Part shown: positions 1 through 64,000 of the stretch, in pieces
Layout of the letters: the number at the start of each line of letters is the position of its first letter
Position numbering within the stretch: the stretch's first letter is position 1
Source of the DNA: Armatimonadota bacterium
GTDB lineage: Bacteria > Armatimonadota > Fimbriimonadia > Fimbriimonadales > GBS-DC
Reading direction: 5' to 3'
Assembly (NCBI GenBank): GCA_037445735.1
Contig: JBBIJY010000010.1
Span: forward strand, 34,600 to 98,599
Length of the DNA stretch: 64,000 nucleotides
Made by a program: the position numbers and the translations under genes
Notes under the pieces: model-generated
The model's database searches: none
What the model saw: only the letters and a program-made list of their open reading frames with translations
Told to the model about the DNA's origin: nothing

Positions 1-71
1 GGTTTATATCCGCTTACGGGTGGGTTGAGCCCCTTCAGCCGTACCTTCCGCCTTAGCGGGGCGAATGAAAA

Positions 72-114
72 CCCTCTCCCCCACAGCGTGGGAGAGAGGG
101 CACGAGGGTGAGGG
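72..114. repeat. Palindromic repeat (CCCTCTCCC..GGGAGAGGG..GGGTGAGGG family)
   Basis: ccctctcccccacagcgtgggagagagggcacgagggtgaggg just past the flotillin stop; same motif recurs across the window. Confidence 0.7.
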
Positions 115-125
115 CAAGGTCAGCC

Positions 126-2012
126 CTAATCGTCTTTGCCCTTCTGTCGGGCGGGTGGTTCTGGCTCGCTGGCAGGTTCGGCGGAGCTGGAGGCGGCTGC
201 CGAATCGGTCTGCGCCTGCATGCGCACGGCGCCGATGCGCTGGGCAATCTGCATCAGCTGCTGTGCCAGCTCGCTGAAGCGCCCGTTGCCATCGCCGATT
301 GCCTGCAGTCCGCTCAGTGCGCCGTCCAGTGCCACGCCCAGCCCCAGCCCTTTTGCGTACTGTTCGGTCATGCGGGCGAGCGTCTCGGGGTCGCCGAAGA
401 TGTTCATGTTGCCGCGGCTCATGAACTGCCCGATGGAGCGTGCCAGTTCGACCTGCACATCGCGCTGGGCTTCCACGCGCAGTTTCTCCAGTTCGAACTT
501 GAGCGCGGCTTCGCTGTAGGTCTGGCGATATTCGAGCGCCTGACGCTCCACCTCCACGCGGGCGCGTTCCACCTCCACCTGCTCGCGGGCGATGTTCACA
601 TCGACCATCTTGATGGCGGTCTCGCCGCGGGCGACCTGCTCGCGTGCCTGCGCTTCGGCTTCGGCGCGGATGCGAATCGCTTCGGCTTCCAGCTCTGCCG
701 CCTGCTTCTGCGCTTCAGCTTTTTTGACCTCGGCGAAAGCAGCGACCTGCACTTCGGTCTCGCGCTTGATGCGCTCCTGTTCGATCTGCTGTTTGGCAGC
801 GATAAGCTTGGTCTGCGCTTCGCGTTCGGCGGCGGCAAGTTGCTGCACGGTGATAATCTGCTGGTTCGCCTTTTCGCGTTCCGCCTGCGCTTCGAGGGCT
901 TTCTTTTCGGCTTCGGCACGCTGGCGCTCGGCTTCCGCGACGGCAATCTGCTTCTCGCGTTCGGCAAGTTCAATCGCTTTGGCGCGTTCGATGTCGGTCT
1001 TCTGCAGCTCCTGTTGCTTGAGCAGCAGCAGGCGGTCGCGCTCGATGGCGGCGACGCGCACGGCTTGCTCCTGCTGGATTTGCGCTTCCTGCACCTGGCG
1101 TTCCTGCTCGATGCGGTAGGTATCGGCTTCGCGTTTCTTCTCGGCTTGCGCTTTGGCGATTTCGGCTTGCTGGGCGGCTTCGGCTTCCGCCTGCTGACGC
1201 TCCAGCTCCAGAATCTCCTTGCGCGTCTGCACATTCTTCAGGGTGATCTCGCGCTGCGCTTCGCGCTCCAGACGGTTGCGCTCCACCAGCGCGGCTTGCG
1301 TGATCTCGGTGATTTTGCGCTTGCCCTGCGCGTCGAAGATGTTCGTGTCCGAAAGCAGCTCCTGCGAGGTCTGGTCCAGGCGCGAGATGGTCACCGATTC
1401 GAGCGAGAGACCGTTCTGTTCGAGGTCGGCGCGCACCAGTTGCTGCACCGCGCTGGCGAAGGCGTCGCGCTGGGCATGGATCTCCACCAGATCCTTGGTT
1501 GCTGCCACACTGCGCAGGGCGGAGACCAGCTTTTCAAACACCAGTTGCGACACCGACTGGGCGTTCACCGATTTATCGCCCAGCGAGCGCGCCGCGTTCA
1601 GCACGGAGTCTTCTTCGGGTTGAACCTTGATGTAGAACTCGGCTTTCACATCCACCCGCAGGTTATCACGGGTAATCAGCGCGTCGGGTCCCTTGCGCTC
1701 CACCTCCAGCTTCATCGTCTCCAGCGAGACGGGCACTTTCTGGTGTAGAAACGGCACATACAGTCCGCTTCGGTCGATCAGCACGCGCCGTCCACGCCAG
1801 CCAGTGATGACATAGGCGAGATTGGCGGAGGGGCGCAGGTAAAGGTGCTTGAGCGCGAACAGGTAGCTGGACACGAAGATCAGCACACCGCCTACAACCC
1901 ACGACGCAATCGACTGGGCGAGAGTCCAGTTGGCGACGAAGTTGCCGCCGACAAAGCCCAGCAGCGCCAGTGCTATGCCCAGTATCAGCATCAATCCCAG
2001 CATTGTGTTCAA
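126..2012 (-). CDS. Flotillin-like SPFH/Band 7 protein (YqiK-like)
   Basis: Two N-terminal TM helices, SPFH core (ALITRDNLRVDVKAEFYIKV, LEQNGLSLESVTI, NIFDAQGKRKITE), long AE-rich coiled coil. Confidence 0.9.
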   Translation of the reverse strand: MNTMLGLMLILGIALALLGFVGGNFVANWTLAQSIASWVVGGVLIFVSSYLFALKHLYLRPSANLAYVITGWRGRRVLIDRSGLYVPFLHQKVPVSLETMKLEVERKGPDALITRDNLRVDVKAEFYIKVQPEEDSVLNAARSLGDKSVNAQSVSQLVFEKLVSALRSVAATKDLVEIHAQRDAFASAVQQLVRADLEQNGLSLESVTISRLDQTSQELLSDTNIFDAQGKRKITEITQAALVERNRLEREAQREITLKNVQTRKEILELERQQAEAEAAQQAEIAKAQAEKKREADTYRIEQERQVQEAQIQQEQAVRVAAIERDRLLLLKQQELQKTDIERAKAIELAEREKQIAVAEAERQRAEAEKKALEAQAEREKANQQIITVQQLAAAEREAQTKLIAAKQQIEQERIKRETEVQVAAFAEVKKAEAQKQAAELEAEAIRIRAEAEAQAREQVARGETAIKMVDVNIAREQVEVERARVEVERQALEYRQTYSEAALKFELEKLRVEAQRDVQVELARSIGQFMSRGNMNIFGDPETLARMTEQYAKGLGLGVALDGALSGLQAIGDGNGRFSELAQQLMQIAQRIGAVRMQAQTDSAAASSSAEPASEPEPPARQKGKDD

Positions 2013-2018
2013 TCCCCC

Positions 2019-2849
2019 TTAGGTGTCGGTTCGTCCCCCGACATGGGTTTGACGCCGTTCGGTGCTTTCCTGCCGATGCGTTTCGGGCAGGTTCGCGTCG
2101 AACGGGTGTGGCTCCACAATATAGTCGCCACTCTCTTCATTATACCTGACAATCAGCACAGGGGTTCCTGCCGGAATCGGCGGTTGACCCGGCAGGGTCT
2201 GACAGGTGACTCGAAGGATGTCGCCTGTGCGGCTGCGGATGTTGGCGACACCGGTGGTTTCGGTGATTTCGAACACGGCGCGCCCACTGCAACCGATGAG
2301 GTCGGTACGACGCATGGTGGGTTCACCGTTCAGCAAGCCCAGTCGCCGCACAAGGATGCCCGTCGTGCGTCCGAACAGCGCCATTCCGAACAGGCTGGCT
2401 ATCATCGAAACGGGCACGAACAGCGCCGGCGCCTTCACAATCGGTTGCAGGATGGCGTTGACGCTCAGCCCGACCACGCCCCAGACCAGCATCAGCATCG
2501 GCAGGAGCACGGTCAGCGGCACGCCCATCCCGATGCCGAACAGCTGCAGGGTCTTCTGCACTATCGACTCGCCATGCTCATCCGTGTGGGGTTTCACAGC
2601 GTGGGGCGATTCGGTGCTGTCATGGTGAGTGTCGGTCGTCCCATGCCCTTCCGCTGGGTGAGCCTCGGCACCCGCATGGTGAGCCTCAGTTCCGTGCACA
2701 TCGTGCGACCCGGAATCGCCTTCGGGAGTATGCACGCCCAGCTCGTCCATCAGTCCCGTGACCGCCAGCCCGATTGCCAGCACGATCGCCACCATGAGTG
2801 GCAGCGCGAAAATAAAGTTCCACCATTCCAGCAACCCTGTCAGGGACAC
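2019..2849 (-). CDS. YqiJ/NfeD-like membrane protein with C-terminal OB fold
   Basis: TM segments, His/Asp-rich loop, GVPL motif, OB-like tail; directly upstream of the flotillin as is typical. Confidence 0.8.
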   Translation of the reverse strand: MSLTGLLEWWNFIFALPLMVAIVLAIGLAVTGLMDELGVHTPEGDSGSHDVHGTEAHHAGAEAHPAEGHGTTDTHHDSTESPHAVKPHTDEHGESIVQKTLQLFGIGMGVPLTVLLPMLMLVWGVVGLSVNAILQPIVKAPALFVPVSMIASLFGMALFGRTTGILVRRLGLLNGEPTMRRTDLIGCSGRAVFEITETTGVANIRSRTGDILRVTCQTLPGQPPIPAGTPVLIVRYNEESGDYIVEPHPFDANLPETHRQESTERRQTHVGGRTDT

Positions 2850-2942
2850 CGCCCATCACCACTGTTTATTATAGCATGCGCTGGCGGGAAGTTCCCTGAA
2901 AAAGCGGGGGCAGGCGTGGAAAAATGCCAGTGGTGGCGTGCG

Positions 2943-4361
2943 ATGAGACAGGTGGATGTGCTGGTGATTGGTAGCGGACCTGCAGGTCAGCGCGCGGCGA
3001 TTCAGGCAGCGAAGCTGGGGCGCACCGTCGCGGTGGTGGAGCGCCCCACGATGCTGGGCGGAGTGTGCATCAACACGGGAACCATTCCCAGCAAAGCGTT
3101 GCGCGAAGCGATCCTGCAACTGACAGGCAAGCGCGGTGGGTTCTATCTCGAGCCGCATCCCGCCGACACGCTCAGCTTCACGATTCAGGAGCTGGTCTCG
3201 CGCTGTCAGCCCATTATTCGCGCCGAGCAAGCCGTGATGCGGGAGCATTTTCAGAGGAACGGTATCCAGATGCTGTGGGGAACCGCCTCTTTTGAGGATG
3301 AGTTCACGGTGCGGATCGCCCATCGCACTGGCAGCGAGCTGGTACAGGCACAGGCAATCATTCTGGCGGTGGGGACTGTGCCCGCGCGACCGCCCCATAT
3401 CCCTTTCGATGACCGCCAGATTGTGGACAGCGATTCCTTTTTACGGATGCCCCATCTGCCCCGCAGCCTTATTATTGTGGGCGGTGGCGTGATTGGCACG
3501 GAGTACGCCTGCCTGATGAACGCGCTCGGTGTACGGGTGATGCTGGTGGAGGCACGCCCGCGCCTGCTCGACTTCGTGGACGCCGAAATCAGTGAGGCGC
3601 TGCAATACCATATGCGCTCGGCAGACATCACCCTCCGTCTGGGCGAGCAGGTCAGCGAGGTGCAGTTGCTGCCGAACGGGCTGGTGGAGGCGACCTTAGC
3701 CAGTGGCAAGCACCTGCGCGCGGAGGCACTGCTGTATTGCATCGGGCGACAGGGCGCAACCGCCGAACTGGGGCTGGAACGCATCGGGCTGCAGCCCGAC
3801 GAGCGCGGACGCCTGCGCGTGAACGAGCGGTTCCAGACCGAAATCCCGCACATCTATGCAGTGGGCGATGTGATCGGCTTTCCCGCGCTCGCAAGCACTT
3901 CGATGGAGCAGGGGCGAGTCGCCGCCTGCTACGCCTGCGGCGAGCCAGTGGAGCCAAGCTGCCCCGTGTTCCCCTACGGAATCTACACTATCCCCGAGAT
4001 TGCGATGGTGGGCAAAACAGAAGCGCAACTGACCACCGAAGGTGTGCCCTACGAGGTGGGTGTCGCCCATTATCGCGAGGTCTCACGCGGACAACTGCTC
4101 GGCGATACCAGCGGCATGCTCAAAATGCTCATCCACGAGGAGACACGCGAAATTCTGGGCGTGCATGCAATTGGTACAGGCGCGACCGAACTGATTCACA
4201 TCGGACAGATGGCAATCGCTCTTCACACCACCGTGGACTATTTCCTGCAGGCGATTTTTAACTATCCGACACTTGCCGAGTGCTACAAGGTCGCCGCACT
4301 GAACGGCAGCAACAAACTGCGCTTGCTCCGCCAGCATATCACCCTGCCCCACGCTGCATGA
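2943..4361 (+). CDS. sthA: Soluble pyridine nucleotide transhydrogenase
   Basis: VIGSGPAGQRAAIQAAKLG, GGVCINTGTIPSK, GDVIGFPALASTSMEQGR, FNYPTLAECYKVAALN; start placed at ATG 2943. Confidence 0.9.
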   Translation: MRQVDVLVIGSGPAGQRAAIQAAKLGRTVAVVERPTMLGGVCINTGTIPSKALREAILQLTGKRGGFYLEPHPADTLSFTIQELVSRCQPIIRAEQAVMREHFQRNGIQMLWGTASFEDEFTVRIAHRTGSELVQAQAIILAVGTVPARPPHIPFDDRQIVDSDSFLRMPHLPRSLIIVGGGVIGTEYACLMNALGVRVMLVEARPRLLDFVDAEISEALQYHMRSADITLRLGEQVSEVQLLPNGLVEATLASGKHLRAEALLYCIGRQGATAELGLERIGLQPDERGRLRVNERFQTEIPHIYAVGDVIGFPALASTSMEQGRVAACYACGEPVEPSCPVFPYGIYTIPEIAMVGKTEAQLTTEGVPYEVGVAHYREVSRGQLLGDTSGMLKMLIHEETREILGVHAIGTGATELIHIGQMAIALHTTVDYFLQAIFNYPTLAECYKVAALNGSNKLRLLRQHITLPHAA

Positions 4362-4416
4362 ATAAGCAACCCGGTCGCAGCAGATGAAATGGATCGGACC
4401 GTCCAGAACGAATAGA

Positions 4417-4447
4417 CCCCCTCTCCCACAGCATCGGGAGAGGGGGA
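4417..4447. repeat. Palindromic repeat copy / hairpin between convergent genes
   Basis: ccccctctcccacagcatcgggagaggggg. Confidence 0.65.
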
Positions 4448-4465
4448 ATGAGCGCTTCGCGAGAC

Positions 4466-5047
4466 TCAAGCCACGCGCCGACGACGACGCAAGCCCAGCA
4501 GGCTTGCCAGACCGGTGCCAATCGCAATCAGACTGCCTGGCTCCGGCGCAATCACCTTCGAGGAGCCGCCATCGGGCAACGCCTGAATATGCACCATCGC
4601 ACTGTTGTTCAAACCCGCGAAGTCCGACTCCGAAACACCGAGCAGAGTGAAGCTTGAACTGTTGCCCGGCAACAGGCGAGCGGAAGGTGGCGCAACCTTG
4701 AAATCAACCTTCACATTGAAGCTCAGCCCCGCATCGGTGAAGCTCCCCAGATTGATGCTTGTGACGAACGGATCGCCTGTGAAGTTGGCTCCGCTGGGCA
4801 GCGTTGTGAACAGCAGGTTCAGCCGACTGATGAACTGACCCGCCGTGTTGGTTGGGCTGTTGGTGAGCGTGATCTGCACCCCGCCCAAGATGTTCGTGAT
4901 GGTCATCGTCGCCCAGGGCGATGGACCACCCGGAGTGCCACCCGAATGAATCGCGTTGAACGCGAAGTTCACAGTGGCGTTCGCCGAATACAGCAGCAGG
5001 ACGCTTAGCGCACCCGCGAGAGACATCAGTTTAAACGCTTTTGACAT
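4466..5047 (-). CDS. PEP-CTERM sorting domain protein
   Basis: Signal peptide; C-terminal APEPGS + TM + RRRRR. Confidence 0.9.
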
Positions 5048-5221
5048 GGTGTTTTACCTCCGTCATATATAGACTCGATAATGCTCAAAAAGCGGACATC
5101 GATCTGGTTTTTGCTGCAACTTCTGTGCCATCGGCAGCGTTGCGCCCCCGTCAAACTATGGGATTTGCACGCAACGTGCCGATGGGGTACAATATTCCCC
5201 TGCATGGAGGAGACCGGAGCG

Positions 5222-5536
5222 ATGTATGCGATTGTTCAAACGGGCGGCAAGCAGTATCGCGCGGAGCCAGGCGCCATCATCAGTGTGGAAAAAATCGAGG
5301 CGGAAGCGGGCAGCCAGATCGAGCTGACGGAGGTGCTGCTGATTCGCACCGACGAGGGTCTGCGCGTGGGCGCGCCTTACATCGAGGGCGCGAAGGTGAT
5401 TGCCGAAGTGGTACGACAGGGCAAGGGTCCCAAGATTATCGGGTTCAAATACAAGCCGAAGAAGAACGAGCGTCGGCGCTGGGGTCATCGCCAGCAGCTG
5501 ACCTGGCTGCGCATCAAGGAGATTGTCGCAGGCTAA
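5222..5536 (+). CDS. rplU: 50S ribosomal protein L21
   Basis: [12 protein letters not shown]...GHRQ motifs; GGAGGAG upstream. Confidence 0.97.
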
Positions 5537-6717
5537 AGCCGGGTTGCCAGCAAGCCTGCGGCGCAGCCGGCGAGGAAGTAGGCGCGTTCCGCATCGGCGT
5601 CGCGCCCCATCGTGGTCAGGATCGCCCCCTGATCGAGGAGCCATTCCAGCACGGCATCGGCATCGATAATGTGCAGGGTGTGGCGATCTGGTATCGCCGC
5701 GCCCTGCAAAGCGTTCAGCACCCGCTCCATCTGGTCAGCGGGCAGTTGCGGCACCGCGACCGTGCAGGGCAGGAGCGCGACCTGGCTCAAAACGGTCAGT
5801 GAGTGGTGGCTCACGCCCTGATGGCGTGCGCGGGTGTCGCCGAAGCTGATGCGCAGCGCTGCGATGGGCTGACCGCCAAGTGTGCCGATGGCGTTCAGCG
5901 CCAGCCCCTGATCGAGACCCGAAAAGCCCCAGCGCGTACCCGTGCCCAGATTGCCCGGACCCTGACCGACCACCGCGAAATCGGCGTTCAGCGCGTGGCG
6001 GGCGAGCAATAACGCGCTATAGAGGTTCACCGCCTCCAGCTCGCCCCCGAACGCCTGCCCGACTGTGATGGTTCCTGCCAGCCAGCCGCGCTCCGTGAGC
6101 CAGCTCACCACCTCGCTGAAGCCGAGCGCGAGCGCCGCCGAATCGGTCATGATGTAGACGATTCGGGCGTCGGGGCGCGCGTAGCGAATCGCGCCCACCA
6201 CAGGAATCAGATGGCTGTGCAGCAGGATCGCGACGGTGGGCATCCCCTTCAGTGTGCCTGTGAGCGCGTCGGGATAGCGATTCTCGGCGGCGGGCGCGGC
6301 GAACTGCAACGGCGTGTAGCGCAACCGCATCAGCAGCTCCCCCTCACCCGTACCCTCTCCCTCGCTGGGGGAGAGGGGCAGATGGCTCCCTTTCCCCTCT
6401 GGGGAGAGGGTTGGGGTGAGGGGTTGCATCGGCACGACGGCAGGCTCTGCCCCCTCACCCATGCCCTCTCCCCCGCACGCGGCGGAGAGGGTGGATAGCG
6501 CGGCAATCACAAAATCGTAGCCGCCAGTGCCCAGCTTCAGCGCGGTCGCCGTGGTGTTGAGCAGCACAGTATCGCCCGCCTGCAGGCGTCCATTAAGCGT
6601 GATGTAGTTGAGCGCGTTGCGCCGCTCCGCATCGGTGCGCACCTGCAGGTACTGCACGCCCGACCGCTCGCGCACCACCTGCTCCACAATCCCGACCGCT
6701 TTGTAAAGCACGCTCAC
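5533..6717 (-). CDS. DUF3866 family protein with in-frame repeat insertion
   Basis: [71 protein letters not shown]. Confidence 0.85.
6339..6491. repeat. Cluster of palindromic repeats inside the DUF3866 CDS
   Basis: Three CCCTCACCC/CCCTCTCCC..GGAGAGGG units encoding GGEGMGEG...[25 protein letters not shown]. Confidence 0.85.
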
Positions 6718-8570
6718 GGCTGCACGCCTCGCTGGTGGAGGTAGACCATCAGGCAGGCGATGTCGGCGGGGCGCACGCCCGGGATACGCGCCGCCTGACC
6801 TATCGTGCGGGGGCGTACCCGTGCGAGCTTCTCGCGCGACTCGCGCGAAATCGCCGTCAACGATTCGTAATCGATATCGTCTGGGATGAACCAGTCTTCC
6901 ATCCTGCGCATCTTCTCGACCTGTTGCTGCTGCTTGCGCAGGTAGATGTCGTATTTGACGCGGATCTCCACCGCCTCGGCGATTTCGGGCGGTAGGGGCG
7001 TCTCTGGCGGGAAGAGACGGGTCAGCATGGCGTGTGAGACTTCGGGGCGGCGCAGGTAGTCGCGCGCGGTGATGCGCTCATTCACGGGCGTGCCGCCCAG
7101 CGCGACAAGCTGCGGGTTGTGCCGCCCGCTGATTTCGATGCGCTCCAGCCGTTCCAGCTCCGCCTGAATCTGCGCCTGTCGCGCCTGAAAGCGTCGCCAG
7201 CGTTCGTCGTCCACCAGCCCGACCTCGCGTCCGATGGGTGTGAGACGCTCGTCGGCATTATCGTGGCGCAGATGCAGCCGATGCTCGGCGCGACCCGTCA
7301 GCATCCGATAGGGGTCTTCCACGCCTTTGGTCACCAGATCGTCAATCAGCACGCCAATATAGCTGCTGCTGCGTTCCAGCACAAGCGGCTCACGGCGCTT
7401 GACATACAGCGCGGCGTTGATGCCCGCGATCAGCCCCTGCGCAGCAGCTTCCTCATAGCCCGATGTGCCGTTGATCTGCCCCGCAAGGAACAGCCCCCGC
7501 ACCCGCCTGGTCATCAGCGTCGGATGAAGCTGGTCAGGGTACACCATGTCGTACTCCACCGCATAGCCAGGGCGTAGCATCACCACCTCTTCCAGCCCTG
7601 GCAGGGTGCGCAGAAACGCCAGCTGCACCTCCTCGGGCAGGCTGGTGGACATCCCCTGCACATAGAGGTCGTCCCGGTCCCAGTACTCCTGCTCCAGGAA
7701 CACGGGATGGCGCTCCTTGTCGGGGAATCGCACGATTTTGTCTTCGATGCTGGGGCAGTAGCGCGGTCCGATGCCGACGATATGCCCGCCGTACATCGCG
7801 GAGCGGTGCAGGTTCTCGCGGATGATGGCGTGCGTGCGCTCGTTGGTGAAGGTTTGCCAGCAGGGCAGCAGCGGGCGCGGCGGCTGCAGGCGGTCGTGCC
7901 GATACGAAAAGGGCGGGCACGGCTCCGACGGCACTTCCGTCAGGCGGGAGAGATCGACGCTCTTTTTATCGATGCGGGGCGTGGTGCCGGTCTTGAAGCG
8001 CCCGATTCGGAAGCCGAGCTGCTGGAGAGCGGCGGTCAGCCCTGTGGCGGGCGGGTCGCCGAACCGCGCCGCCTGAATCTTGCGCTCCCCGATATGGCAT
8101 AGCCCATTCAGAAAGGTGCCGGTGGTCAACACGACGACATGCGCAGTGATCTCGCCGTCGGGCGTGCGAACCCCATAGCAGGTGTCGTCCTTCACCAGCA
8201 AGCCGTCGACGCGGGCTTCCCTCAGCGTCAGGTTCGGCTGCTGCTGGAGTGTGGCGAGCATCTGCGCGGGATAGAGCGCTTTGTCGGCATGGGCGCGCAG
8301 GGTGCGTACGGCAGGTCCCTTGCCCGTGCCCACAAAGCGAATATGGGTCAGCGTTAAATCGGTGTTGATGCCCATCTGCCCGCCGAGCGCGTCGATTTCG
8401 CGCACCAGATGCCCTTTGGCAGGACCGCCGATGGAGCAGTTGCAGGGCATATGTGCCGTGCGCTCGATGTTGAGCGTGAGGGCGAGCGTGCGGCAGCCGA
8501 GCCGTGCCGCTGCCAGCGCCGCCTCACAACCCGCATGACCCGTCCCCACCACGATCACATCGTAATCCAT
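6714..8570 (-). CDS. mnmG: tRNA uridine 5-carboxymethylaminomethyl modification enzyme MnmG/GidA
   Basis: [57 protein letters not shown]. Confidence 0.97.
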
Positions 8571-8588
8571 CCATCGAGAGCATACCCC

Positions 8589-9293
8589 ATGCCGCCTGCG
8601 GGTATGCTTGCAGATGTGCAGAAGCGGTTGCTGGGACGGACGAATCGGCTCCTGTTCCCTTTGTGGGTGCGCGGGGCATTGCCAGCCGACGAGCCTGACG
8701 AGGCGCAGGTCGCTGCCTTTTTTGAGCGGTTGCGGTCGCTCGGCGTGGAAGTGCTGGACATCACGCCCTCGCACGGTTTCTGGGGGCAGGCTTTGCGCGT
8801 GCATCAGCCCGCGTTGCAGGTGGCGGTCATCGCACCGCCACATCTGCTGGCGTACGCGCCCGACAGCCAGCGCGCCGCGCGTGCCGTGCAGGCGCATCTG
8901 ATCGAGATTCTCTGCTCCATCGGGCGCGATTGCTGCGACTACTACTTCCTGAATCTGGCGTATGCGCCGACCGAGGCGCAGTTGAGCGGTGCGCTGGAGG
9001 CGCTGGAGCTGGCGCGTCAGGAGGCGCAGGTAGGCGCGATTGGGCTGGCAGCGTATGGCGAGCCGTTGCGCATACTCGCACTCTGGCGCACGCACGACGC
9101 TTTCGAGGTCGCCCTGCTACCAAACCGCCATGAGGCCCTGCAGGTGCTGCTGCCCGAGGCGCGAGCGCGGCGCGTCGGCGCGATTGTCGAAATCGCCGAA
9201 CCGCTCTGGAACGCGACACCAAGCCAGTGGGACAGCACGCTCGCCCAGCTGAACGCCGACGCCCTCCTGCTCACAGGTACAATTCTGCCATGA
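8589..9293 (+). CDS. Aldo/keto reductase-fold protein (divergent)
   Basis: KRLLGRT start, [28 protein letters not shown] resemble AKR barrel motifs; start uncertain. Confidence 0.55.
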
Positions 9294-10342
9294 TGCAGGC
9301 GGATGGACACTTCATGCGGGCGGAGATCGGCGAGCAGCCAGCAGTGCTGACCCGTATCGCCGATCAGGAATGGCATGCGATTCGCGAGGCAGCAGCGCGC
9401 ATCCAGCAAGCCGATACGCTCTATGTGCTGTTAGCCGCGCGCGGCACCTCCGACAACGCCGCCCGATATTTTCAATATCTGCTTCAGATAGAGAACGGGC
9501 TACCGTGCGGGCTGGCAACGCCGTCGGTGGTGACGCTCTATCGGGCGAGCCTGAACCTGAATCGCTGTCTGGTGGTGGGCATCTCCCAATCGGGCGAGGC
9601 GCCCGATGTGATCGAGTATGTGACCCATGCGCGGGAGCGCGGCGCACTCACGCTGAGCATCACCAATAATCCGCAATCGCCATTAGCGCAGGCGAGCCAT
9701 CTGCATCTATGGGTACGCGCAGGCACAGAACGCAGTGTGGCTGCCACCAAAACCTATACGGGCACGCTCGCTGTCATCTACCTGCTGGCGCACGCGCTCA
9801 AGGGCGCCAGCGACGCGCCCGACAAACTGCACGCGACCGCCCAGATGGTCGCCGAAGCGCTCCAGCAGGAGGCGGTCATCCAGCAGGCAGTGGATCGCTA
9901 CCGCTATGTGCGCGAGTGCGTGTCGCTGGCGCGGGGCATCAACCAGGCGACCGCCGAAGAGACCGCCCTGAAGCTTATCGAGACCTGCTATGTGGTGTGC
10001 AAAGCCTACTCGGTCGCCGACTTTATGCATGGACCGTTCGCGCTGATAGAGGCGGGCTTTCCGTGCCTGCTGTTCGCGCCCGACGGCGCGACCTTCCCGA
10101 CGGTGCTGGAATCGGCGCAGCGCCTGCGCGAGGGCGGCGCGGAAACGATTATCTTCGCCCGCGACCCCGACATCCTGCGCCTCGCCCGCACACCGATTGA
10201 ACTGCCCGTCAGAGTGCCCGAAACCGTCTCGCCCATCGTGTATGTGGTGCTGGGGCAGCTGTTCGCCTATCACCTTGCGCTCGCCCGCGACCTGAACCCT
10301 GACCAGCCGCGCGGTCTGCAAAAAGTCACCCGCACGCGGTAG
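9290..10342 (+). CDS. SIS-domain sugar isomerase/deaminase (GlmS C-terminal-like)
   Basis: MRAEIGEQP, ARGTSDNA, ISQSGE, SVAATKTY, PDQPRGLQKVT; no glutaminase domain. Confidence 0.88.
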   Translation: MMQADGHFMRAEIGEQPAVLTRIADQEWHAIREAAARIQQADTLYVLLAARGTSDNAARYFQYLLQIENGLPCGLATPSVVTLYRASLNLNRCLVVGISQSGEAPDVIEYVTHARERGALTLSITNNPQSPLAQASHLHLWVRAGTERSVAATKTYTGTLAVIYLLAHALKGASDAPDKLHATAQMVAEALQQEAVIQQAVDRYRYVRECVSLARGINQATAEETALKLIETCYVVCKAYSVADFMHGPFALIEAGFPCLLFAPDGATFPTVLESAQRLREGGAETIIFARDPDILRLARTPIELPVRVPETVSPIVYVVLGQLFAYHLALARDLNPDQPRGLQKVTRTR

Positions 10343-10422
10343 CCATGCACTGTGGAGTTTGGGCGCGGAGACCGTGCCCCCACCGTCAGCATATTGTTAG
10401 CCGATAGGGTATCTTTTGGGCG

Positions 10423-11651
10423 ATGCTCACCAACGAGGAGCGCCGTGTCGGGATTTATCACGATGGGACCAAGCCCATCCATCCAGCGCAGGTCACGCCT
10501 GACACGCCACTGGAAGCACTCAATCTCAACTGGCGCGAGCGCGACCTGCCCGAACGGTTACGCACGCGCCATGTCCATCGCCTGCACCCCTATCTGGGCA
10601 AGTTCATCCCGCAGCTGGTGGAGGTGTTCCTGCGCAAATATTTCCGAGCGGGTCAGACGGTGCTGGACCCCTTTGTAGGGTCGGGCACGACCCTTGTGCA
10701 GGCGAATGAGCTGGGTATTAACGCGATAGGCTATGATGTGTCCGCCTTTAATATAATCCTGTGCCGCGCGAAAACGCAGGTTTATGACCTGAAGCAGATG
10801 AGCGGGAGGTGCTGGATGCGCTGGCGCGTGCCGAGCGCGCGCTCCAGCACTGGCATGGTCAGCTCTCGCTGATAATGGAGCCGCGCGAGCTGCTCTATGA
10901 GCATTCCAGCTGCCATGCGGACTATCTCCAGCAGTGGTACGCGCCGCAAGCCCTTCGCGAGCTGCTCACCTATCGGCATATAGTGGAGCATGGCGACTAT
11001 GAGTATAAAGACCTGCTGCGCATCATCCTTTCCCGTTCCGCACGCTCGGCACGGCTAACCCCGCACTATGACCTGGATTTTCCCAAAAAGCCTCAGACGG
11101 AGCCGTACTGGTGCTATAAGCATCGGCGCATCTGCGAGCCAACCACCGAGGCGCTCAAATTCTTACGGCGATATAGCTACGATACGATTCGGCGGGTGAT
11201 GGAGTTCGCGCAGGTGCGCACCTCAGCGTGGGTGGAGGTTGATCATGCTGACAGTCGTGAGGTCTGCTTCCCGCCCGTTGATGGCATCATCACCAGCCCG
11301 CCCTATGTGGGGCTAATCGATTACCATGACCAGCACGCCTATGCTTACCACCTGCTCAACCTGACCGATTTGAGCGAGCGTGAGATCGGCGCGGCATCGA
11401 ACGGCGCATCGGAACGCGCGAAAGCTCAATATGTAGCAGACATTGTAAGGGTCTTCTCCCGCGCTTTGGAGGCAATGCCGTCAGGCGCACCAGTTATCGT
11501 GGTGGCAAATGATAAGCATAATCTGTATGGCGAGATTGCCACACGGCTGGATGTGGAGGTGGAAGGTATATTGCACCGCCATGTGAACCGCCGTACAGGG
11601 CGACGCTCAACAGAGTTTTTCGAATCAATCTTTATCTGGAGGAAGCGCTGA
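10423..11651 (+). pseudogene. Amino-type (N4C/N6A) DNA methyltransferase, frameshifted near 10800
   Basis: HRLHPYLGKFIPQ and VLDPFVGSGTT in ORF 10423..10872; ITSPPY in ORF 10809..11651; one extra G at cagatg^agcggg joins the frames (MEREVLDAL). Confidence 0.8.
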
Positions 11652-11974
11652 TGCCAGGTACACGCCATGAGTCCATCCCTGAACCAACCAGGGAGGCTAT
11701 CAGGTCATATCTGCGAAAGTTTATAGAAAAATTAATTGAGGAGAGCAGAAAGGCGGGAGCCAGAATCGAACAGGACACTTCACACACCAGCGATACAGCG
11801 AAACCGTTTCACGAAGCCATAATCCCTGCGCCTGTGCGAGCAATTAGCCGATTCGAGCGCAGTTTCAGCACACGACTGGGTAGTACCTTTTCATCTGGTG
11901 TAACGACCGACTCGCAGGTGCATGGTGAGGAGCGGTTCCAGCGCGATGAGCTGCTGCAGGTACAATTCCTGTGA
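11651..11974 (+). pseudogene. Truncated type II restriction endonuclease (TdeIII-like)
   Basis: KPFHEAIIP..SRFERSFSTRLGSTF then ends at 107 aa; translationally coupled to the methyltransferase. Confidence 0.6.
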
Positions 11975-13029
11975 TGAAGGTCCAACCGATAGAGTGGGTG
12001 TCGCACGCTGAAACGGGTGGCATCCTGCGCATGCTGGATCAGACGCAGTTGCCAGAGTGGGTGGTCGTGGAGGAGTACACCGACTGGCGCGATGTGGCGG
12101 AGGCGATTCGAGCGATGAAAGTGCGCGGCGCACCCGCGATTGGCATCGCGGCTGCCTACGGCATCGCGCTCGCCGCCCATCACTTCCGAGGCGATAACTG
12201 GAGCGAGTTCCTCGCTTCGATGGAGGAGGTCTGTCAGGAGTTTGCCCGCACGCGCCCGACCGCCGTCAATCTCTTCTGGGCGATTGAGCGGATGCAGCGG
12301 GTGCTGAACACCTGCCAGACCGTCGCCGAAGCCCGCGAACGCCTGCTACAGGAAGCGCACCAGATTCTGCAGGAAGATTACGAAGCCGACCGACAGCTGG
12401 CGGAGTATGGCGCGCTGCTGCTGACGCCGCAGGCGCGCGTGATGACCCTCTGCAACACGGGCGCGCTGGCAACAGGCGGCATCGGCACCGCGCTGGGCAT
12501 CATTCGCGTCGCGTGGCTGCAGGGGCGACTGGCGAAAGCCTATGTGTGCGAGACGCGCCCGCGCCTGCAGGGACTGCGACTTACCGCCTGGGAACTGTTG
12601 CAGGAGGGCATCCCGTTCCAGCTCATCACCGACAACATGGCGGGCTGGCTGATGGCGCAGGGCAAGGTGGAAGCCGTGATTGTGGGCGCGGACCGTATCG
12701 CAGCGAACGGCGACACCGCCAACAAAATCGGCACCTACACCCTCGCCGTGCTGGCGCACCATCACCGCATCCCCTTCTATGTGGCGGCGCCATGCTCAAC
12801 CATTGATCTGGGCACGCCCAACGGTAAAGCCATCCCTGTGGAGCATCGGGACGCCACCGAGGTCACGCATATCGGCAACCTGCGCCTCGCGCCGCAGGGC
12901 ACGCCCGTGCTGAACCCCGCGTTCGACATCACACCCGCCCCGCTGATCACCGCGATTATCACCGAGCGCGGCGTCGCCCAGCCACCTTACGAATCGTCGC
13001 TCCGCGAGCTATGTTCGAAAGCGCACTAA
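11974..13029 (+). CDS. mtnA: S-methyl-5-thioribose-1-phosphate isomerase
   Basis: LDQTQLP, MKVRGAPAIG, TRPTAVNL, CNTGALAT, ETRPRLQG, GADRIAANGDTANKIGTY, NPAFDITP. Confidence 0.96.
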   Translation: MKVQPIEWVSHAETGGILRMLDQTQLPEWVVVEEYTDWRDVAEAIRAMKVRGAPAIGIAAAYGIALAAHHFRGDNWSEFLASMEEVCQEFARTRPTAVNLFWAIERMQRVLNTCQTVAEARERLLQEAHQILQEDYEADRQLAEYGALLLTPQARVMTLCNTGALATGGIGTALGIIRVAWLQGRLAKAYVCETRPRLQGLRLTAWELLQEGIPFQLITDNMAGWLMAQGKVEAVIVGADRIAANGDTANKIGTYTLAVLAHHHRIPFYVAAPCSTIDLGTPNGKAIPVEHRDATEVTHIGNLRLAPQGTPVLNPAFDITPAPLITAIITERGVAQPPYESSLRELCSKAH

Positions 13030-14126
13030 TCTTCCCGCTGAACCGCTGGCACAATCACTCCTCGTGTGTGTTGGAGTGCCCCGATGGCTCGCTGCTGGCG
13101 TGCTGGTACAGCGGTTCAGGCGAGCGCGAGGCGGACGATGTGCAGATTCTGGGCGCACGCTGGCGACACGGACGCTGGAGCAAGCCCTTTCTAATGGCAG
13201 ATACGCCGAACTACCCCGATATCAACCCGATTCTGTTTTTTGACCCACGCGGGCGGCTGTGGCTGATGTGGGCGACCATTCTGAACCATCGCTGGGAGGG
13301 CGCCCTGCTCAAATATCGGGTGGCGATGCACGCGGGACAACGCGGTTGCCCGCCATGGTGCATCGGCGAGGTGTTCCATGTCTCACCCGATACAGGTTTT
13401 GTGCGAAAAGTTGAACAATGGATTGAGCGGATCAGCGCCGATGCCGAATCGCCAGACCCACCGAATCGGAAAGCATATTTCCGACGGTTGCGTCAACTCT
13501 GTGCGGATGAACTGTCGCGGCAGCTGGGCTGGATGCCCCGCGTGCATCCGCTGATTATGGGCGAGCGCATCCTGCTGCCGCTCTATTCGGACGGCTTTAA
13601 CTTCGCGCTGATTGCCATCAGCGAGGATGCGGGTTTCAGCTGGCAGCTGAGCGCGCCGCTGATCAGTATCGGCGGCATCCAGCCCAGCCTGATTCAGCGA
13701 CGCGACGGCACACTGGTCGCCTACCTGCGCGATAACGGACCACCGCCCAACCGCATCATGACCGCTACCTCCAGCGACGGTGGCTATACATGGAGCGAGG
13801 TGGTCAAGACCGCGATCCCCAATCCTGGTTCCAGCGTGGAGGTGATTGCCCTGAATCCGGGCGAGTGGCTGATGGTCGCCAACGATACTGAGCGGGGGCG
13901 TCATCAGCTCGCTATTCTGCTCTCCACCGACGAAGGGCATACCTGGCAGCTCAAACGCTATCTGGAGCGCGATGAGAAGGGTGGAGGCAGCTACTCCTAT
14001 CCGTCGGTCATTCAGGCGCGCGATGGCACCATCCATATCACCTACAGTTACGCTGTGCCCGCTCCCGAGGGTCGGTACAGCGCCATCAAGTGGGTACGAT
14101 TCTCACGCGACTGGCTGGAGGCATGA
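13011..14126 (+). CDS. BNR/Asp-box sialidase-like protein
   Basis: Asp boxes SEDAGFSW, SSDGGYTW, STDEGHTW; YSYPSVIQ. Confidence 0.85.
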   Translation: MFESALIFPLNRWHNHSSCVLECPDGSLLACWYSGSGEREADDVQILGARWRHGRWSKPFLMADTPNYPDINPILFFDPRGRLWLMWATILNHRWEGALLKYRVAMHAGQRGCPPWCIGEVFHVSPDTGFVRKVEQWIERISADAESPDPPNRKAYFRRLRQLCADELSRQLGWMPRVHPLIMGERILLPLYSDGFNFALIAISEDAGFSWQLSAPLISIGGIQPSLIQRRDGTLVAYLRDNGPPPNRIMTATSSDGGYTWSEVVKTAIPNPGSSVEVIALNPGEWLMVANDTERGRHQLAILLSTDEGHTWQLKRYLERDEKGGGSYSYPSVIQARDGTIHITYSYAVPAPEGRYSAIKWVRFSRDWLEA

Positions 14127-15220
14127 AACCGCTCGATTCGCACTGGGTGGCAGAGGTTCGGCGGCGATTGCGGGAGTGGTTTCGGCAGGCGCACCGTGCT
14201 CTGCCCTGGCGGGCGACCCGCGATCCCTATCGCATCTGGGTCTCCGAGATTATGCTGCAGCAGACGCAGGTGGCGACGGTCATCCCCTATTATGAGCGAT
14301 TTATTCAGCGGTTCCCGACAGTGCAGGCGCTGGCGGAGGCGCCGCTGGCGGAGGTGCTGCGCTACTGGGAGGGACTGGGCTACTATTCGCGGGCGCGGAA
14401 CCTGCATCGCGCGGCACAGCAGATCGTTCAGCAGGGTGGTGAGCTGCCGCGTGAGGTGGCACGACTGCGCGAGCTGCCTGGCATCGGCGCGTACACGGCG
14501 GGCGCGATTGCCAGCCTCGCTTTCAATCAGCCAGAGCCTGTGGTGGATGGCAATGTGGTGCGCGTGCTGGCGCGTCTGCTGTGGCTCAAAGGCGACGCGC
14601 GACGCCTGCGCACCCAGCCCGCAGTGTGGGCGCTCGCCCGCCAGCTGGTTGACCCCGATGATCCTGCCACCTTCAATCAGGCGTTGATGGAGCTGGGTTC
14701 CACAATTTGCCTGCCGGGTCAGCCACGCTGTGGTGAGTGTCCGCTGCAGGCGCTCTGTTCGGCATATCAGCGTGGCGAGCCGACCGCCGTGCCCGAAACG
14801 GCTCCTGCCCGCCCCGCTATGCAGGTGATCGATGTGTCCACGCTCATCTGGCATGAAAGACGCCTGCTACTGGCTCAGCGCCCGAGCGAGGGACTGTGGG
14901 GCGGATTGTGGGAGTTCCCGCGTGCCACGCGCGCGGGACGCGAGACGCTGGAGACCATCGCCCATCGCGCCGCGCACAAAGTGGGCGTGCAGGTGGAGCC
15001 GATCCGCCTGCTGGGGCATGTGCGCCATGCCGTGACCTATCATGCCATTCGGCTCTACGGCTACCTCTGTCGGCTGGAGTCGGGCGAGCCACGCCCCTGC
15101 GGCGAGTACGCCGCGCTGCGCTGGGTCGCCCCTGACGAGCTGGACCAGTTCCCCCTCTCCGCCCCCCAGCGCCGCCTGGCGAAAATGTTTCTCAGCATGC
15201 CCGTTGCGTTCGAATTTTAA
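14123..15220 (+). CDS. mutY: A/G-specific adenine glycosylase
   Basis: LPWR..DPYRIWVSEIMLQQTQV, WEGLGYYSRARNL, LPGIGAYTA, Fe-S Cys cluster, NUDIX-like tail. Confidence 0.96.
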   Translation: MKPLDSHWVAEVRRRLREWFRQAHRALPWRATRDPYRIWVSEIMLQQTQVATVIPYYERFIQRFPTVQALAEAPLAEVLRYWEGLGYYSRARNLHRAAQQIVQQGGELPREVARLRELPGIGAYTAGAIASLAFNQPEPVVDGNVVRVLARLLWLKGDARRLRTQPAVWALARQLVDPDDPATFNQALMELGSTICLPGQPRCGECPLQALCSAYQRGEPTAVPETAPARPAMQVIDVSTLIWHERRLLLAQRPSEGLWGGLWEFPRATRAGRETLETIAHRAAHKVGVQVEPIRLLGHVRHAVTYHAIRLYGYLCRLESGEPRPCGEYAALRWVAPDELDQFPLSAPQRRLAKMFLSMPVAFEF

Positions 15221-16356
15221 GCTCGCTGGAAGCTGTCGCCCAGCGACCAGCCCGCCAGGTGGGTCAGAAACAGCAAATTGCCGCCAAACAGCAGGGTTTG
15301 CACGGTGTCGTGCGGGTAGGCGAGGGCGAACAGCAGCGTGAGTACGCCCACTGTCCCGAAGGTGCGCGAGATGGAGCTGTTCAGCCCGCCCTGCAATAGC
15401 CCGTACAGCGTATAGAGCAGTGCGGCGAGCGGAAAGCAGAGCATCGCCAGAATCACCAGCACGCCCCCCGCCGACAGCCGCGCCCCATAGCTCCGCCAGG
15501 GCAGCGCGTCTTCCAGAGGCGACACCCAGCGACTGACGCTCAGCAGAAAACCTGTCAACAGCCCCGCCAGACCCAGATAGAGCAACAGGTTCCAGCTCCA
15601 TGTGGCAATCATTGGCAGCCATCGGAACAGCGCGGCGGGTTCGCCAGGCACTGTCGCGCTGAGCGCAATAAGAAACAGCACCGTGCCCCAGCCGAGCGAC
15701 TGCGCCGCGTAGAGGCGCCACTCGGCAGGCAGCATCAGCACGGGAAGGTTCGCCCGTCGCATCGGCGCGGCAGGCGGCGGTGCCGAGCGTGCCATGCTCG
15801 CCAGCCGCTCGAACTTGCGTTGAAGGTCAGCATTGTGCGGGTCTAACTGGAGCGCGTAGGTGTAGGCGTTCAGCGCAGCGTCGATATGTCCTTGCATGCG
15901 GTACACATCGCCCATAATGATGTAGCCCTGCGCCATTCGCGGTTGCATGCGGGTTGCCTGCCGCGCCCAGTGCAGGGCGTCGCGCAGGCGCCCCTGCAGG
16001 AAGGCGCGCTCCGCCTCGTAAATCGCGCGACGCGCCTCCTCGCTCGAAGCCGCCGAACGGGATGGGCCCGCTGGCGCAGCGGGGCGGGGCGGATTGCTGG
16101 ACGGACGCGCGGGGCGAGCCGTGCCCGACGACGCGCTCTGGCTCTGCAGGCGCAACAGCGCATCGTAGTGCCGCCGCCGCTCCGGGTCCGACAGCACCTG
16201 ATACGCCTCCTGAATGCGCAAAAACTGCTCCTTCGCGTCGGGCGCAGGGTTCACATCGGGATGGTAGCGGCGCACCAGCTCGCGATACCGCTTGCGTATC
16301 TGCTCTGGTGTCGCGCCCATCGGCAAGCCCAGCACCTCGTAATGGTTCTGCCGCAT
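15217..16356 (-). CDS. DnaJ-domain / TPR membrane protein
   Basis: J domain with HPD, TPR repeats, C-terminal TM helices. Confidence 0.85.
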   Translation of the reverse strand: MRQNHYEVLGLPMGATPEQIRKRYRELVRRYHPDVNPAPDAKEQFLRIQEAYQVLSDPERRRHYDALLRLQSQSASSGTARPARPSSNPPRPAAPAGPSRSAASSEEARRAIYEAERAFLQGRLRDALHWARQATRMQPRMAQGYIIMGDVYRMQGHIDAALNAYTYALQLDPHNADLQRKFERLASMARSAPPPAAPMRRANLPVLMLPAEWRLYAAQSLGWGTVLFLIALSATVPGEPAALFRWLPMIATWSWNLLLYLGLAGLLTGFLLSVSRWVSPLEDALPWRSYGARLSAGGVLVILAMLCFPLAALLYTLYGLLQGGLNSSISRTFGTVGVLTLLFALAYPHDTVQTLLFGGNLLFLTHLAGWSLGDSFQRA

Positions 16357-16365
16357 GACGCACCT

Positions 16366-17577
16366 CTACGGTCCACCGCCAGCCTGCGAGAAAAGACCCG
16401 CGAAATAGGATGTATAAAAAGTGACCAGAACAATCAGCACGAAGATGGCGACCATCAGGTAGACCAGCACGCCGAAGATGTAGCCCGCCTGATGGGAGCG
16501 TACCTTGCCCTCCTCCTCATAATATTCGGCGAACTTCTCCATCATGAAGCCCAGCTCGCCCGTGTTCTCGCCCGTCGCGACCATATCCATCACCATCTGG
16601 GGCAGCACGCGCGATTCCTGCAGGCTCTGCGTGATGCCGATACCCGCTTCGATTCGGGAGGCAGCGGGTTTCAGCTGGCTGGCGAGGTACTCATTCCCGC
16701 AGGCATCAGCCGCGATGCGAATCGCCTGCGAGAGGGGCAGTCCCGCATTATAGAGCGCGCTCATCGCCCGCCCGAACCGCGCCAGCGCGAGCTGCCGCAA
16801 TGTGAAGCCCAGCCAGGGGATGGAGACCGTTATCAGCCCCCACAGCCAGCGGAAGCTCTGCGCGCGCAGGGCAATCCGAAACGCCAGCCATAAGGCGGCT
16901 ATCGCGACAATAGCCGTGCCGATGACCGTCGCTGCGAAGCCCGCCAGCGTGTCGGTGAGCGCGCTCCCACCCGTGCGACCCATCAGGCGCAGCACCATGC
17001 TCGGCGCCATCAGAATCGGCACGATCAGCACCAGCACCAGCTTCGGATAGAAAGTGACGCGGCTCAGCAGTCGGCGCAGCTCCAGTTCGCTCTCCAGATA
17101 GTCGGCAATCTGGCGCAGACACTGTTCCAGCACGCCGCCCGCCGTGCCCACCCGAATCATCGCGCGGATCATCGGCGAAAAGAGGGCAGGATGGCGGTCA
17201 AACGCATCGCTGATCGATTCGCCCGCCAGCACGGCGTCGCGGATATCGAGGATGGCACGGCGCAGACGCGGATGGCGACGCTGGTTGCCCAGCGTGTTCA
17301 GCGCCTGATAGATGGGCACGCCCGCGCTCAGCATCGTCGCCAGCTGACGGAAAAAGATTGCCAGCTCCTTCAGCGGCACGCCCCCAAAGATGGGCGGCGC
17401 ATCGGAACGCGATACCTCACGCAGCACGCCCGTCGGTTCAGATACCGCATATAACTCCAGCAGCCAGTAGCCCTTCGCGCGAATCTGGTCGCTCGCTTCC
17501 AGCCGCGAAGACGCCTGTACCGTGCCGCGTACCTCCTGACCGTTCGGGTCGCGCGCCACATACCGAAAGGTCGCCAT
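16366..17577 (-). CDS. pilC: Type IV pilus / T2SS F-family platform protein
   Basis: FFRQLATMLSAGVP, GESISDAF, MVATGENTGEL. Confidence 0.88.
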   Translation of the reverse strand: MATFRYVARDPNGQEVRGTVQASSRLEASDQIRAKGYWLLELYAVSEPTGVLREVSRSDAPPIFGGVPLKELAIFFRQLATMLSAGVPIYQALNTLGNQRRHPRLRRAILDIRDAVLAGESISDAFDRHPALFSPMIRAMIRVGTAGGVLEQCLRQIADYLESELELRRLLSRVTFYPKLVLVLIVPILMAPSMVLRLMGRTGGSALTDTLAGFAATVIGTAIVAIAALWLAFRIALRAQSFRWLWGLITVSIPWLGFTLRQLALARFGRAMSALYNAGLPLSQAIRIAADACGNEYLASQLKPAASRIEAGIGITQSLQESRVLPQMVMDMVATGENTGELGFMMEKFAEYYEEEGKVRSHQAGYIFGVLVYLMVAIFVLIVLVTFYTSYFAGLFSQAGGGP

Positions 17578-17598
17578 CGCTTCGAATTGTACCTTGAT

Positions 17599-18459
17599 TC
17601 AGCGGCTCTCCAGCAGGAGAGCGGTCTGGGCGAGCGCGTAGAAAGCAGCCATCTCGGTGCGCAGGACACGATCCCCCAGTGAGACGGGGATACAGGCATA
17701 TTCGGAGATCATCGGTTCCCGCTCGTGGGGGGTGAAACCGCCCTCCGGACCGATGATGAGCGTAAGCGCCCTCACCCCCAGCCCCTCTCCCCCGCTGGGG
17801 GAGAGGGGGGAAGCACCCCCTTCTCCCGAAGCTTCGGGAGAAGGGGGCTGGGGGGATGAGGGCACTAACAACTGGCTCAAAACCGCACTCAACAGCGGAA
17901 CTCCCTCATGTTCGTCCAGCAGCAGGCGCGGATGCGGCAGGCGCTCCATCGCCGAGAACCAGTCGCCCACAATCTGGATGGCAGGGTAGCGCGCGCGACA
18001 GGCGACCTCCGCCTCTTCGCGGGCGATTGACTGCCAGCGTCGCTCCCGTGTTGCTCGCTTATCCGCATCGAGCGTCACCAGCGAGCGCTCGGCAGGTGCA
18101 AATAAAATCTGCACCGCTCCGCCTGCCGTGCAGAGGCGCACCACCTGCTCCGCCTTCTCCGCGCGCACCATCGCCTGCAAAATATACACTTCTATCGGCA
18201 GCTCGGTTGCCAGCTGCTCACGCTCCACGACGGTGAATCGCACTGGATGGGCTGCCGATTGCAACCGCACATGGTACGCCCAGCCCGTGTTGTCCAGCAG
18301 GCAGATGATGTCGCCCTCGCGCAGACGCAGCACATGGCGCACCTGATGCGCAATATCAGGCGGCAACACGCCCGTCTCCAGCGTTTCAGGCGGCACAAAG
18401 AAGCGCGGTAGCCCCCGCGCGCTCAGCCCTTCGGGCGACGAAACACGGCGGCGACCCAT
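17599..18459 (-). CDS. rsmE: 16S rRNA m3U1498 methyltransferase with in-frame repeat insertion
   Basis: HVLRLREGD, IIGPEGGFT, SLGDRVLRTEMA. Confidence 0.92.
   Translation of the reverse strand: MGRRRVSSPEGLSARGLPRFFVPPETLETGVLPPDIAHQVRHVLRLREGDIICLLDNTGWAYHVRLQSAAHPVRFTVVEREQLATELPIEVYILQAMVRAEKAEQVVRLCTAGGAVQILFAPAERSLVTLDADKRATRERRWQSIAREEAEVACRARYPAIQIVGDWFSAMERLPHPRLLLDEHEGVPLLSAVLSQLLVPSSPQPPSPEASGEGGASPLSPSGGEGLGVRALTLIIGPEGGFTPHEREPMISEYACIPVSLGDRVLRTEMAAFYALAQTALLLESR
17768..17863. repeat. Inverted pair of palindromic repeats inside rsmE
   Basis: gccctcacccccagcccctctccccc...gggagaagggggctgggggatgagggc; encodes PSSPQPPSPEASGEGGASPLSPSGGEGLGVRA. Confidence 0.85.
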
Positions 18460-19325
18460 GAACGCCGTTTACGCACCTCCTCCAGCCTCAAGCCCGCCTT
18501 CTCGAGCGCCCGTCGCACCCTGCGTCCGTTGCGCCCGATAAAGCCCGACACGATATAAAGCCCGCCCTCCCGCAAATAGCGCGGCACGAGCGGCGCGGTC
18601 TGAATCAGGAATCCGCTCAGGATATTGCAGACAATCAGATCGAACGACCCGTGCAGCACGCTCCAGCCATCGCCTTCCAGCACCTGCACGCGATCCGCAA
18701 CGCCGTTGCGCTCGAGATTGCCACGCGCCACCAGCACGGTTAGCGGGTCGTTATCGACGGCGACCACTTCTCGCGCGCCGAGCTTCGCCGCCGCAATAGC
18801 CAGTATCCCCGTGCCCGTGCCGATGTCCGCCACGCGCGAACCCGCCTGAACATATCTGTCCAGCAGCTCCAGACAGAGCGCGGTGGTTGGATGATTGCCC
18901 GTGCCGAACGCTATGCCAGGGTCCAAAATAATGGTGATTTCGCCAGGTTGCGGTTGACGCTGGCTCCAGGAGGGCTGCACGCGCAGGTGTTGCCCGTAGC
19001 GCCGGCTGCGGAAGTAGCGTCGCCAGGCAGTCTGCCAGTCGCACGCCTGCACAGGCACAATCTGCACCGCAATCACGGGTGGCAACCCGAACTGCGGGAA
19101 CTGATTGAACTGTTCCTGAATCGGCATCAGCTGCTCTACCTGCGATTCGGGCAGGTAGCCCACCACGCGCGGGGGCGCCTCCGCGCGAATCAGCCCTGTG
19201 CAGCCGTGCTCCATCAGCACCGCTGCCACTGCCTCCCACAAATCGGGGGGTGCCAGCACCTCCACGCCCAGCCACTGATCATCCTGCCTCGATTCCACAA
19301 TCAGAGCCAATTCCAACCACCCCAA
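18423..19325 (-). CDS. prmA: Ribosomal protein L11 methyltransferase
   Basis: LDPGIAFGTGNHPTT, VADIGTGTGILAI; prmA-rsmE synteny. Confidence 0.93.
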   Translation of the reverse strand: MGWLELALIVESRQDDQWLGVEVLAPPDLWEAVAAVLMEHGCTGLIRAEAPPRVVGYLPESQVEQLMPIQEQFNQFPQFGLPPVIAVQIVPVQACDWQTAWRRYFRSRRYGQHLRVQPSWSQRQPQPGEITIILDPGIAFGTGNHPTTALCLELLDRYVQAGSRVADIGTGTGILAIAAAKLGAREVVAVDNDPLTVLVARGNLERNGVADRVQVLEGDGWSVLHGSFDLIVCNILSGFLIQTAPLVPRYLREGGLYIVSGFIGRNGRRVRRALEKAGLRLEEVRKRRSWVAAVFRRPKG

Positions 19326-19365
19326 AAGTTCAATTCGTCCTTCAGGTACAATCTCCTGCAGACCG

Positions 19366-20910
19366 ATGGAGACCGCTTTCGAGCGCGAGCTGGAGGTGCT
19401 GGTTCGGGCACGCTACCCGCTGATTTACCTGCTCACAGCGGAGGAGCGCCGCGCTGAGGAGCTGGTGCGATTGGTGGCGAACCGCGTGCAGAAGCGCCTG
19501 CATGTATGGACGCTCACGCGCGGCTACGAGCCGCCCCTGCCAGCACCCGCAGAAGGGGAACGGCGGGAGCGCGTCTCGCCCGATATCGAAGCGTTGCTTT
19601 CGCTGTTCCGCCCCACCGAAAACGCCATCCTGCTGCTCAAAGATTTCCATCCCTATCTGAACGATTCGCGTGTGATTCGGCTGCTGCGTGATCTGGTGCC
19701 ACGACTGCACTCATCGGGGCGCACGCTGATCCTGCTGAGTCCCCTCCTGAAACTGCCCCCTGAGCTCGAAAAAGAGATCACGGTGCTGGAGATGCCGCTG
19801 CCCACGCGCGAGGAGATTGCCCACAAACTGCGCGAGATATTGCTCATGCTGCGCGATAAGCCGGGCGTCGCCACCGATGTGCCGCCCGATGAGTTCGAGG
19901 AGCTGGTGCAGGCGGCGCAGGGACTGACGATGGAGGAGATCGAAAATGTGTGTGCTCGCTCCATTATCGAGCATCGCCAGCTCAGGGCAGAGGTGATTCT
20001 GACCGAAAAGCAGCAGATTGTGCGCAAGTCGGGCGTGCTGGAATATTACGCGGCGCAGGAGCGCATGGAGGATGTCGGCGGGCTGAATGTGCTCAAGGAG
20101 TGGCTGCGCAAGCGGCGGGCGGCGTTCTCGGAGCAGGCACGCGCGTTCGGACTGCCCACGCCCAAAGGCGTGCTGCTGCTCGGCGTGCAGGGCTGTGGCA
20201 AGAGCCTTACTGCCAAAGCCATCGCCAACCTCTGGGGACTGCCCATGCTCCGCCTCGATGTTGGGCGTGTGTTCGGCAGCCTCGTGGGCGCCTCGGAAGC
20301 CAACATCCGGCTCGCCATCCGCACTGCCGAAGCCGTCGCGCCCTGCATCCTCTGGATCGACGAGCTGGAAAAGGGCTTTTCGGGCGTGCAGAGTTCCGGC
20401 ATGTCGGACGCGGGCACCACCGCGCGCGTGTTCGCCACCTTCCTCACCTGGCTGCAGGAGAAGAAGGCGCCCGTGTTCGTGGTCGCCACCGCCAACGATG
20501 TCGCCCTGCTGCCGCCCGAACTGCTGCGCAAAGGGCGCTTTGATGAGATTTTCTTTCTGGATTTGCCCACGCCATCAGAGCGCGAGCAGATTTTCGCCAT
20601 TCACCTGCGCAAGCGGAATCGCGACCCTGCCCGGTTCAATCTCAAGAAGCTGGCGAAGGCGACCGAGGGCTTTTCAGGCGCGGAAATCGAACAGGTGATT
20701 ATCGGCGCGCTGTTCACCGCCTTCGATGCGGGGCGCGACCTCATGATGGATGATTTACTGAGCGAGATTCGCGCCACCATCCCGCTGTCGGTGATGATGC
20801 GCGAGGAGATTGACGAGCTGCGCACATGGGCGCAGCTCCGCGCCCGCCCCGCCAGCAACGGCGAGCGATCCCGTGCAAGAACTGCTTTGAGTTCAGAGGA
20901 GCGCCACTGA
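19366..20910 (+). CDS. Ycf46-like AAA+ ATPase
   Basis: [50 protein letters not shown]. Confidence 0.9.
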
Positions 20911-20931
20911 GCGGGTGAGTGTTCACACCCG

Positions 20932-23124
<2,193 letters not shown>

Positions 23125-23175
23125 CCGAAGTATACCCGCCGGGGAAGGTATACTTGCGATGGAGGGGTGAAAACG

Positions 23176-23730
23176 ATGGCAGTGCCGACATCTGCACCCA
23201 GACGCAGGGGGCGCTACACGGAGCAGGATTTGCTTCGCCTGCGCAACGACGGGCGCAAGTACGAGCTGGTCAACGGGAGGCTTGTGGAGGTGCCAACGGG
23301 CGGACAACACGGCGAGATCGTGGCGGCATTGATCGGACGATTGTATGCCAGCCGACAGCCTGACACGGTTCTTTACAGCGACAGCACAGGCTTCCGCATG
23401 CGCACGGGCAACATTCGAAGCCCCGATGCCGCAGTAATGCGGCGGGAACGGCTGCCCGAAGGGCGTTCGCCCGTCGATTTTGCCGATGGCGCTCCCGACC
23501 TGGCAGTGGAAGTTGTTGCGCCGAGCGAATCACAGGGCGAGCTGGCACAGAAAGTGATCGAGTATTTCGATTCGGGGGCACGAGAGGTGTGGCTGCTGTT
23601 CCCCGACCGCCAGCAGGTCTACCGCTACACTGCCCCCCTGAGCGTGGTGATTCTGAACCGTGACGACATGCTGACGGGTGGCGATATTCTGCCCGACTTC
23701 TCGGTCAAGGTGAGCGAGCTGTTTGAGTGA
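23176..23730 (+). CDS. Uma2 family putative endonuclease
   Basis: [50 protein letters not shown]. Confidence 0.9.
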
Positions 23731-23800
23731 AGGTTGCGCTGCACAAACCCGTGTGGCTCCTGGCAGGAGATGGTGCAGGGAGCACGAATCGCAACGGGGT

Positions 23801-24787
23801 ATGGAGGCGATTCGCTATTCGGCGCCGGGTCGGGCAGGCATTGTTGGCAATCCCAGCGATTTATATGGCGGCACTGTTATCTCCTGCGCCATCCCGCTGC
23901 GTGCTCGCTGCACGCTTCAGCCGGCTGACCATCTCAGCTTCCAGTCGCCTGCCCGTACGCTGACACCCGACACGCTGGAGCATCAGGGAGACGAGTTCGA
24001 CCTGTGTCGCGTCGCGCTGCAGGCGCTGGGCTATCGCGTCGATACGGCGCGGTTCAGCCTGCGCATCGAAAGCGACATCCCGGTGCAGTCGGGTCTGGCA
24101 GGCTCCTCCGCGCTGTTGACCGCGATTGTGGCGTGTCTGCTTCACTATCAGCGCGAGATGCCCATCCCCCATCAGCTGGCGGAGCGCGTGCGCCAGATTG
24201 AGGCGCAATGCCTGCAGGTCGCCTGTGGCTATCAGGACTTCTATATGGCGGTGTTCGGGGGCGTCAACCTGATGGAGTTTCGCGACAAGGAGGGGCTGGG
24301 GCGTGACGCGAATGAGCCGCTGGCAACGGTGGAATCGCTCAGCAGCTATTTGCGCGGCGTCACGCTCCCGCTCTGGCTGGCGACCACAGGCGGGCAGCGC
24401 TTTTCGGGAGCCGTGCATCGCTCCTTGCGCGAACGCTGGGAATCGGGCGAGCGCGCCGTGATAGACGGCATGGCGCGCGTCGGACGACTGGCACGCGAAG
24501 CCAAACGCGCCCTGCTGGAGCAGAAGTGGCAGACGCTGGGCGCGCTGATGAACGAGAACTACGCTATCATTCACGCGCTGGGTGGCAGCGGTGAATCGCT
24601 GCATCAGCTGGTGCAGGTCGCGCTGGAGAATGGGGCGCTGGGAGCGAAGCTGGCGGGCGCCGGCGGTGCCAGCGGCACTATCATTGTGCTGACCCTTCAG
24701 CCCCAGCGCACGCTCGCCGCCCTGCAGGAAGTTGCCGAACAGATTATCCCCGTCGCCCCGCAGGCGCCCGGCTTGATGGCGTGTTAG
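23801..24787 (+). CDS. GHMP kinase (glucuronokinase/galactokinase-like)
   Basis: APGRAGIVGNPSD, IPVQSGLAGSSA, CGYQD, GAKLAGAGG. Confidence 0.85.
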   Translation: MEAIRYSAPGRAGIVGNPSDLYGGTVISCAIPLRARCTLQPADHLSFQSPARTLTPDTLEHQGDEFDLCRVALQALGYRVDTARFSLRIESDIPVQSGLAGSSALLTAIVACLLHYQREMPIPHQLAERVRQIEAQCLQVACGYQDFYMAVFGGVNLMEFRDKEGLGRDANEPLATVESLSSYLRGVTLPLWLATTGGQRFSGAVHRSLRERWESGERAVIDGMARVGRLAREAKRALLEQKWQTLGALMNENYAIIHALGGSGESLHQLVQVALENGALGAKLAGAGGASGTIIVLTLQPQRTLAALQEVAEQIIPVAPQAPGLMAC

Positions 24788-24799
24788 CCATTTTACCCC

Positions 24800-24827
24800 T
24801 TGACAAGAGTGAAAATGCGGGTATAAT
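24800..24827 (+). promoter_or_regulatory. Sigma70-type promoter
   Basis: TTGACA-N16-TATAAT, followed by an AAGGAGG RBS before ATG 24860. Confidence 0.8.
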
Positions 24828-24859
24828 CAGAGGCACACTCTACACAAGGAGGGTCTCTG

Positions 24860-25384
24860 ATGATGTACAAGGGAATGCTGTGGCTTTCGGTTGTGGCGCT
24901 GGTGGGAACGCTAACGCTGGTGGCGCCAGCCTGTGCGCAAGAGACGAATCAGCAGGGCTATACGCTATCGGTCGGAGCGTTTTTCCCCTCCAAGAGCGCC
25001 GTGCGTGATGCAACGCAGGATGTGTGGTTCACCGTCGATCTCTCCTACACCTTCCAGACCAGCGAGCCGACCGAGTCGGGCTACTACTACGATCTGGGCG
25101 TGTTCGCGGGATTCTACGGCTCTGGGGATGTGCGTAACATCCCGGTGGGACTGAGCTTCACGGGCTACCTCAACGAACAGTTCTTCTACCGGGCAACCGC
25201 CGGCATCGGCTTTGCGCGTCGCGTGAACGGGGATGATACGACGGGCTTCGCCTGGTCAGTGGGCTTCGGCTACAACTTCAGTGCGGGCACCACACCGCTT
25301 GCTCTCTTCGTTGGCTACAACGGTCAGACAGGCGTGAATGATGAGCTGAACGGGATTGCCGTCACGCTCCAGTTCCGCTTCTGA
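24860..25384 (+). CDS. Small outer-membrane beta-barrel protein
   Basis: Signal peptide, amphipathic aromatic strands, C-terminal QFRF. Confidence 0.75.
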   Translation: MMYKGMLWLSVVALVGTLTLVAPACAQETNQQGYTLSVGAFFPSKSAVRDATQDVWFTVDLSYTFQTSEPTESGYYYDLGVFAGFYGSGDVRNIPVGLSFTGYLNEQFFYRATAGIGFARRVNGDDTTGFAWSVGFGYNFSAGTTPLALFVGYNGQTGVNDELNGIAVTLQFRF

Positions 25385-25409
25385 ACCCCAGTAGCCCCAA
25401 CCCGCAAAA

Positions 25410-25441
25410 AATCCCCCCACCGGCACCCCGGTGGGGGGATT
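25410..25441. terminator. Intrinsic terminator-like hairpin
   Basis: aatccccccaccgg-cacc-ccggtggggggatt perfect inverted repeat after the stop codon. Confidence 0.75.
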
Positions 25442-25554
25442 GACTGCATTCTGGAAGGAAGGTTACTCTCCATCCGATATAGACTCGTGGAAACGCCAAA
25501 AGCGGACAGCAGCTGCAGAACCCCGTAAAAAGACGCGCGTCTAACCTTATCGGG

Positions 25555-26163
25555 ATGGCTCATCGAGCGCGTGCGTTCACGCTTGTCGAATTGCTCATTG
25601 TGCTGGCGATCGTGGCGATTGTGCTGGCTCTGCTGATGCCCGTTTACATGCTGTCGCGGCGAGGTGCACAGCGAGCCGTCTGCATTTCGAATCTGCGTCA
25701 GATTGGGCTGGCAGTACGCATGTATCGGGACGACTATCAGGAGTTGCCGCCCTATCTATCGGCGGTGCGTTCCTATCTCGGTGATACTCGCCTCTTTATT
25801 TGTCCGGTCGACCCGCTGCAGGGTCAGCACAGGGTGGAGTCGACGCTGGGCGACAATTTTCGGCTGGAGGGCAACCACTACCTGCCGAGTGGGGTGAGCT
25901 ATACCTATGTGCCGAACTGGGCGATTGCCCGCATGCTGGGCTGGTGGCAGCCCGGTCCGCCGTATGGCGAGGGCAAATGGGGCGAGCTGACCCCGCTCTC
26001 CGAATGCCACTGGCACTGGGCACGCCAGTTCAATCCCGTCTGGCAGCGGGATCGCATTACGAATGCGCGCGGCTGGGTGCTCATCCTCACGCTCAACGGC
26101 GCCGTGCGCAAAATCCGCGCTGAAACCCCTCCGGAGGACTTTTCACCTGACGACTACCGCTGA
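25555..26163 (+). CDS. Prepilin-type N-terminal cleavage/methylation domain protein
   Basis: RAFTLVELLIVLAIVAI..P; CISNLRQIGLA; FICP. Confidence 0.88.
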   Translation: MAHRARAFTLVELLIVLAIVAIVLALLMPVYMLSRRGAQRAVCISNLRQIGLAVRMYRDDYQELPPYLSAVRSYLGDTRLFICPVDPLQGQHRVESTLGDNFRLEGNHYLPSGVSYTYVPNWAIARMLGWWQPGPPYGEGKWGELTPLSECHWHWARQFNPVWQRDRITNARGWVLILTLNGAVRKIRAETPPEDFSPDDYR

Positions 26164-26239
26164 GCTGAGGGGCACTACTGCAGGCGGGATGCGGTACAAT
26201 AATATGACAGCCCCGATCGCACGGGAGTGTAAGGAGGCG

Positions 26240-27319
26240 ATGGTTATGCGCGTTGGCATTTTGACAGGTGGGGGCGACTGCCCCGGTCTGAATCCCGCGA
26301 TACGGGGCGCAACGCTGCGCCTGATACGCGACGGTCATACACCCGTCGGCATCCAGCACGGCTGGCGCGGACTGGTGGAAGGCTGGACCGTTCCTCTCAG
26401 CGTCGAGCGCGTGGACGAGATCATCCGGGAGGGCGGCACCATTCTGGGCACCTCCCGCACGAACCCGTTCAAGCAGGAGGGCGACCTCCAGCGCCTGCTG
26501 GAGAACTATCGCGCCCTTCAACTGGATGCCCTGATCGCCATCGGCGGGGAGGACACGCTGGGCGTCGCCAACCGCCTCTACCAGGAGCATCAGCTCCCGG
26601 TCGTCGGCGTGCCCAAAACGATGGATAACGATTTAAGTGGCACCGACTTCACCTTCGGGTTTGATAGCGCGGTCTCGGTCGCGGTGGAGGCGATGGATCG
26701 CCTGCGCGACACCGCCAAATCGCACGCGCGCATCATTGTGCTGGAGGTGATGGGGCGCCATGCCGGCTGGGTCGCGCTCTATGCGGGCATCGGCGGCGGC
26801 GCCGACTGGATTCTGATCCCCGAAGTGCCCATCGACCTGCACGAGATGTGCGACTACCTGCGCCAGCTCTATGCCGCGGGCAAGCGCTATGCGCTGGTGG
26901 TCGTCTCCGAAGGGGTGGAGCTGCCGTTTGAGCATGATGGGCAGCCGATAGCCACCGACGACTTCGGGCATCCCGTGCTGCGCGAGCGCGCGGTCGGCGC
27001 CCGAATCGCCCAGAAAATCGAAGAGATAACGGGCTTCGAAACGCGCTATGCGGTCATCGGGCATATTCAGCGAGGCGGACCGCCAACGGTGTTCGACCGC
27101 GTGCTGGCGACGCGACTGGCGCTCAAAGCCGCCGAGCTGGTGCATGAGCGCCAGTTCGGGCTGATGGCGGCATTGCGCGGCACCGAGATTGTGGCGATCC
27201 CGCTGGCGGAGGCGGTGCGCGCCCCGAAGTTAGTGCCGCGCGAATTCTACGAGCAGGCGCGACAGATCTTTCAGCGGATACAGTATCAGCCCGAACCACA
27301 GGGCAGCGGAACGCCGTAG
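26240..27319 (+). CDS. pfkA: 6-phosphofructokinase
   Basis: ILTGGGDCPGLN, GGTILGTSR, IGGEDT, PKTMDND, EVMGRHAGW, GHIQRGG. Confidence 0.95.
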   Translation: MVMRVGILTGGGDCPGLNPAIRGATLRLIRDGHTPVGIQHGWRGLVEGWTVPLSVERVDEIIREGGTILGTSRTNPFKQEGDLQRLLENYRALQLDALIAIGGEDTLGVANRLYQEHQLPVVGVPKTMDNDLSGTDFTFGFDSAVSVAVEAMDRLRDTAKSHARIIVLEVMGRHAGWVALYAGIGGGADWILIPEVPIDLHEMCDYLRQLYAAGKRYALVVVSEGVELPFEHDGQPIATDDFGHPVLRERAVGARIAQKIEEITGFETRYAVIGHIQRGGPPTVFDRVLATRLALKAAELVHERQFGLMAALRGTEIVAIPLAEAVRAPKLVPREFYEQARQIFQRIQYQPEPQGSGTP

Positions 27320-27946
27320 GGGCACCCAGCTCTCCAGCGGGCGTGCCTGTAGCTCCGCCTCAATTGCCCGAACGACCGCGGGGTGATAGCGCGTGCCGGC
27401 GCCGGCCTGCAACACGCTCAGCGCCGCCTCATAGCCCTCCCGCTGAGCCTGCTCCATCAGGTCCGACAGCGCCGACAGCAGGTGCGCGCTCAGCGGGGCA
27501 TCAGGCTGCTGCGCATAACTCACATGATGAAGGCGCACCAGCGGCGCAACCCCACTCAAGCCCGGAATCTGCTCCACCATCGCCGCGCTGATCTCCGCAT
27601 GCCGCATGAGCGTCAGCTGCTCCATCGGTGAGAGGGGCGTCGTTTTATTCAACAGCGCATAGGGCAAGCTCACCATGCTGATGTCGCGCAGGTAGACCGA
27701 TAGCTCCAGCTGTTTGCGTTCCTGCGCGTCGAGTCCCAATCGCGCGCTGACCGCCCGCGCTAACTGCGCCATGGTTTCGGTGTCCCCGTAGCGACCCTGG
27801 GTGCGCAGCTCAATCACCTTCGCGAACGCCCGCAGGGTCTGACAGCGCCAGCGATGGAGCTGGGCGGGTAGAAAAATAAAAGCATAATAGCCCAGCGCAC
27901 CGATCGAAGCCAGCACCACTGCCAGACCCAGCCACAGGTTCTCCAT
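27230..27946 (-). CDS. Degenerate HD-GYP domain protein with one N-terminal TM
   Basis: YLRDISM in place of LHDIGK; HHVSY without the GYP loop; GAGTRYHPAVV tail; 3' end overlaps pfkA. Confidence 0.75.
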   Translation of the reverse strand: MENLWLGLAVVLASIGALGYYAFIFLPAQLHRWRCQTLRAFAKVIELRTQGRYGDTETMAQLARAVSARLGLDAQERKQLELSVYLRDISMVSLPYALLNKTTPLSPMEQLTLMRHAEISAAMVEQIPGLSGVAPLVRLHHVSYAQQPDAPLSAHLLSALSDLMEQAQREGYEAALSVLQAGAGTRYHPAVVRAIEAELQARPLESWVPLRRSAALWFGLILYPLKDLSRLLVEFARH

Positions 27947-27949
27947 CGC

Positions 27950-29302
27950 TTACCTCCGTGCTCCCTCCTGATACGGCAACCATTCCTGCACCACCTGCTC
28001 GAACACCTGCACCACCTGCGGGTCGAACTGCGTGCCTGCGCCGCGTCGCAGCTCGTTCAGCGCTTCGGGAATGGTGAGCGAGCGCCGATACTGGCGCTGC
28101 TGGCTGGGCGCCTCGCCGCCGATCATCGCGTCGAAGGCGTCCACGACGGCGATAATCCGCGCCTCCAGCGGAATCTGGTCGCCTCGCAGACCGTGCGGGT
28201 AGCCTTTGCCATCGGGGCGCTCATGGTGATAGGCAATCCAGGGCACAATCGCGTTCAGGAACGGCACATCGGTGAGGATCTCCGCGCCCAGCTGCGGATG
28301 GCGTTGCACCTGCTCCCATTCGCGCGGGGTCAGTCGCCCCGGTTTGTTGAGGATTCGTTCATCCAGCACCGTTTTGCCGAGGTCGTGCAGGAGCGCGGCT
28401 TCGTAGATGAGTTCACAGCGTTCGGGGGGTAGCCCCAGCCGCTCGGCGACACGCCGACCCCACTGCGCCACCCGTTGCAGATGCCCCCCAGTGTACGGAT
28501 GCGCCCGCTGAATCAAAAAGCCCAGACTGCGGATTGTCTGATGATACAGCTCATGCTGGCGTGTGGAGAGAATGAACGCCTGGCGCAGCGCCAGATAGGG
28601 CGCCAGCACGGTCAGTGAACCCGTAAATCCATAAAGATGGAGCATCGCCATCAACAACAGGCTCAGCGGGAACATCGGCAGCGTCTCCCGCGGCAAATCG
28701 AGCAGCGACTCGCGCAGCACCCACCCGAAGCGCACACCCTCCGCCAGCGCCACTGTGACCGACACCAGCAGGTTATTGATCAGGCTATAAACGACCAGAA
28801 TAGTGAACAGAGCCAGCACAGCAACGGCAGGCGAGGCAAAGAAAGTGTTCACAGACCCGCGGAACCCATCCAGCAGGTGCTGGAACGCGATGGGACAGGC
28901 GCCGGCGGCAGCGGCGCACAGCACGCTCTGTGCCGTGTTGAGCCACACCCAGCGCAGGTGCGACTGTTTGAGCCGCGCGGTGAGCAGTCCTGCGCCGAAG
29001 GTGACGCCCGCATCCAGCCACACGCCCATCGCCCAGCCATACAGCAAAATCACCGCCGCCACGATGGGCGTGCTGACGCTCACCCAGATGCCGCGATCGG
29101 TATAGCCCTGGCGGAGCGGATAGCGGATCAGCAGCAGCTCGCCCAATAGTGCAACGATTGCCAGTCCCAGCAGCAGGGGCAGTTGTCCCGCCTGCTGAAT
29201 GGGGCTACCCGCCACCATCAGAATCAGTATCGCCGTTGCCGACAGCAGTCCGCTCCAGAGCCAGTGCCGCCTCCGCAGCTGATTCCTGTGCGCGATTGCC
29301 AT
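27950..29302 (-). CDS. Membrane-sensor HD-GYP phosphodiesterase
   Basis: About 7 TM helices, then YTGGHLQRV, LLHDLGK, HHERPDGKGYP, ARIIAVVDAFDAM, GTQFDP. Confidence 0.92.
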   Translation of the reverse strand: MAIAHRNQLRRRHWLWSGLLSATAILILMVAGSPIQQAGQLPLLLGLAIVALLGELLLIRYPLRQGYTDRGIWVSVSTPIVAAVILLYGWAMGVWLDAGVTFGAGLLTARLKQSHLRWVWLNTAQSVLCAAAAGACPIAFQHLLDGFRGSVNTFFASPAVAVLALFTILVVYSLINNLLVSVTVALAEGVRFGWVLRESLLDLPRETLPMFPLSLLLMAMLHLYGFTGSLTVLAPYLALRQAFILSTRQHELYHQTIRSLGFLIQRAHPYTGGHLQRVAQWGRRVAERLGLPPERCELIYEAALLHDLGKTVLDERILNKPGRLTPREWEQVQRHPQLGAEILTDVPFLNAIVPWIAYHHERPDGKGYPHGLRGDQIPLEARIIAVVDAFDAMIGGEAPSQQRQYRRSLTIPEALNELRRGAGTQFDPQVVQVFEQVVQEWLPYQEGARR

Positions 29303-29405
29303 TGTTCGTTTCCGATGCGGCTATAGGCGGCAGCCAGTGCCGCTGGGAACGAGGTTCACTTTCAGGCAGGGCAAGCGCGTCGCGCTATCCTTTCCAGTGC
29401 GCCCT

Positions 29406-29543
29406 TTAAGGGGTGGGCAACACCACAGTATTGGGTTGCGCCTCCAGCGGGTCATCCCAGCGGTGCGGATAGTACACCTTCTTCGCGCTGGCAACCGCCA
29501 TCAGCGCAACGAGCGCAGCCATCAGAACGAGCCACCGTCGCAT
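29406..29543 (-). CDS. 45-aa putative secreted peptide
   Basis: AGGAGGGA RBS; MRRWLVLMAALVALMAVASA (signal peptide, AxA) then KKVYYPHRWDDPLEAQPNTVVLPTP. Confidence 0.65.
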   Translation of the reverse strand: MRRWLVLMAALVALMAVASAKKVYYPHRWDDPLEAQPNTVVLPTP

Positions 29544-29647
29544 CAGCTGTTCCCTCCTGTCGAGAATATGCGTCGCTCGGTTCCGCTCCGCTTCTGCGCT
29601 CGCCCTGCCCGATAGGGCGCATCTGCGGGATATGCGCCCCAAAACAG

Positions 29648-30346
29648 CTAATTCGCTTCCGTTACGGGTTCCTGAATCATCACCGCCGCCTCTGGCGTCG
29701 GCTCAAAATCGCTGGGAAACGCGACCACACGCCGATTGACCGCGTCCAGGGTCGCCAGCCCGATCGCCCGATAGGGGTCTTGACGCACCAGCGCGCTGCC
29801 CACCAGCAAATCCTCTCCATTATCACGCACCGCGCTCACCAGCACCACCGCCACCGGATACCCTGCCAGCACCGTGTTGGTCGACACATCTTCGAGCCCG
29901 AACCGCTCGTGCAGCCCGTGCGCCGATTCGACCGCTCGCAGCGTGGCGGCGGCGACCAATCGGGGAAGTTGCGTGCTCACGCGCACACCCGATGCCACGC
30001 CCCGATAGACCTGACCACCCCGCTCCACGAACACCGTCACGGTCGCTCGCGTGCCTTCCTGAACAATCTGCAAATCGAGCCAGCGCAGGCGTGCCGAAGT
30101 ATACCCGCGCCCCACACTTTTTTGCGCCACGCTCACCTTGCGATGGTCGATATTCACGCCGAAGTGAGCCATCAGAGCCGATTCGACATCGCGCACCACC
30201 TGCTTCGGGTTCCGATCGCCCTCCACCAGCAGGTGAATCTCCTGAATGATACCCTTTTCATCCGCCACCACACGCGCCCCGCACACGCCTTTCAGCTCGC
30301 GCAGGGTCGCCTCGATCTGGGTTGCACTCCAGCGACGCTCCACCAT
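29648..30346 (-). CDS. Conserved hypothetical protein
   Basis: AGGAGGT RBS; EIHLL..RNPKQVVRDVESAL..IDHRKVSVAQ; C-terminal LVGSALV..ATLDAVNRR. Confidence 0.8.
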   Translation of the reverse strand: MVERRWSATQIEATLRELKGVCGARVVADEKGIIQEIHLLVEGDRNPKQVVRDVESALMAHFGVNIDHRKVSVAQKSVGRGYTSARLRWLDLQIVQEGTRATVTVFVERGGQVYRGVASGVRVSTQLPRLVAAATLRAVESAHGLHERFGLEDVSTNTVLAGYPVAVVLVSAVRDNGEDLLVGSALVRQDPYRAIGLATLDAVNRRVVAFPSDFEPTPEAAVMIQEPVTEAN

Positions 30347-30463
30347 CGCCTACCTCCTCTGGCACGCGCCTACGCACTGCACCAGACATCGCTCCAGAAA
30401 AAGCATCGAGGCAACAGCGACCACCCTTCACGCCACTGGCTATAGAATACTCGAATCGCCCCA

Positions 30464-30530
30464 CCGATTCCTGCTTAATTGCCTTTCCGTTGCACGATTT
30501 TCGACAGCGAATCGCCGATTCCTGCTTAAT
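30464..30530 (-). promoter_or_regulatory. Two identical 16-bp direct repeats upstream of the HD-GYP cassette
   Basis: ccgattcctgcttaat at 30464-30479 and 30515-30530. Confidence 0.6.
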
Positions 30531-30670
30531 CCGCATGCAACTGCGGCGATTGATTCAGGTGCGCCAGCCGCCTGGGGCTATTCGACGAAGCGATGGGGTA
30601 TCCTTTGAGTCGCATGAAGGCTGCACCTGCGATTGTGAATGCCCGTCATCAATTCAACAAGGGAAGGGTT

Positions 30671-30752
30671 GCCCGGGTGGCGGAATGGCAGACGCGGGGG
30701 ACTTAAAATCCTCTGGGGATAACCCGTGCGGGTTCGAGTCCCGCCCCGGGCA
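30671..30752 (+). tRNA. tRNA-Leu(UAA)
   Basis: GCCCGGG acceptor stem, GGCAGAC D-loop, CT-TAA-AA anticodon loop, long variable arm, GGTTCGAGTCC; CCA not encoded. Confidence 0.95.
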
Positions 30753-30826
30753 CAACTTATTGCGCTTCTCCTGCCCCACTGCCCCTGTATCTTGTGATTC
30801 TGCAGGCGCAAGACAGGAGGCAGAGA

Positions 30827-31108
30827 ATGGCGAAGACCTGGGGATTCGCGATTGTGGGCGTTTCCGAATCGCCCCTGCAGGAAGCCCTGCAACTGTGGCT
30901 GTTGCAGAAGGAACCCCAATCCGAATCGCGCGAAACCCTGCGCAGCTATGCACAAGTCGGGCGTGAGTTTGTGGATGCCCTCGCCCAGAGAGGTATCCAA
31001 GCTCTGGACACGGTGGGGCTCGAACCCGGTGGACTGTGTATTGCAGGCGTTGGCGCGGGCGTGAGCAACTTTTTCCATTATCGATGCCCGCTTTTTCGTC
31101 CTTTTTGA
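30827..31108 (+). pseudogene. Probable N-terminal remnant of a tyrosine integrase
   Basis: AGGAGG RBS; LQEALQLWL..SRETLRSYAQ..REF resembles an integrase SAM-like domain; lies right after a tRNA; no catalytic domain. Confidence 0.45.
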
Positions 31109-31210
31109 GTCATTAACATCGAAGCCCTCTCGTCATGGGCTTTACGGGTGGGGGAGCTGAACACTGAGCTGAACAGCTCCCCTCACCGGGAATAATAAGG
31201 AGACACAACC

Positions 31211-32302
31211 ATGTGGCGGAAAAGTGAAGTTCGAGCAGCCGAGCGCCAGCCAGCACCGAGCGCTCTTGTGAGGGATGGCGCCAGCACAGGCGCGAAGATA
31301 CAACCCGATTCTAAAGGCTGTCCCTGCAAAAGGCACAGTCTGTTGCTTCGTGCAACGGCAGTGTGGTTCCTCGTCGGATTAATTCAACCAGCCTCTCCAA
31401 TCGCCCAATATAACATGCGCGCGGATTTGCCTGCTGGTGTACGAAACGCGATTGTGCGAGTAAGTGGGATTACCGGGTCCGAGATAGACGGTGGTGGCTC
31501 TGGCACAGTGATACAGATTCATCCGGTAGCGCATGGCTGGTGGTTATGCGTGCTAACAGCCGATCATGTGGTGGGATTTTCTGAGCGCTGGGCGATCGGC
31601 TTTGGCAACGGCGGCTATGCAACGGGTACCCGTACTGGGGAGTTCACCGCAAACATCATGTATCGCGGTCCCGTCACCATTGGTGACGCTCGGGCTGACA
31701 TAGCACTGCTGGGTGTGTTCGTAGCGGACATGAACGGCAATGGTCAGCTGGATGAGATTCCCGAGATTACACCACTTTCCGTAGCAGAGCCACCTCATTA
31801 TTATATCGTAGCTGCGGGATACGGATGGTGGGGATATCCTGGGGACCCGCGCCGTTATAACACCCTGCAAACATACGGGCTTTTCGAGAATGGGCGGAAT
31901 ACCTGGGACAATCCCGATTCTGTGGAATATGAGGACATCACCCACCCCCGTGGTCAGCGCTATTTTTATCAGAGGTTGCGAGCCAATCTCGATTTCTTTC
32001 CCTGGTGGGACTGGCCTCCCTCCGAAGGGGAAGCTATGGTGCTACCTGGTGATTCGGGTGGTCCCACATTGCAGTTCGATGAGTACGGCACCCGGCGCTG
32101 GTTTCTCACAGGGGTACATTCGGTAGGGCAGGGGGGGGAATCGTTCGTTCAGGAAGGAGCCATGTGGGCAGATGTCCATGCCGGGCACTATCAAAATTGG
32201 ATCAACCAGGCTTGCGACACAATACCGGAGCCGGGCAGCCTTTGTGCTTTAGCGCTGGGGACGCTCAGCCTTCTGGTATGTCGGCGACGCAACAGGGCGT
32301 GA
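31211..32302 (+). CDS. Trypsin-like serine protease with PEP-CTERM tail
   Basis: VLTADHV, ADIALL, PGDSGGP, IPEPGS-TM-RRR. Confidence 0.85.
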   Translation: MWRKSEVRAAERQPAPSALVRDGASTGAKIQPDSKGCPCKRHSLLLRATAVWFLVGLIQPASPIAQYNMRADLPAGVRNAIVRVSGITGSEIDGGGSGTVIQIHPVAHGWWLCVLTADHVVGFSERWAIGFGNGGYATGTRTGEFTANIMYRGPVTIGDARADIALLGVFVADMNGNGQLDEIPEITPLSVAEPPHYYIVAAGYGWWGYPGDPRRYNTLQTYGLFENGRNTWDNPDSVEYEDITHPRGQRYFYQRLRANLDFFPWWDWPPSEGEAMVLPGDSGGPTLQFDEYGTRRWFLTGVHSVGQGGESFVQEGAMWADVHAGHYQNWINQACDTIPEPGSLCALALGTLSLLVCRRRNRA

Positions 32303-32388
32303 ACAGGCGTCCAGCCCTGTCTCCTCTCTGTATAAAGTGGTGGAAGCCTTTGGCTTCCACCACCTGCATCACGGATGAGAGGGCAGTT

Positions 32389-34677
32389 TTAGCAGCCCTG
32401 TCCGAAGTTGAACAGGATCATCAGCAGGTCGGCATCGTCCACGGTTCCGTCCCGATTGAGGTCCGTTAGTAGATTACTACCTGACCGCCCGAAGTCATAC
32501 AGCAGGCAGAGCAGGTCGGCATCATCCACACAGCCATCGCGGTTCACATCGCCCTGTGGGAGGCTATCTATGAGGCGATAGACCCGCAGTGCAAAGCCCA
32601 CATTGAGCAGAATTTCGGGTGTGCCATTGTTATCGATGTCGGCGACGCGCAGGCTGTCCAGTGCGCCCACATTACTGCCCAGCACAGGTGACTGCCAGAC
32701 GAGGTAGCGTCTCGCAGCAGGATCAAAGTAGCGGATGTGCAGTCGATCCCCTGCGCAGAACAGGATGTCGGGTTCCGCGGAGCCGATCAGGTTGGCAACC
32801 TGTAGCCCGTTAATCTGACTGCCGTAGTTGCCCAGCCCCTGCGCAATATTGCCATTAGTGGGGTTCATGATGTAGAGTGCGCCATTTGTGGTGCCGACCA
32901 GAATCTCCTCAATTCCGTTGCCGTCCAGATCTGCCAGTTCCAGTGCTGAGACCTGTCGGGCGCCCGTAATCAGTTGCTGCAATCGTGTCGCGCCGTCATA
33001 AATGATAATCTGCCCATCGCGTTCACCAATAACCAGCTCAAGCTGCGGATCGGTATCCACATTCCCGACGCGCAGGTAGTCAAGCGACGCCCAGTAGCTG
33101 AGACCCAGATTCACACTGCGCCATATCAGCGCGCCTGTGCGAGCGTTGTGGATGTAGGCGTAGACGCCAGTCGCACCTGTGTGTTCGCGGTTGCCTGTCA
33201 GCACCAGCTCGGGCGAGCCGTTGCGATCGACATCGGCAATTGCAATCGCTTTAATCTGAGAACCGTCCACTCCCGTGGTTCGATACTGCTCGCGGAAGGT
33301 CGATCCATCGTAGCAGATGACGAAGCCTGTGTAGCCGTTGCTGGCGTTGACGAAGATTTCCATCGGCGGGTCATCATCCACATTTGCCAGCGCAATTCGG
33401 GTCAGCCCGAGGGAAAACCCCGTCAGGCGCGGATGGGTGTAGAGCAGGTTCCATGTACGACCGTCGCGTACAAACCAGATGCCGTCTTCGTAGCCGCTAT
33501 CCGATGCCACACAGCCGTAGACAACCTCATTTGCGCCATCGCTGTTCAGATCGCCCACTGCGATGGCGTAGAAAGGCGGCACCAGATCTTGGCTTTGCCA
33601 CACTATCGTGAAGGTCTCGATGTCGCCGATGAAAAGGTAGTCGGGCCCTGTAGAGCTGTAGCCTGCTCCCCACAGCACCTCGTTGGTGCCGTCTCCGTCC
33701 GTATCAGCAACCACGATGTCCGTGACTCCATGCTCGGGATTGTTGAACGCGCCAAGCAGTGCCAGCGTCTCACCGTCGTGAATCCAGATTTGACCCCACT
33801 GCCCGTCGCCATAGATGATTTCGAGGCGCCCATCACGGTTCACATCACTCACAATCATCGCCGCGACATCGAGATCAGCCGACAGTTCGTAGAGTGGCGA
33901 ACGGTGGTAGGCGCTGAAGATCGTGATGCGATACCACGCATAGGCGCCCACAATCTCGTTAATCCCGTCGTTGTTCACATCGCCAATCTTCACGATATAG
34001 CCGAATCCGTTTGGATAGCTCCACTCAACAGCGCGAGTACGTCCGTTCAACACATAACCTGTCGATGTATTGTTGCCCACCACAATCTCCAGGTCGGAGT
34101 CTGCATCCACATTGCCCACAGCCACATCGTAGCCCGTGTAGCTTGGATTGGAATATTCGAGGGCACCCGTGTTCACATTGTAGATGAAAAGCCCATTCGA
34201 ACCCGTGAATACATACTCCAGTTGACCATCCGAGTCGACATCCACGATACTAAGCCCTGAAATCGCCGATGTAGCAGTGGGTGTGCGACGAACTTCGTGG
34301 TAGGTACACGAATCGTAAGCCAGAATCGCATTCCCGGAGGCAATCACAATCTCGGGGCGTGAATCGCCATCGATATCTGCCAGGCGGAGCGCGGAGATAC
34401 CTGCCGAATACAGCGTGGACACATAACGCATCTCCAGTCCATCACCAGCGCGATCCAGCACATACCAGAAATTGTTCTGACCGAAGGTGGTTCCGATGGA
34501 AGCAGCTGCCACGATTTCATCATCGCCATTCCGATCGAGGTCTACGGCGACTAAACCCCTGTCGCCGATTCCAACGCCGAAAGGAACATGTTGAAAGCGA
34601 AGCGCTATTTGCGGTGATTGCCCAAGCAGACAGCCCATCAGCAGCACTGCTGTCGCCAGTGTGAGCCATCCCTTCAT
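32389..34677 (-). CDS. Secreted FG-GAP/VCBS repeat protein with C-terminal dockerin-like (DDADLL) domain
   Basis: Many D-x-D-x-DG-x-x-E-I repeats; tail GDVNRDGCVDDADLL..DLNRDGTVDDADLL..FNFGQGC. Confidence 0.85.
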   Translation of the reverse strand: MKGWLTLATAVLLMGCLLGQSPQIALRFQHVPFGVGIGDRGLVAVDLDRNGDDEIVAAASIGTTFGQNNFWYVLDRAGDGLEMRYVSTLYSAGISALRLADIDGDSRPEIVIASGNAILAYDSCTYHEVRRTPTATSAISGLSIVDVDSDGQLEYVFTGSNGLFIYNVNTGALEYSNPSYTGYDVAVGNVDADSDLEIVVGNNTSTGYVLNGRTRAVEWSYPNGFGYIVKIGDVNNDGINEIVGAYAWYRITIFSAYHRSPLYELSADLDVAAMIVSDVNRDGRLEIIYGDGQWGQIWIHDGETLALLGAFNNPEHGVTDIVVADTDGDGTNEVLWGAGYSSTGPDYLFIGDIETFTIVWQSQDLVPPFYAIAVGDLNSDGANEVVYGCVASDSGYEDGIWFVRDGRTWNLLYTHPRLTGFSLGLTRIALANVDDDPPMEIFVNASNGYTGFVICYDGSTFREQYRTTGVDGSQIKAIAIADVDRNGSPELVLTGNREHTGATGVYAYIHNARTGALIWRSVNLGLSYWASLDYLRVGNVDTDPQLELVIGERDGQIIIYDGATRLQQLITGARQVSALELADLDGNGIEEILVGTTNGALYIMNPTNGNIAQGLGNYGSQINGLQVANLIGSAEPDILFCAGDRLHIRYFDPAARRYLVWQSPVLGSNVGALDSLRVADIDNNGTPEILLNVGFALRVYRLIDSLPQGDVNRDGCVDDADLLCLLYDFGRSGSNLLTDLNRDGTVDDADLLMILFNFGQGC

Positions 34678-34817
34678 CGCTATCCCTCCAGTTCTACCCG
34701 AATAGCATGGGGCTGCAAAGGCATCATACCCCAGGGCGTAAGGCATTATACCCCATGGCGTGTCGAAGGGCGATTGCTGGAGGCGTGCGGTCTATCGATG
34801 CCTGCTACTGGCGCTCG

Positions 34818-35282
34818 CTATTGTCGGGAGCTGTGCCGGGAGGGGTGGCTTTCGGAGGGCACAGGTGGCACGATTTTGCCCAGTCGCGCCCGCTCGCGTC
34901 GCAACTCTTCAGGCGTAGCGGCTGGTATCTCGATCGCTTCCCTATCCAAACGCGACGCTGTGATGATACCGGGCACATTGATGGTGAAGAACATTACAGC
35001 GTAGAAGCTCAAATAGCCTGCCACGCCGAGACGCGCCAGCAGTTTCACCGTCTGCGGGCGGTGGCGCCGACCCCACTCAATAATCACCACGGGCGCCAGC
35101 ACCAGCACCAGCTTCGCCAGCGCGAAGGGCGCCAGCCCGTACTGCAGGTAAAAGCGCATAATCGGATTGCCTTCTTCTGCCAGCCCGCGCGTGATAAGCG
35201 CAATCGTGGTGAGCAAATCCGCCACACAGACCAGAATAATCGCCCAGCTCTCCGCACAGAGCCATTCCCGCCATCGCCGCAT
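34818..35282 (-). CDS. DUF5658-like small membrane protein
   Basis: ADLLTT..EGNPIM..FALAK pattern. Confidence 0.65.
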   Translation of the reverse strand: MRRWREWLCAESWAIILVCVADLLTTIALITRGLAEEGNPIMRFYLQYGLAPFALAKLVLVLAPVVIIEWGRRHRPQTVKLLARLGVAGYLSFYAVMFFTINVPGIITASRLDREAIEIPAATPEELRRERARLGKIVPPVPSESHPSRHSSRQ

Positions 35283-35356
35283 GGTGTCCTCCGCAGAGGG
35301 GTTATTCCATAAGGGGCGCGTTTTGTCAACAGGGTGAATGGGGTATCTTTGAGATA

Positions 35357-35629
35357 ATGCGGTGGTACATTCTGGACGAATCGGCGCGGGCGCAGGCAGG
35401 CAACTTTGTGAGGGTCGCCGTCGCGTTCAATGAGCTGGAGGCAGGCTTTCTGCGCGACTATCTGCGCGAACGACACATTCTGGCGCAGGTGTCGCCCGCC
35501 ACCCCACCCTTCGCCGTAGCCCACTTCCCGCGCGAATGCTACCTGTGGGTGCCCGCGCACCAGGTGGCAGGGGCAATCCAGTTCCTGCAGGAGCTGGACG
35601 CGCAGTGGCAGGAGGAACCCGCAGAATGA
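35357..35629 (+). CDS. DUF2007-like small protein
   Basis: NELEAGFLRDYLRERHI..LWVP..AIQFL. Confidence 0.6.
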   Translation: MRWYILDESARAQAGNFVRVAVAFNELEAGFLRDYLRERHILAQVSPATPPFAVAHFPRECYLWVPAHQVAGAIQFLQELDAQWQEEPAE

Positions 35630-35750
35630 GCAGGCGAACGCCAATCGAAAGCAGGCAATTTTCAGATTCTTTTCAGATACCCTCTTGACGAACAACGAAG
35701 CGATGCGGTATAATAAAGTGCCAATCCACTCTGTTAGAGGAGGAGCGACG

Positions 35751-37173
35751 ATGCGGACTCTGATTGTTGCTGGAGCGGTTTACTTTTGCTGGTGCGGGGT
35801 CATTCCGATGGCGCCTGCAGAGCGTTCTCAGGCAACCCCCCCTGCGCGTTACGCCCCTGACCAGATCATTGTGGGGTTAGCAGCGGACACAACCCCCCCT
35901 GACACCGCTGCTCCTGGAGGGTTTAGGGGACATCAGAGCCGAGATCGCCCCCATACAGGCGATAGTTCTCCGCCTGGAACCGTATCTCACGGTCGAAGAT
36001 GCCCTCTCCATTGTGTCCAGTTTGCCAGGGGTGCGCTATGCGGAACCAGATTATGTGGTTCATGCCGTCGCGACCCCCAACGATCCCGGTTATGGTATGC
36101 AATATGGGCTGCGTCTGGTTCAAGCCGATCGCGCCTGGGACCTCTGGAACCCGCAGCAGACCATCTATGTGGCGGTCATCGACACCGGCATAGAATATCT
36201 TCACCCGGATTTAGATAACAAATTCCGTCGGCGTGAAGATGGCTCGATCTATGGCATTCAGATTCTCGGTGGTCAGCAACTTCCGATTGCCAACGATGAT
36301 AACGGGCATGGAACCCATGTGGCGGGGATTATTGCTGCGGAGACGAACAATGGCGTTGGCGTGGCGGGGGTTGCTGGATACAGCCCGTGTCGCAGCGATG
36401 CCAGCAACTTCGTGCAACTGATGCCCGTTAAGGTGCTGACCGCGCCTGGCGTGGGCTTGACCTCGGATGTGATCGCTGGTATGATATGGGCGGTCAATAA
36501 TGGCGCCCATATTCTCAGCATGAGTCTGGGCGGCAGCGGCGGTTCACAAGCTCAACTGGATGCGGTGAACTATGCCTGGAACAATGGGCGTCTGGTGGTG
36601 GTCGCCGCCGGCAACGATGGCACCGACGCCCCCAGCTACCCGGCTTACTATTCCAACGCGATTGCGGTCGCAGCGACCGACGAAACGGACACGCTGACCT
36701 CCTTTTCCCAGTATGGCGCATGGGTGGATATTGCGGCACCCGGTGCGAACATCTATTCAACCTATATCGGGGGTCTTTATATGTCACTTGACGGGACCTC
36801 GATGGCGTGCCCGCATGTGTCGGGTGCGGCTGCGCTCCTGTGGTCGCACGCACCGCAGCTGACCAATCAGCAGGTGCGCCAGCTGCTGGAGCAAAATGTG
36901 GATCCCTATATCCCATTTTCGGGGCGACAGATTGCGCCAGGCGCAGGACGATTGAATGTGTACCGCGCGTTGTTAGCCACCGGGTTGACCTGCGCGGCGC
37001 ACAACGGCGATGTCGACTGCGACGGCTGCGTGGACGACGCCGATCTGCTCGCTGTGCTGTTTGCATTCGGCGCCAGCGGCGGGAATCTGGGGCGCACAGA
37101 TGTGAACTGCGATGGGATAGTGGACGACGCTGACCTGCTGACCGTGCTGTTTAACTTCGGCACTGGCTGTTAG
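35751..37173 (+). CDS. S8 subtilisin/thermitase-like peptidase with dockerin-like tail; frameshift in a C7 run at 35893-35899
   Basis: VAVIDTG, GHGTHVAG, GTSMACPHV; signal peptide lies in another frame and joins if the run is C6. Confidence 0.85.
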
Positions 37174-37303
37174 GTGGGTCGTCCGTGCGAGTCGCGTTTT
37201 TTGCCAAAGGAGAGGCGCGATAAAAACTCGCGGCATCAGGTATGCTTGGCGGTAATGTGCTGGCAAAACCTGCCAAATCGGAGCGCCCATGCGCAAGTGA
37301 GTG

Positions 37304-38320
37304 ATGCGCATGAATAGGCTCGTGGGCGTTGTGGGCGCAGGCTCGTGGGGCACAGCGCTCGCATGGGTGCTGGCTCAAAAGGGGCTGCCCGTTCGCCTGT
37401 GGGGACGCAGCCGCGAGCAGATAGCACAAATCCGCCGCGAGCGGGTCAATCGCCGCTATCTGCCCGATGTCCATCTGCCCGATGGCATAGAGGCGACCGC
37501 TGAGCTGAGCGAGCTGAACGAGTGTCCCTTGCTCATTCTCGCGGTGCCGTCGGGCGCGATACGCGAGATCGCCCCTCACCTACCCAACCATCAACGCCTC
37601 TGGATTATCGCCGCCAAAGGGCTGGAGCCGAACACGGGCAAACGCCTGAGCGAAGTGGTGCAGGAATCGGCAGGCATTCCGCTGCCCCAGATTGTGGTGC
37701 TGTCGGGACCGAACCTGGCAGGCGAGATCGTGCGCGGCATCCCCACCGCGACCGTCGCCGCCTCCGTCAATCCCGACGCCGCCGAGCAGGTGCAGCAACT
37801 GTTCATGGCGCCCACCCTGCGCGTATACACGAACGACGACCTGATCGGAGTGGAGCTGGGCGGCGCGCTGAAGAATGTGTACGCGATTGGCGCGGGCGTG
37901 AGCGACGGACTGGGCTTCGGCGATAACACGAAAGGCGCCCTGCTCACGCGCGGACTGACCGAGATGATGCGGCTGGGCGCGGCGATGGGCGCGTGCCCCG
38001 AAACCTTTATGGGGCTGACAGGCGTGGGCGACCTGTTCGCCACCGCCGTGAGCCGGCTCAGTCGCAACTACCGATTGGGCTACGCGATTGCGCAGGGCGC
38101 CACGCCCGACGAAGCCCTGCGCCAGCTGGGACAGGTCGCCGAAGGCTATGCCACCGCCCTCGTCGCCGAGCAGCTGGCTCACCAGCACGGCATCGAGATG
38201 CCCCTCCTGAGCGCGATTGCCAGCCTGCTACGCGGCACAGTCAGCGTGCGCGACGCGCTCCAGAGCCTCATGACCCGCCCACCCAAAGGCGAACGCGAGT
38301 TTCGGTTCATCAAAACCTGA
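37304..38320 (+). CDS. gpsA: NAD(P)H-dependent glycerol-3-phosphate dehydrogenase
   Basis: GAGSWGTALA, KGLE, LSGPNLA, ELGGALKN, GVGDL, SRN. Confidence 0.95.
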   Translation: MRMNRLVGVVGAGSWGTALAWVLAQKGLPVRLWGRSREQIAQIRRERVNRRYLPDVHLPDGIEATAELSELNECPLLILAVPSGAIREIAPHLPNHQRLWIIAAKGLEPNTGKRLSEVVQESAGIPLPQIVVLSGPNLAGEIVRGIPTATVAASVNPDAAEQVQQLFMAPTLRVYTNDDLIGVELGGALKNVYAIGAGVSDGLGFGDNTKGALLTRGLTEMMRLGAAMGACPETFMGLTGVGDLFATAVSRLSRNYRLGYAIAQGATPDEALRQLGQVAEGYATALVAEQLAHQHGIEMPLLSAIASLLRGTVSVRDALQSLMTRPPKGEREFRFIKT

Positions 38321-38324
38321 TCCT

Positions 38325-40103
38325 TCAGACCAGCGGCGTGTAGTTGCGCCATAACTCCGCTGCCACCTGCAAAAGATAAAGCTGACCAGGCAAACAGATC
38401 AGCCCAATCAGCAGGGCAATCAGCGGAAACCACGCTCCCAGACTCAACGCCAGCCAGAAAACAGCAAACCCGACGATTGCCAGAATCAGTATCGCAAAGC
38501 CCCGTATTGCACTGAAAACCGTCTCCACAGGCGTCAGATAGGGCTGCGCGGTCAGCAAATCGCCCACAAAACTTAACAAAACCACGCTGAGTGTGTATGA
38601 AACCAGCAAAGGAAGGCTGCCAAGCCACAGATACCATATCTTCGGGTAGATAAGCAGCCCCGAAACGCAAGCGGGCAGCAGAAAAGGAACGCAGATTGCT
38701 GATACCGTGAAGATTGTATAATACCGAACCTGTTGCTCCGCCGTAAAGGGTAGAGAGCGTGTTATATCAAAGTATTGATAGATTTTATACTGTCTTGTAT
38801 ATTCTATTATTGATAGTATGATGAATAAAAAAGGTATTAGTTGGCTTATAAGAACAATCGTGCTATCATCAATAGGGGAGCGAACTGCATGCTTTGCGAG
38901 AAGAGGCATGGCTGCCATTATGCCAATTAAGACTATCAGCCCAAAAACAGCCATCCAGGCGGGTGTTGTGCGGAAATTGATAATGAGATCGCGCCAGAGC
39001 AGGGCATAAACGCCTCCAGGTTGCCAGTGATCCAGCCACGCGGGCGTGCGGAAGCCCTCTGTGCCCTTCTGACGGGCTTGTTCCAGAATCTGGCGCACCG
39101 TGTGGGGGATCCCCTCTTCCGATTCGCCTGCCTTTGCGCCCGCACCCAGCTGGACACCGATGGCAATCATATCCACAATCTCTGCCGAGTGGCGTGTCAG
39201 GTATCGTGCAAGCCAGATACAGCCTGTAACCCATAGCATCAGCATGATGCCCATCGCGGGTGTCCAGCCATGGACAACCGACAGCACTGCGTCGGCAGTG
39301 GCGCGGGCAGGCAGTGAAAGAATCTGGGTCGGCAACCAGTTCAGTGCATATGCCAGTACACTGAGGCGATCCATGCCGTGCGCGATGGCGATTCGGGCGC
39401 CTGAAACGACCGCCAGTATCAGCAACCCCAGCCACAGGCAGGCAATAACCAGCATCAGCCAGCGCAGCCGCGGTCGCCGACGCAACATCAGCGCCCAGTA
39501 AAAACTGAAAAACTCAAAGAACAGCCCCTGCACATAGCGCAGTACCCAGTAGCCTATCAACAGCCATGCCCCCGACCGCAACTGTTCAATATAATCCCGA
39601 ATTAGCACAGGTATTATCTGGGATGCCATCGCAATCGCTGACACCAGATAAATCGGTATCCAGATTCCCAGCGTGATTGTAGCGCGCATCAGCAGTATAG
39701 CCCGAATCAGCCGCCACGAGTTGAGTGGTGTAGCAAACAGAAAATGCAGATCGCTCGCAGAAAACGCGCGAAGAAACTGATAGGGACGAAACCCGGTAAT
39801 GACCAGCGCGATGAGCAGGTGCAGAAAGGCGATCGCAACCAGCATGAGCTGGGAGACGAGCAATCGCTCCGGTGAAGAGATATCAACCCAGATTGCTTCC
39901 GATGGCTGGAGTGGGCGTCGGTAGAGATAATACTGGAAATAAAACCAGAGACCGCCCATCACTGCTATCAATGCAATAATGACACCCATCAACCCGATCG
40001 GGTTTTGCAGGGTGCGCTTCAGGCTGTTGAGCCACTGATGTCCCTCCAGATAGAAGGCAATCCGCCACGCCTGCAGCGTCATCCGCCCGCGCGCCACTAA
40101 CAC
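38325..40103 (-). CDS. Putative ABC exporter permease (paralog 2)
   Basis: Multi-TM; FSASDLHFLFATP; paralogous to the neighbouring gene. Confidence 0.7.
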   Translation of the reverse strand: MLVARGRMTLQAWRIAFYLEGHQWLNSLKRTLQNPIGLMGVIIALIAVMGGLWFYFQYYLYRRPLQPSEAIWVDISSPERLLVSQLMLVAIAFLHLLIALVITGFRPYQFLRAFSASDLHFLFATPLNSWRLIRAILLMRATITLGIWIPIYLVSAIAMASQIIPVLIRDYIEQLRSGAWLLIGYWVLRYVQGLFFEFFSFYWALMLRRRPRLRWLMLVIACLWLGLLILAVVSGARIAIAHGMDRLSVLAYALNWLPTQILSLPARATADAVLSVVHGWTPAMGIMLMLWVTGCIWLARYLTRHSAEIVDMIAIGVQLGAGAKAGESEEGIPHTVRQILEQARQKGTEGFRTPAWLDHWQPGGVYALLWRDLIINFRTTPAWMAVFGLIVLIGIMAAMPLLAKHAVRSPIDDSTIVLISQLIPFLFIILSIIEYTRQYKIYQYFDITRSLPFTAEQQVRYYTIFTVSAICVPFLLPACVSGLLIYPKIWYLWLGSLPLLVSYTLSVVLLSFVGDLLTAQPYLTPVETVFSAIRGFAILILAIVGFAVFWLALSLGAWFPLIALLIGLICLPGQLYLLQVAAELWRNYTPLV

Positions 40104-40110
40104 CCCTCCC

Positions 40111-41850
40111 CTAATCCACAGGGCTGAACTGTTCGTAGAGGTTGGAGTTAATGGCGACGAGAATCGCTCCCACCGAGAGATTGGCAGCCATCACAATTGG
40201 TGCCAGCAGCAGTGGCGAGAGGCGCAGCACCAGTCCCACCGTCAATATTAAGCCGCCCGGCAAGCCCGCCAGCAGAATCGCGGGGAACATCAGCAGACCT
40301 AGCAGCAGCCGCTGCGTGTAATCGTTCGGGTCAGGGTTCAACATCGCCAGCATCCACATCGCCATCATCAGCACGGGCACGAACGACACCAGCGCCAGCC
40401 CCATCCCCAGCCAGAAAACCCACGCCTGCGGGAACCAGACAATCGCCACCAGCGACACCACCAGCTGAATCAGCGCGAACATCACCGCCGTCGGCAGCGA
40501 CTCCACCAGCACCACCGCTCGCGAACTGAACGGCAACGGCTTCTGGAAGTCGACGCGCCGCAACAAATCCACAATCGCGTAGTAGCTGCCGATCGCGGTC
40601 ATAATCACAATCATGTATTGAATGCTCACATAGGTGATTTGCGCTGCCAGCAAGGGCTGCTTTTCAACGCTATAGCGGATAATGCCCAGGGGCACGGAGG
40701 GGATGGCGATGAACAGGGCGATTGCCGCGATGAGCATCCAGCCCTGCAATCGCCATGAGAGCAGGATGTCGCGCCAGAGCAGCGCCCACACGCCGCGTGG
40801 CGTCCAGCGTTCGAGCCAGCGGAGGGTGCGCACGGGGCGCTCGCGTCGGCTCATTCGCTCCAGTGCGCCCTGATACATTGCGCTCATCGGATCGCGGCGG
40901 GCGAGTCGGTAGCGTGCCCCGCGCTGCGCCATCGCTGACGCCAGCTCATAGAGCCGACCCGCGTGCGCCACAATCCGCCGATCCGCCCACACCAGCACGC
41001 CCAGCCAGAAAATCAGCCCCAGTCCGATTGCGGGCGTCCAGCCGCCATACACAATCAGCGCGGCGTCCGCCAGCGCCCGCACAGGCAACAGCAGCACATA
41101 CGCAGGCAGCCAGTTGACACCCATCAGCAGCGCCTCCGAGAGCCTGATCGAGGGCTGACCCTGCCAGAGCGTCCACGCATAGCCGACCGTTAGTCCTGCT
41201 CCCAGCAGCGCCCAGCCGATAACCCCCACCCAGAACAGCCAGCGCAGCGCCGGGCGCTCCTCCTCCATCAGCCGAACCGCCACGCCCAGCCACAGCGCCG
41301 CCAGCGACATACTCAAAAACAGCAGCGGGTAAATCAGCAGTGCCCAGCCGCTCGCCTGCGGCTCCGCCACCAGCGCCAGCTGCCTGATCGAACGCCCGCC
41401 CGACATCAGCAGGTAAATAATCAGAAAAAGCATCAGGAAAATCGTGCCAATCGCGCCGCGCATCAGCAGCACGCCCCGAAACAGGCTCAGCGCCCGCACA
41501 GGCGTCGGGAACAGAAAGTTCACATCCCCTTCCACAAAGTAGCTGAACTGCCCGCGCGAGAAGGCAGGCGCCATCGCCAGCACCACATACAGCAGGTGAA
41601 AGCCCAGCACGATGGTCAGGCTGCGCCCCATCACCGCTTCGGGGTCCAGCATCAGCTGGGGTGCACGCGGCGCCCGCACCGGCTCCAGCAACGCGCCGAC
41701 CAGCGCACCGCCCCAGCTGCACAGAATGAACCCGATCACCAGCACGGTCAGCACCGCCCGCAGGGGGTTCGCAAACGCGCGACGGAAGCTGTTAATCACC
41801 ACGCGCACCGTCAGAAACCACAGCACTCGCGCCGTGAGCCTGTCCATCAA
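40111..41850 (-). CDS. Putative ABC exporter permease (paralog 1)
   Basis: Multi-TM; FVEGDVNFLFPTP; shares NWLP..LP.RA.ADA..GWTPA and ALLWRD with paralog 2. Confidence 0.7.
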   Translation of the reverse strand: MMDRLTARVLWFLTVRVVINSFRRAFANPLRAVLTVLVIGFILCSWGGALVGALLEPVRAPRAPQLMLDPEAVMGRSLTIVLGFHLLYVVLAMAPAFSRGQFSYFVEGDVNFLFPTPVRALSLFRGVLLMRGAIGTIFLMLFLIIYLLMSGGRSIRQLALVAEPQASGWALLIYPLLFLSMSLAALWLGVAVRLMEEERPALRWLFWVGVIGWALLGAGLTVGYAWTLWQGQPSIRLSEALLMGVNWLPAYVLLLPVRALADAALIVYGGWTPAIGLGLIFWLGVLVWADRRIVAHAGRLYELASAMAQRGARYRLARRDPMSAMYQGALERMSRRERPVRTLRWLERWTPRGVWALLWRDILLSWRLQGWMLIAAIALFIAIPSVPLGIIRYSVEKQPLLAAQITYVSIQYMIVIMTAIGSYYAIVDLLRRVDFQKPLPFSSRAVVLVESLPTAVMFALIQLVVSLVAIVWFPQAWVFWLGMGLALVSFVPVLMMAMWMLAMLNPDPNDYTQRLLLGLLMFPAILLAGLPGGLILTVGLVLRLSPLLLAPIVMAANLSVGAILVAINSNLYEQFSPVD

Positions 41851-41887
41851 GTCTGCAGTTTACCCCACAGGTAGAATTAATAGCGGT

Positions 41888-42121
41888 ATGGGCACGGTCG
41901 GCAAGGCGTTGATCGGGCTGGGTGTGATGCTGATGGTGGTCGGGCTGGTGCTGGTCGCGCTGGATCGCGCGGGCATCCGCCAGTGGCGCTTGCCAGGCGA
42001 TATTGCCATCCATCGGGACGGCTTCCATTTCTACTTCCCGCTGGGCACCAGCCTGCTCATCAGCCTGATTTTGACCCTGCTGCTGAGCTTTCTGGCATGG
42101 CTGTCGGGGCGTGCCCGATAG
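41888..42121 (+). CDS. DUF2905 family membrane protein
   Basis: RLPGDI..FYFPLGTSLLISLILT; typically found next to queA. Confidence 0.88.
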   Translation: MGTVGKALIGLGVMLMVVGLVLVALDRAGIRQWRLPGDIAIHRDGFHFYFPLGTSLLISLILTLLLSFLAWLSGRAR

Positions 42122-43132
42122 ATGGCGATGGACGCAGCGCTGTTCGATTACGAGCTGCCCGAAGAGTTAATTGCACAGGAGCCGGTGGAGCCGCGCGACT
42201 CGTCGCGCCTGATGGTGGTGCATCGGGCGACAGGTCAGCTGGAGCATCGATACTTCTACGAGCTGCCCGAATATCTGCGCGAGGGCGATACGCTGGTGCT
42301 GAACGATTCGCGGGTGTCGGCGCGGCGACTGTTCGGGCGCAAGCCGACAGGCGGGCGCGTGGAACTCCTGCTGTTGCGCCCTGTCGGTGACGGACGCTGG
42401 CACGCGCTGGTGCGACCGGGCAGACGCCTGCCCGAAGGTAGCCTGATTATTCTGGATGAATCGCACACGGCTCAAATCGAAGCCCGCCTCGAGGAGGGCA
42501 TCCGACTGGTGCGATTCATCCCGCCCGCCGACGAATGGCTCCAGACGGTCGGGCAAATCCCGCTGCCGCCCTACATTCACCGCCAGCTGACCGACCCGGA
42601 GCGGTATCAGACGGTGTACGCCCGCCAGCCCGGCTCTGCCGCCGCGCCCACTGCCGGACTGCACTTCACGCCCAAACTGTTAGAGACGCTCAAAGCGCAG
42701 GGCGTGCAGATTGCCACCGTCACCCTGCATGTGAGCCTGGACACTTTTCGCCCCCTGCAGAGCGAGCGTGTGGAAGAGCATAAGATGCACGGTGAGTGGT
42801 TCACTCTTTCGCCCGAAGCCGCCGAGCGGATTAACAGCACGCGCGGGCGCATCGTCGCAGTGGGCACAACCAGCGTGCGCGTGCTGGAGAGCGCGGCGGT
42901 CGGCAAGCGACGTGTGCAACCCATGACGGGTGAGACCCGACTCTACATCACGCCCGGCTACGAGTTCAAAGTGGTGGACGCGCTGATTACCAACTTCCAC
43001 ATGCCGCGCACCACCGTGCTGGTGCTGGTGTGCGCGTTCGGCGGGCGCGAGCGAATCCTGACCGCCTATCGGGAAGCCATTCGCCAGCGCTATCGATTCC
43101 TGAGCTTTGGCGACGCGATGCTGATTCTCTGA
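42122..43132 (+). CDS. queA: S-adenosylmethionine:tRNA ribosyltransferase-isomerase
   Basis: FDYELPEELIAQ, PLPPYI, YQTVYA, AAPTAGLHFT, YRFLSFGDAM. Confidence 0.97.
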   Translation: MAMDAALFDYELPEELIAQEPVEPRDSSRLMVVHRATGQLEHRYFYELPEYLREGDTLVLNDSRVSARRLFGRKPTGGRVELLLLRPVGDGRWHALVRPGRRLPEGSLIILDESHTAQIEARLEEGIRLVRFIPPADEWLQTVGQIPLPPYIHRQLTDPERYQTVYARQPGSAAAPTAGLHFTPKLLETLKAQGVQIATVTLHVSLDTFRPLQSERVEEHKMHGEWFTLSPEAAERINSTRGRIVAVGTTSVRVLESAAVGKRRVQPMTGETRLYITPGYEFKVVDALITNFHMPRTTVLVLVCAFGGRERILTAYREAIRQRYRFLSFGDAMLIL

Positions 43133-43136
43133 GCGA

Positions 43137-44381
43137 TTATCCCTCCGCGCCGTTAGCGGGCGCCTGCAACAGCGACTCGATGGCTTTTTTGAGCCGTTCG
43201 ATGTTCGCGCCCACAATCACCTCGCGCACGACGCCCTCCTTGTCAATAATGAAGGTGGTCGGCACGCCATCCACTTTATACTGTTCCGCCACCTTATTGT
43301 CGGCGTCCACCAGCACGGGGAAGGTGAGCTTGAACTCCTTTGCGAACTCCTGGGCGCGTCTGGTCGGGTTATCGTGCGCCCAGGTGGCGACGCCCAGCAC
43401 CACCACGCCTTTGTCTTTGTACGCCTGCCAGATGTCCTTCTCCAGATGGGGCGCTTCGGCGCGGCAGGGGCCGCACCAGTGCGCGAAGATGTTCAGCACC
43501 ACCACCTTGCCTTTGTGGTCTGCGAGGCGCACGGCGTTCCCCTGCAGGTCGTTGAGCGTGAAATCGCCCGCCGGCTGACCCTTCAGCTTGCCCGCCTCGC
43601 CAGTAAGGTCGGGCACCTCAAAATTTTGCACCAGCTTGAACCCTTCGGGCAGTTTGTAGGCGAAGGCGTTCGGGTTAATCGGGGGGTTGACCGCCTGGCG
43701 CGTGATGACCTCGGTGAACCGCAGAGTGAAGCGGTTGCCTCCCTGCGAGGTGGTCATCAAAACCTCTGACTTCCAGATGAGCTGATCTCGGATGCCAATC
43801 CAGAGGGTCTGGCTCATTTGCCCGCCTGGCAAAGGCGTTTCGGAAGAGGGCTTCAGGCTGACCCTGATTTTGTAGGTCTGCCGGTTGCCCACTCGCTCCC
43901 GCCCCAGCAGTCTGGGTGAGGACGCCATCTTGCGCCAGTCGCCGTGGATCAGCAGATAGAGCGCGTCGAGCCCCATCAGCACATAGCCTGCCCCAGACAG
44001 GGTTTGCGCTTCATAGATTTCACTCAGGGTTCGGGGAGCGGGCTTGTGCATGGTCTGCTTGAGCCAGCCGTTCTCGACATAGAGGGTCTTGCCGTCGCAG
44101 CGAATCCTGCCCGCGCCCATCATCTGCTGATCCTGCATCTGCGCCTCCATGCGCAGCATGTTGGGGCGCATCGCCATCGTCAGCTGGGTCATGCGGCTGG
44201 TGGAGTTCATCTCGCCCATCGCGCCACGCGAATTCATCGAGACGGTCAGGCGGCTTTCGATGCGCAGCGAGCGCATCTTCGCGTAGGTTCGAGCCGTCTG
44301 ATCAAGAATCTGCGTTGCGCTCTGCGCAGATAGCCCCGTCAGGCTCAGCAGCAGTCCCGTCAACCATGCAACGGTTCTCAT
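43137..44381 (-). CDS. Secreted LolA-like/DUF2092 + TlpA thioredoxin fusion
   Basis: Signal peptide; C-terminal WCGPCRAEAP redoxin domain. Confidence 0.8.
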   Translation of the reverse strand: MRTVAWLTGLLLSLTGLSAQSATQILDQTARTYAKMRSLRIESRLTVSMNSRGAMGEMNSTSRMTQLTMAMRPNMLRMEAQMQDQQMMGAGRIRCDGKTLYVENGWLKQTMHKPAPRTLSEIYEAQTLSGAGYVLMGLDALYLLIHGDWRKMASSPRLLGRERVGNRQTYKIRVSLKPSSETPLPGGQMSQTLWIGIRDQLIWKSEVLMTTSQGGNRFTLRFTEVITRQAVNPPINPNAFAYKLPEGFKLVQNFEVPDLTGEAGKLKGQPAGDFTLNDLQGNAVRLADHKGKVVVLNIFAHWCGPCRAEAPHLEKDIWQAYKDKGVVVLGVATWAHDNPTRRAQEFAKEFKLTFPVLVDADNKVAEQYKVDGVPTTFIIDKEGVVREVIVGANIERLKKAIESLLQAPANGAEG

Positions 44382-44428
44382 CGTTGATCACCCCATTAAC
44401 CTTTCACCCGCAGCTGCGCGAATCCTGC

Positions 44429-45370
44429 CTATGCCACTGCCTTCCGCAGGAACAGCTCCAGTTGCGGGAAGCCGATGATGTTCGCGCCTGTTTGCTGAAG
44501 CCAGCGATCCACACAGTGGTCAGGCGGCGACATCGGGAACACCACGGCTGCCCGTTGCACGCTGAGATTGAGCAGGCTCACCGTGCGGCGGATTTGCGAG
44601 ATGTCCTCTGGCGTCAGGCTGGGTGCGCTCTTGCACTCCAGCAGCACCAGGCGGCGACCGCCGTTGTGCAGGTAGATGAGGATATCCACCTCACAGCAGC
44701 CGCCGCCAGCGCCGTTTAACTGCACATTGCGCAGCACCAGCGCCTGCCCGCTGGATAGTGTCCGCAGCACCTTCTGCACCATCCGATAGACGCCCATCTC
44801 GAACCAGCCGCCCGCCAGATAGTTGCGCGATTCGGGGCTGGCATCCACCCACGCCATAATCTGTTTCTGGGCGCGCTCATATCGGTATTGATACAAAATG
44901 CGCAGCCGATAGAGGCGTGTGCCGATGTTGGTCAGCGTGGCGATATCCTCCGGCGAGTCGTTCTGCAGAGCAGAATAGATTCGGCGTGGCTGGCTCAGCG
45001 TGGCACGCAGCTCGGCGAGGAAGGGCGCAACTATCGGATAATGCTCGCTCATGAACATGCCCAGGTGGTACATCTCTTCGTCGAGCGGACCCTGATACTG
45101 CACCTGTTGATACTGGCTCAGCTGGAGGCGGCGTGCGCCAAGCAGGTGGGTCAGCTGTGCAAGCAGCTGGGTCTCACTCAGGCGAGGCGGTGCAGGCTCG
45201 GCGGGTGCTGCAACAGCAGGCGCCGATCCCGGCTGGGGCTTTGGTTCATCGGCTGGCGCCAGTACGCGCTCCAGCAGCTGGCGAATCGCCCGCAGCTCCT
45301 CACCAATCGTTCGCAACTCCTCACGGACTCCCGTTTTAGTCCCCTTCTTCCACCATCGTTGCCAGAACAT
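44429..45370 (-). CDS. PD-(D/E)xK nuclease-like protein (DUF1887/Card1-nuclease-like C-terminus)
   Basis: YLAGGWFE...EVDIL...LLECKS. Confidence 0.6.
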   Translation of the reverse strand: MFWQRWWKKGTKTGVREELRTIGEELRAIRQLLERVLAPADEPKPQPGSAPAVAAPAEPAPPRLSETQLLAQLTHLLGARRLQLSQYQQVQYQGPLDEEMYHLGMFMSEHYPIVAPFLAELRATLSQPRRIYSALQNDSPEDIATLTNIGTRLYRLRILYQYRYERAQKQIMAWVDASPESRNYLAGGWFEMGVYRMVQKVLRTLSSGQALVLRNVQLNGAGGGCCEVDILIYLHNGGRRLVLLECKSAPSLTPEDISQIRRTVSLLNLSVQRAAVVFPMSPPDHCVDRWLQQTGANIIGFPQLELFLRKAVA

Positions 45371-45492
45371 ACTGCTTTTTATATACCTGATGGTGATGAT
45401 GAAAGTTCCCTTTGAGAGCTGCAGATAGTTGGTTGTTTCGGCATGGCGCCCCAATGCGAGTCGTACCCGAATGACCACCTCGAAGGATATGT

Positions 45493-46377
45493 TCAGGCGC
45501 CGCTCCCCACGGGCTGACCGCCAGCCTCAATAATCTGGCGGTTGCCGGGCAGTTGCTCCAGCCGACGTGCCAGCACCGACACCGTGCGCTGATGCTCGAT
45601 AAGTTCACGACACAGTTGCACGATGTAGCCGTCGGGGCGGGCTTCGATCACGAACACGCTGTCGCTCAGATAGGCGATCAGTGCGTCGCGGTAGCGACTG
45701 TTCGAGGCGACCCAGCCATCGCGCGGGCGGAACGGGCTGATTGCCAGCGCACGGGCGGGGTCGAACTCGGTGCGCCAGATCCGCGCCTGACGCAACGGCT
45801 CCCGGCGCAGGTCATCGCCGAACGCGCTCAACAGCCCCCGATCCAGCACCAGCCCGTAGGGACGATCCGACCGCAGTGCGCAGAGCAACGCCCGCTGATA
45901 GGCAGGCTGGTTGAGGCTGGTGAGGGGCACCCAGCTATTTTGCAGAAACGCCTGCGCCACCTGCTCCAGCTCGGTCAGCCCCTCCGCTGAAACGGTGTGC
46001 GACGCGAGCAGGGCGACCGTCGGCTCGCTCAACAGCGTATAGTTGCCATAGAGGAACAGGATGGCGGGCGGCTCGGGCATGCTTTCGAGCTGGCGCGGAT
46101 AGGCTGCATCCTGAAAACTGAGCCAGCGCACGCCACAGCGCGTGAGGTGCGCCTCCAGCCGTTCGGTCTCCTGAACCAGCGCGGCGCGGCTCTCCTGCAG
46201 GGTGCGAACGGCGCGTGGGGGCAGGCGATAGTCGTGCTGAAGAGTCTCCGCGGGCAATCGCAGAATCTCTTCGGGCGTCACCCGCCACACCGACTGCCGC
46301 TCCAGCAGATAGCGCAAAGTCTGCCGACCCACATCGGGCAACAAACTCAAAAAGAGCAGCCACTGACGCTCTGACAT
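45493..46377 (-). CDS. dprA: DNA-processing protein DprA-like (divergent)
   Basis: AYPRQL..PPAILFLYGN, LSDSVFVIEA, GNRQII. Confidence 0.7.
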   Translation of the reverse strand: MSERQWLLFLSLLPDVGRQTLRYLLERQSVWRVTPEEILRLPAETLQHDYRLPPRAVRTLQESRAALVQETERLEAHLTRCGVRWLSFQDAAYPRQLESMPEPPAILFLYGNYTLLSEPTVALLASHTVSAEGLTELEQVAQAFLQNSWVPLTSLNQPAYQRALLCALRSDRPYGLVLDRGLLSAFGDDLRREPLRQARIWRTEFDPARALAISPFRPRDGWVASNSRYRDALIAYLSDSVFVIEARPDGYIVQLCRELIEHQRTVSVLARRLEQLPGNRQIIEAGGQPVGSGA

Positions 46378-46393
46378 CTTATTGATCAGCACC

Positions 46394-46743
46394 TCACAAA
46401 GGGAGCCATATCACTCTGTTTTCGAGCTCTTCGGGAAAGCTGGCTACAAGTAGGAGCTCCAGATCAGACGTCCTATCGGCAAATCCTGCGGCACGATGAC
46501 CACACCTGGCACAGATAGTCCCCGCTGTAGACGCTCAAACACCAGAGGGGGTATGGAAACCTTATCGTGGGTCAGGAGTATTCGTCCCTCAGTGGCGGCA
46601 CGCTCTAAGATGCCTTCATCAGGTTCCTCCGCCAGACCCAGTTCCTGCGCTGTGACAATATCTAAGTCTCTAAGCCGACGGAGCAGTCCCTGCACGATGA
46701 GTCGATTGAAGTTTGTGTCCGCCATGACCTTGATAGTTCTCAT
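46394..46743 (-). pseudogene. DUF5615 PIN-like toxin, frameshifted near the C-terminus
   Basis: DEGILERAATEGRILLTHD; a family-like tail LELLLVASFPEELENRVIWLPL* lies in another frame. Confidence 0.7.
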
Positions 46744-47117
46744 CCCTTCGCTTTGTCTGACTTTTGCTGGGCTTGGAGCCGTCGATAGCGTTTGAGCAGT
46801 CGCTGGCGCAGGTTGCGGGCAGGATGGAGCATCTCCCACTGCCTTCGGTTCTCTTCTCCCACACGCTCCACCGCCTCCAGATAAGCGTCCAGCACCTCGC
46901 GATTATGCAAATAGCATGTCACAATCGTATACACATCTTCCAGCTGAAGCATGGGATATTGCATGGCAATCTCTTCGGGCGTGTATCCCTGCTGGAAGGC
47001 TATCAGCACCGTCTCCAGCGGGATTCGCGTGCGCCCGACCCGAATCATGCCGCGCTCATCAACGCGGAGCGGCAGTGATGGTGTAGTTAACTGTTCCAGT
47101 ACGCGCCTCGCATCCAT
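46740..47117 (-). CDS. DUF433 antitoxin-like protein
   Basis: RVGRTRIPLETV..GYTPEEI..YP.L..EDVY. Confidence 0.88.
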   Translation of the reverse strand: MDARRVLEQLTTPSLPLRVDERGMIRVGRTRIPLETVLIAFQQGYTPEEIAMQYPMLQLEDVYTIVTCYLHNREVLDAYLEAVERVGEENRRQWEMLHPARNLRQRLLKRYRRLQAQQKSDKAKG

Positions 47118-47143
47118 ACTTTTCAGGATACCTTAAGCCGAGC

Positions 47144-49306
47144 CTACTCTTGAATGATTTGATGATAGCGGGCAAGCCAGTAGGGGAGCAGGAAGGCGGT
47201 GCCGTCGTCTTCGCTGCGTCCGAGCGGGTCGCCCCCATCGAGCCGATAGGGGTTGCCGTTCCAGCGCATCACTGCCCGCTCGCTGTAGGGCAGCACCTCC
47301 ACCGATTGCCACTCGCCGAATCGACCCCGATTCACATCGAGTGTGATGTCCCGCCGATGGCTGTTGCGACATTCATAGTTGCGCAGGTCTAACGGCCACT
47401 CCTGCAGGGTCTGCACGGCAACCTCCACATCACATGGCTTGCCCGTTACCGCGCCGTAAATGAAGTTAAACAGCGGGCTGCGTTCGGGGCGCTCAATCTG
47501 CCAGCTGCGCTCCAGGCTCATCAGCCACAGCCGCCGATAGGTCGGATCGCGCTCATACAGCAACAGCGGATAGTAGCACAGGAACGCCAGCTGATCATCG
47601 GAGTGATTGATTTCGTAGGGCGGCAGCATCTTCTGCGTGACGGCGTTCAACAGGTAGTGATGCTCGCGAATCAGCTGCTCATAGGCTTGCTGATATTTCG
47701 TGTCGCCCGTGATGTGAAGGGCGACCTTCAGATGGGAGAGAATAGAAAGCGCGTTCAGCCCGCGCTCCTCCTCCCACAGCGGGTCCTCGTTCAGCGATTC
47801 GGGATTGAAGATTGCCCAGCGGGTGGGCTTGCCATCCTTATCGATCAGGCGCCAGTTGTTCTGCATCAGGTGGTCGGTAACGCGGCGCACGACACCCCGA
47901 ATCGCTTCCTTCTCTTTCGCGTCTGCTACCAGGTCATAATAGATTGCCCAGATGAAGTAGTGCCCGTCCAGCTCGTCGGAGCTGGTGTCGCCCTTCCAGA
48001 TGTAGTTGGGGTCGACGGGCGATTCGTGCCACTCACCAGACGATTGGTGATAGCGCGTTTCGCTTTTATGGATGATGCTGCGGGCGGGGAAGCCAGGAAT
48101 GCCCGTGAGCCGTTCCAGCTCCAGCAGGGCGTGCATGGAGCGTCGGGCGCGCTCGCGAGCCTGCTGGTCGCCTGTGGCAGCATACTGGAAGCACTGCGCG
48201 GCACAATAGAGCGCGGTCCACAGCCCGTCGTTATCGCTTGCTTCAATCTTCCAGCCATCGGGGTCGTTCGGGTTGTCCCAGTCGCAGCTGGTGACGAAGC
48301 CGTTGCGGTTGTGGCGCAGGGCGATCAGGCGTTCGTAATGTTCCGCCTTCTCGCGCAGGGTCATGCGCACCGATTCGATGCAGGCAAGCCCGTTCGTGGT
48401 GGCAATCCATGCGCGGTTGCGTGAATCGACGGCAATCGCCTGAACACGATTATCGGGCAGCCAGCGTTTGCCCCAGAAGTAGCTCCATTTGCCGTCGCGC
48501 AGTCGGCATGCGCCTTCAGGCGTGCCGAGCCACAGGTCGCCGTTGGGTGCAAATGCCAGACAGCGCGCTTCGCCGTAGGGCGGACCGCCCTCTCTGCCCT
48601 CGCGGGGCAGCCACCAGCCGTCGCCATCGCCCAGCAATAGCCCCGTGCGCGTGCCAATCCACAGATGCCCCGATGCGTCGCTGAGGGCGCACAGCCAGCG
48701 GTCGTCATAGTATCGCCCGCGATTGTCACGGATGCCGACAGCCTGCCAGCGCCCTGTCGCTTTGTCAAGCCGATAGAGGGCGCGCTCCAGCTCGCCTTCC
48801 GTGAAGGCAAACAGGCGTCCCCGCGCATCCTCCACCAGCCAGTGGAAGTATCGGGCAGGTGGCGGCGCATAACGCGCACGGACGCCATCCCGAAAATGAA
48901 TCAGCTCATCGGCATAGAGGAGCCAGACACCGCCCTCCTGCGCCGCATACACCCCTCTCAGCGGCGACGCGGATTCATAAATGCGTTCAGGTCGGTCAGG
49001 TGATGGGAGCCGCCAGAGCGTCTGTTCGTTCGCGGCGTAGAGCGTGTTGCTCATGGGGTCGACAGCGAGCCAGCGGATGGGCGCGTTCAGCACCATTTGC
49101 CAGTGCGGCGAATCGAGCGGGGCGTGCGCCAGCCCCTTCGCCGTGCCCACCCAGAGCGTGTCGCCCGTAATACATAGCGCGTGAATATTCGCGTCTGGAA
49201 TGCCATGCTCAGCACCAAAAAAGTGGCTCCTGTCCTGCCAGTAGGGTTGCAGAGTGTAAGTGTTGCCCATCATGCTCACCGCCAGCATCGTCGCGCTCAC
49301 CAGCAT
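47144..49306 (-). CDS. Beta-propeller (regulator-propeller repeats) + alpha/alpha-barrel glycoside-hydrolase-like protein
   Basis: LWVGT/LWIGT/LWLGT repeats; SDNDGLWT, GFPAR, WKGDTSSDE; start uncertain. Confidence 0.6.
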   Translation of the reverse strand: MLVSATMLAVSMMGNTYTLQPYWQDRSHFFGAEHGIPDANIHALCITGDTLWVGTAKGLAHAPLDSPHWQMVLNAPIRWLAVDPMSNTLYAANEQTLWRLPSPDRPERIYESASPLRGVYAAQEGGVWLLYADELIHFRDGVRARYAPPPARYFHWLVEDARGRLFAFTEGELERALYRLDKATGRWQAVGIRDNRGRYYDDRWLCALSDASGHLWIGTRTGLLLGDGDGWWLPREGREGGPPYGEARCLAFAPNGDLWLGTPEGACRLRDGKWSYFWGKRWLPDNRVQAIAVDSRNRAWIATTNGLACIESVRMTLREKAEHYERLIALRHNRNGFVTSCDWDNPNDPDGWKIEASDNDGLWTALYCAAQCFQYAATGDQQARERARRSMHALLELERLTGIPGFPARSIIHKSETRYHQSSGEWHESPVDPNYIWKGDTSSDELDGHYFIWAIYYDLVADAKEKEAIRGVVRRVTDHLMQNNWRLIDKDGKPTRWAIFNPESLNEDPLWEEERGLNALSILSHLKVALHITGDTKYQQAYEQLIREHHYLLNAVTQKMLPPYEINHSDDQLAFLCYYPLLLYERDPTYRRLWLMSLERSWQIERPERSPLFNFIYGAVTGKPCDVEVAVQTLQEWPLDLRNYECRNSHRRDITLDVNRGRFGEWQSVEVLPYSERAVMRWNGNPYRLDGGDPLGRSEDDGTAFLLPYWLARYHQIIQE

Positions 49307-49361
49307 GGTTGCCACTTTTTCGGGCCTGGGGCGCCTTTTCCTGCTGCCGCCCCAAGCCCCT

Positions 49362-49533
49362 GAGGCTGTTCGAAAAATCCAACCAGAGGAAAGTCTGCCC
49401 CTCACCCCGACCCTCTCCCCAGCGGGGAGAGGGAGAAACGAAGCCCCTCTCCCCCGCCTGCGGGGGAGAGGGTACGGGTGAGGGGGCTTCACACAGGCGA
49501 ATCGGATGCCCGCGAATTTTCGAACACCCTCCT
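49362..49533. mobile_element. MITE-like element containing the palindromic repeat pair
   Basis: Imperfect terminal inverted repeats gaggctgttcgaaaaatc / gaattttcgaacaccctc; flanking direct repeat AAGCCCCT at 49354-61 and 49534-41. Confidence 0.6.
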
Positions 49534-49540
49534 AAGCCCC

Positions 49541-49570
49541 TTGACATTTAGCCACGCTAAGGGGTATATT
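49541..49570 (+). promoter_or_regulatory. feo promoter with a palindromic operator
   Basis: TTGACA-N18-TATATT with TTAGC-cac-GCTAA in the spacer (DtxR/MntR-like box). Confidence 0.65.
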
Positions 49571-49578
49571 TATGGAAA

Positions 49579-50160
49579 ATGGCGCAGGCACTGGTTACCG
49601 AACGAGGGCAGACAGGGCGCGGCGGCACTCGCCGAACGCCCTTGCTGGTCATCACGGGTCAGCCGAATGTGGGCAAAAGCGTGCTGTTCCACCGCCTCAC
49701 AGGACGCTATGTGACGGTCTCCAACTATCCGGGCACCACCGTCGAGATCACGCGCGGCAGCATGCACTATAACGGGCACACCTTCACCGTGATCGATTCG
49801 CCCGGCTTGTATTCGCTAAACCCCATCACCGATGAGGAGCGCGTGGCACGGCGCATCCTGCTGCAGGAGCGCCCCGATCTGGTGCTGCATGTGGTGGACG
49901 CGAAGAATCTTGCTCGCATGCTGCCGCTCACGCTCCAGCTGATTGAACTGGGGCTGCCCACCATTCTGGTGCTGAACATGATGGACGAGCTGGAGAGGGC
50001 AGGCTTGCAGATTGCAGTGGAGTCGTTGAGCCAGCAGCTGGCGATTCCTGTGGTGCCGACGGTTTGCCTCACGGGGCGCGGTATTGCCGAGCTGAAGGAG
50101 CAAATCTATGCGCAACTCTGTGGTCGAGACGGTTCCGCTCCGCTATCCGCCAGCGATTGA
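49579..50160 (+). CDS. feoB: FeoB GTPase domain (split FeoB, N-part)
   Basis: GQPNVGKS, SNYPGTTV, DSPG, NMMD. Confidence 0.9.
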   Translation: MAQALVTERGQTGRGGTRRTPLLVITGQPNVGKSVLFHRLTGRYVTVSNYPGTTVEITRGSMHYNGHTFTVIDSPGLYSLNPITDEERVARRILLQERPDLVLHVVDAKNLARMLPLTLQLIELGLPTILVLNMMDELERAGLQIAVESLSQQLAIPVVPTVCLTGRGIAELKEQIYAQLCGRDGSAPLSASD

Positions 50161-51586
50161 GAGCGCGATGGGGGAGATTGCGGCACTTCTGCGCGGGTCT
50201 TACGCGCTGAGCGAGCGCACGCTGGCGTTGCTGCTCCTTCAGAACGACCCCGAAATCTGGGAAATAGTTCGGCTTCAAGAAACGCCCGCCACGCTGGAGC
50301 GCATTCGCGCCTTGTGCGAGCGTCTGCACGCCACCAGCGAGACGCCCCTCGCCTGGCAAATCGAGCAGCAGCGCCAGCAGTTAAGCCAGCAGATTGCCGA
50401 TGCCGTGATCTCGCCAGCGTCGGACGCTGCCGCGCGCCCGCGCCGCACGCTCAGTGACCATATCGGCTGGCTCTGCATGAATCCCTGGACTGGCTTGCCG
50501 ATTCTTGCGCTGGTGCTCTATTTCGGGCTGTATCAGTTCGTGGGCGTGTTCGGCGCGGGCACGGTGGTCGACTGGCTGGAGAACGGTCTCTTCGGGCAAT
50601 ATATCAACCCGTTTGTGGAGCGGCTGGTGCGCGCGGTGGTGCCGTGGGAGCCGATTCGGGCGTTGCTGGTGGGCGAGTACGGCGTGTGGACGCTGGGTGT
50701 CACCTATGCTATCGCGCTCATTTTGCCGATTGTCACTTTCTTTTTCCTGGTGTTCGCGGTGCTGGAGGACACGGGCTATCTGCCGCGCCTGGCGATGCTG
50801 ATCGATCGGGCGTTCAAGTGGCTGGGTTTGAACGGGCGGGCGGTGATCCCGATTGTGCTGGGGTTCGGCTGCGACACGATGGCGACGGTGGTGACGCGCA
50901 CGCTGGAGACCCGTCGCGAGCGGGTGCTGACCACCTTTTTGCTGACGCTGGCGATCCCCTGCTCGGCTCAGCTGGGCGTGGTGCTGGCGCTGCTATCGGC
51001 TCATCCGCGCGGATTGCTCATCTGGGCGGGCGTGCTGGTGACTGTGTTTCTGGTGATTGGCTGGCTGGCGGCGCGGGTGCTGCCGGGCAAGCCGATGCCG
51101 TTCTATATGGAGCTGCCGCCGATGCGCCTGCCGAGCCTCTCCAATGTGCTGCTGAAGACGCTGGCACGCCTGCACTGGTACTTCCTGGAGGTGTTGCCGC
51201 TCTTTCTATTAGCGAGCGTGCTGATCTGGGTGGGGCAGCTCACGGGTTTATTTGACCTGGCGGTGCGCCTGATGACGCCGTTCGTGCAGGCGCTCACCCT
51301 GCCAGCGGAGACCGCGGTGGCGTTCCTGTTTGGTTTCTTCCGTCGCGATTACGGGGCGGCGGGGCTGTATCGGCTCAATGAGCAGGGGCTGCTCACGGGC
51401 AACCAGCTGCTGGTGGCAGCAGTGGTGCTGACGCTGTTCGTGCCCTGTGTCGCGCAGTTCCTGGTGACCATTAAGGAGCGTGGCTGGCGGGCAGCCGTGG
51501 TGATGTTTCTGCTGGCGTTCGGCATCGCGTGGCTGACGGGGCTGGTGCTGGCGCATGCACTGGCATGGCTGGGGGTGAGGGTGTGA
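50108..51586 (+). CDS. feoB: FeoB transmembrane/gate domain (split FeoB, C-part)
   Basis: AAGGAG RBS; LEDTGYLPRLA, LGFGC, IPCSAQ, MELPP, FVPCVA. Confidence 0.9.
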   Translation: MRNSVVETVPLRYPPAIESAMGEIAALLRGSYALSERTLALLLLQNDPEIWEIVRLQETPATLERIRALCERLHATSETPLAWQIEQQRQQLSQQIADAVISPASDAAARPRRTLSDHIGWLCMNPWTGLPILALVLYFGLYQFVGVFGAGTVVDWLENGLFGQYINPFVERLVRAVVPWEPIRALLVGEYGVWTLGVTYAIALILPIVTFFFLVFAVLEDTGYLPRLAMLIDRAFKWLGLNGRAVIPIVLGFGCDTMATVVTRTLETRRERVLTTFLLTLAIPCSAQLGVVLALLSAHPRGLLIWAGVLVTVFLVIGWLAARVLPGKPMPFYMELPPMRLPSLSNVLLKTLARLHWYFLEVLPLFLLASVLIWVGQLTGLFDLAVRLMTPFVQALTLPAETAVAFLFGFFRRDYGAAGLYRLNEQGLLTGNQLLVAAVVLTLFVPCVAQFLVTIKERGWRAAVVMFLLAFGIAWLTGLVLAHALAWLGVRV

Positions 51587-51777
51587 GATATTGCGCGTTT
51601 TGCGGGCAGGCGCTGGACCAGCAGGCGATTGAGAAGGCGTGTCGGGGCTGCGGCGCGTTCGGCGGCTGCCACCTGATCAAGTGCCCCTCCTGCGGCTACG
51701 AGCAGCCACAGGAACCCCAGTGGCTCCAGCGGCTGGTGGAGTGGGCGAAGCGCCGCCGCAAGGAGCCATCGCGATGA
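51583..51777 (+). CDS. Small Cys-rich (Zn/Fe-S ribbon) Feo-associated protein
   Basis: CAFC..CRGC..GC..KCPSCG; GTG overlaps the feoB stop. Confidence 0.7.
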   Translation: MRYCAFCGQALDQQAIEKACRGCGAFGGCHLIKCPSCGYEQPQEPQWLQRLVEWAKRRRKEPSR

Positions 51778-51995
51778 TACCGCTCACCCGATTGCGCACA
51801 GGCGAAACGGCGCGAATCGTGCGAATCGAGCCCGATTTGGAAGGGCACTGGCGCAAGCTCACGGCGCTGGGCATCTGCCCTGGCGCCGTGCTGTGCCTCG
51901 TGCAACGATTCCCGACCTATGTGCTGCAGATTGGCTGCTCCACCATCGCCATCGATCGCCAGCTGGCTTGCCAGATCGAGGTGGAGCGGCTGTAG
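51774..51995 (+). CDS. feoA: Ferrous iron transport protein A
   Basis: LTRLRTGETARI..KLTALGICPG..IAID. Confidence 0.88.
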   Translation: MIPLTRLRTGETARIVRIEPDLEGHWRKLTALGICPGAVLCLVQRFPTYVLQIGCSTIAIDRQLACQIEVERL

Positions 51996-52000
51996 CCGCC

Positions 52001-52090
52001 CTACCAGATGTCCTCCAGCGCATCGCGGAGCAGGTTATAGGCGCCCACGATGCAGGCGGCTGCCACCACTAATGCCAGTGCGGATAACAT
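52001..52090 (-). CDS. 29-aa small membrane peptide
   Basis: GGGAGGTG RBS; MLSALALVVAAACIVGAYNLLRDALEDIW*. Confidence 0.45.
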   Translation of the reverse strand: MLSALALVVAAACIVGAYNLLRDALEDIW

Positions 52091-52238
52091 CGTCGGTCAG
52101 CACCTCCCCTGAAAGGATGGGCGCAGGGGTCTCCCACGCCCTCTGAAGGGAATGCTTCCCGATGGGGTGCTGCACCGCCTAAGTGAGATTGCGGGTTTCG
52201 AGCCACTGGATTCACAGGCAGGATGCCCTGCTACGGGG

Positions 52239-52886
52239 CTACAGGAAGGGGTTCGTGGCGCGTTCGACGCCGACGGTGCTGATGGAGCCGTGCCCTGGTA
52301 GAAGGATGGTATCGTCGGGCAGGGTCAGCACGCGCGTGTGCAGATGCGCCAGCAGGGTCTGGTGGTCGGAATAGGGGATGTCGGTGCGCCCGATGCTGCC
52401 CGCGAAGATGGCGTCGCCGCAAAACAGGTGCAACGGCTCCGCCTTCAACAGGAAGCCGAGATGGTCGGGTGAATGCCCCCGCAACGCCAGCACTTCAAAC
52501 TGCAGCGCGCCCACCTGAAACGAGTCGCCCTCCTGCAAAAATCGATCGGGCACAGGCACGGGTTCACCCACCGACAGACCGACATAGGCAGCATGTTCGT
52601 GCGCGTAGCGTGCCCAGGCGTCCCACTCACCGCGCGACATCCAGAAGGGCGTACCCGTCAACCGCTTCAGATGAGGCACACCCATCACATGGTCAAAATG
52701 CCCGTGCGTCGCTAACAGCAGGGCGACCGACGCCTGGTGCGCTTGCAGGCGTGCGACAACCTGCTCCGGCTCGCCGCCGGGGTCAATCACCACCGCCTGA
52801 CGGCTGGCTCGCTCAATCACCAGATAGCAGTTCGCCTGCAACGGTCCCAGTGTCAGCGTCTCAATAATGAAAGGCGGCTCACTCAT
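52239..52886 (-). CDS. MBL-fold metallo-hydrolase (glyoxalase II-like)
   Basis: THGHFDH, GHSPDH, GDAIF.GSIGRTD, PGHG. Confidence 0.92.
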   Translation of the reverse strand: MSEPPFIIETLTLGPLQANCYLVIERASRQAVVIDPGGEPEQVVARLQAHQASVALLLATHGHFDHVMGVPHLKRLTGTPFWMSRGEWDAWARYAHEHAAYVGLSVGEPVPVPDRFLQEGDSFQVGALQFEVLALRGHSPDHLGFLLKAEPLHLFCGDAIFAGSIGRTDIPYSDHQTLLAHLHTRVLTLPDDTILLPGHGSISTVGVERATNPFL

Positions 52887-53096
52887 AGCGATTCGGGACA
52901 GGACAGTTTCACCTGCAAAGCATACCTCACCGACGGCGGGAGATGGACGGTCAATCGGGAATCGATAAGTGGTGTCTCGAGGGGCGCGTCTGCTGGTGAT
53001 GGGGCTGTTATTGCCTGGCGGTGGGCTGCTGTATGCGCCGCACCTCACCGCGCCCTTCGTGTCGGATGATTACTTTATCTTTCTGCGTGTGCGATA

Positions 53097-53124
53097 GGGG
53101 GCATGGGCGGTTGCCCATGCCCCT
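53097..53124. terminator. Hairpin downstream of the 53132 gene
   Basis: ggggcatgggc-ggtt-gcccatgcccc. Confidence 0.6.
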
Positions 53125-53131
53125 GAGCGGT

Positions 53132-53920
53132 TTAGCCGCCCGTGCCGAAGTTGAACAGCACGGTCAGCAGGTCAGCGTCGTCCACGATGCCGTCACCGTT
53201 GGTGTCTTCGGCTGGGCTGTTGGTACCGAAGGCGAACAGCACCGCCAGCAGGTCGGCGTCATCCACCACGCAGTCGCCATTCACATTGCCCAGCGACCTG
53301 GGGATGCCGCCGCCGTAGCCAACCCAGTCCATATTGAACACGCGCGCGGTAGCGGCAAACTGCTGCTGCGGCACGCAGAACAGGTAGCCGTCAACGCGCA
53401 GCACATTGTAGGTGTCGCCCCCGTTCGGCACGATTCGCAGCGTGACATTCTGCTGAAGTTGATTCAGCGGGTCGGGCTGACAGCTGATGCGCGTGACCTG
53501 CCCCTGCAGTGTGCCCTGCACGCTGGTAATCAGCACATTCACGGTCGCGCCGATGTCGACGGTGATGCAGTCGTTGAGGGTAAGCGAGCCGCTCCAGCGC
53601 ACGATTGCGGTCGTGCCGTTATCGGAGATCACACTGGCAATCAGCGGCACCTGATAGTTCAACCCCACATCGGGCAGCAGCTGTGCCAGATCGAGCAGCA
53701 CATCGAGCGCAAGCCCATCGTTGTTGAGGTCCTGCAGGGTGAACGCAACGGGATCACTGGCACTGAATGTGCCCGACTGACTGATAGCGCCCGTGATTTC
53801 GTAGTTCCCGCTCAGGAACCGCCAGCTGACGGAGCCACCGCGCTCCAGCTCATCGGCGATCTGCGCCGTTGCTATGCTCAACGCCAGCACAAAAACAGCC
53901 CACAGGCTTATTGTTCGCAT
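53132..53920 (-). CDS. Secreted protein with C-terminal dockerin-like (DDADLL) domain
   Basis: Signal peptide; GNVNGDCVVDDADLL..DTNGDGIVDDADLL..FNFG. Confidence 0.8.
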   Translation of the reverse strand: MRTISLWAVFVLALSIATAQIADELERGGSVSWRFLSGNYEITGAISQSGTFSASDPVAFTLQDLNNDGLALDVLLDLAQLLPDVGLNYQVPLIASVISDNGTTAIVRWSGSLTLNDCITVDIGATVNVLITSVQGTLQGQVTRISCQPDPLNQLQQNVTLRIVPNGGDTYNVLRVDGYLFCVPQQQFAATARVFNMDWVGYGGGIPRSLGNVNGDCVVDDADLLAVLFAFGTNSPAEDTNGDGIVDDADLLTVLFNFGTGG

Positions 53921-53974
53921 TGCATTGACCTCCCTTCGTCGTGTTTGCCCCTGCACTTGCAGGTGGCATTTTAT

Positions 53975-54751
53975 TTAATTCGACGCTCTCTCCCGCGATT
54001 CCTGCTTTGTTTGACCTGCTGGTTGGTCAGGCGGGGCGATTCGGAGCAGGGCGTCGCGCTCGTCGGGGGTCAGCTCGCGCCATGCGCCAGGCGGAAGGTC
54101 TTCTGTCAGGCGCAGGGGTCCGAAGGCGATGCGTACCAGGCGTTGCACGGGGTGTCCGACGGCGGCGCACATGCGTTTGACCTGGCGCTTGCGTCCCTCG
54201 TGAATGGTGATTTCCAGCAGGCTCTGCTGGCGTCCGCGTTTGAGCAATCGCACCTGTGCAGGCGCGGTTTTGCCCTCTTCCAGCATGACGCCCTCGCGCA
54301 GCCGACGCAACGCCGATTCGTCCGGTGCGCCCTTCACCCACACGCGATAGGTTTTGGGTACCTTGTAGCGCGGGTGCAGGAGGCGGTTCGCCAGCTCGCC
54401 GTCGTTGGTCAGCAGCAGCAAGCCTTCGGCGTCGGCGTCCAGTCGCCCCACAGGGAAGACAGGTGTTTTTAAGCCCCTGAGCAGTTCCATCACTGTGCGG
54501 GGTGCATGGGGGTCTTTGCGCGCGGTGACATAGCCAGCGGGCTTGTGAAGCAGAATGTAGAGCGGGGCGGGCGGAGGCGGCAGCGGCTTGCCATCGATGG
54601 TAATCTGGTCTTTTTCGGGGTCGATCTGCATGCCCAGCGTGGCGCGTTGCCCGTTCACCTGCACGCGCCCCTGCTGGATCAGCTGCTCGCAGGCGCGACG
54701 CGAGCCAGCGCCGCATCGCGCCATCCACTTCTGCAGGCGAATCGCTGTCAT
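53975..54751 (-). CDS. rluB: rRNA pseudouridine synthase (RluB/RsuA family)
   Basis: RLQKWMA..SRR S4 domain, HKPAG, PVGRLD, EGRKRQVKRM. Confidence 0.9.
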   Translation of the reverse strand: MTAIRLQKWMARCGAGSRRACEQLIQQGRVQVNGQRATLGMQIDPEKDQITIDGKPLPPPPAPLYILLHKPAGYVTARKDPHAPRTVMELLRGLKTPVFPVGRLDADAEGLLLLTNDGELANRLLHPRYKVPKTYRVWVKGAPDESALRRLREGVMLEEGKTAPAQVRLLKRGRQQSLLEITIHEGRKRQVKRMCAAVGHPVQRLVRIAFGPLRLTEDLPPGAWRELTPDERDALLRIAPPDQPAGQTKQESRERASN

Positions 54752-54766
54752 TAAATAAAAAAAATC

Positions 54767-55202
54767 TGGCTCCTGGGGCAGGATTCGAACCTGCAACCTG
54801 GTGGTTACGAGATCCCCTGATCTTTCGATCAGGCTCGGACTATCTCTTCACCCGCCCTCATGCGAGGGGTAGGGTGCCGGGCGCTTTCAGGGCTTTATTG
54901 GTGGAGGTCCTCAGCCCTTAGTCTCTGCACGTTCCTGCCTACACGAGCCTCCTTCGGCAGGCTTCGCTCAGGGTTCCCATTCGGGAGGATGGGTCTCCCG
55001 GGCAGGGTTCCCTGAATTCACCCGGTTTTTCAGCCCGTCTTTCGACGGGCAGCTGCATACCGGCATGGATCTCTCCATGACAGTTTCCGACGCTTCCGCA
55101 CCGCCCCTATAAGAGAGGCGTACGGTCAGTGTAAGCGCTCCTGTCTCCCATCGATCCATGCGGCGCTCACAGCCACCCGCTCTACCGTTGAGCTACCCAG
55201 GA
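54767..55202 (-). tRNA. tRNA-Asn(GUU), intron-split (exon 1 55202-55169, exon 2 54807-54767)
   Basis: Joined exons TCCTGGGTAGCTCAACGGTAGAGCGGGTGGCTGT|TAACCACCAGGTTGCAGGTTCGAATCCTGCCCCAGGAGCCA give a 75-nt cloverleaf with encoded CCA. Confidence 0.95.
54808..55168 (-). ncRNA. Group I self-splicing intron (361 nt)
   Basis: Exon ends in U, intron ends in G; P AATTCAGGGAA, Q AACCCTGAGC, R GCAGAGACTA, S AAGAGATAGTCC; P3 CCGGGTG/CGCCCGG; P2 and P9 GAAA tetraloops. Confidence 0.93.
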
Positions 55203-55211
55203 ACCGCCCTT

Positions 55212-55241
55212 AATATACCACATTCCGGGCCCTTTTGTCAA
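55212..55241 (-). promoter_or_regulatory. Sigma70-type promoter of the tRNA-Asn gene
   Basis: TTGACA-N18-TATATT on the minus strand, 9 nt before the tRNA 5' end. Confidence 0.75.
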
Positions 55242-55252
55242 GGGGTGTGGGG

Positions 55253-55369
55253 GATGTTCGGAAAATTCAACCAGAGGAACGGCTGCCCCCTCACCGTGAC
55301 CCTCTCCCCAGCGGGGAGAGAAAAATTAAGCCCCTCCCCCTTTGGGGGAGAGGGTACGGGTGAGGGGGC
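55253..55369. repeat. Second copy of the MITE-like/palindromic repeat unit
   Basis: gatgttcggaaaattcaaccagaggaa..ccccctcacc..gggagagggtacgggtgagggggcttc closely matches 49364-49490. Confidence 0.75.
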
Positions 55370-55399
55370 TTCGTGTGGGCGATTGGTGGGTCCAATTGT

Positions 55400-56791
55400 T
55401 CAGATGGGAGACCGCCACACGCCGATCAGATAGAATGAACCCGTGATTAACACTAAATCATCGGCATCTGCCTGTTGCAGTGCCTGCTCGAACGCTTGCT
55501 GGGGTTGCTCACACACAACGGTTTCCAGCGGATAGCGGTTGCCCGTTTGTTGTTGCCAGTGGCGGGCGCAGGTGAGCAGTTCGTGGGGGTCACAGGCGCG
55601 CTCGCTGGGCGCACAGGTGAAAATCACATACTCCGTCAGCGGCAGCAGATGGCACAGGACGGCACGCGGCTCATGCGGGCGCAACATGCCGAACACCATA
55701 ATCAGCCGCCGATATTTGAACACTTTTGGCAGGGTGCGCGCCAGGGCTTCGGCAGCGTCGGGGTTGTGGGCGCCGTCCAGCACCACCGTGGGGCAGTCGC
55801 CCACCACCTGCATGCGCCCGGGCAGCCACGCGCGCGCGACGCCCTGCTCGATGGCTTCGTCGGGAATGGCGTAGCCCTGCTCGCGCAGACACAGCACCGC
55901 ACCCACCGCACAGGCGACATTATGTCGCTGATAACTGCCAATCAGGCGCGGATGCAGATCGAGGCTCCAGCCGCCGCGCCGAACCCGCAGGGACGAATCG
56001 GTAGGCGAGGGCAGAGGAGCGTAGAACAGGGTTGATTGATCAGACCCCCTCACCCGTACCCTCTCCCCCAAAGGGGGAGAGGGGTTCCTGTCCCGCTCCC
56101 TTAGCGGGTTCTGCTCCGGGTCGGGGGCAACCTGTAGCAGGGGCGCGCCGCGGCGTATGGCAACGGCTTCCACCATCGCTCGCGCGTCGGGATGCAGAAC
56201 CCCGCTCACTGCGGGGCGACCGGGCTTGATGATGCCTGCCTTCTCGTAAGCAATATCGCGATGCGTGGGTCCCAGCCGATCGGTGTGATCCAGCCCGACG
56301 CTGACCAGCACGCCCACAGCGGGCACAACCACATTGGTGGCGTCCAGTCGCCCGCCCAGCCCCACCTCCATCGCCGCGAAATCCACACCGGCCTGCGCAT
56401 ACGCCCAGAACGCCAGCGCGGTCTTCAGCTCGAATTCGGTGACCTGCCCGTACTCGGTGTCGCGCAGTTGCTCAATCAGGGGCTGGCAGCGGCGCACGCC
56501 CTCCATGAGCAGCTCCGGCGCGATTGGCTCGCCGTTAATCTGGATGCGCTCGCGAAAATCGAACACATAGGGCGAGAAGTAAGCTCCCACCCTGTAGCCC
56601 GCTGCCTGCAGAATGGAGGCGACCAGCGCGGTGGTGGAGCCTTTGCCGTTGGTGCCCGTAATATGCACCACGCGCAGCGCGCGATGCGGATTGCCCAGCC
56701 GGTTGAGCAGCGCCTCCATGCGCGCGTTGCCCAGCCGCCAGCCGTAAAGCGTCAGGCTCTGAATGTACGCAATCGCCTGTTCAGGGGTCAT
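55400..56791 (-). CDS. folC: Folylpolyglutamate/dihydrofolate synthase with in-frame repeat insertion
   Basis: HITGTNGKGST, EVGLGGRLDATN, LDHT, EKAGIIK, WLPGR, LDGAHN, ITGSFY. Confidence 0.95.
   Translation of the reverse strand: MTPEQAIAYIQSLTLYGWRLGNARMEALLNRLGNPHRALRVVHITGTNGKGSTTALVASILQAAGYRVGAYFSPYVFDFRERIQINGEPIAPELLMEGVRRCQPLIEQLRDTEYGQVTEFELKTALAFWAYAQAGVDFAAMEVGLGGRLDATNVVVPAVGVLVSVGLDHTDRLGPTHRDIAYEKAGIIKPGRPAVSGVLHPDARAMVEAVAIRRGAPLLQVAPDPEQNPLRERDRNPSPPLGERVRVRGSDQSTLFYAPLPSPTDSSLRVRRGGWSLDLHPRLIGSYQRHNVACAVGAVLCLREQGYAIPDEAIEQGVARAWLPGRMQVVGDCPTVVLDGAHNPDAAEALARTLPKVFKYRRLIMVFGMLRPHEPRAVLCHLLPLTEYVIFTCAPSERACDPHELLTCARHWQQQTGNRYPLETVVCEQPQQAFEQALQQADADDLVLITGSFYLIGVWRSPI
56045..56108. 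repeat. Palindromic repeat inside folC
   Basis: ccccctcacccgtaccctctcccccaaagggggagagggg; encodes NPSPPLGERVRVRG. Confidence 0.8.
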
Positions 56792-56850
56792 TGCCCATAT
56801 TATAGCGCACGGCGACGGTTTGTGTATAATAGGGGTGTGGAGGTACAGCG

Positions 56851-58353
56851 ATGAGTCGGACCGGTCTGGTGTGTCTGGGGGCGTTGTTGATAGGGCTGGG
56901 CGTCTGGGCGCAGCAGCCCGCCACCGGTATAGGGAAGCCCGTTACAGCCATCGAAGTGCGCGGTGTGGAGGTCGGCTCCCGAGCTGCCATCGAAGCCCTT
57001 CTGCAGCCGCTGGTGGGCACACAACCCTCTGCCGAGCAGTTGCAAGCTGCCTTTCGCGCAGTGGCGGACTGGTATCACCAGCGCGGCTATGTGCTGGCGC
57101 AGGTGGCAGGCTACGACCAGGATGCGTCGGGCAGGCTGATTGTTGAAATCGCCGAAGGCAAGATCGAGGAGATTGTGGTGCAGGGCAATCGGCGCACGCA
57201 GACCGGTGTGTTGCGCCGCCTGATCGGCATTAAGCCCGGCGAGGTTTATAATGAGGAGCGGGTTCTGCGCGTGCGTCAGCGGCTGGGACGGTTCCCCTTC
57301 CTGCGCGATGCGCAGCTGGGACCCGAAGCGGGCAGTCAGCTGGGCACGACGCGCCTGCTGCTCAAAGTGGAGGAAGAGCGCTCGCTCGACTTCGCGATTG
57401 CGGCGGGCTACACCAGCGATGAGGGCTTTATCGGCTACGCCGAACTGCAGGAATCGAACTTCGCCGGGCTGGGTCATCGAGTGCGTTTGCAATGGCAGCG
57501 TGAGCAGGTGCGCGATCCGAATACGGGCGAACCCATCCCGCAACGCGCCTCCTACGCCTTCAGCTACGAAGCGCCCCGATTCCTGCCGGGCGCGTTCAAC
57601 TTCGGGGTGGAGATTTATGACCGTGCGCCGTTCTATCCGGTGTTCTATTCGGATTTAAACAATCTGCGTCGGTACGAGCGGCGGCGCGGGTTCACCGCCT
57701 ATATCGGGCTGGACTGGCGCGAGCTGTTCGAACTGCGCGTGCGCTATCGTTCCGACCATGTGGATTATGACGACGCGCCTCCTGGCTGGCTGTCGCCGGT
57801 GGAGCAGAGTGTCAACCGCGGGCGCATCGACGCGCTGGGCTTTCAGGTGCTGTATGACACGCGCGACGGTCGCCCCTTCACCCGCAGCGGGCTATACGCG
57901 ACGGTGCTGGCGGAGCGCACGCTTAACCGCAGCGATTTCCAGTTCTCGCGTGTCGTCGGTGAGGCGAGCTACTATGTGCCGCTGGGGGGTGAGGGGCGCG
58001 TGCTGGTGCTGCGCGGGATAGCCGGTGTGGCGTCCGACCCGCTGCCGCTCAGTGAGAAGTTCTGGCTCGGCGGGTTCGAACTCCTGCGAGGCTATGACCA
58101 GGACGAGTTCCGCGGCGACCAGATGCTGCTGGGCAGCGCGGAGTATCGCTTCCCTGTGATGGAATCGATCCAGGGCGCTGTCTTTGTGGATATGGGCGCC
58201 GCGTGGGATAAGGGTCAGACTCTCCAGCCGCGTGATGTGCGCAGCGGCATCGGCGCCGGGCTGCGGTTCGCCTCGCCGATTGGCGTCATCCGCTTCGATC
58301 TGGCTTACGGCAAGCGCACCTTCGCCTATTTGAGCCTGTCGGCAGGCTATTAG
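56851..58353 (+). CDS. Omp85/BamA-TamA family outer membrane protein
   Basis: POTRA domains, NFAGLG, LRGY, GAGLRFASPIGVIRFDLA. Confidence 0.88.
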   Translation: MSRTGLVCLGALLIGLGVWAQQPATGIGKPVTAIEVRGVEVGSRAAIEALLQPLVGTQPSAEQLQAAFRAVADWYHQRGYVLAQVAGYDQDASGRLIVEIAEGKIEEIVVQGNRRTQTGVLRRLIGIKPGEVYNEERVLRVRQRLGRFPFLRDAQLGPEAGSQLGTTRLLLKVEEERSLDFAIAAGYTSDEGFIGYAELQESNFAGLGHRVRLQWQREQVRDPNTGEPIPQRASYAFSYEAPRFLPGAFNFGVEIYDRAPFYPVFYSDLNNLRRYERRRGFTAYIGLDWRELFELRVRYRSDHVDYDDAPPGWLSPVEQSVNRGRIDALGFQVLYDTRDGRPFTRSGLYATVLAERTLNRSDFQFSRVVGEASYYVPLGGEGRVLVLRGIAGVASDPLPLSEKFWLGGFELLRGYDQDEFRGDQMLLGSAEYRFPVMESIQGAVFVDMGAAWDKGQTLQPRDVRSGIGAGLRFASPIGVIRFDLAYGKRTFAYLSLSAGY

Positions 58354-61328
58354 CCTTTGACCACGCCGATGGGGCGCATGCGGGCGACCTTACGGGCGAT
58401 GCCCGCGTGATGCACCACCTCCACCACATCGGCGACATCTTTGTAGGCGTAGGAGGCTTCCTCGCCGAGTGTGGCGCGGTTTTGCGCCCGCACGATGATG
58501 CCCTGCTCGGCTAACTCGCGGGCGATATCGCGCTTTTTCGCCTCGCGGAGCGCGCCCTTGCGGCTCATCACGCGCCCTGCCCCATGGCAGGTGGTGCCGA
58601 AGCTCATCTCCATCGCGCCCTGCGTGCCCACCAGCACATAGGAGTAGCGCCCCATATCGCCCGGTATCAGCACAGGCTGACCCACCTCGCGATAGGCGGG
58701 CGGCGTCTCCGGATGACCCGGCGGGAAGGCGCGGGTCGCACCCTTCCGATGCACGCACACCCGCACCGGCTTGCCCTCCCAGATGTGGTCTTCAATTTTG
58801 GCGATATTGTGCGCCACATCGTACACCTGATAGATGCCCAGGCTCTCCGGCGTGGAGCCGAACACCTTCGCGAATGCCTGACGCACCCAGTGCGCAATCG
58901 CCTGACGGTTGGCAAAGGCGAAGTTCGCCGCGCAGTGCATCGCCCGCAGGTAGGTCTGACCCTCCTCCGACTTAATCGGGGCGCACGCCAGCTGGCGGTC
59001 GGGCAGGGAAATGCCGTACTTGCGGTGCGCCTGCTCCATAATGTCGAGATGGTCCTGGCAGGTCTGATGCCCGAAGCCGCGCGAGCCGGTGTGAATCATC
59101 ACGGTGATTTGCCCCTTTTGCGTGATGCCGAGCGCTTCAGCGGCTCTGGGATCGTAAATCTCGTCCACCACCTGAATCTCCAGGAAGTGGTTGCCGCCGC
59201 CGAGCGTGCCGAGCTGGTCTTTGCCGCGCTCGATGGCTTTCTCGGTGATCACATCGGGGTCGGGCATATCGAGTCGCCCTGTCGCTTCCGTGTGCTGGAG
59301 GTCGTCTTCCCAGCCATAGCCGTGTTCGACCATCCAGTGGGCGCCCTTAAGCATCACCTGACGCAGCTCCTGACGGTTCACTTTGATCAGTCCTTCGCCG
59401 CCGAAGCCCGCGGGCACATCCCGAAAGATTTGATCCACCAGCTCCTTCAGGCGCGGACGCACTTTCTGCTCGGTCAGATCGGTGCGCAACAGACGCACAC
59501 CACAGTTGGACACCACGAACCCGTTCGCGATGAAGTTATGCCCGGAATGCTGGACGCTGAAGTCATACACAAACGGCTCGCTGTCGTCGATGGCTTCGAT
59601 GCTCTGGATCGAATCCCAGACCAGCCCATCCTCACCGACCAGCATGTCGCGGGCGAACTCGGCGAAAGAGGGGAAATCTTTCGGGATGCGCGGCGCCATG
59701 CGTCGTCCTTCATAAATCGAACGCTCAATGAACCGCCTGTTGACGCCGAGCTGTTCAGCCATTTGCGCAGAGGATAGCCCTTGCTGGCGGAGCAACGAAG
59801 CCTGCTCCGCTGCCCATCCGCGCCGGGTAAGCGACTGTTGCTTAAGGCGCAGATAGACAACCGCCGCATTTGCCAGTCGCTGGCGCTCGCGATGATACTC
59901 GTAGCCAATCTGGCTCCAGAGGCGGATCAGGTTTGTATCGTTGCCCACAATCTGCAATCGGCAGCGGATGGAGCGCTGACCGTTGCGCCCGATGGAGCTC
60001 ACTTCAGGCGTGCTGTCCAGCAGGCGCGACTGAACACCAAATCGCTGGAGCATCTGCTGAATATCCTTGAGGAACGCCCACCCCGATTCGGCAAGCGGTT
60101 CGCGCTTGTTGAGGCACAGCAGAGGCGCCTGGAAAGTCGCGGGATGATGCGGGAGCGTGCTGGGCGCGCCCAGCTCCGCGCCAAACAGGGCGGACAGATA
60201 GAGCCGCTGAATCCATAGCGGCTGGCGCATCAACCATTCGGGCACGCGATACGCCTGATTCGCTTTATTGCCCAGCGGTGAACCCAGACAGGCAAGCAGC
60301 GCCACAAACGCACTGCTGGACACGCTGAAGGAGCTTTCCTGGGCTTCGAACTCATAGGCGCGATAGCAGGTCTGAACCCGATGCTGGCGGGTTCGCGTGC
60401 GGACCGGTGACGGGGTGAACCCGACGCGCTGAATATCGGCGCGGATTCGTTCCAGATCGGCAGGCTTGCCATAGAAGACAGCGACACCTTTACCCCGACC
60501 GCCCACATAGCGCATCGTGCCATCGCCCATCAGGTAGCCCAGAATTTTGACGAGAGGGGGCAGCTGCGGTGAATCGGCTCGCAAAGGCAACAGGTTCAGC
60601 CGCTGGAGCTGGCGCAGAATCTGGCGGCAGGCATTCTCGGATTTCCCCTGCCGCTGGAGATGGGCGCGAACGGTCTGAGCGTCCAGAATAATCTCGTCCG
60701 ACGGCGGCTCATAGCGCACGCCCTCAAACGGATAGAGCGCAACGCGCTCACCAGCCTGCAAATCGTGCAGGCGCTTCATGCCGTTCGGTGTCCAGAAGGG
60801 ATGTTCCGCTGTGGCGATGACTTCGAAGCCGGAAGCCGTGCGCAGTCGATAGACGCGATTGCGCGGGCGAACACGCATCACGGCTCCCACCTGCGCCGCC
60901 GTGCGCGCGCCACGCGAGAGATCAAAGCAGGCGACCGCTCGATTCAACCACTGTTCGCCCAGACCGCCAATCGTATGCCAGCAGCCATGCTCAGTGAGCA
61001 CCCGTGTGTCAGGATGAAGGCAGTTGATATCATAACCTATTCCCCCGGGTGAGATCACGCCTTCTTCGATGTCCATCGCGGCGACGCCGCCCACCGGGAA
61101 GCCGTAGCCCCAGTGGATGTCGGGCATCGCCATCGAGTAGCCCACGATGCCCGGCAGAAACGCCACATTCGCCACCTGCTCGGGCGCCTGATCCTGCCGA
61201 ATCTGTTCTATCAGCTCCTTGCTGGCGAAGATCAGCCCGTCGACCCGCATGCCGGGCTTATAATCCTTCGGGATGCGCCAGCGGTACTCGTCGATCTGAA
61301 TCAGTGGACCCTTCCAGACCTCACTCAT
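58350..61328 (-). CDS. rtcB: RNA ligase RtcB containing an intein
   Basis: MPDIHWGYGFPVGG, GYDIN|..|CGVR, GGGNHFLE, HTGSRG, HNIAK, HRKGAT, HGAGR. Confidence 0.95.
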   Translation of the reverse strand: MSEVWKGPLIQIDEYRWRIPKDYKPGMRVDGLIFASKELIEQIRQDQAPEQVANVAFLPGIVGYSMAMPDIHWGYGFPVGGVAAMDIEEGVISPGGIGYDINCLHPDTRVLTEHGCWHTIGGLGEQWLNRAVACFDLSRGARTAAQVGAVMRVRPRNRVYRLRTASGFEVIATAEHPFWTPNGMKRLHDLQAGERVALYPFEGVRYEPPSDEIILDAQTVRAHLQRQGKSENACRQILRQLQRLNLLPLRADSPQLPPLVKILGYLMGDGTMRYVGGRGKGVAVFYGKPADLERIRADIQRVGFTPSPVRTRTRQHRVQTCYRAYEFEAQESSFSVSSSAFVALLACLGSPLGNKANQAYRVPEWLMRQPLWIQRLYLSALFGAELGAPSTLPHHPATFQAPLLCLNKREPLAESGWAFLKDIQQMLQRFGVQSRLLDSTPEVSSIGRNGQRSIRCRLQIVGNDTNLIRLWSQIGYEYHRERQRLANAAVVYLRLKQQSLTRRGWAAEQASLLRQQGLSSAQMAEQLGVNRRFIERSIYEGRRMAPRIPKDFPSFAEFARDMLVGEDGLVWDSIQSIEAIDDSEPFVYDFSVQHSGHNFIANGFVVSNCGVRLLRTDLTEQKVRPRLKELVDQIFRDVPAGFGGEGLIKVNRQELRQVMLKGAHWMVEHGYGWEDDLQHTEATGRLDMPDPDVITEKAIERGKDQLGTLGGGNHFLEIQVVDEIYDPRAAEALGITQKGQITVMIHTGSRGFGHQTCQDHLDIMEQAHRKYGISLPDRQLACAPIKSEEGQTYLRAMHCAANFAFANRQAIAHWVRQAFAKVFGSTPESLGIYQVYDVAHNIAKIEDHIWEGKPVRVCVHRKGATRAFPPGHPETPPAYREVGQPVLIPGDMGRYSYVLVGTQGAMEMSFGTTCHGAGRVMSRKGALREAKKRDIARELAEQGIIVRAQNRATLGEEASYAYKDVADVVEVVHHAGIARKVARMRPIGVVKG
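59505..61022 (-). mobile_element. Intein (506 aa) with LAGLIDADG-type endonuclease
   Basis: Starts CLHPDTRV, ATAEHPF block B, ILGYLMGDG and YLSALFGAE motifs, ends VYDFSV..HNFIANGFVVSN/C. Confidence 0.93.
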
Positions 61329-61422
61329 GCCGGTGCCACCTCCTGCAGGTGGAGATTATACCCGCTCGCAGGCGTCGCCCGAAACAGGGGAATCGGGGCG
61401 AATGCGCAATTAAATTGATGCG

Positions 61423-62169
61423 ATGCGCCGTCGGGTGGTGGCTGCGCGGGAGGAGCTTTACAGGCAGGTGGCGCAGGCGCTGGTCGATGCCTTGCGTCAG
61501 ACACTGGTGGAGCAGGCGCGGGCGACGCTGGCGCTCTCCGGTGGTCAGACCCCTCAGCCCCTCTATCGGCTGCTCGCAGGCGAAGGCTATCGGCATGCCC
61601 TCGACTGGCAGCGGGTCTGCTTCTGCTGGGTGGATGAGCGCTATGTACCGCCCACGCATCTGTTGAGCAACTTTCGGCTGGTGTATGAGCTGTGGTTGCG
61701 TTCCTATCAGCTGCCTGCATCGTGCCTCTATCCGATGCCAACGCATCTACCTGACCCCGACGATGCGGCGCGCGCCTACGAGCGCTGCCTGCGTGAGCTG
61801 TTCGGCAAGCGCGTGCGGTTCCCTCATTTTGACCTCATTCTGCTGGGCATGGGCGAGGATGGTCATACCGCCTCTCTGTTTATGGGGGATGCGGCGCTGG
61901 AGGAAACGCATCGCTGGGTGGTGCCCGCGTGGGCGCCAGTGGAGCCGCACCAGCGACTGACGCTCACCCTGCCTGTGCTGAACGCGGCGCGGCGCGTGTG
62001 GTTTCTGGTGGCAGGTGAAGCGAAGCGCGACGCCCTGAAGCGCGTGTTTCAGCCCCAGCATGACGAGCCGCCACTGCCAGCCGCTCGCGTCCAGCCCCGC
62101 CGCGGCGAACTCATCTGGTGGATTGAAGACGCCCTGCAGGACGCCCTGCCACCTCATATCCTCCGCTAA
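61423..62169 (+). CDS. pgl: 6-phosphogluconolactonase
   Basis: ALSGGQTP, WVDERYVP, SNF, LLGMGEDGHTASLF, RLTLT. Confidence 0.93.
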   Translation: MRRRVVAAREELYRQVAQALVDALRQTLVEQARATLALSGGQTPQPLYRLLAGEGYRHALDWQRVCFCWVDERYVPPTHLLSNFRLVYELWLRSYQLPASCLYPMPTHLPDPDDAARAYERCLRELFGKRVRFPHFDLILLGMGEDGHTASLFMGDAALEETHRWVVPAWAPVEPHQRLTLTLPVLNAARRVWFLVAGEAKRDALKRVFQPQHDEPPLPAARVQPRRGELIWWIEDALQDALPPHILR

Positions 62170-62255
62170 TCCTCACACCAAAAAAACCGGGGTATACTGT
62201 CTCCGAAGCTGTTTTTATCAGCATCCCGACTCTTCCCGTGAGGGAGGCTGATAGA

Positions 62256-62951
62256 ATGGTGGAATGGATGCCGAACGCGGGCAAGGAGCTGATCTGCATC
62301 GTTGCGGGGCGGCGATGGGCGCGCTATCCCGTGCGAACCCATGTCGTTCAGCCATGTGAAGACCTGCTGACGCTGGTTCAGCAGTACGCGGCGGCTCATC
62401 TGCAAGCAGGCGATATAGTGGCGATTACCGAGAAGGTGGTGGCTATCAGTCAGGGGCGGGCGTTCCCGGTGGAGACGATTCAGCCGCGCCCGCTGGCACG
62501 CTGGCTCAGCCGCTATGTGACGCGAACCCCGCACGGCATCGGAATCGGCAGCCCCGTGACGATGGAGCTGGCGCTGCGCGAGGCAGGCACTGCCCGCATC
62601 CTGCTGGCAGCAACAGTGGCAGCCATAACCCGACCGCTGGGCATTCGCGGACTGTTCTATCGCGTCGCGGGACGCGCCATCGCCGCCATCGACGGACCCA
62701 CCCCCTACACCCTGCCGCCCTACAATCGCTACGCGGTGCTGGCGCCGAAAGACCCCGACCGGGTGGCGCAGAATCTCGCCGACGCCCTGCAGGTGGCGGT
62801 GGCGATTGTCGACGCGAACGATCTGGGCGTGACGGTGCTGGGCGCCAGCAGGGGTGTGGATCGCTCGCTGGTGCGCGCTCTCTTCCACGACAACCCACTC
62901 GGGCAAGGCAGCCAGCAGACCCCACTGTGCATTCTGCGCCCGCTGGATTAG
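62256..62951 (+). CDS. CofE-like (F420:glutamate ligase family) protein
   Basis: PVRTHVV, GDIVAITEKVVAISQGR, IDGP, IVDANDLG, DNPLGQ..QQTP. Confidence 0.75.
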   Translation: MVEWMPNAGKELICIVAGRRWARYPVRTHVVQPCEDLLTLVQQYAAAHLQAGDIVAITEKVVAISQGRAFPVETIQPRPLARWLSRYVTRTPHGIGIGSPVTMELALREAGTARILLAATVAAITRPLGIRGLFYRVAGRAIAAIDGPTPYTLPPYNRYAVLAPKDPDRVAQNLADALQVAVAIVDANDLGVTVLGASRGVDRSLVRALFHDNPLGQGSQQTPLCILRPLD

Positions 62952-63032
62952 CCCAAATCGGGCAAAATAGGACTAAAGTCCCTACCGCCGACCGCCTCTC
63001 AGGGAGTAATATCCACCTGGGAGAGTCTGTTC

Positions 63033-63845
63033 GTGGATGCTGTGCTGATTGCAGGCGGCCTGGCTCCTGCGGAGCTGGCGCAGGTGGCAGGGCACTCGCG
63101 CAAGGGGCTTTTCGATTTCAACGGTCAGCCCCTTGTTCAGCATGTGGTGCAGGTGCTTCAGGCGAGCGGAGTGGGGCGCATCGCAGTCGTGGGGTCGGAG
63201 CTGCTGATGGCGCATCTGAGCGCCGACCCCGACCGTTTGCTGTTCGTCTCGGAGGGCAGGGAGCCGATTGAGAACCTGCTGCGCGGGGTGGAGCGGCTCG
63301 GTCTGCACGAGAGCGACCGCTTCCTGCACTGCGCGGTCGATCTGCCGATGTTGAACGCGCACGCCGTTTGCGACTGGCTGCAGGCGATACCGTTAGAGAG
63401 CGATCTGGCGGTCGCGTTCGTTTCCGATAGTGTGTTTGCGCGTGCCTTTCCGGGCGCGCCCTATCAGGTAGTGCGCTTTCGCGAAGGCGCGTTCCTCACG
63501 GCGAGCATGAGCGTGATGCGCGTGGGCTTTCTGGAGGCGTATCAGCCTCGCCTGCAGGCGCTGGCGCGCGCCCGCAAGAACCTGCCGCGCTTCGCCTTCC
63601 AGCTGGGCGCGTGGCTCGGCATTCGCCTGCTGACGGCAGGAGTACCTGCCCTGCTCAAATTCGTGCGTGGTCGGCTCGCCCTGCAGGAGCTGCCTGTGCT
63701 GGCGCAGCGCCACTTCAACCTCCGCCTGCACATCTATCCGCACGCCATGCCCGAGCTGGCGTTCGACATCGACACAGTGGACGACTACCGCTACGCGCAG
63801 GCATGGCTCCGCCGCCACCAGCCCCACGACTGGGAAGGTGGCTGA
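63033..63845 (+). CDS. MobA-like nucleotidyltransferase family protein
   Basis: DAVLIAGG, KGL..NGQP, DLPM, AFDIDT..D. Confidence 0.75.
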   Translation: MDAVLIAGGLAPAELAQVAGHSRKGLFDFNGQPLVQHVVQVLQASGVGRIAVVGSELLMAHLSADPDRLLFVSEGREPIENLLRGVERLGLHESDRFLHCAVDLPMLNAHAVCDWLQAIPLESDLAVAFVSDSVFARAFPGAPYQVVRFREGAFLTASMSVMRVGFLEAYQPRLQALARARKNLPRFAFQLGAWLGIRLLTAGVPALLKFVRGRLALQELPVLAQRHFNLRLHIYPHAMPELAFDIDTVDDYRYAQAWLRRHQPHDWEGG

Positions 63846-64000
63846 AAGAACAATATTCCGACTATCGCCCCCGCAACCTGCACACCCACGTGCTCGCTAC
63901 TTCAAGTAAAAACAAACCGAACATCCAGGAAAGTCAGCAATGCTTTACCTCAAAATGGAACCAATCCCGAAATGTAAAGGCACATAGTATCCAATCTGCT

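Follow-up and report, generated by a model that had tools for sequence, protein, structure and literature searches.

A group I intron with an apparent HNH endonuclease relic interrupts the anticodon of tRNA-Asn(GUU) in an Armatimonadota bacterium

How can a tRNA-Asn gene be used when its anticodon is broken in two, what breaks it, and how did the break arise? These questions are raised by a gene on the minus strand of a 64,000-nucleotide (64-kb) stretch of contig JBBIJY010000010.1 from an Armatimonadota bacterium; the whole of this stretch is referred to here as the window. Altogether, our analysis makes it very probable that a functional group I intron has been inserted into the single tRNA-Asn(GUU) gene, as a horizontally acquired member of its family that has lost its endonuclease and is immobile while still splicing itself.

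The identity of the interrupted gene and of the insert can be read directly from their anatomy (Table 1). First, when the two exons are joined in script, ARAGORN calls a 75-nt tRNA-Asn(gtt) with a full cloverleaf, and in intron mode it reports i(35,361) for the genomic gene, i.e., a break between U35 and U36. The gene coordinates, the 361-nt insert and the 75-nt tRNA-Asn proposed in a first-pass annotation of this DNA are exact. The last 6 nt of the 5' exon, GGCUGU, are the exon strand of P1, the 3' exon begins with UAA, and a T-run follows the encoded CCA. Second, the Rfam model RF00028 (Intron_gpI) has a match of 73.7 bits (E 7.8e-17; gathering score 50 bits) at minus-strand positions 54816-55123, covering model positions 1-253 of 253. 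This match is one of only two Rfam matches in the window and the sole RF00028 match in the 2.78-Mb assembly. The covariance model that had been suggested as a check thus aligns the core over its full length and above the cut-off, and, together with the covarying core described below, it upholds the earlier description of a group I intron at 35/36 that has P1, ends in G and contains the P, Q, R and S elements (P4 and P7). Third, the 5' exon is 100% identical to the uninterrupted tRNA-Asn gene of the congeners G002 and G003, and the 3' exon is 100% identical to that of G001-G003. The promoter-like site upstream, which is a consensus match only, has 11/12 hexamer matches, compares with 0.3 sites expected in shuffles (1 observed) and ends 10 nt from the tRNA 5' end.

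The gene is easily overlooked. As had been anticipated, it is missed by default ARAGORN and also by the Rfam tRNA model, and a genome in which standard tRNA finders skip such a gene would wrongly look as if it had no tRNA-Asn. Genome-wide ARAGORN in intron mode returned 34 split-gene calls; all but the Asn call, the only one that coincides with an RF00028 match, were taken as ghosts. The earlier supposition that this is the only tRNA-Asn gene agrees with our copy count: no second tRNA-Asn was found among the 44 tRNAs detected in the 99.2%-complete, 2.78-Mb, 59-contig assembly, in which tRNA-His, tRNA-Ile(GAU), tRNA-Ala(UGC) and tRNA-Lys(CUU) were likewise undetected, and relatives have a single tRNA-Asn gene at the corresponding locus. 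Because no other tRNA-Asn was found in this near-complete genome, splicing of the split precursor is presumably needed by the cell. Since the genome contains a tgt gene and G34 and U35 of the precursor are predicted to be paired in P1, we may fairly infer that queuosine insertion would have to come after splicing.

Table 1. Coordinates in the window of the split tRNA-Asn gene, its intron and the structural elements of the ribozyme
Feature	Position	Strand	Remarks
Promoter-like site of the tRNA gene	55212-55241	minus	TTGACA, 18-nt spacer, TG-extended TATATT
tRNA-Asn 5' exon, 34 nt	55202-55169	minus	Acceptor, D arm, 5' anticodon stem, C32 U33 G34 U35; ends CUGU
Group I intron, 361 nt	55168-54808	minus	RF00028 73.7 bits; ARAGORN i(35,361); precisely absent in congener G002
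L1 insert, intron 1-112	55057-55168	minus	Apparent HNH homing-endonuclease ORF relic; predicted long P1-extension hairpin
Internal guide sequence GCAGCU (P1 3' strand)	55056-55051	minus	Intron 113-118; G, C, A, G invariant in 29/29
P2 hairpin, GAAA loop	55033-55050	minus	In the family alignment, each of the 7 pairs varies on both sides
P3 5' strand	55019-55025	minus	99.5% of cells paired; 4/7 pairs with compensatory changes
P4 and P5/P5a (P, Q elements)	54968-55015	minus	P4 is 55015-55010 with 54973-54968, enclosing P5/P5a (55007-54976); 93.9% of cells paired; 6/9 pairs compensatory
P6/P6a	54930-54966	minus	P6 pair C-G in 17, G-C in 12; P6a 6/6 pairs covary, 95.1% of cells paired
P7 5' strand GAGACUA (R element)	54919-54925	minus	Bulged A; 6 pairs invariant in 29/29
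Extra hairpin between P7 and P3', at the P7.1/P7.2 position	54889-54918	minus	30 nt; conserved loop GAGGA...CCAAUAA
P3 3' strand	54877-54883	minus	Pair counts on the family alignment
P8	54849-54876	minus	Proximal helix: 4/5 pairs covary, 93.8% of cells pair
P7 3' strand UAGUCC (S element)	54837-54842	minus	Invariant
P9.0 and P9	54809-54836	minus	P9.0 GAG 54836-54834 with CUC 54811-54809; P9 hairpin 54833-54816, GAAA loop
Terminal G (omega G)	54808	minus	G before UAA in all 41 listed tRNA-Asn introns and the 361-nt copy
tRNA-Asn 3' exon, 41 nt	54807-54767	minus	U36 A37 A38, 3' anticodon stem, variable loop, T arm, acceptor, encoded CCA

Conservation and covariation across related introns both support the predicted ribozyme structure. 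We aligned the 361-nt intron and 28 others from the same tRNA site with MAFFT. Standard pairs occupy 89.9% of the pair cells of these 29 sequences, compared with 70.3% in shuffles (0/500 reach the observed value) and 34-44% when partners are slid by 1-3 columns; the structure was derived from the 361-nt intron itself and the sequences are related, both of which favour the observed figures, including against the slid controls. Changes on both sides of the pair are seen in 54/75 pairs. The covarying helices are P2, P3, P4, P5, P6, P6a, P8, P9 (6/7 pairs, with 92.5% of cells paired) and P9.0 (3/3 pairs), while P7 and the four splice-site-proximal pairs of P1 are invariant. In P1, the first G of the guide sequence pairs with U35 (U-1) as a U.G wobble, which is present in 29/29 sequences; the pairing of GGCUGU with GCAGCU put forward at first pass is thereby corroborated, the U.G and the next three pairs being unchanged in every aligned member. 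The 361-nt copy departs from the family at 1/77 columns that are ≥90% conserved, other members doing so at 0-5 columns, and the single departure replaces a G.U pair in P4 by G-C. Judged by these columns, the core looks undamaged.

The family has one element that the Rfam consensus does not hold. Relative to that consensus, the extra hairpin between P7 and P3' is a 33-nt insertion; it is conserved in relatives, some of which have two hairpins there. Covariation is seen in its stem, although no more than 57-75% of the cells there pair in the MAFFT alignment. In subgroup IA, the interval between P7 and P3' is the position of P7.1/P7.2, and subgroup IC3 has a compact core without peripheral helices in that interval. 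Elements such as P2, P7.1 and P7.2 are among those by which group I classes are set, according to the part of Hausner et al. 2014 (PMC3984707) consulted.

What, then, is the long 5' part of the intron? The distance from the 5' splice site to the guide sequence is 112 nt here and ~6 nt in short-L1 relatives. ORF-bearing relatives have introns of 544-590 nt with an ORF of 103-173 codons in L1, and the L1 gene of these longer members encodes an HNH homing endonuclease of ~115 aa; the guide sequence, P2, P3 and P4 double as coding sequence for its final ~27 residues. When five intact relative ORFs were compared with the Pfam HNH profile (PF01844, cut-off 21.4 bits), only L085 scored above the cut-off (23.0 bits), L113 and L069 reached 21.1 and 17.7 bits, and L056 and L084 gave no match. 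Comparison of the relatives' ORF proteins with the 361-nt intron by tblastn recovers three pieces of such a gene. Codons 1-14 lie at 55151-55110. The frame then changes, with codons 14-23 at 55113-55084. The third piece, codons 88-114 and thus the C-terminal 27 residues, lies at 55085-55005 with E 1.5e-10 to L069 (in a one-sequence database). In between, ~64 codons or ~192 nt (codons 24-87) are absent, and 361 + ~192 gives 553 nt, in line with most ORF-bearing relatives, which measure 544-570 nt. The N-terminal frame of the relic is also interrupted by a stop, and the 361-nt intron has no ORF for a complete endonuclease. The decay of the ORF is a direct observation: with ~64 codons gone, the reading frame shifted and a stop in place, the endonuclease gene of this copy is dead. 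The first-pass annotation had overlooked that this long 5' part of the intron is a dead endonuclease gene. As a separate matter, we considered whether the 112 nt could be an inserted repeat or MITE and rejected this idea, since the stretch can be aligned, codon for codon, to the HNH ORFs of related introns.

The new point of this case is that the 112-nt stretch is, by its alignment and predicted fold, an HNH gene relic that would form a hairpin closing P1. The P1 domain (55174-55049) folds with a predicted energy of -56.2 kcal/mol (z -3.27), and 1/200 shuffles is as stable. In the predicted fold, the sequence around the start codon is paired to that encoding the NCH..H motif, which places the splice site next to the guide sequence. 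A similar pairing is suggested for other long-L1 introns of the family: the duplex energy between the first 30 nt of the intron and the 30 nt before the guide is >2 sd below that of shuffles in 20/28 and >1 sd below in 25/28, the shuffles being mononucleotide and the 28 introns related and thus not independent tests. Because the surviving pieces of the ORF are those that pair to close P1, the decay of the ORF appears to have been shaped by RNA structure. We advance more tentatively, as a proposal that is somewhat more likely to fail than to hold, that RNA folding and endonuclease expression would be coupled through a single helix that closes the P1 loop and hides the start codon, and that decay would spare both partners of this helix as a clamp for the ribozyme. 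The 361-nt copy would then be a minimal natural clamp on a GC-rich ribozyme whose extra P7.1-like element would distinguish the family from the classical IC3 tRNA introns. In the part of Hausner et al. 2014 (PMC3984707) consulted, ORFs that reach into core sequences are described as being under tight control.

Does the intron splice itself? We infer from these features that the 361-nt intron is capable of guanosine-dependent self-splicing. Alternatively, the relic in L1 might burden P1, such that the intron is removed in vivo without efficient self-splicing and needs a host protein of the chaperone or maturase-like kind, or high temperature. The 112 nt between splice site and guide, where short relatives have ~6 nt, could indeed slow folding, and P10 is weak or absent by eye. 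However, the relic is predicted to fold into precisely the stable P1-closing hairpin described above, relatives with 300-nt ORFs in L1 are common, so that a long L1 is tolerated in the family, and the core is fully conserved. We therefore regard dependence on such help as unlikely and efficient self-splicing as the preferred reading.

The distribution of the intron bears on how it came to be in this gene. Among the 60 nearest relatives, no match to the intron part was found in any genome, while both exons match, and the tRNA-Asn gene is uninterrupted in 19/19 same-family loci that were fetched and called by ARAGORN. The congener G002 has an exact empty site, where positions 1541 and 1542 of locus L004 correspond to window positions 54807 and 55169. 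The flanks are native, being 87-95% identical to those of congeners (87-89% around the G002 empty site). Nine of 28 family relatives do have RF00028 matches that exceed the cut-off, but elsewhere: the 5 loci fetched were all placed in LSU rRNA, with no tRNA in any of them, by blastn against an LSU rRNA stretch and by ARAGORN. By BLAST, an intron at the tRNA-Asn site is present in 2/401 Armatimonadota genomes including the present one (400-genome sample). The other copy in the phylum, in genome G281, is 276 nt long, occupies the same tRNA-Asn site downstream of a 5S rRNA gene, and is identical (L048 = L189) to the intron of a record with Abditibacteriales in its title. A quick maximum-likelihood tree was built from 67 intron cores, eleven family introns lacking the extraction anchor being excluded. 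In it, the 361-nt copy is placed apart from this other Armatimonadota copy and with a group from Binatia and Myxococcota (SH-aLRT 98, branch 0.32). The long branch makes this placement less sure.

Because same-family genomes are uninterrupted and one congener has an exact empty site, the simplest reading of these sequences is that the intron was gained horizontally, from an unsampled donor, after the split from the congeners, and that its endonuclease then decayed. Alternatively, the intron may have arrived already without its ORF. The scans revealed no near-identical donor intron among genome representatives (best 76% among the matches listed) or metagenome contigs (best 82% over 234 nt), and since the scans of both collections need exact pattern matches, closer relatives may exist. 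A quite different history, in which the intron is ancestral and was precisely lost from all sampled relatives, is very unlikely in our estimation. The heavily decayed ORF and the long branch suggest some age, a second genome of the phylum has an intron at the same site, and precise loss is known for group I introns. Against this stand the many independent precise losses that would be required, given 19/19 uninterrupted family loci and 0/60 relatives with a match, and the position of the second copy in the phylum, which is not the sister of the 361-nt copy in the tree.

A further alternative, in which the split gene would be a non-functional pseudogene or a chimera of the assembly while a working tRNA-Asn sits in unassembled sequence, is hardly credible: the assembly is in 59 contigs, lacks several expected tRNAs and has a high-copy repeat that breaks contigs ~130 nt upstream, but 54500-55363 is covered, across both junctions and with 0 differences, in another assembly made from the probable source reads, the exons are identical to the genes of congeners and the flanks native, the core is off consensus at a single conserved column, and relatives make do with one tRNA-Asn gene at this locus. 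Because this independent assembly crosses both junctions unchanged, an assembly artefact is unlikely. No intron-less allele or alternative joint was found in the contigs of three runs, contigs being prone to drop rare variants. Among sequencing runs examined for positions 54700-55300, the sole match was the probable source DNA run, which bears the label subsurface metagenome; no RNA run matched.

Related introns elsewhere are plentiful. The intron is not of a new kind but belongs to a family that is common in many bacteria. A loose pattern composed of P7, P7', the terminal G plus UAA, and the T arm matched at least 120 stretches in a collection of species representatives. Among the matches listed, ARAGORN reports tRNA-Asn(gtt) and an intron ≥100 nt long at 40/80 loci, and 40/40 of these have CUGU before the intron and a terminal G followed by UAA at its end. 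A pattern for the sub-clade matched 45 stretches; of 43 additional loci, 36 were called as tRNA-Asn with an intron, 4 were called differently and 3 were uncalled by ARAGORN. At least 76 further species-representative loci (40 + 36) therefore share the insertion between CUGU and UAA with a terminal G. In metagenome contigs, the sub-clade pattern matched 109 stretches, and in viral contigs the loose pattern matched 10, with a split tRNA-Asn in 4. Family members have in common the guide GCAGC, the core, a GNRA loop on each of P2 and P9, and the additional P7-P3' element. The core of the 361-nt intron is 68-82% identical to those of family members; among the matches listed from genome representatives, the best core identity is 76%, to L076 of Binatia and L190 of Acetothermia, and blastn of the 361-nt intron to L076 gives E 3e-54.

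Hosts among the matches listed include Patescibacteria, Cyanobacteria, Acidobacteriota, Nitrospirota, Binatia, Bacillota, Elusimicrobiota, proteobacteria and others. The argument for novelty made at first pass, that Asn introns are reported mainly for Patescibacteria, is not supported by this comparison, as by record titles ~13/40 of the tRNA-Asn loci among the matches listed are from Patescibacteria. Within Armatimonadota the intron is rare at BLAST sensitivity; the same insertion is widespread well outside Patescibacteria.

Williams 2020 (bioRxiv, 10.1101/2020.01.27.920355) counts 21 tRNA settings, comprising four classical and 17 new ones. The classical bacterial settings are Leu(UAA) at 34/35, fMet at 33/34, Ile(CAU) at 36/37 and Arg(CCU) at 36/37, all of them IC3 (10.1101/2020.01.27.920355), and the four classical tRNAs named in the first-pass annotation are consistent with that text. 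In the Williams nomenclature, the tRNA-Asn 35/36 setting would be "Asn.4Ug". "Asn" occurs 0 times in the running text of that source, the settings being named in its Table 1. That table of settings aside, no account of a tRNA-Asn group I intron was found in the literature searched, nor was a biochemical study of the tRNA-Asn intron family. Asn has 0 occurrences in the consulted part of Hausner et al. 2014 (PMC3984707), whose reference list includes a homing endonuclease of tRNA-fMet introns that is specific for the tRNA anticodon region. From the parts consulted, PMC5733544 deals with short inserts in other tRNAs and is not relevant to the tRNA-Asn intron, and PMC13168695 does not mention tetraloops or subgroups.

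Compared with these known systems, the 361-nt intron is both typical and distinct. Like the classical tRNA introns, it is small, interrupts the anticodon loop, forms P1 from the anticodon stem-loop, and has U-1.G and omega G, and the tRNA-Asn family as a whole shares with them a sporadic distribution that points to lateral transfer. However, the tRNA-Asn family resides in another tRNA and at another position, has the conserved P7-P3' hairpin that is lacking in the Rfam consensus, and has as its ORF an HNH gene in L1 that overlaps core helices. Within the tRNA-Asn 35/36 family, the 361-nt copy has the same insertion point, guide, core, GNRA loops and P7-P3' element as other members; it differs from them in host phylum and in its 112-nt HNH relic, where other members have an intact ORF (544-590 nt) or a clean L1 of ~6 nt. 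The homing cycle that Goddard and Burt reportedly set out in 1999, passing through invasion, endonuclease decay and intron loss, offers a likeness: the family is sporadic and ORF-bearing, and the 361-nt copy has a decayed ORF and is found in one species of the genus only. It also offers a difference in that the retained pieces of the ORF are exactly those that would pair to close P1.

We suggest that transcription of the split gene starts at a promoter of its own. Once the precursor is made, the last six nucleotides of the 5' exon, GGCUGU, would pair with the GCAGCU that lies 112 nt further downstream, giving P1 with the U.G wobble at its splice-site end; the 112 nt in between would form a hairpin that juxtaposes the two strands of P1. 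The P3-P9 core would then bind guanosine and cut after U35, and the terminal G would subsequently direct ligation of the exons. The product would be the 75-nt tRNA, whose anticodon loop would only then be open to modification and decoding. In the suggested history, the intron was gained horizontally after this lineage parted from its congeners, and its endonuclease would have been lost by a deletion of ~64 codons, a frameshift and a stop, leaving an immobile, self-splicing passenger.

What sets this intron apart is the exact empty site in a congener together with an HNH relic that seems to have been shaped by structure. With the congener's empty site, a gain that can be dated and a dead endonuclease gene, the locus would provide a clean natural case of the late homing cycle. 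The intron also extends the host range of a very widespread family of tRNA-Asn introns to Armatimonadota.

The tRNA-Asn(GUU) gene of the window lies next to a repeat, and synteny with the congeners is lost between ~55265 and 55377, immediately 5′ of the gene. This interval contains a short G-rich palindromic repeat, which overlaps the terminator-like hairpin of the upstream gene and is present in ∼220 copies on 42 of the 59 contigs of the genome. At this repeat, the depth of the read contigs rises from 16 to 448-1076 and contigs end there.

Features at the window and at fetched loci (L048, tRNA-Asn intron locus of G281, another Armatimonadota genome)
Feature	Location	Remark
Short G-rich palindromic repeat	window 55343-55372; wider region 55300-55383	
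tRNA-Leu(UAA) gene	window 30671-30753	uninterrupted
LSU rRNA, 3′ part	L048:1-1199 (G281)	577 model positions spread over 1199 nt
tRNA-Thr with intron	L060, L064, L065, L068 and other loose-pattern loci	called by ARAGORN
Split tRNA-Asn(gtt)	L222, L228, L229, L231	on viral contigs

The classical host gene of bacterial group I introns, tRNA-Leu(UAA) (Williams 2020, 10.1101/2020.01.27.920355), is also present in the window (see table). tRNA-His, tRNA-Ile(GAU), tRNA-Ala(UGC) and tRNA-Lys(CUU) were not found by ARAGORN in the whole assembly, with or without intron mode. The rRNA operon of this genome seems to be unassembled, and the tRNA-Ile and tRNA-Ala genes are probably located in the missing operon.

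Two sets of observations concern insertions in rRNA genes. First, 9 of 28 same-family relatives have Rfam group I intron matches above the cut-off, often several per 3 kb. Because all five of the group I intron loci fetched from this family (L217-L221, from G015, G005, G006, G016 and G012) match LSU rRNA, the 23S genes of these bacteria commonly hold group I introns. Second, in L048, where a 5S gene is followed directly downstream by the split tRNA-Asn gene, the extended spread of the LSU rRNA match together with a gap from position 166 to 790 in the aligned relatives suggests that the 23S gene carries an insertion of ∼620 nt, which is possibly another intron.

Beyond tRNA-Asn, the loose pattern (P7, P7′, terminal G plus UAA, and T arm) recovered tRNA-Thr genes with UGU, CGU or GGU anticodons and introns of 200-590 nt at 30 of the 80 loci among the matches listed. 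Within those matches, the introns of these genes, mostly from Patescibacteria, look like a candidate sister set of group I introns. Among the viral contigs matching the same pattern, 4 of 10 have a tRNA-Asn(gtt) gene interrupted by an intron of 218-243 nt. A 2014 review places all phage group I introns known by then within protein-coding genes (Hausner et al. 2014, PMC3984707). We suggest that phage tRNA genes could be vehicles of the tRNA-Asn 35/36 intron family.
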